Source: Arachnia sp. (GTDB lineage Bacteria > Actinomycetota > Actinomycetes > Propionibacteriales > Propionibacteriaceae). Taken from it: 24,000 nt of DNA. Within the stretch, counting starts at the first letter, position 1, and each line of letters begins with the position of its first letter. The notes below the pieces were generated by a model that was given only the letters and a program-made list of their open reading frames with translations, did no database searches and was not told the DNA's origin. The stretch covers positions 9,682 to 33,681 of the forward strand of contig JBDSRF010000195.1 of assembly GCA_039929445.1 (NCBI GenBank), written 5' to 3'. The position numbers and the translations under genes are program-made. Shown one piece after another: positions 1 to 24,000 of this stretch.

Positions 1-2
1 CG

Positions 3-491
3 GACGGCGGGTTCGAGTGGTCGATCTCCGCAGTGGCCTCCATCGCCACCACCCTTCTGGCAGCACGATGCCGGATCGCCATCGTCTCGGCGGAGTCCGA
101 GATCTACACCACCCTCCACACGGACGCGCTCGCCGCACGGGAAACGATGATGGGAGCCATGGTGGACCTGCCCAACTCCGACCGCCCGACCCTGAGCAGC
201 GGATTGTCGGACTCCGACTCCATGGGCACCTCGCAGTCCATCATGGCCGCCCTCGGTTTCCTGGAGGCCGCCGACGCGTCCGCCCTGACCGCCGTCGGGG
301 GCAGGATGCAGCAGGCGTCCGCCCTCGTGCCGGACGCCGTGGCGTGGGGGGTCTCCCCCGCCCGCGCTGATGCGCATCGCGCCGCCTGCCGCCTCCTCAC
401 CTCTTCGGGGTGGACAGTGAACGAGTACGGACCCGGGGAGCGGGTCGTGGACGCGTGGGACAAGCTGATGGCCCGGGTGGAGGCGACATGA
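3..491 (+). CDS. C-terminal part of a hypothetical protein, 5'-truncated by the window edge; DUF58-like by context
   Basis: Frame 3 is open from position 3 to TGA 489-491. The track ORF 33..491 only marks the first in-frame GTG. The stop overlaps the next gene's ATG (ATGA at 488-491). The 'FEWSISAVASIATTLL...' segment and the position directly upstream of a TgpA-type transglutaminase fit the usual MoxR/DUF58/TgpA order. The family call is contextual only. Confidence 0.5.
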   Translation, partial: DGGFEWSISAVASIATTLLAARCRIAIVSAESEIYTTLHTDALAARETMMGAMVDLPNSDRPTLSSGLSDSDSMGTSQSIMAALGFLEAADASALTAVGGRMQQASALVPDAVAWGVSPARADAHRAACRLLTSSGWTVNEYGPGERVVDAWDKLMARVEAT

Positions 492-2647
492 GGTTCCAGC
501 AGAACGCCCTGAGTTCCATCGCCATCGCCGTCGCCGTCTGGCTGGCCGCGTGGACGCTGCGCCCCATGTTCATCGACACCGTCTTCCTCACCTGGGTGCC
601 AGTGCTCGTCGGTATCGCCGCCGTGGTGGGGACCCTCGGCGTCCTTCTGCGGTTTCCCCGCGCCGTCACGCTGGCAGTGCAGGCGCTCGGCATGGTGGCG
701 CTGCTGCTGTGGCTCGGATTCCGGGACGCACCGCGAAGTGATGACCCGGACGCCTCCTGGTACGAACCGCTGGTGATGCTGGGCGCCCTCGGCACCAAGG
801 CCGTGCGGGAGAGCAGCACCCCGCTGCCCACCGACCCGGGGCTGGTGTGGCTGCTGTTGTGCATCCTGGCGTTGGTGGTGCTCGCCATGGAGACCCTTGT
901 CAACGTGCTGGAACAGCCGGCCTGGTCCCTTGCTCCGCTGGGGGTGGTCTACGGCGTCGGCGCCCTGACCCTGTCCAACGAGATGGAGTGGACCTCGTTC
1001 GTGGCCGTGGCAGTGGGCTACGCGCTGGTACTGGCGACCAGCACACAACTGGTCGGCGCAGGCCGCGGACGCTCCGGTCATCAGGCCACCCGTGCCGCCG
1101 TCGTGCTGGTGACGCTGGTGGTCGCGTCGGTTCTGGCGCCCCTGCTGACGAGCTTTGTCCCGCTGGGAGAGAAGCAGCCGTGGCTGCAGGCCGGCCGGAA
1201 CAAACCCATCACGCTGACCGACCCCACGGTGGCACTCAACGAGAACCTGCGCCGACCAGCCGATGAGGTGGTGCTCCGCTACACCACCGACTCCGAATTT
1301 CCCCTCTACATGCGCACGGTGGCGCTGACCCGGCTGACCACCGACGGTGCTGCGCTCACGGGGATGCGCCTGTCGACGACGGGCCTGAGTGGCGCCTACA
1401 CCGCGCCCGGTGTGCCGGTGGACGCCACGGTGCGCATGCTGGTGCCGTCGGAGTACCTGCCCGTGCCGTTCGCCGTTGACCGGTTCTCCGCCGCCGGCGC
1501 CTGGGCTCACGATCGCAACACCATGAGCATTGTGGCCACCGGCGGGGCCCGCACCGAGCAGACACAGGGGCTGGAGTACGAGGTGTCCTCCACCATCCCC
1601 ATGCCCGAGCGCGCCGATCTGGAGGCCGCCGCGGCAGGGGTCGACCCTGCTGGCGCGGACACACTCGCCGTGCCCGATGGCCTGGACCCCCAGGTGCAGA
1701 CGCTCACCGACTCCGTGACGGCACAGGCCACCACGGCGGGCGAGAAGGCTCTGGCCATCCAGAGCTACCTGCGCTCGGGCCTGTTCAACTACAGCCTCAA
1801 CGCACCGGAGGAGGCAGGCACCGACGTCATCAGCAACTTCCTCCTCACCAACCACTCCGGCTACTGCATCCACTTCGCCGCCGGCATGATCACCATGGCC
1901 CGCATGGAGGGGATCCCCGCCCGGATGGCGATCGGGTTCACCCCCGGCAAGAAGGACGGCGACGAATGGGTCGTCACCACCCACAACATGCACTCCTGGC
2001 CCGAGCTGTACTTCGAGGGGCTGGGGTGGGTGCCGTTCGAGCCCACCAAGTCGGTGGCGGCGCCGCCTCGCTACACCGACGCCGACGAGGCCCCCAACGC
2101 ATCCCCGTCCCCGTCCCCCAGCCCGAGCACGACGACCGCACCCAGCGCATCGCCGAGCGCCCCGGAGCCGGAGCCCACCGTTGCCCCGACGCCTCCCGCA
2201 CAGGATCCCGACACCTCGAACCCGGCCGGCTGGTTCCTGCTCCTGGGCGTGCTCGTCGTACTCGCCGCGCCGCTGACCGCCCGCAGCGCTGTGCGCACGT
2301 GGCGGCTGCGCGCCGGCCAGGGACCGGCCGCTGCGGCCGACTCGGCCTGGCGTGAGGTGGCGGCACTGTTCAGGGACACCGGGCTGGAGTTCAGCGAGGC
2401 ATCCCCCGTGCTGGCGGCCCAGGAACTGGGCAAACATCTGGACCCGTCCGCGGCTGCCGAGCTGACGTCCGTGGCGGGCACGGTGCAGCGGGCACGCTAT
2501 GCCCGCGACGGCGCCGATACGTCCGACCTGCCCTCCCACGTCCGTGGTTTCCGGCGTGCCCTGCTCCGCACACAGCCGGGGAATCTGCAGACGAGGGCGC
2601 TACTTCTGCCCCTCTCACTGGTGCCTGTGAGCAGACGTCCGGACTAA
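488..2647 (+). CDS. TgpA-type transglutaminase-like membrane protein (N-terminal multi-TM region, transglutaminase core, DUF4129-like tail)
   Basis: ATG 488 is preferred over the track start 410 because of a GGTGGAGG SD just upstream and ATGA coupling to the previous stop. It has several N-terminal hydrophobic helices. Core motifs are 'HSGYCIHFAAGMITMAR', 'HNMHSWPELYF' and 'GWVPFEPT'. A Pro/Ser/Thr linker ('SPSPSPSPSTTTAPSASPSAPEPEP') is followed by a TM helix ('WFLLLGVLVVLAAPL') and a C-terminal '...TVQRARYARDG' region. Confidence 0.85.
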   Translation: MRFQQNALSSIAIAVAVWLAAWTLRPMFIDTVFLTWVPVLVGIAAVVGTLGVLLRFPRAVTLAVQALGMVALLLWLGFRDAPRSDDPDASWYEPLVMLGALGTKAVRESSTPLPTDPGLVWLLLCILALVVLAMETLVNVLEQPAWSLAPLGVVYGVGALTLSNEMEWTSFVAVAVGYALVLATSTQLVGAGRGRSGHQATRAAVVLVTLVVASVLAPLLTSFVPLGEKQPWLQAGRNKPITLTDPTVALNENLRRPADEVVLRYTTDSEFPLYMRTVALTRLTTDGAALTGMRLSTTGLSGAYTAPGVPVDATVRMLVPSEYLPVPFAVDRFSAAGAWAHDRNTMSIVATGGARTEQTQGLEYEVSSTIPMPERADLEAAAAGVDPAGADTLAVPDGLDPQVQTLTDSVTAQATTAGEKALAIQSYLRSGLFNYSLNAPEEAGTDVISNFLLTNHSGYCIHFAAGMITMARMEGIPARMAIGFTPGKKDGDEWVVTTHNMHSWPELYFEGLGWVPFEPTKSVAAPPRYTDADEAPNASPSPSPSPSTTTAPSASPSAPEPEPTVAPTPPAQDPDTSNPAGWFLLLGVLVVLAAPLTARSAVRTWRLRAGQGPAAAADSAWREVAALFRDTGLEFSEASPVLAAQELGKHLDPSAAAELTSVAGTVQRARYARDGADTSDLPSHVRGFRRALLRTQPGNLQTRALLLPLSLVPVSRRPD

Positions 2648-2716
2648 AGCTTTCGTGGGGGCCCAGGCGGACATACAATCGACAACATCAGCCGAATCGA
2701 GGCGAGGGAGATCGGT

Positions 2717-3106
2717 ATGGCTCTATCAGAGCAGGAGCGCAAGCTGTTGGAACAGCTTGAGGCGTCCCTTATGGCCGAAGACCCCAAATTCGCCCAGACG
2801 CTGAGCGGGGCCGGAAGCATCCGCGTCCACCGTCGACGCGCCACGTTGGCGGGTGTGGGGTTTGTTCTCGGTCTTCTGTTGCTCATCGGCGGGGTGCAGA
2901 TCAACCCTGCCGTCAGCATCGCTGGGTTCGTGGTCATGTTGGCCGCCGCCATCATCGGGGTGAATTCGTGGCAACGGGTCAGTGGTGAGGGCCAGCCGGC
3001 GGGGCGCCCCTCCGATCAGCCACCGTCCCCCAAGCCCACCAGCCAGGACTTCATGGAGAAGCTCGAGGAGCGCTGGCGCAAGCGTCAGGAGGGCGGCGAC
3101 CTCTGA
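2717..3106 (+). CDS. DUF3040 domain-containing membrane protein
   Basis: The N-terminus 'MALSEQERKLLEQLEASLMAEDPKFA' is the remembered DUF3040 signature. It is followed by two hydrophobic helices and a Pro-rich tail. GGGAG lies 6-7 nt upstream of the ATG. Confidence 0.8.
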   Translation: MALSEQERKLLEQLEASLMAEDPKFAQTLSGAGSIRVHRRRATLAGVGFVLGLLLLIGGVQINPAVSIAGFVVMLAAAIIGVNSWQRVSGEGQPAGRPSDQPPSPKPTSQDFMEKLEERWRKRQEGGDL

Positions 3107-3128
3107 CTGCCGCCGCAGCCCCGCGGGT

Positions 3129-4313
3129 TCATCCCACGGGGGTTTTCGTCTCGCGTCGTGTCAATCGTGCGCGCTGCACAGCCATCGGACCGAACCGCAT
3201 CACCACCTGATCCACGGCACGCTCCGCCTGCTCCCATCCGCAACGCGGCTCGTCCAGGGTCGGCTGCGTGTAGGTGTCGTCCTTCGACGCCAACTTCTCC
3301 ACCCGTACCCCCACCCGCCGGATCCGGGCCCGGGACAGGTGCAGCTTGTGCCACAACCGCATGGCCTCCGCGTGGATGTCCCCCGTCAGGTCCGTGGGCG
3401 CCTTCAGCGTGCCGGTGCGGGTGATCGTGGTGAAGTCAGAGAACCGCACGGACAGCGTCACCACCCTGCCCACCATGGACTGCGCACGCATCCGGGATGC
3501 TGTCCGCGCCGCCATCCGCAGGATCTCGGTGGCCACCACCTCCTCGTCGTCGGTGTCGCGCCCAAAGGTCTCCTGGGAGCCGATGCTCCGCTCGGCGGGC
3601 TCGCGCGCCAGCACGGACCGGTCGTCCTGCCCCCACGCCAGGTCGAACAGCAGCCCGCCCTGCCCCTCACCCAGTGCACGCTGCAGCGTGGCGCGGGGTG
3701 TGTTGGCGATGTCGCGGACCGTCATGAGCCCGAGCCGGCGCAACTTCTCGGCCGTGACCTCCCCCACCCCCCATATGGCGTCGACGGGCAGCGGATGCAG
3801 GAAGGAGATGACGTCGTCGGGGTGCACCACCTTCAGGCCGTCGGGCTTGGCTGCCTTGGATGCGAGTTTGGCGATGAATTTGCTGGGGCCGATGCCCACC
3901 GAGCAGGCGATGCCCTGCTCGTCCATCACCTGCGCCCGGACGTCCTCCGCGACGGCGGCGGCATCCCCGCCCAGCCTGCGCAGGGCGCTGGTGAGGTCGA
4001 TGAAGGCCTCGTCGATGGAGGCCATCTCCACCCGGTCGGTGATGGTGTCGAATACCTCCTCCACCGCAGTGGACACCTCCGCGTAGTGGTCGAAGTCCGG
4101 GTGCACCACCGCCACCTGCGGGCACAGCCGCCTGGCCCGGGTGGACGGCATGCCGGCCGTGATGCCGTAGACCCGGGCAGGGTAGTTGGCGGACAGCACC
4201 ACCCCCCGGGCAGAGCCGCCCACGAACATGGGGACATGTGCCAGCGAGGGTTCGCGGGCCATTTCCACGGACGCGTAGAACGCATCCATGTCCACGTGCA
4301 GGATCGTCTTCAT
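3129..4313 (-). CDS. dinB: DNA polymerase IV (Y-family, catalytic residues intact)
   Basis: Start trimmed to ATG at 4313-4311 ('MKTILHVDMDAFYASVE'), preceded by GGAAGGAG. Y-family motifs 'DMDAFYASVE', 'SIDEAFIDLT' and 'CSVGIGPSKFIAKLAS' are present. It lies 14 nt downstream of the dnaE2 stop on the same strand. Confidence 0.9.
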   Translation of the reverse strand: MKTILHVDMDAFYASVEMAREPSLAHVPMFVGGSARGVVLSANYPARVYGITAGMPSTRARRLCPQVAVVHPDFDHYAEVSTAVEEVFDTITDRVEMASIDEAFIDLTSALRRLGGDAAAVAEDVRAQVMDEQGIACSVGIGPSKFIAKLASKAAKPDGLKVVHPDDVISFLHPLPVDAIWGVGEVTAEKLRRLGLMTVRDIANTPRATLQRALGEGQGGLLFDLAWGQDDRSVLAREPAERSIGSQETFGRDTDDEEVVATEILRMAARTASRMRAQSMVGRVVTLSVRFSDFTTITRTGTLKAPTDLTGDIHAEAMRLWHKLHLSRARIRRVGVRVEKLASKDDTYTQPTLDEPRCGWEQAERAVDQVVMRFGPMAVQRARLTRRETKTPVG

Positions 4314-4327
4314 GGGGTGTCTCCTTC

Positions 4328-7300
4328 CTACCTTCCTGAGCTTCCGGGGCTGGAGTGCCACAGTTTCCGCGGCGCCTCCGCGGCGCCTGTCCCCGATGGT
4401 TTGATGTCGGCGTAGGGCGACTGCTCGAACCCACTGGCGTGCACGATCACCCGCCGTCGACCCATGCCGCCGGCGCGGGTGTGGTCCTGCGGGTCCGGGG
4501 GCGGCTCGAATCCCTCGGGCACGGGTTCCGCCGTCGTTGCCTCCGCCTCACCCTGGCGGTCGGCGGACCTGGCGTCGCGTCGCTCCTGCTCACCCTTGCT
4601 CCCCCCATCGTCGGGCGTCGTCCTGAGCTTGTCGAAGGGAATCCACTCACCGACCGGTCCGAAGCCGATGGGCTCGGCGTCGACGATCTCCCGCACCGCG
4701 GCCAGCGCCTCCTCGCCGGTGGCGCCCACATCCAGTGCCCCCCGCCACGCGTCGTGCAGCAGACCGAGATCCCAGGCCCCCGTGGCCCGGATGGACAGGC
4801 CACGCGGACCGGTGCGCCGGATGACACCGCGCACCATCAGCATCCAGCTGTTGAACACCGTCGACGCGTAACCGCCCTGCGCATCCTCGAAGAACGTGGC
4901 GTCGGTGGGGCCCGTGGAGTCGTCGAGCGTGAGGAACACCACGCGACGGCCCGAACGCACCGGCGGTGTCTGCGTGGCCACCTTCACCCCGCAGATGAAC
5001 ACCTCGGAGCGGTTGCGCTGCTGCATGAGGCGCTGCGAACTGGTGGCGCCGAAGGCCCGCAGGAATGGCAGGTAGCGCTCCATGATGTGCTGGCTGGCGT
5101 CCAGGCCCAGGATCTCCAGCTCGGAGCGCAGCCGCTGGTCGTCGTCCATCTCCGGCAGCCCCGTGGCCACCACGTCGGAGGTCTCGTCGCCGTCCTGGAA
5201 GTCGAACGCCCCCTGCACCGCCTGCCCCGTGGGGACGCGGGTCCTGCGGCTCTGGGCGCGGGCCAGCGTTCCCGGGTCCTCCGTGCCCTGGAGTGCCATG
5301 GGCCGGCGGCCACCGCTGCGGGACCGGGCGCGGTCGTCGTAGCGGCGCATGCGGTGCAGATCCGCCGACGCCAGCAGCAGGTCGCGGCGGGTCACCTGGT
5401 CGCGGCGGGCGACGGCTGCGTGGCGACCGATCCCGTAGAGCCGGTCGAAGGCGCCGGCCAGGACGAGCCGCTCCACCACGGGGTGCTCCACCGCGGCGCG
5501 TGACCAGAAGTCGCTGAGCGTCGCGTAGGGCTGACCGGCGACGATACGCCCGATCTCGGCCTCGCTCATGCCCTTCACGTCCGCCAGGGACAGCCGGATG
5601 CCCCACCCGGAGATGGTGGGCAGGCCGTTGACAGCCACCGGCAGTCCGGCCTGCGTCACATCGGTGATGGTGTCGGTTGCGGTGGGCTTCCCCACCCCCG
5701 CAACCTGCGGACTCCCCCCGCCCGGCGGTCCCGTGTCGGTGCAGTCCCCGGGGGTCCGCCACGCCGGCGGCAGGGCGGTGGCGTCCAGGTCCAGGGCCTC
5801 CTCGTCCCCGTCGATCCGCTCCACGTGGTAAGCGCCGTCGCTGTGGTTGACGTCCAGCCCCAACACCTGGATGCCCATGCGGCGGGCCTCCTCCAGCAGC
5901 AGCCGTTTGGGGTACATGCCCGGGTCGTGGGTGAGGATCCCGGAGATGAAGTGGGCCGGGTAGTGCCGCTTCAGCCACGCCGACTGGTAGGTGGGCAGCG
6001 CGAACGCGGCGGCGTGAGCCTTGCAGAACCCGAAGGACGCGAAGGCAACGAGGATGTGCCACAACTGCTCGATGACTGCCTCGGTGTACCCCCGTTCGCG
6101 GGCGCGCGGCCACAGCCACTGCCGGACCTCCTCCTGGCCCTCCTTGTCGCCCAGTGCGCGGCGCACCTCGTCGCCCTGGGCCAGGGAGCAGCCGGTGGCG
6201 ATGGAGATCAGCATGATGACCTGCTCGTGGAACACCACCACCCCGCCGGTCTGCTGGAGTGCCGGGATGAAGCTCGCGTGCAGGTACTCGGGTTTCCGCC
6301 AGCCCTGCCGGGCCTCCAGGAAGGGGGTCACCATGTCCGACTTCACGGGGCCGGGGCGGAACAGGGAGATGTCGATGATGATGTCGTGGAAGGTCTCGGG
6401 CCCGAACTTGCCCACCAGTTCCCGCTGCCCCGGCGACTCGATCTGGAAGCAGCCGAGCGTGGCGCGGTGGGCGATCATGTCGTAGGTGGCCGGGTCGTCG
6501 AACGGCGCCAGCGCGTCGATGTCGGGGGTGGGTCCCGGGGGCTGGGTGCGCCCGATCTCGGCCAGGGCGTGGGCCATCGACGACTGCATGCGGATACCCA
6601 GCACGTCCAGCTTCAGGAAGCCGAGATCCTCGACGTCGTCCTTGTCGAACTGGCTCATGGGGAACCCGCCATGGCTGGCCTCCACGGGGGTGCGCTGCCC
6701 CAGGGAGGAGTCGCTGAGCAGTACGCCGCAGGGGTGCAGCGCGATGTGGCGGGGCAGGCCGTCGAGGGATTCCACCAGGGTGAACAGCACCTCCAGCCGC
6801 TGCTCCCCCAGACCGGCGGCCCGCAGCTCCGGCAGGTCGCGGAGCGCCGCCTTCGCGTCCCGCGCCCGGACGTGCGGGAATGCCTTGGCCATGGCGTCCA
6901 CCTCAGCGGGCGGCAGGCTGAGGGCCGCACCCACGTCGCGGACGGCGTGGCGCACCCGGTAGGTCTCCAGCATGGCCACGCACGAGACGCGCTGGCCGCC
7001 GAAGGTCTCCAGGATCTTCTCGTAGATCTCGGTGCGGCGGTGGGACTCCACGTCCAGGTCGATGTCCGGCAGCGCCTGCCGCAGCGGGGAGAGGAACCTC
7101 TCCATGAGCAGGCCATGCGCCATGGGGTCGACGCCGGAGACGCCGAGCGCGTAGTTGACGAGGCTGCCCGCGCCGGAGCCGCGGGCGGCGCAGCGGATGC
7201 CGAGGTCGCGGATGAGCTGGACCACGTCGCCCACCGTCAGGAAGTAGGACTCGAACCCCAGCTTCCCGATGACGGCCAACTCGTCCTCGAGGCGGTCCGA

Positions 7301-8326
7301 GACGCCACGTCCCATCGTGGGGAACCGAGCAGCCAGACCGGCCTCGCAGCGGGCGCGGAGCACCCCCGGCGCCTGCGCGGTGGTGGTGCCGAGCGTCTCG
7401 AACTCCGGCAGGCGGATCTCTCCCAGCCCGATGTCGGCGACGGGGTCCAGGCGGCACTCCAGCGCCAACTCCCGGGTACGGCGGAGCAGCGCGTCGGGGT
7501 CCTCACCCGCCAGCAGCGCGGCCTCCTGCGCGGCGAAGGCCATGGCGGTGGCCGGCTTGAGGTGGCCCTCGGCGTTGCGGCGGTCAATGTTGCGCAGATC
7601 GAGTGGGACCAGGCGCCGGGTGGCGTCGAGGACGTCGATGGTGGCCGCCTGCTCCCTGCGCGCCATCCTCACCATGTTGGTGAGCACGGAGCGCACACCC
7701 GTCTCCGAGGCGAGCCGCAGGATGCCCGCAGCGTGGTGCGCGGAGGTGGCACCCCTGCCCCCGACGTGATGGTTGGTGGCCGCCAGCACCACCTGACCAC
7801 CCAACCCGTCGCGCCACGTGGCCAGCCGCCTGTGTGCCTCGTCGAAGCGGTTGTCTGCCAGCAGGTTGCCGACGTCGGAGTCGGCACCCAGCGTCACCAC
7901 CACGTCCCGGCCGGCGCAGTGCCGGACCACCAACTCCTGGGTGACCACAGGGTCCCCGCGCTCCCCGCTGAGGTGGGCGGCGGTGATGAGGGTGCACAGC
8001 GTGGCCCACCCGGCCCTCGAGGTGGCCGTCACCACCAGGCGCGGCAGGCGGAGGTCGCGCAGTTGCCCGCCCTTGGCCGCCGTCGGACGGCGAGTCTGTG
8101 ACCTGCCGTCACCGACGGCCAGATCCACCCCGACGATGGGTGCGATCCCCGCCTTCAGGCAGGCCTTGGCGAACCGCACCGCCCCGTACAGCCCGTTGCG
8201 GTCCGTCAGTGCCAGGGTGTCCATGCCGAAACCCGCCGCCGCGGCCACCAGTGCGCTGGGGTGGGAGGCGCCGTACTGGAAGGAGTACCCCGACGCCACC
8301 CGCAGGTGGCTGAACTGCTCCGTCAC
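4328..8326 (-). CDS. dnaE2: Error-prone DNA polymerase III alpha-type (DnaE2-like), unusually long at 1332 aa
   Basis: GTG start at 8326-8324 overlaps the upstream gene's stop (GTGA). Pol IIIalpha palm motifs are 'LPDIDLDVESHRR' and 'FLKLDVLGIRM'. Finger region is 'FGFCKAHAAAFALPTYQSAWLK'. HhH region is 'GIRLSLADVKGMSEAEIGRIV'. OB-fold region is 'VFICGVKVATQTPPVRSGRRVVFLTLDDSTG'. The C-terminus reads '...VIVHASGFEQSPYADIKP...PRKLWHSSPGSSGR'. Confidence 0.9.
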   Translation of the reverse strand: MTEQFSHLRVASGYSFQYGASHPSALVAAAAGFGMDTLALTDRNGLYGAVRFAKACLKAGIAPIVGVDLAVGDGRSQTRRPTAAKGGQLRDLRLPRLVVTATSRAGWATLCTLITAAHLSGERGDPVVTQELVVRHCAGRDVVVTLGADSDVGNLLADNRFDEAHRRLATWRDGLGGQVVLAATNHHVGGRGATSAHHAAGILRLASETGVRSVLTNMVRMARREQAATIDVLDATRRLVPLDLRNIDRRNAEGHLKPATAMAFAAQEAALLAGEDPDALLRRTRELALECRLDPVADIGLGEIRLPEFETLGTTTAQAPGVLRARCEAGLAARFPTMGRGVSDRLEDELAVIGKLGFESYFLTVGDVVQLIRDLGIRCAARGSGAGSLVNYALGVSGVDPMAHGLLMERFLSPLRQALPDIDLDVESHRRTEIYEKILETFGGQRVSCVAMLETYRVRHAVRDVGAALSLPPAEVDAMAKAFPHVRARDAKAALRDLPELRAAGLGEQRLEVLFTLVESLDGLPRHIALHPCGVLLSDSSLGQRTPVEASHGGFPMSQFDKDDVEDLGFLKLDVLGIRMQSSMAHALAEIGRTQPPGPTPDIDALAPFDDPATYDMIAHRATLGCFQIESPGQRELVGKFGPETFHDIIIDISLFRPGPVKSDMVTPFLEARQGWRKPEYLHASFIPALQQTGGVVVFHEQVIMLISIATGCSLAQGDEVRRALGDKEGQEEVRQWLWPRARERGYTEAVIEQLWHILVAFASFGFCKAHAAAFALPTYQSAWLKRHYPAHFISGILTHDPGMYPKRLLLEEARRMGIQVLGLDVNHSDGAYHVERIDGDEEALDLDATALPPAWRTPGDCTDTGPPGGGSPQVAGVGKPTATDTITDVTQAGLPVAVNGLPTISGWGIRLSLADVKGMSEAEIGRIVAGQPYATLSDFWSRAAVEHPVVERLVLAGAFDRLYGIGRHAAVARRDQVTRRDLLLASADLHRMRRYDDRARSRSGGRRPMALQGTEDPGTLARAQSRRTRVPTGQAVQGAFDFQDGDETSDVVATGLPEMDDDQRLRSELEILGLDASQHIMERYLPFLRAFGATSSQRLMQQRNRSEVFICGVKVATQTPPVRSGRRVVFLTLDDSTGPTDATFFEDAQGGYASTVFNSWMLMVRGVIRRTGPRGLSIRATGAWDLGLLHDAWRGALDVGATGEEALAAVREIVDAEPIGFGPVGEWIPFDKLRTTPDDGGSKGEQERRDARSADRQGEAEATTAEPVPEGFEPPPDPQDHTRAGGMGRRRVIVHASGFEQSPYADIKPSGTGAAEAPRKLWHSSPGSSGR

Positions 8327-8694
8327 GACACCACGCCCTCGAAACGCATCCGGCGGGTGACGTCGGTGACGAAACGCTCCAGGTCGCGCACCAGGTCGTC
8401 GGCCTCACGCTCGCCGACGATGGCCCGCTCCCCCGCGGCCACCACCTTCACCCGCATGGAGAGGTATCCGAAGAAGGCGGCCCATTCGGCCAGGTGGGGC
8501 GCCCGCCGCGCCAGCAGGTCCCAGACGTCATGGCGGCCGCGCACCCGCCCCGGCGTGCCGGCGATGACGGCCAGCGCCAGTTGCTCGGCGGCGCTGTGGG
8601 CTGCCACGTAGCGGTCGGCCGGGTGTTCGATGCAGCCGATGTCCGCCAGTTCCTGGGCATCCAGGGGGCGCATGGCCCGTGTGGTGTCGGCCAT
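8323..8694 (-). CDS. Small all-helical protein, HEPN-like (resembles the 'SAV_6107 family HEPN domain' annotation class)
   Basis: Only the last 123 aa of the 305-aa track ORF are kept, starting at ATG 8694-8692 ('MADTTRAMRPLDAQELADIG...'). The start shares one nt with the upstream stop (TGATG). The stop overlaps the dnaE2 GTG. Signature-like stretch: 'PADRYVAAHSAAEQLALAVIA...APHLAEWAAFF...READDLVRDLERFV'. Family assignment is from memory, not a search. Confidence 0.65.
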   Translation of the reverse strand: MADTTRAMRPLDAQELADIGCIEHPADRYVAAHSAAEQLALAVIAGTPGRVRGRHDVWDLLARRAPHLAEWAAFFGYLSMRVKVVAAGERAIVGEREADDLVRDLERFVTDVTRRMRFEGVVS

Positions 8695-9023
8695 CAGTCG
8701 CACACCGCCTGGAGCACCCAGTCGTCGCGCCCCACGGAGCGAGCCAGTTCGTAGACGCCGCGCTGCATGCCGTTGCCGGCCTCGACGCGCCACACCTCCA
8801 TCTCCTCCAGCAGGTCCGCCGCAGGGGCCGGCGTGGCCCCGGTGGCCGTGCCGGTGGTGGCCGCATCCCCGCGGGCCGCTGAGACCCGGGGCGACTCCCA
8901 CCATGCCGTCGACCTGCTCCACCGTCCCTGGACCTCCTTGACCAGCAGCAACCGGTTGCGCCAGATGAACTGCTGGGGACGGTCGCTGAACAGGACGCAA
9001 ATGGGTTCGTCGTAACTGCGCAT
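8694..9023 (-). CDS. Small protein resembling the DUF6504 family
   Basis: Start chosen at ATG 9023-9021 ('MRSYDEPICVLFSDRPQQFIWRNRLLLVKEVQGRWSRSTAWW...EMEVWRVEAGNG...GVYELAR...WVLQAVCD'), with GGAAGG 4 nt upstream. An alternative in-frame ATG exists at 9098. The motifs W-R-x-R, 'WW', 'VWRVEA' and 'GVYEL' match my memory of DUF6504. Confidence 0.6.
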   Translation of the reverse strand: MRSYDEPICVLFSDRPQQFIWRNRLLLVKEVQGRWSRSTAWWESPRVSAARGDAATTGTATGATPAPAADLLEEMEVWRVEAGNGMQRGVYELARSVGRDDWVLQAVCD

Positions 9024-9080
9024 GGGGGCCTTCCGGGTTCGTTGCCATTCGTGAGAACTGCGTTCGACCCAACGCTCGTT

Positions 9081-9101
9081 CCGATGCTCCAGGAGCATCG
9101 G
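9081..9101. promoter_or_regulatory. Perfect 21-bp palindrome CCGATGCTCC-A-GGAGCATCGG (candidate operator)
   Basis: Read directly: the 10-bp arms are exact reverse complements around a single central A. It lies 58-78 nt upstream of the DUF6504-like start. A 1-nt spacer is too short for an RNA loop, so a dimeric DNA-binding site is more likely. Confidence 0.4.
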
Positions 9102-9120
9102 GACGAAGTCCCCGGAGGAG

Positions 9121-9167
9121 GCTTTGGGCCCCGGCGCAGGGGTCGAGGCCACGCCGGGGCCCAAAGC
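9121..9167. other. Perfect inverted repeat: 16-bp GC-rich stem with 15-nt loop, in the leader or intergenic region
   Basis: GCTTTGGGCCCCGGCG (9121-9136) and CGCCGGGGCCCAAAGC (9152-9167) are exact reverse complements, separated by CAGGGGTCGAGGCCA. It sits between the LexA box and candidate promoter and the first gene of the cassette. No T-tract follows on either strand. Confidence 0.6.
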
Positions 9168-9216
9168 GGCCCTCCGTGCATCGGCGGTGGTTCGAAGCCT
9201 CTTCCCAGGGCCTCAT

Positions 9217-9232
9217 TCGAACAACCGTTCGA
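9217..9232. promoter_or_regulatory. LexA (SOS) box, TCGAAC-AACC-GTTCGA
   Basis: Exact match to the actinobacterial/mycobacterial LexA consensus TCGAAC-N4-GTTCGA. It lies in the 332-bp divergent region upstream of the DUF6504/HEPN/dnaE2/dinB cassette. Confidence 0.75.
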
Positions 9233-9242
9233 TACGACAACC

Positions 9243-9273
9243 ACTATAAGCCCGGCCCCTGACAGTCCGTCAA
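9243..9273 (-). promoter_or_regulatory. Candidate sigma-70-type promoter for the SOS cassette (-35 TTGACG, -10 TATAGT)
   Basis: The minus strand reads TTGACG (9273-9268), a 19-nt spacer, then TATAGT (9248-9243). The LexA box begins 10 nt downstream of the -10. The spacer is longer than optimal and the implied leader is about 210 nt, so this is tentative. Confidence 0.3.
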
Positions 9274-9355
9274 GGTCTCCGCGAGTCGCCCCTCAGGCCA
9301 CCCGTCCGACGTATGGTGAGCCAACTCGGTTTCCTCGACAACGCCAGGAGCAGCC

Positions 9356-10258
9356 ATGAAGCGTCATCCTCGTGTCCTCGCAGCGGCGCTTGCCGTCGCA
9401 CTCGTCTCGGCGCTCTGGCCGGTGTCCACTGCAGCCGCTGACGTCGCGCCCGTCAAGCGTGTCTCCTGCCCCAGCGTGGCCGAGATCAACAAGTTCCGCC
9501 CAGCCGCTTCCACTGAACCCCTCCTGGCGAGCCTCGAGGCAACTCCCACCACCTGCAGCTACGGGGTAAAGGGAATCCCCGACATCCCTACGGGGTTGAC
9601 GTTCGGGTTCTCCAGCTCGTTCTCGACTCCCAAGGAGTACGAGGACTACCTGCGGGCGTCCTACGAACGATATGATCTGGGCTACCAATTCACGCCGGAA
9701 CCGCTTCCGGCGCTCGGCAGCGGGGCCTTCGCCTGGGCCGATGCCAGCATCTTCACCAGTATCAACTGGCAGTTCTCCCCCGGAGTGTTGGCCAACATGG
9801 ACAGCAGACTCACGTGGCTGACCAATGCGAAAGTGCCGGTGGCCAAGTTGTTCCGACCGATGATGGAGGTCTACACCATCCCCGGTGAACGCACCGTCAA
9901 TGGCCGCCAGTGGCGCACCACCTGCGAAAACTACTCCGCCACCGCACGATGCCGCACCGACATCTTCGCCACGGTGATCAAGAAGACTCCGACGGGGTTC
10001 CAGAGCGTCAAGGGCTGGGCCTTCAACTCCCTGACCTACCGCTGGACAGACCGTGCGCTGTGGAAGAACAACCCACTCGGCAACACCGGCGCATGGACCA
10101 GTGCCGAGAACCGTCAGTGGCGCACCGAGTGCGACACGCCCACAACCGGTCGGGGTGCCTGCCGCAGCTACATCCTGACGACAGTCATCGACCACAAGGG
10201 CGGCAAGTACAGCCAGGACAACCTCTGGGTGTTCAACAACCAGGTCCTGTTCAACTGA
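9356..10258 (+). CDS. Secreted hypothetical protein with two C-terminal Cys-pair repeats
   Basis: AGGAG lies 6 nt upstream of the ATG. The signal peptide is 'MKRHPRVLAAALAVALVSALWPVSTAAA'. Two internal repeats are 'RQWRTTC..8..CRTDIFATVI..12..WAFNSLTY' (aa 184-228) and 'RQWRTECD..8..CRSYILTTVI..12..WVFNNQVLF' (aa 253-299). Confidence 0.75.
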   Translation: MKRHPRVLAAALAVALVSALWPVSTAAADVAPVKRVSCPSVAEINKFRPAASTEPLLASLEATPTTCSYGVKGIPDIPTGLTFGFSSSFSTPKEYEDYLRASYERYDLGYQFTPEPLPALGSGAFAWADASIFTSINWQFSPGVLANMDSRLTWLTNAKVPVAKLFRPMMEVYTIPGERTVNGRQWRTTCENYSATARCRTDIFATVIKKTPTGFQSVKGWAFNSLTYRWTDRALWKNNPLGNTGAWTSAENRQWRTECDTPTTGRGACRSYILTTVIDHKGGKYSQDNLWVFNNQVLFN

Positions 10259-10316
10259 AAAGGTGCGCCAGCGACCGGCCCCACGTGGGCCAGTGGGTGA
10301 CCCGCCAGTCGCAGCC

Positions 10317-11297
10317 TCATGCCTTGAGGATGGTTCGCAACCAGTCGAGGATGGTGGTGAGGCTCTCTGGGTCCAGGTGCGTGCCGGGATCGTTGTACCC
10401 GTTCCCCGGGGACGCCGCGACCTCGGCGGGCGTCCGGGTGTCCTCCTTGAACACGTGGTTGGCGTTGGCCGGGAACACGAAGGTGACGTTCGGCATCCCG
10501 GCTGCGGCTCGTTGGAGCGGGTCGCCGTCGGCGTGCATGTCCACCTGCACGTCCCTCCCACCAATCAGGACCAGCGCCGGGATCTCCACCCGCACGAGTG
10601 CTTCCTTCGCAGATTCACTCCACAGTTCGCGCGCAAACGGCAGGTTCATCGGTGTTTCGAAGCTGGACAGCACCATCCGGACGCTCTCCGGCAGCGTGGG
10701 GTCGGGGTCCATCGGCTGCCCTGCCGTGTAGCGGGCCACGGCCTCCTCCACCCTTGGCATCATGGCGGCACCGCCCGGCACCTGGGCTGCCTGCAGCGCC
10801 AACTGGGACAACAACACCTCACTGATGGGACGCCCCGGCGGAGCGGCGAGGACGACACCGACCAACGGCACGTCCTGATCACTTGTCGCGTAGTGGAGCA
10901 CGTGCAGCGTGCCCTCGCTGTTGCCGAGCCCCACGATCCTGGTGGCGTCCACGAAATCCTGCCCCGCAAGGACCCGGACGGCGGCAGCCAGTTCGTCCAG
11001 GTGGGACTGCATGCTCATCCTGCCGCTCAACCGGGGAAGATTTTCCATGACATGCGGGCCCGAAGCCCGTTTGTCGTAGCGCAGGGAGGCGACCCCGGCC
11101 CGGGCGAACGCCTCGGCGAAGAGCCGCGCGCTGCCCTGGGTGCCGGGCAGCATGGGCGAACACCAGTCCCTGTCCGTCGGCCCGCTCCCGGCGACGAGGA
11201 CCACGGCCGGGAACGGCCCCTCCCCCTCCGGCCGCGCGAGCGTGCCCTCCATCGCCATGCCATCCAGCTGCCACGAAACATCGACGGAACTGACCAT
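10317..11297 (-). CDS. Alpha/beta hydrolase
   Basis: C-terminal 326 aa of the 597-aa track ORF, starting at ATG 11297-11295 ('MVSSVDVSWQLDG...'). The nucleophile elbow is 'GLGNSEG', and 'HVF' near the C-terminus is a His candidate. The start is uncertain because the SD is weak. Confidence 0.8.
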   Translation of the reverse strand: MVSSVDVSWQLDGMAMEGTLARPEGEGPFPAVVLVAGSGPTDRDWCSPMLPGTQGSARLFAEAFARAGVASLRYDKRASGPHVMENLPRLSGRMSMQSHLDELAAAVRVLAGQDFVDATRIVGLGNSEGTLHVLHYATSDQDVPLVGVVLAAPPGRPISEVLLSQLALQAAQVPGGAAMMPRVEEAVARYTAGQPMDPDPTLPESVRMVLSSFETPMNLPFARELWSESAKEALVRVEIPALVLIGGRDVQVDMHADGDPLQRAAAGMPNVTFVFPANANHVFKEDTRTPAEVAASPGNGYNDPGTHLDPESLTTILDWLRTILKA

Positions 11298-11378
11298 GCA
11301 CCCATTGAATACCCTGGCGTGCACCGGGGAGTCAGATGCCGCGTACGCTCGAAACGAGAGCACCGGAGGGAGCGCACC

Positions 11379-11723
11379 ATGAGCGATGAGCAGGTGACAC
11401 CCGGGACCAGAGGTGTCACGGTGGAGGCGATTGGAACGGTTGACCTGACCAACGAGATCGAGGGGCTGGAGGGCCGCCAACTCCGCATGCGCAAGGTGAC
11501 CATCGCACCCGGGGGCGTCTTCGGCCCGGTGCACGACCACAAGGGTCGACCGGGCACCGTGTACATCATGCAGGGAACAATCACCGACCACCGCAACGGG
11601 ATCGCCACGGACTACGGGCCCGGACTCGGCTGGCCCGAGGACCGGAACACAACCCACTGGCTCGAGAACAGGGGAGATGTTCCGGCCGTGGAGATCTCCG
11701 TGGACATCGTCGGCAAGGAGTGA
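11379..11723 (+). CDS. Cupin domain protein
   Basis: C-terminal 114 aa of the 486-aa track ORF. ATG 11379 is preceded by GGAGGGAG. The cupin-like core is 'APGGVFGPVHDHKGRPGTVYIMQGTI...HWLENRG'. Confidence 0.75.
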   Translation: MSDEQVTPGTRGVTVEAIGTVDLTNEIEGLEGRQLRMRKVTIAPGGVFGPVHDHKGRPGTVYIMQGTITDHRNGIATDYGPGLGWPEDRNTTHWLENRGDVPAVEISVDIVGKE

Positions 11724-11752
11724 ACCCGCGGCTGCGGTCCTGGCATCGCTTG

Positions 11753-11814
11753 GGTGTTCAACTTGTGTTCGACAACCAACAGGAAGTGAACACCTAAGCC
11801 CCCGGGGTGTGTTC
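11753..11814. repeat. Cluster of four GTGTTC/GAACAC motifs, including two direct repeats at 11-bp spacing
   Basis: GTGTTCAACTT (11754-11764) is directly followed by GTGTTCGACAA (11765-11775). An inverted GTGAACAC lies at 11786-11793 and GTGTTC at 11809-11814. GGTGTTCA (11753-11760) is the exact reverse complement of TGAACACC (11787-11794). The cluster lies in the 70-bp convergent spacer between the cupin and NRDE genes and runs into the NRDE 3' end. Confidence 0.5.
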
Positions 11815-12510
11815 CCAGTGCCCGGGGCGGGCGAGTTCGACGTAGTTGGCGTCCACGTGCGCGTCGCCCACGGTGGCGGTGCAGAACAGCAACGACAACG
11901 TGGGGATCCCCCATGGGCGGTTGTCCCGGATGAGTGCGGCGTCATCGGTGGGAGGCAGTTCGGTGCTGCGCTCCAGCAGCCCCAGCCAGGGGCCGAACCA
12001 GTCGTCGGCGTCGGCGTCGGGGGCGGCTGCCCGGAACTCCTCCAGCCAGCGGGCGACCCGGGCGAAGGACTGGTCGTCGGGGATCGCGCTGTTGACGAGC
12101 ATGTGCACACCCGCGGGCAGGACCCGGGTCACGACGCCGTTCCCGTCGGAGAGCGCGAGGGAGACCTCGGATCCGGTCACGTCGACGAGGTTGTAGGGCT
12201 GGGTGCGGCGCGAGGCCTCCGGGGTCCGGCCGGACACGGCATCCAGCACCACCTCACCGCGGCTGGCCAGCCCGGGCTTCGGCGTCGGGTCACCGACGTT
12301 GAGGAGGACCGCCAGGCGGCCGGCGCCGGACAGGGTGGCCAGCCAGGCGCCGCCGGCGCGGGCGTCACGGACGCCGTCGACACCGGGGTGGGTGTCGGGC
12401 CACCATGGGCCGAGCGGGTTCCACGGTCGCGTCGGATCCTCGTCGCGGATGGCGAGCACCCGGGTGGGCTGCGACACCACGGCCGGGACCCGGACGATAA
12501 CCGTGCACAC
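11794..12510 (-). CDS. NRDE family protein (TANGO2/DUF833-like)
   Basis: GTG start is preceded by GGAGG. The N-terminal 'MCTVIV' provides the Cys2 typical of this family. 'LAIRDE' and 'GGAWLA' motifs are present. Confidence 0.8.
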   Translation of the reverse strand: MCTVIVRVPAVVSQPTRVLAIRDEDPTRPWNPLGPWWPDTHPGVDGVRDARAGGAWLATLSGAGRLAVLLNVGDPTPKPGLASRGEVVLDAVSGRTPEASRRTQPYNLVDVTGSEVSLALSDGNGVVTRVLPAGVHMLVNSAIPDDQSFARVARWLEEFRAAAPDADADDWFGPWLGLLERSTELPPTDDAALIRDNRPWGIPTLSLLFCTATVGDAHVDANYVELARPGHWEHTPGA

Positions 12511-12545
12511 GTTGCCTCCAAAGGCCGATGTGAGAGGATCCAGGG

Positions 12546-13751
12546 ATGTTCGTGGTTGTTGGAGTGAGCGGTGGAATCGCAGCCTACAAGAGCGTCCATC
12601 TCGTCCGGCTGCTCGTTCTCGCCGGCCATGAGGTGCACGTCGTGCCGACGCCGGACTCGCTGCGGTTCGTGGGTCTCTCGACGTGGGAGTCGATCAGCCG
12701 CAACCCGGTGACCACCTCCGTGCACGACGATGTCGCCCAGGTCCGCCACGTGGCGCTCGGCAGGGCCGCCGATCTCGTCATCGTCGCACCCGCCACGGCC
12801 AATACGCTGGCAAGGATGGCCGCCGGGCTTGCCGACAACCTGCTGGGCACCACACTGTTGGCCACCTCCGCACCCGTCGTGGTCGCACCCGCCATGCACA
12901 CGGAGATGTGGCTGCACCCCGCCACCCAGCACAACATGGCCACGCTTCGCGGGCGGGGCGTCCACGTGGTCGGGCCCGACGACGGACCGCTGACCGGCGG
13001 CGATTCCGGCCCCGGCCGGATGTCCGAGCCCGAGGAGATCCTCGAGGCGGCGATGGCCGCGGTCCCCGGGGATGCCGACCTGGCGGGGCTGCGGGTCGTG
13101 GTGTCGGCCGGCGGCACCCGGGAGCCAATCGACCCCGTCCGCTTCCTCGGCAACCGTTCCAGCGGCAGGCAGGGCGTCGAGGTGGCACTCGCGGCCGCCA
13201 GGCGTGGCGCCCAGGTCAGCCTCGTCGCCGCTCACATCGGTGGCGACGTGCTCGCCGAAGCCTCCCGACACCCGCGGGTCCGGATCACGCCCGCCGGGAC
13301 CGCCATGGAGCTCCTGGATGCCGTCGTGGCCGCCGCCGCCGACGCCGACGTCGTCGTCATGGTGGCCGCAGTCGCTGACTACCGGGCGCGGGAGACGGCC
13401 GATCAGAAGCTGTCGAAGCGGGGGCGGGAGGGGCTCACCCTGGAACTCGTCCAGAACCCGGACATCGTGGCCGAGCTGGTGCACGACCGTCGCGCCGGGC
13501 AGACGATCGTCGGCTTCGCCGCGGAGAGTGCCACCGGTGACGAACTGATCGCGCGGGGCCGCGCCAAGCGGCGCCGGAAGGGGGTCGACCTCCTCGCCGT
13601 CAACGAGATCGGCTGGGCCAGAGGCTTCGAAGCGGCCGACAACGAACTGCTCTTCCTGGACGCCCGCGACGACGTGGTCGCCCGGGCGAAGGGCTCAAAA
13701 CGTGACGTTGCCGGCGCGCTGTGGGATGCGGTGCTCGCAGTCCGACGGTGA
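12546..13751 (+). CDS. coaBC: Bifunctional phosphopantothenoylcysteine decarboxylase / phosphopantothenate-cysteine ligase
   Basis: The flavoprotein N-domain has 'VGVSGGIAAYKSVHLVRLL' and 'PAMHTEMW'. The CoaB domain has 'SAGGTREPIDPVRFLGNRSSGRQG' and 'AAVADYR'. Confidence 0.92.
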   Translation: MFVVVGVSGGIAAYKSVHLVRLLVLAGHEVHVVPTPDSLRFVGLSTWESISRNPVTTSVHDDVAQVRHVALGRAADLVIVAPATANTLARMAAGLADNLLGTTLLATSAPVVVAPAMHTEMWLHPATQHNMATLRGRGVHVVGPDDGPLTGGDSGPGRMSEPEEILEAAMAAVPGDADLAGLRVVVSAGGTREPIDPVRFLGNRSSGRQGVEVALAAARRGAQVSLVAAHIGGDVLAEASRHPRVRITPAGTAMELLDAVVAAAADADVVVMVAAVADYRARETADQKLSKRGREGLTLELVQNPDIVAELVHDRRAGQTIVGFAAESATGDELIARGRAKRRRKGVDLLAVNEIGWARGFEAADNELLFLDARDDVVARAKGSKRDVAGALWDAVLAVRR

Positions 13752-13773
13752 GCGCCTCAGGCCGCGGCGTGGA

Positions 13774-14238
13774 TCAGGGGGTCAGGCTGGTCGCGACGTC
13801 CGCGGCGAGGTAGGCGACGGCGAGGACGCCCACAGCCACCCCGACCCACACGGTCCACCTGAGCGACTCGCCACTGTCGGGGGCACGCCCCTCCTGTGTT
13901 CTTCGCTGCGCCTGCATCCAGATGAGGAATCCGGTGATCATCGCGGAGAACACGGCAAAGGTGAAGGCCAGAACCATGGCCGCCATCACGGGGAGGTCGC
14001 GGCCCAGCAGCCGCCCCAGGAGCAGGAGCGCGAACCCCAGCAGGAACGCCAAGGTGAGGACCATCCTGCGTTCGCTGAGTTTCGTGACGAGGGCAGGATG
14101 GGCGACATGTCCCGCACCTGAGCGACGCACTGAGGTCAACCTTTCGCGGACCTCCATGGCCCCACGCACGGCCCATCCGATGGATACCGCCAGGAGAAGG
14201 ATCGCAACGACGACGGCTGAGGCAACCTGCCCGATCAC
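13774..14238 (-). CDS. Hypothetical membrane protein with about 4 TM helices
   Basis: C-terminal 154 codons of the 274-aa track ORF. GTG at 14238-14236 lies 7 nt after GGAGG. Four hydrophobic segments are 'VASAVVVAILLLAVSIGWAV', 'MVLTLAFLLGFALLLLGRLL', 'VMAAMVLAFTFAVFSAMITGFLIW' and 'WTVWVGVAVGVLAVAYLAADV'. I recognised no family. Confidence 0.55.
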   Translation of the reverse strand: MIGQVASAVVVAILLLAVSIGWAVRGAMEVRERLTSVRRSGAGHVAHPALVTKLSERRMVLTLAFLLGFALLLLGRLLGRDLPVMAAMVLAFTFAVFSAMITGFLIWMQAQRRTQEGRAPDSGESLRWTVWVGVAVGVLAVAYLAADVATSLTP

Positions 14239-14308
14239 CACACAACCTCCGCGTCCGCGAGCTACCCGCCGCTCGTTCACAGAGCCTATCGCGGACCGCT
14301 CCGGACGA

Positions 14309-14327
14309 GGTCCTCGACACGAGGACC
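14309..14327 (-). terminator. Candidate terminator hairpin after the lipoprotein gene
   Basis: GGTCCTCG-ACA-CGAGGACC is a perfect 8-bp stem with a 3-nt loop, 40 nt downstream of the lipoprotein stop codon. No U-tract follows. Confidence 0.3.
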
Positions 14328-14366
14328 GGCATCCGCGAGAGCACGTATCCGGGGACCGGAAGCCGC

Positions 14367-15074
14367 CTAACCCTCGCCCGAATCGAAGCCGATCGGCGGG
14401 CGGCCGTACTCGATGATTTCTGCCTGGACGTCGGGCCTGTAGTAGCCGGGGGCCACCAAGGCGTCGAATTGCAGCACCTGAACCGGGGAGTCCTTCTTCC
14501 AGTACACCTTCAGGTAAATGGCGGTGCCGTTCTTCACACCCATGCCCAGGCTCTGCTGGCCCTTGCGCCCGTCGGACATGAAGTCCTTGGCCACCCACGC
14601 CGCCATATTTGTGGGCGCGAAGCCAAAACGTTCATCGGCAGTGGCGACGGCGGCATCCGCTGCGTCCAGACCGTCCACCTGCACGAACCATGTGACCGTG
14701 TCGACGAAACTGATGGTTGAGTACGTGGACATTTTGAAGTCGCTTGTCAGGACGGTGAGCGTGTCCTGGGGAAGTTCGAGGATGATCTCCACGGGCTTGT
14801 CAATATCAGTGGCGAGGTACGCGACGTCGTTCTTGTTGGGTGGTAGTCCCACCGACTCCTTCGGCACGGAGGTGGCGCTCAGGTCGAAGCGGCCACCGCC
14901 GTCGGCCTTGATCCTCTCGATCCCGGCCTTGTCCATCATGGACGTGCCGGTGTCCGCGGAACTCCTGACAGAGGGAGTGGGTTGCGAGGGGAATGTCACG
15001 GAACACGACGCCAGGGCTGGGGCACTCATCAGGGCCACGCCCATCAACGCCACACGGCGACGGCTACACCGCAT
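14367..15074 (-). CDS. Hypothetical lipoprotein
   Basis: The signal peptide carries a lipobox: 'MRCSRRRVALMGVALMSAPALASC' (L-A-S-C). The start could be ATG 15074 or GTG 15080, and neither has a clear SD. The gene looks more A/T-rich than its neighbours by eye. Confidence 0.7.
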   Translation of the reverse strand: MRCSRRRVALMGVALMSAPALASCSVTFPSQPTPSVRSSADTGTSMMDKAGIERIKADGGGRFDLSATSVPKESVGLPPNKNDVAYLATDIDKPVEIILELPQDTLTVLTSDFKMSTYSTISFVDTVTWFVQVDGLDAADAAVATADERFGFAPTNMAAWVAKDFMSDGRKGQQSLGMGVKNGTAIYLKVYWKKDSPVQVLQFDALVAPGYYRPDVQAEIIEYGRPPIGFDSGEG

Positions 15075-15330
15075 CGGCACATTTCATATGTGCAGGCTAC
15101 GTGCCGACCGTGATGGGACGCCAACGCCTCTCCCCTCGGCAGGGCTGGCAGATGAGTATCACCGTGTGCCGTGGACGGCTCCACCCTTTCCGACGGACGT
15201 ACAATGGACATACTGGTTATTGAGCCGCTGCTCCGACCTTGCCGCAGGGCAGGTGGCCGGGAGTGCGGGCCGAGGTGCCAGCCGTCAGCTCAACTCTGAA
15301 CTGCATGTGAAGCTGAATCGAGCAACTGCC

Positions 15331-15579
15331 ATGGATGTCGTGATCGTCCTGCTTCTTCTCTTGTCGCCCCTGCTCGCCGTCTGGCTGAGCCGAGCCCGCG
15401 CCCCCCGCGATGGCAGCGATTCCCTTCCACCCCCGGAAGTGCCCACAACATCACCGGAGGCGTCGCACAGCACACACTCCCCTGCCACCAGCCGGGACGG
15501 GCTGACCTGGAGCGCGCTCGATGACTACCAGGTGACCAGACTCCTGAACGACGCCGACCGGCGCACCGACTCCGGTTAG
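15331..15579 (+). CDS. Small N-terminally anchored hypothetical protein (82 aa)
   Basis: C-terminal part of the 353-aa track ORF. ATG 15331 opens a TM helix 'MDVVIVLLLLLSPLLAVWL'. A Pro/Ser/Thr linker follows, then 'GLTWSALDDYQVTRLLNDA'. Third-codon positions are G/C-biased. No clear SD is present. Confidence 0.45.
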   Translation: MDVVIVLLLLLSPLLAVWLSRARAPRDGSDSLPPPEVPTTSPEASHSTHSPATSRDGLTWSALDDYQVTRLLNDADRRTDSG

Positions 15580-15607
15580 GACCACCGGGGCGACACCGGG
15601 CCTGCGC

Positions 15608-16864
15608 TCAGCCGAGGACGGCAGCCGTCGCTGCTGCGATCAGGCGCAGGTTCTGCGGCAGCGCGCCATCGGCGGCCGGGGTCGTCATCGTCAGGATGAC
15701 AGTGTCCAGAGCCGGGTTGTTGACGAACTTGGTGCTGAAGTATCCCTGCCAGCTGTAGGCACCCGGCCCTCCCAGGTAGTGCATCGACCCGGGCTGCGCG
15801 TTGACGCCCTGCTGGATGTCCAGCAGGTAGCCCCACTTGTTCCGGGTGAGCTGCCAGTTGTCCAGCTCACCGATCTGGTTGCTCGTCATCAGCCCCACGG
15901 CGGCGGGGCTGAGTATCCGCTCTCCGCCGAACTCGCCCTTGTTGAGCAGCATCTGGGCGAATTTGAAGTAGTCGTGGGTGGTGCCGTGCAGACCGGCGGC
16001 ACCACTGAAGTAGGTGCGGTGCTCGCTATGGGCACCCTCGGGCCCCAGCTTCAGCGGGCCGACAGCCACGTTCGCCGTCTGCTTCTCGTCGCGTCCGGGC
16101 CAGTAGACCTCGGCCAGGCGGGGACGGTGTTCGTCGGGGATGAAGAACCAGGTCTCGTCCATCCCCAGCGGTTGGAGGATGTTCGCGCGTTGGTAGTCGT
16201 CGTAGCTGGCCCCGGATACCACCTCGACCATCCGGCACAGGGTGTCGACACTGCTGTTGGAGTAGTCGAACATGTCGCCGGGGTCCGCGATCAGCGGGGC
16301 CGCGGCCACCCGTCGGATGTTCTCCTCCAGGGTGAGGTCCGGTGCATTCATGTCGTCACGCACACCCGCCTCGGCATAGAGCCTGGGCACCACCCCGTAG
16401 ACGGGCGGCGTGAAGGCGCCGTCCCACCAGGTGTTCGTCATGCCGGCCGTCATGCTCAGCAGGTGGTGGATGGTGATCTCCCGGGTGGCGTTGCGGAGTT
16501 CGTGGCTGCCGTCGGGGGCGCAGACCGCCACCTGCGGGTTGGCGAACTCGGGCAGGTAGGCCGAGATCGGGTCCGCCAGACCGATCAGCCCACGTTCCCA
16601 CAGTTGGAGGACGGCGACGGCTGCCGGAACCTTGGACATCGACGCCAGCCGGAAGATGGCGTCGGTGGTCATTTCGACGCCATCGTCGGCCTTGCCGGCG
16701 GCTGCGAAGTGGCAGATCTGGCCGTGCCGCGCGACCAGCACCACGTTGCCCTGGTAGGCGTTGTCCTCGATGTGGCGTGCGACCAGGTCGTCCAGGCGGC
16801 GGAACTGCTTGCTGGACATGCCCACCGACTCAGGGCTGACGATCTCGGGGGTGCTGGGGCTCAT
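15608..16864 (-). CDS. Serine hydrolase, beta-lactamase/PBP-like (class C / family VIII esterase type)
   Basis: The S-x-x-K motif is 'ASMSKVPAA' and the Y-x-N motif is 'DYSNSS'. GAGAGG lies upstream of the ATG. There is no signal peptide. It sits 45 nt downstream of the HAD gene on the same strand. Confidence 0.85.
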   Translation of the reverse strand: MSPSTPEIVSPESVGMSSKQFRRLDDLVARHIEDNAYQGNVVLVARHGQICHFAAAGKADDGVEMTTDAIFRLASMSKVPAAVAVLQLWERGLIGLADPISAYLPEFANPQVAVCAPDGSHELRNATREITIHHLLSMTAGMTNTWWDGAFTPPVYGVVPRLYAEAGVRDDMNAPDLTLEENIRRVAAAPLIADPGDMFDYSNSSVDTLCRMVEVVSGASYDDYQRANILQPLGMDETWFFIPDEHRPRLAEVYWPGRDEKQTANVAVGPLKLGPEGAHSEHRTYFSGAAGLHGTTHDYFKFAQMLLNKGEFGGERILSPAAVGLMTSNQIGELDNWQLTRNKWGYLLDIQQGVNAQPGSMHYLGGPGAYSWQGYFSTKFVNNPALDTVILTMTTPAADGALPQNLRLIAAATAAVLG

Positions 16865-16909
16865 CGTGTACCTCTCTGTGCTGGGGCGGACCCGTGCCTT
16901 GGGTGCAAG

Positions 16910-18295
16910 TCAGGGTTGCCGTGCGCCGAAGACGGTGTCCACCTGGTCAGGGATGATGGAACCGTTCGCCCGCCGCACAGGGCCCGGATTGCCGGCGGCG
17001 TCCGTGTAGGCGGTGGTGGAGCAGGGGTAGGTTCCCTCCATCTTCGGCAACGGTTCGATGAACATCGGATTGACGGCCCACCGCTTGTCGGCGTTGTCGT
17101 AGGCCTGGCACATCAGTTCCGCCTTGTTGCGGTTCAGGACGACATGCACGCCCACGGCGTCCAGCACCATCGAGACGTCCGTGGTGGCGTCGCCGCCCGC
17201 GAGGACAGGCCGCAACGACGCCGGCATCGGACGAAGTGCACGTGCACCCTTGACCCCGAGGATGATCTGGTTGATGAAGCAGCGCTTCCCGTCGATGTAG
17301 GGCATGATCGCATCCGATCCGTTCGGCAGACCGCCGCATCCCTTGAGGTGGCCTGTGAGCTTGCCGTTGCGGACCACTTGGCTGACACCGATGGTGTGGG
17401 CGGAATCGACGCCGACCTCAGGCCCCCAGGCATCGGCGAACTCCTTCGGCGAGGCGGAGACAATCCACGGCTCGATACCCGCGAGCTTCAGCGTGCGAAT
17501 CAGATCCTTCATCTCCGGGTAGTAACGCACCCACGCGGTTTGCATACTGGAGCCCACCTGCTGCTTCGCCCCGATCGGGGCGTTCAGCGCCTCGACCCTC
17601 GCCGCTGCGGCGATGGCGCGGGCCTCGGCGGGCGTGTAGCCCTGCATGATCTGTCCCACCCACGCATACATCGCCTCCATGTAGCGCTGGTTCTCGCCGT
17701 AGAACACGTCCTTGCCGTCGGTCGTCTTCTCCGTCTTGCGCACGGACAGGATTTCATCGGCACACCGGACGTTGGTACTGGTGGGCAGGGGCTGACCGGG
17801 CTTGGCCAGAGCGCCGCACGCACGCCGCAGGGCAACGGCTCCCTCGACCGTCATGTAGCGACTGGTGTTGTGCCAGTTGCGGCCGGGCGGTTGCAGGATC
17901 TTGTCGTTGCGGAGCATCCAGAAGATGGTCTGGTCGGAGATGTCGTTCTTGACGACGGTGTTGTCCCAGTCGAATACTGCGTACGGGCGAACCTGCGGCG
18001 GGTTACCGGCCCTCCAGCTGCAACGGCCGTACTTGTCAATGGCGTCCTGGATCAACCGGGCATTGTCGCCGGACCAGTTGGCGGCCAACTGGAGTTGGGG
18101 GCAGCGATCCTTACCGGGTTTGCCCTTGTCACCCTTCAGCGTGGCGCTGTCCGATGGTGCCGCCGTCACCGACGGCGACGTCCCCACAACTGTGCCGTCG
18201 GGGGGTGTGGCCAGGGCCGGGGGGCCGGAGAGACCGGCGAGGGCGAAGGCGAGAGCAAGCGCGGCAAGCCCCCGGGTTCGGTGTGGTGCGACCAT
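16910..18295 (-). CDS. Secreted HAD-superfamily (HAD-IB-like) phosphatase
   Basis: Start trimmed to ATG 18295-18293, preceded by AAGGGAG. The signal peptide is 'MVAPHRTRGLAALALAFALAGLSGPPALA'. HAD motif I is 'FDWDNTVV', motif II is 'IVSASP' and motif IV is 'GGDATTD'. The mature part contains eight Cys. Confidence 0.8.
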   Translation of the reverse strand: MVAPHRTRGLAALALAFALAGLSGPPALATPPDGTVVGTSPSVTAAPSDSATLKGDKGKPGKDRCPQLQLAANWSGDNARLIQDAIDKYGRCSWRAGNPPQVRPYAVFDWDNTVVKNDISDQTIFWMLRNDKILQPPGRNWHNTSRYMTVEGAVALRRACGALAKPGQPLPTSTNVRCADEILSVRKTEKTTDGKDVFYGENQRYMEAMYAWVGQIMQGYTPAEARAIAAAARVEALNAPIGAKQQVGSSMQTAWVRYYPEMKDLIRTLKLAGIEPWIVSASPKEFADAWGPEVGVDSAHTIGVSQVVRNGKLTGHLKGCGGLPNGSDAIMPYIDGKRCFINQIILGVKGARALRPMPASLRPVLAGGDATTDVSMVLDAVGVHVVLNRNKAELMCQAYDNADKRWAVNPMFIEPLPKMEGTYPCSTTAYTDAAGNPGPVRRANGSIIPDQVDTVFGARQP

Positions 18296-18344
18296 TGTTT
18301 TGCTCCCTTGCAGTGACTTGCCTACGGACGCTTCATGCCTTGCA

Positions 18345-19466
18345 TCACGACTTCTTCTGCCATCCCTCGACGGCGGCCACCCCCAGATCGGGGTTGTCGG
18401 TGAAGAACTGGTCCATTCCCGCGTCCAGGAAGACGCGGATCTCACCGATGAGATCACCCGGATCCGCAGGGTTGGTACTGCTCCGGAACTCCAGCGGCAG
18501 GAAATTGTTCTCCCGCCGGAAAGTCCAGCCGACGACGGTCAGTCCGGCGCGGTGGGCGTTCCTGATCACCGCTGTCGGAGCGCCCAGGCTGCCGTCGGCT
18601 CGCCTCGGGATCATCAGGTCTTTGCAGAATGAGACCTGGTCGGCATACATGCTCACGGCCCTCAGCCCCTTGGCGGTGGACATCTTGGCGTAAGTGAGCG
18701 GGACGCCGTTGGCGGTGGCGTCGTAAGGGCCGCCCTGGCAGTCGACGAGCTGGACCAGCCGCACCCTGGTCATCCAGCTCAGCCGAATCAGGTTGCTGAC
18801 CTCGAAGCTCTGGATCACGACGGGATCGTGACGGCTGGTCAGCCCGAACTTCTTCAACATGGCCACGGTCTTTCGCTCCATGTCGAAGCCACGTTGCCGA
18901 AAGTACGTGGAGTGCTTGATCTCGGGGATGACGCCGAGCCTTTTTCCGGAGCATGCCCGCGAGTTCACCGTCAGTTTCAGCACCTCCTCGAAGGTGGGCA
19001 CCTGGTACAGACCGTCATAGGCGGTGTTCTGCGGACGCAGTTCCGGTAGCCGTTCGACGGCGCGGAGGGTTTTGAGCTCGGCGAGAGTGAAGTCCTCCGC
19101 GAACCAGCCGGTCACCGGCTTGCCGTCGAGGTTTTTGGTGGTCCTGCGGTTGGCGAACTCGGCCCGGGACGAGACGTCGGTGGTGCCACCGATCTCCGGC
19201 TCGTGCCTGTCCACGAGGACCCCGTCGCTGGTGACCACCAGGTCGGGCTCAATGTAGTCAGCGCACTGCTCGATGGCGAGCTTGTAGGCGGCGATCGTGT
19301 GTTCCGGGCGGTAGCCCGATGCGCCGCGGTGCGCGATCACCACTGGGGCGGCGTCCCGGTCGTGGTGACGGGGGTCGGGCCCGTGAGCCAGGCTCGGGGT
19401 GGCGCCGGTCACGGCGAGAAGAAGGGCAACGGAGATCGCGGCGACGGATCTGGGGATGGTTTTCAT
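18345..19466 (-). CDS. glpQ: Secreted glycerophosphodiester phosphodiesterase
   Basis: Start trimmed to ATG 19466-19464, preceded by GAGAGGAGA. The signal peptide is 'MKTIPRSVAAISVALLLAVTGATPSLA'. The GDPD motif 'VIAHRGASGYRPEHT' and 'EPDLV' are present. Confidence 0.88.
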   Translation of the reverse strand: MKTIPRSVAAISVALLLAVTGATPSLAHGPDPRHHDRDAAPVVIAHRGASGYRPEHTIAAYKLAIEQCADYIEPDLVVTSDGVLVDRHEPEIGGTTDVSSRAEFANRRTTKNLDGKPVTGWFAEDFTLAELKTLRAVERLPELRPQNTAYDGLYQVPTFEEVLKLTVNSRACSGKRLGVIPEIKHSTYFRQRGFDMERKTVAMLKKFGLTSRHDPVVIQSFEVSNLIRLSWMTRVRLVQLVDCQGGPYDATANGVPLTYAKMSTAKGLRAVSMYADQVSFCKDLMIPRRADGSLGAPTAVIRNAHRAGLTVVGWTFRRENNFLPLEFRSSTNPADPGDLIGEIRVFLDAGMDQFFTDNPDLGVAAVEGWQKKS

Positions 19467-19572
19467 GCCAGTGTCTCCTCTCTGAGACCAGTACCCACTC
19501 CCCCGGGGGGACGGGGAGGAGGGCACCGCAGGACTGCCCATCCTAGAAAGGGAAAGCGTCAATGTCGATGCT

Positions 19573-19600
19573 CAAAAGTTGATTCCAAAGTCAACTTGTG
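19573..19600. promoter_or_regulatory. A/T-rich imperfect inverted repeat CAAAAGTTGA-N8-TCAACTTGTG upstream of glpQ
   Basis: The arms match at 9 of 10 positions. Only 10 of the 28 nt are G or C, in an otherwise very GC-rich region. It lies 107-134 nt upstream of the glpQ ATG. On the minus strand it contains TTGACT. Confidence 0.35.
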
Positions 19601-19758
19601 CAGCAAACGGAACCCGGTGCTCACTCTGACGGGCGCAGCAGGATGCTTCCGACCCGGGCGATGCCCACATGACCCGAGCCAGAGTTCCCGCCACTGCGTT
19701 CCGATACCCGAGATCTGTGTCGAATCCCGGAACTCAGCGCCGACTCCCCCAAGGCAAA

Positions 19759-19782
19759 GGCCCAGGGCCAAGGCCCTGGGCC
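19759..19782 (-). terminator. Candidate intrinsic terminator downstream of glpF
   Basis: GGCCCAGGGCC-AA-GGCCCTGGGCC has exact reverse-complement arms, giving roughly a 9-bp GC stem and 6-nt loop as RNA. It starts 43 nt after the glpF stop. On the minus strand it is followed by TTTGCCTT. Confidence 0.5.
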
Positions 19783-19824
19783 CCACCGTGACAGCTGGAA
19801 CCAACGAGCTGGCGCCGGGGACAA

Positions 19825-20850
19825 TCACTCAAAGTGTTGCCCCCGTCGCCCTCCCGCCTCGGGAGCCAAGTCATCACCGCGCGTACCCGTGAGCGGGGTG
19901 ACGCCCTCGGGCTCGCCCGGACCCGGGGGAACCTCGTCGACGTAGGTCGCCTCTGGAACCGGACCTCCACCCGCCCTGGCGATCAGGACGTCACTGATGA
20001 ACAGGTCGTAGATGAGGATGCCGATCACGCCGCCGATGAGGGGGCCCACGATGGGGATCCAGAAGTAGTTGCTGAACCACGCCCCGTTTCCCGGCATGGC
20101 CAGATCTCCCCAACCTGCAACCCATGCCAGCAGCCGCGGGCCAAGATCACGAGCAGGGTTGATCGCGTATCCGGCGTTGGCTCCGAACGACATACCAATG
20201 GCGGCCACGGAGAATCCGATGATGAGGGGGCCCAAATTCGCCATCGCCGCCTTGTTCCGGAGATCGACAACCGCTGCGATACACAGCAGAAGGAGGGCTG
20301 TGCCAACAATTTGGTCAATCAGTGGTCCCCAGATGCCCCCGTTGAAATATGGGGCCGGGAACGTCGCGAAGATCGAGAAGGTCGCGATGTTGTGCCCCGC
20401 CGGTTTGCTCGCATCCTCGAATGCCTTGATCGCATCTTTGTAGACAAGAAGAACAAGGGCTGCTCCGACGAAGGCGCCCACGATCTGGGAGATCCAGTAC
20501 GGAACGACGCTGCGCCACGGAAATCTGCGACGGACCGCAAAGGCCAGGGTGACCGCCGGATTGAGGTGCGCTCCGCTGATCCCACCAGCGATGTACACGC
20601 CGAAGGTCACTGCAAATGCCCAGCCCCAACCGATCAGGAGCCAGTCCCCCGCTCCGAGGAAGAACGTGGTGGGGCCCTCGGTGCGCCCCGACCCGGGGAG
20701 CGCGACAACCGTCATCGCCACGCTTCCCAAACCAAACATGAGAAGAACAAAAGTTCCGAGGAATTCCGCGAGGCATTCGCCCCACAGTCCACCTCTCGCT
20801 TTGAGACCGCTACCGCCCCCGCGTACGAGCGGGGGAATTTCTTCTGACAT
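19825..20850 (-). CDS. glpF: MIP-family glycerol uptake facilitator (aquaglyceroporin)
   Basis: Start trimmed to ATG 20850-20848, with GGGAGG 5-6 nt upstream. Two NPA boxes are 'GAHLNPAVT' and 'YAINPARD'. Six hydrophobic helices are followed by a Pro-rich C-terminal tail of about 50 aa. Confidence 0.9.
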   Translation of the reverse strand: MSEEIPPLVRGGGSGLKARGGLWGECLAEFLGTFVLLMFGLGSVAMTVVALPGSGRTEGPTTFFLGAGDWLLIGWGWAFAVTFGVYIAGGISGAHLNPAVTLAFAVRRRFPWRSVVPYWISQIVGAFVGAALVLLVYKDAIKAFEDASKPAGHNIATFSIFATFPAPYFNGGIWGPLIDQIVGTALLLLCIAAVVDLRNKAAMANLGPLIIGFSVAAIGMSFGANAGYAINPARDLGPRLLAWVAGWGDLAMPGNGAWFSNYFWIPIVGPLIGGVIGILIYDLFISDVLIARAGGGPVPEATYVDEVPPGPGEPEGVTPLTGTRGDDLAPEAGGRRGQHFE

Positions 20851-21204
20851 ACCAACCTCCCATGACAAGTCCATGCCCTTGGATCGGCCCAGGAGTCAGC
20901 TTTGACAATCAAGGTCCAAAGGAAAGGCCCCACCACCCGCAGGCACGGAATACAGAGAATATGTTTGTGAGATATTAGGCTACTGCTACCACTGCCGTTC
21001 CGCAATCGTTTCAGGGGGCGAGAACGAGTGAATTGTTGACGCGCAGGCAGGTTGCCCAATGCTCACGGCGTGGCTCGAACATCCGCTCCTCCCTTCACGG
21101 GTCCCGCCGCGGCAGCAGCGCAGTCCGGCTAGGCTTGCCGTCAAAGCGTCAGGGCCTGTGAGAGTCCCATGGCAGGCCCGAGGCCTGTGGGCAAAGGAGC
21201 CACC

Positions 21205-23154
21205 GTGAGCATTGACGAGAGGCACACCGACGAACGCGTCGACGAGAAGGTCGCACGCCGGGTGGCGGAGGCGGCCCGCGAGCAGGGGTGGGATCGTCCC
21301 AGCTTCGCCAAGGGCCTCTACATGGGGAAGTTCGACTGGGACCTGATCCATCCACACCCGCAACCGGACCCCGATGCCGCCGCGCGCGGTGCCGCATTCA
21401 TGGCCAAGCTCCGTGAGGCCGTCACCCACATCGATCCGGCCATCATCGAGCGCGAGGCCCGCGTCCCCGACGACGTCATCCGGGTACTGCGGGACGTGGG
21501 TGCGTTCGGCATGAAGATTCCGCTGGAGTACGGGGGCCTCGGTCTCAACCTGGCCGACTACGGCCGCGCCCTGGTGCTGGTGGGCTCGGTGAGCCCCAGC
21601 CTGGGCGCGCTACTGTCCGCCCACCAGTCCATCGGCGTGCCCGAGCCGGTGAAGATGTTCGGCACCGACGAACAGCAGCGCACCTGGCTGCCCCGCTGCG
21701 CCGCCGGCGCCATTTCAGCCTTCCTGCTCACCGAGAACGACGTCGGTTCGGACCCGGCGCGTCTGGCGACGACGGCCACACCGTCGGAGGACGGGAAAAG
21801 CTACATCCTCAACGGCTCCAAGCTGTGGACCACCAACGGGGTGGTCGCGGAGTTGCTGGTGGTGATGGCCGCCGTCCCCGCCCACCCACTGCCTGATGGC
21901 ACCACCTCACGCGGCGGGATCAGCGCATTCGTGGTGGAGGCGAACTCCCCCGGGATCGTGGTCGAGCATCGCAACGCCTTCATGGGTCTGCGTGGGATCG
22001 AGAACGGCGTCACCCGATTCCGCGACGTGGAGGTCCCCGCCGAGAACCGTCTGGGCAAGGAGGGGGCCGGCCTGAAGATTGCGCTCAGCACCCTGAACAC
22101 CGGCCGTCTGTCCATCCCCGCGTTGTGCGTCGGTGCCGGCAAGTGGTCCCTGAAGATTGCCCGCGAGTGGTCCAACGTCCGGGTCCAGTGGGGGAAACCC
22201 GTCGGCGAGCACGAGGCGGTCGGCAAGAAGATCGCCTACATAGCGGCCAGCACCTTTGCACTGGAGGCGGTCTTCGAACTCTCGGCGGCCCTGGCTGATG
22301 CCGGAATGAAGGATGTGCGGATCGAGGCCGCCCTGGCGAAGCTCTTCGCCTCCGAGGTCGCCTCCACCATCGCCGACGAACTGCTGCAGATCCGCGGCGG
22401 CCGCGGCTACGAAACCGCAGCCTCGCAGCACGCCCGCGGTGAGCGTGCAGTCCCCGTGGAACAACTGCTGAGGGACCTGCGCATCAACCGCATCTTCGAG
22501 GGATCATCCGAGATCATGCACCTCCTCATCGCCCGCGAGGCCGTCGACGCCCACCTGAAGGCCGCCGGTGACCTGGCCAACAAGGATGCTGACCTGTCCG
22601 CCAAGGCAAAGGCGGCCATGGGCGCCTCCGGCTTCTACGCGAAATGGTTGCCCACCCTTGCGGTGGGTTCGGGCCTGTTGCCCAACGCCTATTCCGACCA
22701 TGGCCGACTGGCCAAGAACCTGCGCTACATCGAGAGGTCCTCCCGCCGCCTGGCCCGGCACACCTTCGCCGGCATGGCCACCTGGCAGGCAGGGCTCGAG
22801 AACCACCAGGCATTCCTGGGCCGCATCGTTGATCTGGGAGCCGAACTGTTCGCCATGGCCGCCTGCATCTCCCGGGTCGAGCTCATGCGGACGCAGGACC
22901 CTGCCAACGCCGCGTCCGCCGAGCTCCTGGCCCTCGCGTTCTGCGCACAGTCCGAGCATCGCTGCGAGGCCCTGTTCAGGGATCTGTGGGCCAACAGCGA
23001 CCGGACGGATCGGAAACTGTCACGCAAGGTGCTTGCCGGGGACTTCACGTGGCTGGAATCCGGGATCGTCGACACGTCCGAGGGCACGGGCGAGTGGATT
23101 GCGCCATGGTCCACCGAGCCGATGGGCGACGAGCGCCAGCCGTACGGTCCGTGA
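21205..23154 (+). CDS. Long acyl-CoA dehydrogenase family protein (about 650 aa, with C-terminal extension)
   Basis: GTG 21205 lies 5 nt after AAGGAG, though the track start 21169 is also possible. ACAD motifs are 'AFLLTENDVGSDPA', 'ILNGSKLWTTNG' and 'RGGRGYE...RINRIFEGSSEIM'. Confidence 0.88.
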   Translation: MSIDERHTDERVDEKVARRVAEAAREQGWDRPSFAKGLYMGKFDWDLIHPHPQPDPDAAARGAAFMAKLREAVTHIDPAIIEREARVPDDVIRVLRDVGAFGMKIPLEYGGLGLNLADYGRALVLVGSVSPSLGALLSAHQSIGVPEPVKMFGTDEQQRTWLPRCAAGAISAFLLTENDVGSDPARLATTATPSEDGKSYILNGSKLWTTNGVVAELLVVMAAVPAHPLPDGTTSRGGISAFVVEANSPGIVVEHRNAFMGLRGIENGVTRFRDVEVPAENRLGKEGAGLKIALSTLNTGRLSIPALCVGAGKWSLKIAREWSNVRVQWGKPVGEHEAVGKKIAYIAASTFALEAVFELSAALADAGMKDVRIEAALAKLFASEVASTIADELLQIRGGRGYETAASQHARGERAVPVEQLLRDLRINRIFEGSSEIMHLLIAREAVDAHLKAAGDLANKDADLSAKAKAAMGASGFYAKWLPTLAVGSGLLPNAYSDHGRLAKNLRYIERSSRRLARHTFAGMATWQAGLENHQAFLGRIVDLGAELFAMAACISRVELMRTQDPANAASAELLALAFCAQSEHRCEALFRDLWANSDRTDRKLSRKVLAGDFTWLESGIVDTSEGTGEWIAPWSTEPMGDERQPYGP

Positions 23155-23206
23155 CAGGGGCGACGCCGCTGGCCCACCGCGGCACCCCGGCTGGCATCAT
23201 CGTGGG

Positions 23207-24000
23207 ATGCCAGCCGATCCCCCACGCGAGAGTCCCGCGGTCGCGCTCACCCAACTGCCGGTGGCGCTGACGGCTGCCCTGCAGTGCGACGACCCTCTCC
23301 CGCTCACCGCAACACTCGAGGTGCTCTCCAGAGGACTGGAGGGTCGGGGTCTGTCCGCCGCGGACCTGGCACCCGTCGTCGCCGAGCACCTCGAGGACCT
23401 GTGTCGGGCGGCCGTCGCCGACGCCGTCGCAAGGGTCGGCGCCCATCGTAGAAACGACAGACCGTCGGTGGCTGCCATCCTGACTCCGCTCGTCGGGTCC
23501 CTCGAGTTGCCCACGCGCTCGCTCATGGATGCCGCGGAGATCATCCCCATCGGCGCCCACGCATCGCTCAGCCCCCTTGCCCTGGCCATCGACGAGCAAC
23601 TCGTCCCGCAGGTGCGCCGGATTGTCGCCGAGGATCCGCAGTGGGGGGAGATTCTGCCCATCGCCCTCCACAACCTGTCCACGCGACTGTCCGAGGTGGC
23701 GCGGATCGCCGAGGCGCTTACCCCACTGGAGGAGGCGGTCGACCTGATCCGGAGCCTCGCCCAGGTCGCCCCGGACGCCCACGACCCCGCTCTGGCGTCG
23801 GCACTGAATGCCCTGTCCGTCCTCACTGCTCGTGCGGGCCGCAATGCCGACGCCAAAGCCATCGGTTTCGAGGCGATCGCCATCCAACAGCGCCTGGCCA
23901 ATGCCCACCCAGAAATCCACGAGGCGGACCTTGCCCAGTCACTGCACAACATGTCCAATCACTGTCGCGAGGCGGGGCAGGGGAGGTTCCCGGTGATGCT
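23207..24000 (+). CDS. Tetratricopeptide-repeat (TPR_12-like) protein, 3'-truncated by the window edge
   Basis: This ORF is absent from the track because it has no stop in the window. I translated frame 2 by hand from ATG 23207 to 24000 and found 264 codons with no stop and G/C-rich third positions. Repeated TPR-like units include 'LPIALHNLSTRLSEVARIAEALTPLEEAVDLIRSLA', 'PALASALNALSVLTARAGRNADAKAIGFEAIAIQQRLA' and 'ADLAQSLHNMSNHCREAGQ'. The start codon is uncertain. Confidence 0.7.
   Translation, partial: MPADPPRESPAVALTQLPVALTAALQCDDPLPLTATLEVLSRGLEGRGLSAADLAPVVAEHLEDLCRAAVADAVARVGAHRRNDRPSVAAILTPLVGSLELPTRSLMDAAEIIPIGAHASLSPLALAIDEQLVPQVRRIVAEDPQWGEILPIALHNLSTRLSEVARIAEALTPLEEAVDLIRSLAQVAPDAHDPALASALNALSVLTARAGRNADAKAIGFEAIAIQQRLANAHPEIHEADLAQSLHNMSNHCREAGQGRFPVM

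What the first reader, a model, noticed from the sequence alone, without database searches (positions are those of the whole stretch)
3129..9273. SOS-boxed, translationally coupled DUF6504-like / HEPN-like / DnaE2-like / DinB cassette with no ImuA'/ImuB
Seen in sequence:
- Four same-strand genes are packed with coupling signals.
- The DUF6504-like stop and the HEPN-like ATG share one nt (TGATG, 8692-8696).
- The HEPN-like stop overlaps the dnaE2 GTG (GTGA, 8323-8326).
- The dnaE2 stop and the dinB ATG are 14 nt apart, and that gap contains GGAAGGAG.
- A perfect LexA box lies upstream.

Established knowledge: in mycobacteria, DnaE2-dependent damage-induced mutagenesis needs the accessory proteins ImuA' and ImuB, and ImuB is a catalytically dead Y-family protein.

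In this window the polymerase is instead preceded by two small uncharacterised proteins and followed by a catalytically intact Y-family polymerase.

Inference: the two small proteins may be dedicated accessory or regulatory subunits of an alternative, poorly described translesion 'mutasome'.
Basis: partly seen in the sequence, partly recalled or inferred. Interest (0 to 1): 0.8.

Follow-up and report, generated by a model that had tools for sequence, protein, structure and literature searches.

The report
SOS-controlled split-ImuB error-prone polymerase operon

Summary
On the minus strand a perfect LexA box precedes four tightly coupled genes: DUF6504, HEPN_SAV_6107, a DnaE-type polymerase and a catalytically intact DinB.

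- DUF6504 is the published standalone ImuB-C domain. The homologue in Tessaracoccus lapidicaptus is listed as "ImuB-C" in the DnaE2B-PolY-ImuB-C-RecA system of NAR 2026. The window's proteins are 67%, 73% and 80% identical to that exemplar.
- So ImuB is split, not absent, and the alternative mutasome is already described.
- In related loci ImuB-C is present or absent together with DnaE2B, although the two genes flank HEPN.

The HEPN gene appears in none of the mutasome papers read.
- It sits between ImuB-C and DnaE2B in about 75% of such cassettes.
- It is absent from T. lapidicaptus.
- It persists behind a LexA box where the polymerases are gone.
- This makes it a frequent SOS-linked member, not an obligate subunit.

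A further part emerged: a leader RNA hairpin at 9167-9121 with a conserved CCUCGACCC loop.
- All 17 stem pairs show compensatory changes across 57 distinct sequences.
- It has no Rfam match.
- It tracks polymerase-containing operons.

Overall this is a known system with two new leads.

The parts
9243..9273 (-). Promoter-like element: TTGACG (9273-9268), 19-nt spacer, TATAGT (9248-9243), directly upstream of the LexA box
   Evidence: Read from the sequence. It is invariant in close relatives (alignment A3). The same TTGACG-N19-TAnnnT layout is seen in distant loci L087 and L013. The consensus scanner missed it because it allows only 16-18-nt spacers. The transcription start was not mapped, so this is an inference.
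9217..9232 (-). LexA (SOS) box TCGAACggttGTTCGA
   Evidence: It is a unique perfect match in the window, with 0.06 expected by chance. A box with up to one mismatch lies within 600 nt upstream of the first operon gene in 76 of 83 related loci. Only 24 other matches occur in 1.4 Mb.
9121..9167 (-). Leader RNA hairpin: a stem of about 17-19 bp and a loop CCUCGACCC (about 9148-9140)
   Evidence: The leader fold has z = -5.5. In 57 distinct homologous hairpins, 17 of 17 stem pairs show compensatory changes. They are 91.6% paired, with a covariation score of 0.90 against 0.24 for shuffles and at most 0.23 for slid controls. Model R1 scores the window copy at 54.9 bits, E 6e-8. Across 1.49 Mb every hit with E <= 0.05 lies at the same leader position. 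No Rfam family matches.
9064..9070 (-). GGGUCGA box, complementary to the hairpin loop UCGACCC
   Evidence: The box is present within 70 nt downstream of the hairpin in 37 of 98 non-redundant loci, against 2.1 expected (P about 6e-36). It occurs in 0 of 98 upstream controls. Its function is unknown.
8694..9023 (-). imuB-C: standalone ImuB C-terminal domain protein (Pfam DUF6504), 109 aa
   Evidence: Pfam E 2.5e-12. It is 67% identical to P0039, which equals VEP41449, published as ImuB-C. My HMM hits published ImuB-C proteins ACZ39476 and ADJ25744. The AF2 model is all-beta, pLDDT 75.7, with no PDB fold match. Across loci it is present or absent together with DnaE2B: 41-43 loci have both, 31 have neither, and 4 rearranged loci have only DUF6504.
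8323..8694 (-). HEPN_SAV_6107 family protein, 123 aa; its start overlaps the imuB-C stop and its stop overlaps the dnaE start
   Evidence: Pfam E 2.2e-19. There are 18 invariant residues across homologues of 31-86% identity. The AF2 model has pLDDT 89 and is a helical bundle. Only weak HEPN-like fold matches were found. It is present in 51 of 68 ImuB-C-anchored loci. At least 538 species genomes encode a relative. A profile search found 1185 clusters at 50% identity, all single-domain.
4328..8326 (-). dnaE2B: error-prone-type C-family DNA polymerase, 1332 aa
   Evidence: Domains were assigned. NCBIfam scores for error-prone polymerase (628 bits) and Pol III alpha (620 bits) both fall below their cut-offs. 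It is 73% identical over its full length to T. lapidicaptus DnaE2B VEP41450. The catalytic PDIDLD and KLDVLG motifs are intact. The C-terminal motifs RRRV(I/L)VHASGFxQSPYADIKPxG and RKLWHSSPGSSGR are conserved.
3129..4313 (-). dinB / PolY-core: active-type Y-family polymerase with a C-terminal RecA-NT-like motif, 394 aa
   Evidence: Pfam and NCBIfam assignments are. It is 80% identical to the T. lapidicaptus PolY-core VEP41451. The catalytic DMD and SIDEA motifs are intact. The C-terminus GWEQAERAVDQVVMRFGPMAVQRARL is conserved across loci.

Best explanation
The window, from a Propionibacteriaceae genome of the Arachnia/Tessaracoccus group, carries a LexA-repressed operon: imuB-C, hepn, dnaE2B, dinB. 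It encodes the DnaE2B-PolY-ImuB-C-RecA type of error-prone translesion polymerase complex.

Proposed course of events:
1. After DNA damage, LexA leaves the box just downstream of a TTGACG-N19-TATAGT promoter.
2. One mRNA is made, and overlapping stop and start codons couple translation of the four genes.
3. ImuB-C, a small beta-barrel, binds the PHP domain of DnaE2B. The Y-family polymerase contacts DnaE2B and binds RecA through its C-terminal RecA-N-terminus-like motif. RecA thus takes the place of ImuA. This step comes from published AF3 models of orthologues.
4. Together, PolY and ImuB-C do the job of ImuB as two separate proteins. Unlike ImuB, the PolY here keeps its catalytic residues.

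The HEPN_SAV_6107 protein lacks the canonical Rx4-6H site at the usual position. It is most likely an SOS-induced auxiliary factor that is common in this operon but is not a core subunit.

The 5' leader carries a conserved RNA hairpin. It probably adds a post-transcriptional control layer on the polymerase genes, through attenuation, mRNA stability or factor binding.

Shown here: gene content, motifs, cross-species linkage, SOS-box conservation and hairpin covariation.
Inferred: complex architecture (from the literature), co-transcription, damage induction, and the roles of HEPN and the hairpin.
For: Identity with the published system:
- The DUF6504 homologue P0039 is sequence-identical to ImuB-C VEP41449 of the T. 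lapidicaptus 'DnaE2B-PolY-ImuBC-RecA system'.
- The window proteins are 67%, 73% and 80% identical to that trio.

Conservation across genomes:
- 35-36 of 63 fully flanked HEPN-anchored loci have the full gene set.
- ImuB-C and DnaE2B are gained or lost together although they flank HEPN.
- The gap between the HEPN stop and the DnaE start is mostly -10 to +34 nt.
- A LexA box is present in 76 of 83 loci.
- Catalytic and RecA-NT motifs are conserved.

Experimental precedent:
- The S. venezuelae dnaE2-dinP operon is bound by LexA and induced 30-fold and 14-fold by mitomycin C (PMC9380542).
- The Geobacter lexA-imuB-C-polY operon is damage-induced and transcribed as one unit (cited in PMC6511836).

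Leader hairpin.
Against: - Nothing here was tested experimentally in this organism. Co-transcription, SOS induction and complex formation are all inferred.
- Whether the genome lacks imuA'/imuB cannot be checked from a 24-kb window.
- Pfam DUF6504 does not hit a proteobacterial ImuB C-terminus even at E <= 10. The link to ImuB proper therefore rests on published profile searches and on my weak HMM hits to standalone ImuB-C proteins.
- The beta-clamp motifs I point to (QPTLDE in DinB, QGAFDF in DnaE2B) are weak and untested.
- HEPN's place in the model is open.
Confidence: 0.8

Rival explanations
1. One reading: HEPN_SAV_6107 is a dedicated structural or regulatory subunit of this mutasome, for example a small subunit that modulates PolY or DnaE2B in the way UmuD', YolD or YhjD do.
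For: - The gene always sits between imuB-C and dnaE2B when present, with stop/start overlaps on both sides.
- It is present in 51 of 68 ImuB-C-anchored cassettes.
- In 14 loci that lack DnaE2B it directly precedes DinB.
- It shares the SOS box.
- It has 18 invariant residues, which indicates strong selection.
Against: - It is absent from 14 of 68 cassettes, including T. lapidicaptus, where imuB-C abuts dnaE2B.
- It persists in 9 fully flanked loci that have no polymerase.
- No ImuB-C or polymerase fusions occur among 1185 family clusters.
- A confident AF3 tetramer was published without it.
Confidence: 0.25
2. HEPN_SAV_6107 is an independent SOS-regulon effector, for example a nucleic-acid- or nucleotide-binding factor acting on RNA or on growth. 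It merely shares an ancestral SOS promoter and chromosomal slot (MTHFR ... DUF3040-TgpA-DUF58-MoxR-mraZ) with the polymerase genes.
For: - HEPN-only loci keep the LexA box in 7 of 8 cases.
- The synteny holds with or without polymerases.
- The family is widespread: at least 538 species and 1185 clusters.
- The canonical HEPN motif position carries R96-x6-R103, both invariant. This fits binding rather than RNase chemistry.
Against: - The tight translational coupling to dnaE2B in most loci and the constant position inside the cassette are more than shared-promoter economy would require.
- No function can be named.
Confidence: 0.45
3. This is a canonical ImuA'-ImuB-DnaE2 system whose accessory genes lie elsewhere in the genome, as in M. 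tuberculosis. On this reading the two small genes are unrelated passengers.
For: - Split arrangements of imuA'-imuB and dnaE2 are known in mycobacteria (established knowledge; PMC3765255).
- Only 24 kb of this genome can be seen.
Against: - The polymerase is a 73% orthologue of a DnaE2B. That group is reported only in genomes without imuA or imuB.
- It scores below the NCBIfam error-prone (DnaE2) cut-off, 628 against 939 bits.
- ImuB-C is present or absent together with it.
- The DinB carries the RecA-NT motif that substitutes for ImuA binding.
Confidence: 0.05
4. The HEPN gene marks a toxin-antitoxin or anti-phage defence module inserted in a repair operon.
For: Many HEPN families are RNase toxins or defence effectors (PMC3710099).
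Against: - No PADLOC model matches the HEPN, DUF6504 or DinB proteins.
- There is no adjacent MNT or antitoxin gene.
- There is no Rx4-6H at the canonical position. PMC3710099 also lists this family as lacking the motif.
- The chromosomal position is fixed across orders, unlike mobile defence genes.
Confidence: 0.02

Closest known systems
DnaE2B-PolY-ImuB-C-RecA putative mutasome (fourth DnaE2B group; exemplars Tessaracoccus lapidicaptus and Janibacter indicus; NAR 2026, PMC12926913; precursor analysis in NAR 2019, PMC6511836)
   Same: - The three core proteins are the same, at 67%, 73% and 80% identity to the T. lapidicaptus trio.
- The order imuB-C ... dnaE2B, dinB is the same.
- The PolY is active and carries a RecA-NT motif.
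- The flanks are the same (DUF3040-TgpA).
   Different: - The window has an extra HEPN_SAV_6107 gene between imuB-C and dnaE2B. That gene is absent in T. lapidicaptus and is not mentioned in the papers.
- The conserved leader RNA hairpin and the SOS-box statistics are also not described there.
Canonical ImuA(ImuA')-ImuB-DnaE2 mutasome (M. tuberculosis, Pseudomonas, Caulobacter)
   Same: - It is SOS-controlled.
- A DnaE2-type polymerase works with a Y-family scaffold, an ImuB-C beta-barrel and a RecA-like partner.
- The likely outcome is damage-induced mutagenesis.
   Different: - There is no ImuA. RecA is predicted to take its place.
- The Y-family protein is catalytically intact, and ImuB-C is a separate polypeptide.
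- The polymerase belongs to the DnaE2B clade, not DnaE2A. Its C-terminal tail motifs differ: RKLWHSSPGSSGR against ...SRDF(R/C).
Streptomyces DnaE2B-iPolY(scDinB2)-RecA system (dnaE2-dinB2/dinP operon)
   Same: - dnaE2B and a Y-family gene are adjacent.
- LexA control and strong mitomycin C induction were shown in S. venezuelae.
- The closest plasmid-borne relatives of the window's polymerase are Streptomyces dnaE genes, at about 45% identity.
   Different: - The Streptomyces PolY is reported inactive and no ImuB-C is present.
- In the one Streptomyces locus examined (S. gamaensis, L046), the HEPN_SAV_6107 homologue sits at the DUF3040-TgpA locus with no polymerase gene next to it.
HEPN superfamily, HEPN-M (SAV_6107) family (Anantharaman et al. 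2013, PMC3710099; Pfam PF18726)
   Same: - The Pfam match is E 2e-19.
- The AF2 model is a helical bundle.
- There is weak structural similarity to HEPN proteins (YutE, HepS, HepT; TM 0.4-0.5).
   Different: - There is no Rx4-6H at the start of the last helix. Invariant R96-x6-R103 lies there instead.
- An R28-x4-H33 pair lies in the first long helix.
- There is no MNT partner.
- The 2013 survey gave no gene context for this family.

Membership tests
DnaE2B-PolY-ImuB-C-RecA system | DnaE2B-clade C-family polymerase with an intact polymerase active site | tested here: met
   It is 73% identical over its full length to the exemplar VEP41450. PDIDLD and KLDVLG are intact, and the family C-terminal motifs are present.
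DnaE2B-PolY-ImuB-C-RecA system | Standalone ImuB-C family protein encoded with the polymerase | tested here: met
   It is 67% identical to P0039, which equals the published ImuB-C VEP41449. My HMM hits ImuB-C proteins ACZ39476 (E 3e-8) and ADJ25744 (E 2e-6) in a 3-sequence test. The model is all-beta with no PDB fold match, which agrees with the published 'novel beta-barrel'.
DnaE2B-PolY-ImuB-C-RecA system | Apparently active Y-family polymerase carrying a RecA-NT-like motif | tested here: met
   DMD, SIDEA and KPDG are intact. The C-terminus AERAVDQVVMRFGPMAVQRARL resembles the RecA N-terminus ALEAALAQIEKAHGKGSVMRL quoted. The motif is conserved in all related loci. The protein is 80% identical to PolY-core VEP41451.
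DnaE2B-PolY-ImuB-C-RecA system | Genome lacks imuA and imuB | not testable with these tools
   Only 24 kb of the genome is available. None is found in the window.
DnaE2B-PolY-ImuB-C-RecA system | Physical complex with RecA | not testable with these tools
An AF3 tetramer is published for the T. lapidicaptus orthologues.
Canonical ImuA-ImuB-DnaE2 mutasome | ImuB: a catalytically dead Y-family protein fused to ImuB-C | tested here: not met
   The Y-family protein keeps its catalytic residues and ends after the RecA-NT motif. ImuB-C is a separate gene two positions upstream.
Canonical ImuA-ImuB-DnaE2 mutasome | ImuA/ImuA' (RecA/SulA-like) gene | tested here: inconclusive
   None is in the window. 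The rest of the genome is unseen.
Canonical ImuA-ImuB-DnaE2 mutasome | DnaE2 (DnaE2A) polymerase | tested here: not met
   The NCBIfam error-prone polymerase model gives 628 bits against a cut-off of 939. The C-terminal tail differs from the DnaE2A type.
SOS (LexA) regulon member | LexA operator at the promoter | tested here: met
   A perfect TCGAAC-N4-GTTCGA lies 10 nt downstream of TATAGT. It is conserved in 76 of 83 loci.
SOS (LexA) regulon member | Induction by DNA damage / LexA binding | not testable with these tools
   This was shown only for the related S. venezuelae dnaE2-dinP operon.
HEPN superfamily (catalytic RNase type) | Rx4-6H motif at the N-terminus of the last core helix | tested here: not met
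   That position has invariant R96-EADDLV-R103 and no His. PMC3710099 also lists 'No' for this family.
HEPN superfamily (fold) | Four-helix up-down HEPN bundle | tested here: inconclusive
HEPN-MNT toxin-antitoxin / defence systems | Adjacent MNT nucleotidyltransferase or a defence-system profile match | tested here: not met
   The neighbours are imuB-C and dnaE2B. PADLOC gives no hit.
Known RNA families (Rfam 15) | Leader hairpin matches a curated covariance model | tested here: not met
   There is no hit at gathering score in the window. Only generic hairpin hits far below threshold appear in two leaders.

The most novel reading that the evidence does not exclude
Mutagenic polymerase expression in many Actinomycetota is gated twice. 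The first gate is LexA. The second is a previously undescribed 5'-UTR RNA element: a long covarying hairpin with an invariant UCGACCC loop core, often followed by a loop-complementary GGGUCGA box. This element would act as an attenuator, stability switch or factor-binding switch.

On this reading the co-encoded SOS-induced HEPN_SAV_6107 protein, which belongs to an RNA-binding/RNase superfamily, is a new trans-acting or polymerase-associated regulator of this pathway.
Probability: 0.3. Interest if true: 0.75.

Novelty: new variant of a known kind. Interest (0 to 1): 0.55.

Why it matters
[quoted passage not shown] The split-ImuB version here is already in the literature, so the cassette itself adds only another member.

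What is new is that the commonest natural form of this operon carries two further conserved parts:
- an SOS-boxed HEPN-fold gene, found in at least 538 species genomes;
- a covarying leader RNA hairpin specific to the polymerase-containing operons.

Both give concrete handles for experiments: gene deletions, loop and stem mutants, and multimer modelling. These could show how cells restrain or license error-prone synthesis beyond LexA. That question is still open even for the well-studied mycobacterial system.

Tried and rejected
- Sequence searches of solved structures with the DUF6504 and HEPN profiles found nothing meaningful.
- Foldseek of the DUF6504 model against the PDB found no match with E < 1. 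The same search for the HEPN model gave only weak HEPN-like matches.
- Pfam DUF6504 does not detect the C-terminus of a bona fide proteobacterial ImuB (Cupriavidus pENH92) at E <= 10. My HMM aligned only the 'WW' there. The ImuB link therefore rests on the published assignment and on hits to standalone ImuB-C proteins.
- I looked for Rosetta-stone fusions of HEPN with ImuB-C or other domains among 1185 family clusters. The ten longest proteins contain only PF18726.
- A defence or toxin reading of HEPN was rejected.
- Streptomyces plasmid dnaE relatives (45% identity) have no ImuB-C, HEPN or DinB next to them, so they do not inform this cassette.
- I considered the hairpin as an intrinsic terminator. 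No U-tract follows it in any clade, so at best it would be a non-canonical terminator.
- I considered an H-type pseudoknot between the loop and the GGGUCGA box. The linker is mostly 4-19 nt, which seems too short to span a 16-19-bp stem. The pairing is more likely an alternative structure or serves another purpose. This is unresolved.
- The consensus promoter scan found nothing because the spacer is 19 nt.
- No paper in the library contains both 'HEPN' and 'DnaE2', and none contains 'DUF6504'.

Full report
**1. The observation**

- The DUF6504 gene (ATG 9023, stop 8696-8694) shares one base with the HEPN ATG (TGATG).
- The HEPN stop overlaps the polymerase GTG (GTGA, 8326-8323).
- The polymerase stop (TAG 4330-4328) is followed after 14 nt, containing GAAGGAG, by the dinB ATG (4313).
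- A perfect TCGAAC-N4-GTTCGA box lies at 9232-9217. It is the only match in the window, with 0.06 expected by chance.

Pfam confirms DUF6504 (E 2.5e-12) and HEPN_SAV_6107 (E 2.2e-19). It also confirms a PHP/Pol III alpha/finger/HhH/OB polymerase of 1332 aa and an IMS-family DinB of 394 aa. NCBIfam scores the polymerase about equally as error-prone polymerase and as Pol III alpha, both below their cut-offs. DinB keeps its catalytic residues (HVDMDAFYASVE, SIDEAF). The rest of the window holds ordinary genes and no imuA'/imuB: TgpA, DUF3040, CoaBC, a beta-lactamase-fold protein, GDPD, an aquaporin-type (MIP family) channel and an acyl-CoA dehydrogenase.

**2. What the two small proteins are**

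All 95 significant Pfam-annotated relatives of the DUF6504 protein are short standalone proteins from Propionibacteriaceae and similar metagenomes.
- The best hits are an Arachnia sp. MAG (100%) and Tessaracoccus antarcticus (94%).
- T. lapidicaptus is 67% identical (P0039).

The literature settles the identity.
- Aravind et al. 2013 defined the ImuB-C domain. It occurs fused to ImuB or as a standalone protein in operons with DinB and DnaE2.
- Timinskas and Venclovas (2019, 2026) described DnaE2B polymerases in genomes without imuA or imuB. One group combines DnaE2B, an apparently active PolY, standalone ImuB-C and RecA, with T. lapidicaptus as exemplar.
- Supplementary file 5 of the 2026 paper prints that exemplar's ImuB-C, VEP41449. 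Its sequence is identical to P0039.

The window's polymerase and DinB are 73% and 80% identical to the exemplar's DnaE2B and PolY-core. An HMM of the DUF6504 relatives also hits published ImuB-C proteins from other phyla, at E 3e-8 and 2e-6 in a three-sequence test. My AF2 model is all-beta with no PDB fold match. [quoted passage not shown] So ImuB is not absent. It is split into an active PolY and a free ImuB-C.

**3. Linkage statistics**

A scan of one genome per species with a HEPN alignment found at least 538 genomes with a relative. The best 80 loci were fetched. I used tblastn with the window proteins and a DUF6504 HMM. The fully flanked loci divide as follows:
- 35 (+1) have ImuB-C, HEPN, DnaE2B and DinB.
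- 14 have HEPN and DinB only.
- 9 have HEPN alone.
- A few are rearranged.

ImuB-C upstream and DnaE2B downstream of HEPN are present or absent together: 41-43 loci have both, 31 have neither, and 4 rearranged loci have only DUF6504. This fits the published model in which ImuB-C binds the DnaE2 PHP domain.

The whole block occupies a fixed chromosomal slot next to DUF3040-TgpA(-DUF58-MoxR-mraZ). Most loci carry a methyltransferase between dnaE2B and dinB. The window lacks it.

A LexA box with up to one mismatch lies upstream of the first gene in 76 of 83 loci. Only 24 other matches occur in 1.4 Mb. Several of those lie between HEPN and DinB in loci without DnaE2B.

The DinB proteins at this locus keep their catalytic motifs almost everywhere. 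They also keep a C-terminal GW-x-AE-x-A-x-D-x4-RFG-x2-AV motif, the RecA-NT-like motif of the literature, preceded by a Q(L/P)xL clamp-motif-like stretch. The DnaE2B proteins keep PDIDxD and KLDVLG and two conserved C-terminal tail motifs.

**4. The HEPN gene**

None of the mutasome papers mentions HEPN. No paper in the library holds both 'HEPN' and 'DnaE2'. The 2013 HEPN survey lists the SAV_6107 family only as actinobacterial, without the Rx4-6H motif and without gene context.

In an ImuB-C-anchored sample (80 metagenome loci plus T. lapidicaptus), the informative loci divide as follows:
- 51 have HEPN between ImuB-C and DnaE2B.
- 14 have the two directly adjacent.
- 3 differ in other ways.

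T. lapidicaptus itself lacks HEPN, which explains why the exemplar did not reveal it. In the Janibacter row of the supplement, the accession numbers skip one gene between ImuB-C and DnaE2B and one between DnaE2B and PolY.

Features of the protein:
- It has 18 invariant residues across homologues of 31-86% identity. These include DRYxxAH in the first long helix, EWAAFF, and READDLxR at the start of the last helix.
- The position where catalytic HEPNs carry Rx4-6H has R96-x6-R103.
- The AF2 model is a confident helical bundle with pLDDT 89.
- Structural matches to HEPN proteins are weak.
- The family comprises 1185 clusters at 50% identity, all single-domain with no fusions.
- PADLOC finds nothing.

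HEPN is thus a strongly selected, SOS-box-linked gene. It usually rides inside this cassette and is tightly coupled to dnaE2B, with gaps mostly -10 to +34 nt. It is dispensable in some lineages and survives without any polymerase in others. I rate 'auxiliary SOS factor, not a core subunit' above 'dedicated subunit'.

**5. An unexpected part: a leader RNA hairpin**

The 190-nt stretch between the LexA box and the imuB-C start folds much better than shuffles (z = -5.5). It contains a 19-bp GC hairpin that is almost invariant in close relatives.

In distant loci the leader holds a hairpin with different stem sequences but the same loop core UCGACCC. I made a gapless alignment of 57 distinct hairpins, anchored only on that heptamer. 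Its pair counts are as follows:
- 91.6% of stem positions are paired.
- 17 of 17 pairs show changes on both sides.
- The covariation score is 0.90. Shuffles give 0.24 (0 of 500 reach the observed value), and slid registers give at most 0.23.
- Many pairs are G-U, which points to RNA of the operon strand.

One caveat applies: the sequences were picked for having a stem.

A covariance model gives 61 hits with E <= 0.05 in 1.49 Mb. All lie at the leader position on the operon strand, one per locus. It also hits 50 of 80 ImuB-C-anchored metagenome loci. Rfam 15 has no such family.

The hairpin is present in these fractions of loci:
- 33 of 38 full cassettes;
- 11 of 14 HEPN+DinB loci;
- 1 of 8 HEPN-only loci;
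- T. lapidicaptus, which has no HEPN gene.

So it follows the polymerase genes, not HEPN.

A loop-complementary GGGUCGA box lies within 70 nt downstream in 37 of 98 non-redundant loci, against 2.1 expected. It is usually too close for a simple pseudoknot.

The promoter TTGACG-N19-TA...T just upstream of the LexA box is shared by distant loci. This places the hairpin in the 5' UTR.

**6. Verdict**

The cassette is a member of an already published kind of mutasome. It is unproven for HEPN.

The new content is twofold:
- the HEPN-containing form is the majority form of this operon;
- a covarying leader RNA element accompanies the polymerase genes.

Both are leads, not demonstrated functions.

Noticed in passing
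window 9121-9167 (-); also L002-L171 leaders, e.g. L087:9362-9408, L044:9248-9294: A conserved 5'-leader RNA hairpin lies between the LexA box and the first operon gene. It has a stem of up to 19 bp with compensatory changes at all 17 modelled pairs and an invariant loop core UCGACCC. It has no Rfam match and is found only at this position in 1.5 Mb of related DNA. It tracks operons that contain polymerase genes.
   Followed up: yes
window 9064-9070 (-); e.g. L044 7 nt and L097 4 nt after the hairpin: A GGGUCGA(G) box complementary to the hairpin loop lies shortly downstream in 37 of 98 non-redundant loci, against 2.1 expected. The short linker argues against a simple pseudoknot, so this may be an alternative pairing or have some other role.
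   Followed up: partly
L004, L014, L026, L039, L040, L047, L062, L063, L142, L150, L154, L169 leaders (between the first hairpin and the first gene): In Mycobacteriales-, Frankiales- and Kineosporiaceae-type leaders, a second hairpin with loop GUGGGGAAGC is followed by a complementary CUUCCCC stretch. This suggests a second module built on loop-to-downstream pairing. The window's clade lacks it.
   Followed up: no
L016, L019, L022-L025, L038 (about +395 to +417 from the HEPN match start): In loci with HEPN and DinB but no DnaE2B, a second perfect LexA box sits between the HEPN stop and the DinB start. There the two genes have separate SOS operators.
   Followed up: partly
L004:12286-13050, L007:7517-8299 and about 25 other loci; absent in window 4314-4327: Most related cassettes carry a SAM-methyltransferase (Methyltransf_11/25) gene between dnaE2B and dinB. 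It also follows HEPN in polymerase-less loci. The window and its closest relatives lack it.
   Followed up: partly
window 410-3106 (+) and flanks of nearly all loci: The cassette occupies a fixed syntenic slot next to DUF3040 and the transglutaminase TgpA. In other genomes this continues as DUF58-MoxR-mraZ, upstream of the cell-division cluster.
   Followed up: partly
L091:8001-13324 (T. lapidicaptus) and L097, L099, L100, L102, L105, L107, L109, L110, L115, L118, L123, L127, L136: These are natural HEPN-less versions of the cassette, with imuB-C abutting dnaE2B. They could serve as natural controls for HEPN function.
   Followed up: yes
window 5620-5815 (-), about residues 838-902 of the polymerase: The polymerase has a low-complexity insertion of about 40 aa (ALDLDATALPPAWRTPGDCTDTGPPGGGSPQVAG...) relative to the T. 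lapidicaptus orthologue, just before the HhH region. A further acidic/basic insertion lies before the C-terminal tail.
   Followed up: no
L090:5201-9639 (Nonomuraea gerenzanensis record filed as 'plasmid I', 11.85 Mb): Here ImuB-C is directly followed by a DnaE2B-like gene (45% identity), preceded by a GAAC-N4-GTTC-type box. No HEPN, DinB or hairpin is present, so it resembles the published 'DnaE2B-ImuB-C only' group. The record is evidently a chromosome filed in a plasmid database.
   Followed up: partly
L037:6301-8712 and L070:12489-15149: In these two loci (Acidothermus and Stackebrandtia MAGs), a DnaE2A-type polymerase (31-34% identity, C-terminus ...SRDFR) lies a few kb from the HEPN gene rather than a DnaE2B.
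   Followed up: no
window 8323-9240 (-) and 8694-9164 (-): The mechanical ORF list shows a 305-aa ORF spanning both small genes in one frame and a 156-aa N-terminally extended DUF6504 ORF. Both are high-GC read-through artefacts. Homologues fix the real starts at 9023 and 8694.
   Followed up: yes

Follow-up and report, generated by a model that had tools for sequence, protein, structure and literature searches.

A HEPN_SAV_6107 gene is a persistent member of predicted LexA-controlled translesion polymerase cassettes in Actinobacteria

DnaE2-based mutasomes drive damage-induced mutation, and hence drug resistance, in actinobacteria, and the composition of these mutasomes outside mycobacteria has been mapped only recently. 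The mycobacterial ImuA'-ImuB-DnaE2 mutasome combines a damage-induced, error-prone DnaE2 with non-catalytic accessories, and its DnaE2-binding element is the ImuB-C domain, the C-terminal beta-barrel of ImuB. A putative mutasome of Actinobacteria, DnaE2B-PolY-ImuBC-RecA, has been described with Tessaracoccus lapidicaptus as its representative (NAR 2026, PMC12926913); a HEPN gene is not mentioned in the accessible portions of its text and supplements. We analyzed a related locus in a 24,000-nucleotide stretch of DNA from Arachnia sp. (the window), which contains a four-gene operon in the order DUF6504, HEPN_SAV_6107, DnaE2, DinB behind a perfect LexA box. Its features are as follows:

9217 to 9232, no strand (palindrome): LexA (SOS) box, perfect TCGAAC-N4-GTTCGA, lying about 194 nt ahead of the start codon of the first gene
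9024 to 9216, reverse strand: untranslated leader from the LexA box to the ImuB-C start codon, read directly from the sequence
8694 to 9023, reverse strand: standalone ImuB-C (DUF6504) gene, 109 aa (PF20114, E 2.5e-12)
8323 to 8694, reverse strand: HEPN_SAV_6107 gene, 123 aa (PF18726, E 2.2e-19)
8596 to 8613, reverse strand: RYVAAH, i.e. R28-x4-H33, the family signature, opening the first long helix (from conservation counts)
8470 to 8487, reverse strand: EWAAFF (aa 70-75), the invariant middle-helix core (from conservation counts)
8386 to 8409, reverse strand: READDLVR (aa 96-103), start of the last helix and canonical HEPN motif position, with R-x6-R and no His
4328 to 8326, reverse strand: error-prone DNA polymerase DnaE2, 1332 aa (NF004225, E 4e-188)
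3129 to 4313, reverse strand: DNA polymerase IV, DinB (IMS, E 3e-47, plus IMS_C; Pol IV NCBIfam models, E 1e-107)

The LexA box, which like all those reported here is a sequence prediction, is the sole zero-mismatch match in the window. The genes behind it are tightly coupled: TGATG joins DUF6504 to the HEPN gene, with the ImuB-C stop and the HEPN start codon overlapping by one base, GTGA joins the HEPN gene to dnaE2, with the HEPN stop overlapping the dnaE2 GTG, and the dinB ATG lies 14 nt past the dnaE2 stop, with GGAAGGAG ahead of it. An earlier note on this DNA had given correct coordinates and sequences for the two small ORFs, and the peptides it quoted are present in the 109-aa DUF6504 protein. 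Both are genuine genes under purifying selection: in comparison with close relatives, dN/dS was 0.09-0.13 for DUF6504 and 0.15-0.17 for HEPN, far from the value of 1 expected of ORFs lacking coding conservation, and 0.10-0.12 for DnaE2. A 305-aa ORF at 8323-9240 was rejected as spurious; it prolongs the HEPN frame in high-GC sequence, the family match being confined to its C-terminal part. The DnaE2 is the second C-family polymerase of the genome, alongside a DnaE1, and is 93% identical to that of Tessaracoccus antarcticus.

The note had described the products of the two small genes as uncharacterised proteins leading the operon. They are its first two cistrons; however, the DUF6504 protein is by homology a standalone ImuB-C domain of the published mutasome type and not an uncharacterised protein. 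Its PF20114 score is 47.4 bits (cut-off 24.2). No actinobacterial ImuB turned up in a lenient IMS search of two genomes, and a Rhizobium plasmid protein from an imuA-imuB-dnaE2 cassette was used in its place as the genuine-ImuB reference; PF20114 aligned with aa 426-499 of its 503 residues, at a score slightly below the cut-off (21.4 bits, E 3.2e-4). All of the 44 ImuB-C sequences compared share W102 and R79, and at least 90% of them share R24. The predicted structure is all-beta (pLDDT 84), an Ala/Thr/Gly insert at about aa 45-73 being disordered, and the model gave no fold match in the PDB, a result likewise reported for ImuB-C in PMC12926913. The ImuB-C of the published mutasome (PMC12926913) is the T. 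lapidicaptus orthologue, which is 67% identical to the window's ImuB-C and whose gene immediately precedes those of DnaE2 and PolY, and the consecutive accessions of the published tetramer model agree with this gene order. By homology, and by the published multimer modelling of this orthologue, ImuB-C would dock DnaE2 (PHP domain) in mutasomes without ImuA and ImuB.

The locus resembles the DnaE2B-PolY-ImuBC-RecA mutasome in several respects: (i) the window belongs to the same genus-level lineage as the Tessaracoccus representative; (ii) the gene order is ImuB-C, DnaE2 and an apparently active DinB; (iii) a LexA box lies upstream; and (iv) only two Y-family matches were found in the window's genome, both strong and DinB-like. 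A proteobacterial ImuA query, in a search run without a positive control, gave no match in the genome. The C-terminus of DinB carries a 'VDQVVMRFGPMAV'-type RecA-NT-like stretch, as judged by visual comparison with the motif described in PMC6511836. The difference is an extra HEPN gene between ImuB-C and DnaE2, which the window shares with most actinobacterial families, whereas the T. lapidicaptus representative has lost it. With the mycobacterial mutasome the locus has in common the error-prone DnaE2, here with predicted damage induction, the non-catalytic accessories and the ImuB-C element; unlike there, ImuB-C is a free 109-aa protein, ImuA' and an inactive Y-family core are apparently missing, an apparently active DinB is co-encoded, and the HEPN gene fills the slot between the accessory and the polymerase genes. 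UmuD' and YolD/YqjX are likewise small damage-induced proteins whose genes immediately precede that of an error-prone polymerase, but they are beta-structured and SH3-like, and how they bind is known or has been modelled, whereas the window's HEPN protein is all-helical.

As the note had proposed from the sequence, this protein belongs to the SAV_6107-type HEPN class and its neighbor to DUF6504, both Pfam matches being above threshold. PF18726 matched it at profile positions 5-97 of 98 with 70.3 bits (cut-off 27.2), which is below the scores of canonical members (up to about 120 bits); NCBIfam models matched neither of the two small proteins, nor did they match canonical members of the HEPN family. 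The predicted structure is a helical bundle (pLDDT 89, pTM 0.83) whose helices include aa 25-46 and aa 95-122. Its top TM-scores were obtained with HEPN domains (1wol, 0.60; 3o10, 0.60; 1ylm, 0.55) and no Foldseek match reached E ≤ 0.001, so the predicted structure points only weakly to the HEPN fold. A profile search of PDB sequences returned chance matches only.

The canonical Rx4-6H motif is absent from the last core helix, as the note had stated: R96 occupies the Arg position, and L, V and R follow at +5, +6 and +7. R-x6-R stands at this site throughout the HEPN_SAV_6107 family, and SAV_6107, placed in the HEPN-M group, was already tabulated with motif 'No' in the 2013 survey (PMC3710099). 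The note had further singled out RYVAAH as the only R-x4-H pattern in the protein. It does lie at aa 28-33 in the first long helix, but RVRGRH at aa 50-55 also fits the pattern, although it is located in a variable inter-helix loop and H55 is not conserved. Moreover, the helix-1 motif is no oddity of the window's protein. Among 149 family representatives, R28 is present in 145, with K in 3 others, and H33 in 139, with Y in 7 others and Q in 3; substitutions of H33 by Y, Q or F occur in about 7% of the representatives and in two close relatives. The middle helix is conserved at E70 (143/149), W71 (148/149) and F75 (147/149), and the last one at R96 (140/149), D99 (147/149), D100 (143/149) and R103 (142/149). 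The helix-1 R-x4-H is thus, together with R96/D99/D100/R103, the best-conserved motif of the family, and an alternative active or binding site is therefore possible.

The family signature set (R28, H33, R38, W58, P66, E67, E70, W71, F75, R82, G88, R96, D99, D100, R103, F108) is mostly present in the window's protein, which has, like its Tessaracoccus relatives, Q in place of R38, V in place of R82 and H in place of E67. It appears to be a diverged, partly degenerate member of the family that is still constrained. Family members have a median domain pI of 9.9 and an Arg-rich loop, and a C-terminal tail resembling a clamp motif, LG[LV]PHQPxLP, is seen in about one third of them. No natural fusions of the HEPN domain to DUF6504 or other domains were found, the ten longest representatives consisting of the HEPN domain only.

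The family was present in 197 of the 251 genomes of the class, representing 110 of 125 genera, and almost always in a single copy. Its genes belong to a conserved cassette, ImuB-C-HEPN-DnaE2-[MTase]-DinB. The order DUF6504-HEPN-DnaE2 was seen at 23 of 24 loci when one locus was sampled per family, and at 40 of 80 named loci; the aligned HEPN region begins a median of 52 nt after the DUF6504 stop. At 103 of 113 loci the first gene of the cassette is preceded by a LexA box, which is perfect at 82 and has one mismatch at 21, and these loci include ones where the HEPN gene is the first or sole cassette gene and ones that have lost the polymerase genes. Reduced cassettes most commonly retain HEPN and DinB downstream of the same box; other reduced forms with a box are HEPN-MTase-DUF3040 or HEPN alone. 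All five HEPN-only genomes examined carry DnaE2 and Y-family polymerases elsewhere. These data show that the HEPN gene is more persistent in the LexA-controlled polymerase cassette than either DnaE2 or ImuB-C. HEPN and DUF6504 each occur without the other in whole lineages, and the key residues conserved in HEPN are the same with and without ImuB-C and DnaE2. The neighborhood, with genes for an SCO2097-family protein, TgpA, MoxR and MraZ, is conserved as well. In Corynebacterium glutamicum, cg2381 is a ciprofloxacin-induced gene of the LexA regulon (with experimental support) that has no known function and adjoins mraZ (PMC5055667). Its gene order is compatible with membership in the HEPN_SAV_6107 family, of which it may be a candidate gene. 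In Streptomyces coelicolor the candidate lies two genes upstream of SCO2097. Within Tessaracoccus, the HEPN gene was lost independently at least two times, and one copy is frameshifted; the operon is otherwise intact. T. antarcticus-like species retain the gene.

Gene order, translational coupling and the shared LexA box led us to infer a link between HEPN and the polymerases. The note had observed that a HEPN protein coupled to an error-prone polymerase lacks an explanation; indeed, the searchable literature yields no HEPN-DnaE2 link, and the HEPN and mutasome literature examined does not mention an association of HEPN with the polymerase cassette. The reading that we favor, with a probability of roughly 60%, is that in this LexA-boxed, coupled operon ImuB-C docks DnaE2 and HEPN acts as a non-catalytic, damage-induced factor that modulates translesion synthesis. 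As deduced from helix topology, R28/H33 of helix 1 and R96/D99/D100/R103 of the last helix would form a polar cluster at one end of the bundle. The basic protein may contact nucleic acid or some partner that all actinobacteria share (candidates are the beta clamp, RecA and DinB) and would thereby modulate translesion synthesis, though not as an obligatory mutasome subunit. A binding role is favored over catalysis because Y, Q or F can replace H33; this agrees with the non-catalytic half of the 'non-catalytic HEPN scaffold' proposed in the earlier note. A polymerase scaffold is, however, too narrow a description, since the residues are conserved regardless of ImuB-C and DnaE2 and the gene persists under LexA without polymerases. 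The canonical Rx4-6H has also been lost, and binding rather than cleavage is presumed, in the inactive HEPN domains of MtlR, Swt1 and the C-termini of nucleotidyltransferases, but these have other partners and contexts, and we know of none that belongs to an SOS regulon or is encoded in a polymerase operon.

A bolder version, which we regard as tentative and on balance doubtful, would make HEPN_SAV_6107 a nearly ubiquitous but so far unnoticed part of the SOS regulon of actinobacteria, with a direct role in translesion synthesis. As an adaptor, it would bring ImuB-C/DnaE2 and DinB to the replication fork, with which the clamp-motif-like tail fits; alternatively, its relocated Arg/His site would act on nucleic acid at stalled forks. 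If this were true, HEPN would be a missing component of mutasomes that lack ImuA and ImuB.

An alternative RNase site could just as well be made up of the invariant charged residues, including the R...H pair. HEPN would then be an active, non-canonical, damage-induced ribonuclease that uses the helix-1 Arg/His together with R96/R103 and cuts RNA in the SOS response, e.g. slowing translation. The near-invariance of R28, H33, R96, D99, D100 and R103 across 149 diverse representatives speaks for such an enzyme, as do the basic character of the protein, the HEPN RNase toxins among its best fold matches and the comment in PMC3710099 that in some families a His elsewhere may substitute for the canonical one. 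We nevertheless consider it unlikely: Y, Q or F at position 33 would be unusual for a catalytic His, the family is classed as motif-less (PMC3710099), no antitoxin or inhibitor partner is evident at the loci with HEPN alone, and PADLOC gave no match for the gene. HepT/MntA-type HEPN toxins and DUF86 proteins (HEPN-M; 7ae8, 1ylm) are also small helical bundles of similar size, they belong to the same HEPN-M group of the 2013 survey, and an Arg opens their last helix, whereas the present family has neither the canonical His nor a partner nucleotidyltransferase, has its R-x4-H on helix 1 and is a core chromosomal gene instead of a mobile pair.

The persistence of HEPN without adjoining polymerase genes also fits a role outside translesion synthesis. 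The gene might belong to the SOS response yet serve a purpose that has nothing to do with the polymerases (e.g. cell-cycle or envelope control), its adjacency to them resulting from synteny beside the division cluster. This would agree with the LexA-boxed remnants HEPN-MTase-DUF3040 and HEPN alone, with residue conservation that does not depend on ImuB-C or DnaE2, with the conserved SCO2097-family-TgpA-MoxR-MraZ neighborhood and with the Tessaracoccus species that retain the polymerase operon without HEPN. Synteny alone is, however, a poor explanation because in most families HEPN sits between ImuB-C and DnaE2 with codons that overlap or nearly abut theirs. Furthermore, shrunken cassettes most often keep HEPN-DinB behind the same box, and the five HEPN-only genomes have DnaE2 and Y-family polymerases elsewhere, so we think this explanation quite improbable. 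Finally, that DUF6504 and HEPN are a toxin-antitoxin or anti-phage pair lying upstream of dnaE2 by chance is suggested by the small partner genes found next to many HEPN toxins (PMC3710099), but it is hardly credible for a single-copy, syntenic and near-universal rather than patchy gene that draws no PADLOC match, occurs apart from DUF6504 in whole lineages, sits in a cassette without a nucleotidyltransferase or antitoxin partner and adjoins a homolog of the ImuB C-terminal domain.

New here are the spread of the HEPN family, the conserved cassette and the LexA box at 103 of 113 loci. The 'unknown' status of DUF6504 is corrected, and the role of HEPN in the polymerase cassette becomes a concrete and cheaply testable hypothesis, for which Tessaracoccus offers a natural comparison with and without HEPN inside one genus.

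Both small ORFs head a minus-strand operon with a perfect LexA palindrome upstream, about 194 nt from the ATG of the first ORF and the sole zero-mismatch LexA box within the 24-kb window.

9217-9232, heading the minus-strand operon: LexA box TCGAAC-N4-GTTCGA, perfect palindrome, zero mismatch
8694-9023, minus strand: DUF6504 ORF, 109 aa (Pfam PF20114, E = 2.5e-12)
8323-8694, minus strand: HEPN_SAV_6107 ORF, 123 aa (Pfam PF18726, E = 2.2e-19)
4328-8326, minus strand: DnaE2, 1332 aa, GTG start
3129-4313, minus strand: full-length Pol IV/DinB

The Pfam matches bore out the DUF6504-like and SAV_6107-type HEPN assignments of the earlier note. The DUF6504 stop and the HEPN ATG have one base in common, the HEPN stop codon overlaps the dnaE2 GTG, in line with the proposed translational coupling to the polymerase, and DinB starts 14 bases past the dnaE2 stop, with a ribosome-binding site (GGAAGGAG) in front. 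Both small ORFs are genes: against relatives at a synonymous divergence of 0.3-0.9, dN/dS was 0.09-0.13 for DUF6504 and 0.15-0.17 for HEPN, well below the value near 1 associated with a lack of coding conservation, and 0.10-0.12 and 0.07-0.11 for DnaE2 and DinB, respectively, in the same comparison. A 305-aa ORF in the HEPN frame was rejected as a high-GC artefact, the family match being limited to its last 120 residues. The host genome (3.4 Mb, 99.7% complete; nearest named relative, Tessaracoccus antarcticus) encodes DUF6504 and HEPN once each, two polymerases of the Y family, which are both DinB-like, and two of the C family, i.e. DnaE1 and the DnaE2 of the window. The latter (4328-8326, minus strand) is longer than in relatives (1332 versus about 1110-1280 aa), and its tblastn alignments with HEPN-less relatives are interrupted near residues 840-905, suggesting an insertion specific to this lineage. 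The DinB tail (3129-3300, minus strand) carries a QPTLDE stretch followed by ERAVDQVVMRFGPMAVQRA, which resembles the RecA-NT-like motif of Y-family polymerases proposed as RecA binders. A divergent 300-aa ORF (9356-10258, plus strand) with a signal-peptide-like N-terminus gave no Pfam or NCBIfam match.

The DUF6504 protein, termed uncharacterised in the earlier note, is a known module, ImuB-C. A 2013 study introduced this domain as the conserved, beta-rich C-terminus of ImuB, found also as a free protein adjoining DinB or DnaE2 (PMC3765255); Venclovas and colleagues later described variants without ImuA and with standalone ImuB-C (PMC6511836), and the DnaE2B-PolY-ImuBC-RecA type, restricted to Actinobacteria and exemplified by Tessaracoccus lapidicaptus, was described by the same group in 2026 (PMC12926913). 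The assignment was supported by the following observations: (i) the last 75 residues of a genuine ImuB (Rhizobium plasmid imuA-imuB-dnaE2 cassette) match PF20114 (E = 3.2e-4, just below the cut-off), as the third Pfam match behind two polymerase domains; (ii) the T. lapidicaptus orthologue, 67% identical to the window protein, lies directly 5' of DnaE2 and PolY, and the consecutive accessions of the modelled tetramer (PMC12926913) agree with this gene order; and (iii) the C-terminal W102 is invariant and Arg residues are conserved among 44 homologues, as in the published hallmarks. The predicted structure is an all-beta domain with a disordered insert (pLDDT 84) that had no fold match in the PDB, a result likewise reported for ImuB-C in the 2026 paper (PMC12926913). 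The window operon belongs to the published type and has a single additional gene, HEPN.

The predicted HEPN structure (pLDDT 89, pTM 0.83) comprises helices 13-20, 25-46, 57-64, 66-86, and 95-122. Its top Foldseek TM-scores all belonged to HEPN domains (ST0689, 0.60; sacsin HEPN, 0.60; YutE, 0.55), yet no match to the PDB was significant, so the fold that the note had proposed to check is plausible, short of proven. RYVAAH was correctly placed at aa 28-33, in the first long helix, but it is not the sole R-x4-H, since RVRGRH (aa 50-55, variable loop) fits too. Conservation was assessed in 149 representatives (50%-identity clusters) out of 1149 such family clusters: R28 is Arg in 145 and Lys in 3, H33 is His in 139, Tyr in 7, and Gln in 3, and W58, P66, E70, W71, and F75 are near-invariant. 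The last helix starts with R96-E-A-D99-D100-L-x-R103 (each position 140-147/149); the Arg at the canonical HEPN position is thus kept, with Arg in place of His seven residues later. The canonical C-terminal R-x4-6-H is therefore missing, as the note had stated, and this R-x6-R agrees with the "No" entered for the canonical motif of HEPN_SAV_6107 in a 2013 HEPN survey (PMC3710099). Because the helix topology puts the starts of helix 1 and the last helix together at one end of the bundle, R28/H33 would be expected to adjoin R96-R103, an arrangement compatible with an RNase with an alternative site. However, some orthologues that seem intact have Tyr, Gln, or Phe in place of H33, which argues for binding over an acid-base role, and we consider such an RNase unlikely. 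With a median pI of 9.9 the domain is basic, and the loop past helix 1 is rich in Arg. Among the family representatives (P0168-P0316), about one-third carry, past the last helix, a tail conserved in position, LG[LV]-P-H-Q-P-x-L-P, similar to beta-clamp-binding hexapeptides; Q-x-x-[LIVM] occurs in 47/149 representatives versus 12.9 in shuffles, and the window protein (8323-8694) ends before the tail.

The main new result is the context of HEPN across Actinobacteria. Of the 251 genomes sampled from the class, 197 contain PF18726 (110/125 genera), almost always in single copy, and 133 contain PF20114. In genomes with both genes, DUF6504 immediately precedes HEPN and shares its strand, except in one large-genome family, in which they are apart; some lineages have one of the two only. 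Among 24 loci (one per family), 23 showed DUF6504-HEPN-DnaE2-[methyltransferase]-DinB-DUF3040 and, on the other strand, a TgpA gene; this region, flanked by metF and the MoxR/DUF58/TgpA/mraZ genes, is conserved. Counts over related genomes are non-independent throughout. Eighty further named loci were picked by similarity to the window's HEPN protein, so that Propionibacteriales are over-represented: 40 had DUF6504-HEPN-DnaE2, 8 DUF6504-HEPN without DnaE2, and 32 had HEPN first (17 HEPN-[MTase]-DinB, 2 HEPN-DnaE2, 7 HEPN-MTase/DUF3040, 6 alone or truncated). HEPN is the most persistent cassette member. The median of 52 nt from the DUF6504 stop to the first aligned HEPN residue indicates that tight coupling is general. 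We found the combination of HEPN with DnaE2 neither in the 2013 ImuB-C paper (PMC3765255), the 2019 survey (PMC6511836), or the text and supplements of the 2026 survey (PMC12926913), nor elsewhere in the searchable literature.

Among 113 loci, 82 had a perfect LexA box and 21 a box with one mismatch at up to 450 nt in front of the first cassette gene, including loci with HEPN as the last remaining cassette gene, whereas a perfect 12-base match is expected about 3e-5 times in 480 nt by chance. We therefore predict that HEPN belongs to the core SOS genes. Corynebacterium glutamicum cg2381, a functionally uncharacterised LexA-regulon gene with strong induction by ciprofloxacin (PMC5055667), lies where a family gene is expected and is a candidate member. 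The conserved HEPN residues are identical with (n = 68) and without (n = 41) DUF6504, so this surface is not dedicated to contacts with ImuB-C or DnaE2. Of the suggested non-catalytic scaffold, the non-catalytic part is favored by the H33 replacements, and a scaffold for the polymerase is too narrow a reading. Such residues and the boxed HEPN-only loci would also suit an SOS gene unrelated to the polymerases and merely syntenic, a rather improbable reading given the conserved coupling. A toxin-antitoxin or defence pair appears extremely improbable for genes that also occur one without the other.

Several cassettes showed further features. Roughly half the cassettes have a SAM-dependent methyltransferase gene, absent from the window, that separates dnaE2 from dinB (e.g. 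locus L053, 12286-13050) and stays beside HEPN in loci without polymerases; its best NCBIfam similarity, far under the cut-off, is to the tRNA methyltransferase CmoM. The closing DUF3040 gene (L053, 14561-14989), reversed in Tessaracoccus loci (L094, 13122-13517), scores above the cut-off for the SCO2097 family morphological protein (NF058603), linking the locus with the Streptomyces SCO2097-SCO2099 region next to the division cluster. Locus L160 (5358-5782) has tandem DUF6504 matches upstream of HEPN, from a duplication or a split gene. Genome G063 (C1:1093233-1098835, partly in L078) encodes an ImuB-like ORF (weak IMS match), DnaE2, and then HEPN-DUF3040, i.e. HEPN downstream of an imuB-dnaE2 pair versus its usual place upstream of dnaE2.

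The window HEPN is a divergent member of the family. Scores of the Tessaracoccus copies are about 65-70 bits, versus about 120 for canonical members; these copies have changes at family-invariant residues (R38 to Q, R82 to V, E67 to H) and lack the C-terminal tail common to many members. The DUF6504-DnaE2-DinB operon is present in 12 of 24 Tessaracoccus genomes; of these 12, five have no HEPN, one has a frameshift-split HEPN, and one is 60% complete. The split gene (L049, 10320-10690) belongs to genome G003, whose DUF6504 protein P0154 bears the name Tessaracoccus flavus; one frame encodes its first ~60 residues and another EWAGFF...RDAADLVRD, indicating an incipient pseudogene or a sequencing error. 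In a DnaE2 tree, HEPN-less T. lapidicaptus joins one HEPN-bearing and the frameshifted genome (support 100/100), and all outgroups have the gene; HEPN was therefore lost at least twice. The polymerase operon is thus maintained without HEPN, at least in Tessaracoccus, where the gene is dispensable, and its loss in T. lapidicaptus explains why it is missing from the published representative system.

By homology and published modelling, the presumed job of ImuB-C is to dock DnaE2, and DinB and RecA would complete the complex. With a probability of roughly 0.6, we infer that the HEPN protein is a damage-induced, probably non-catalytic factor that, by binding to nucleic acid or to a universal partner, would modulate the translesion synthesis carried out by DinB and DnaE2 without being an obligatory subunit.
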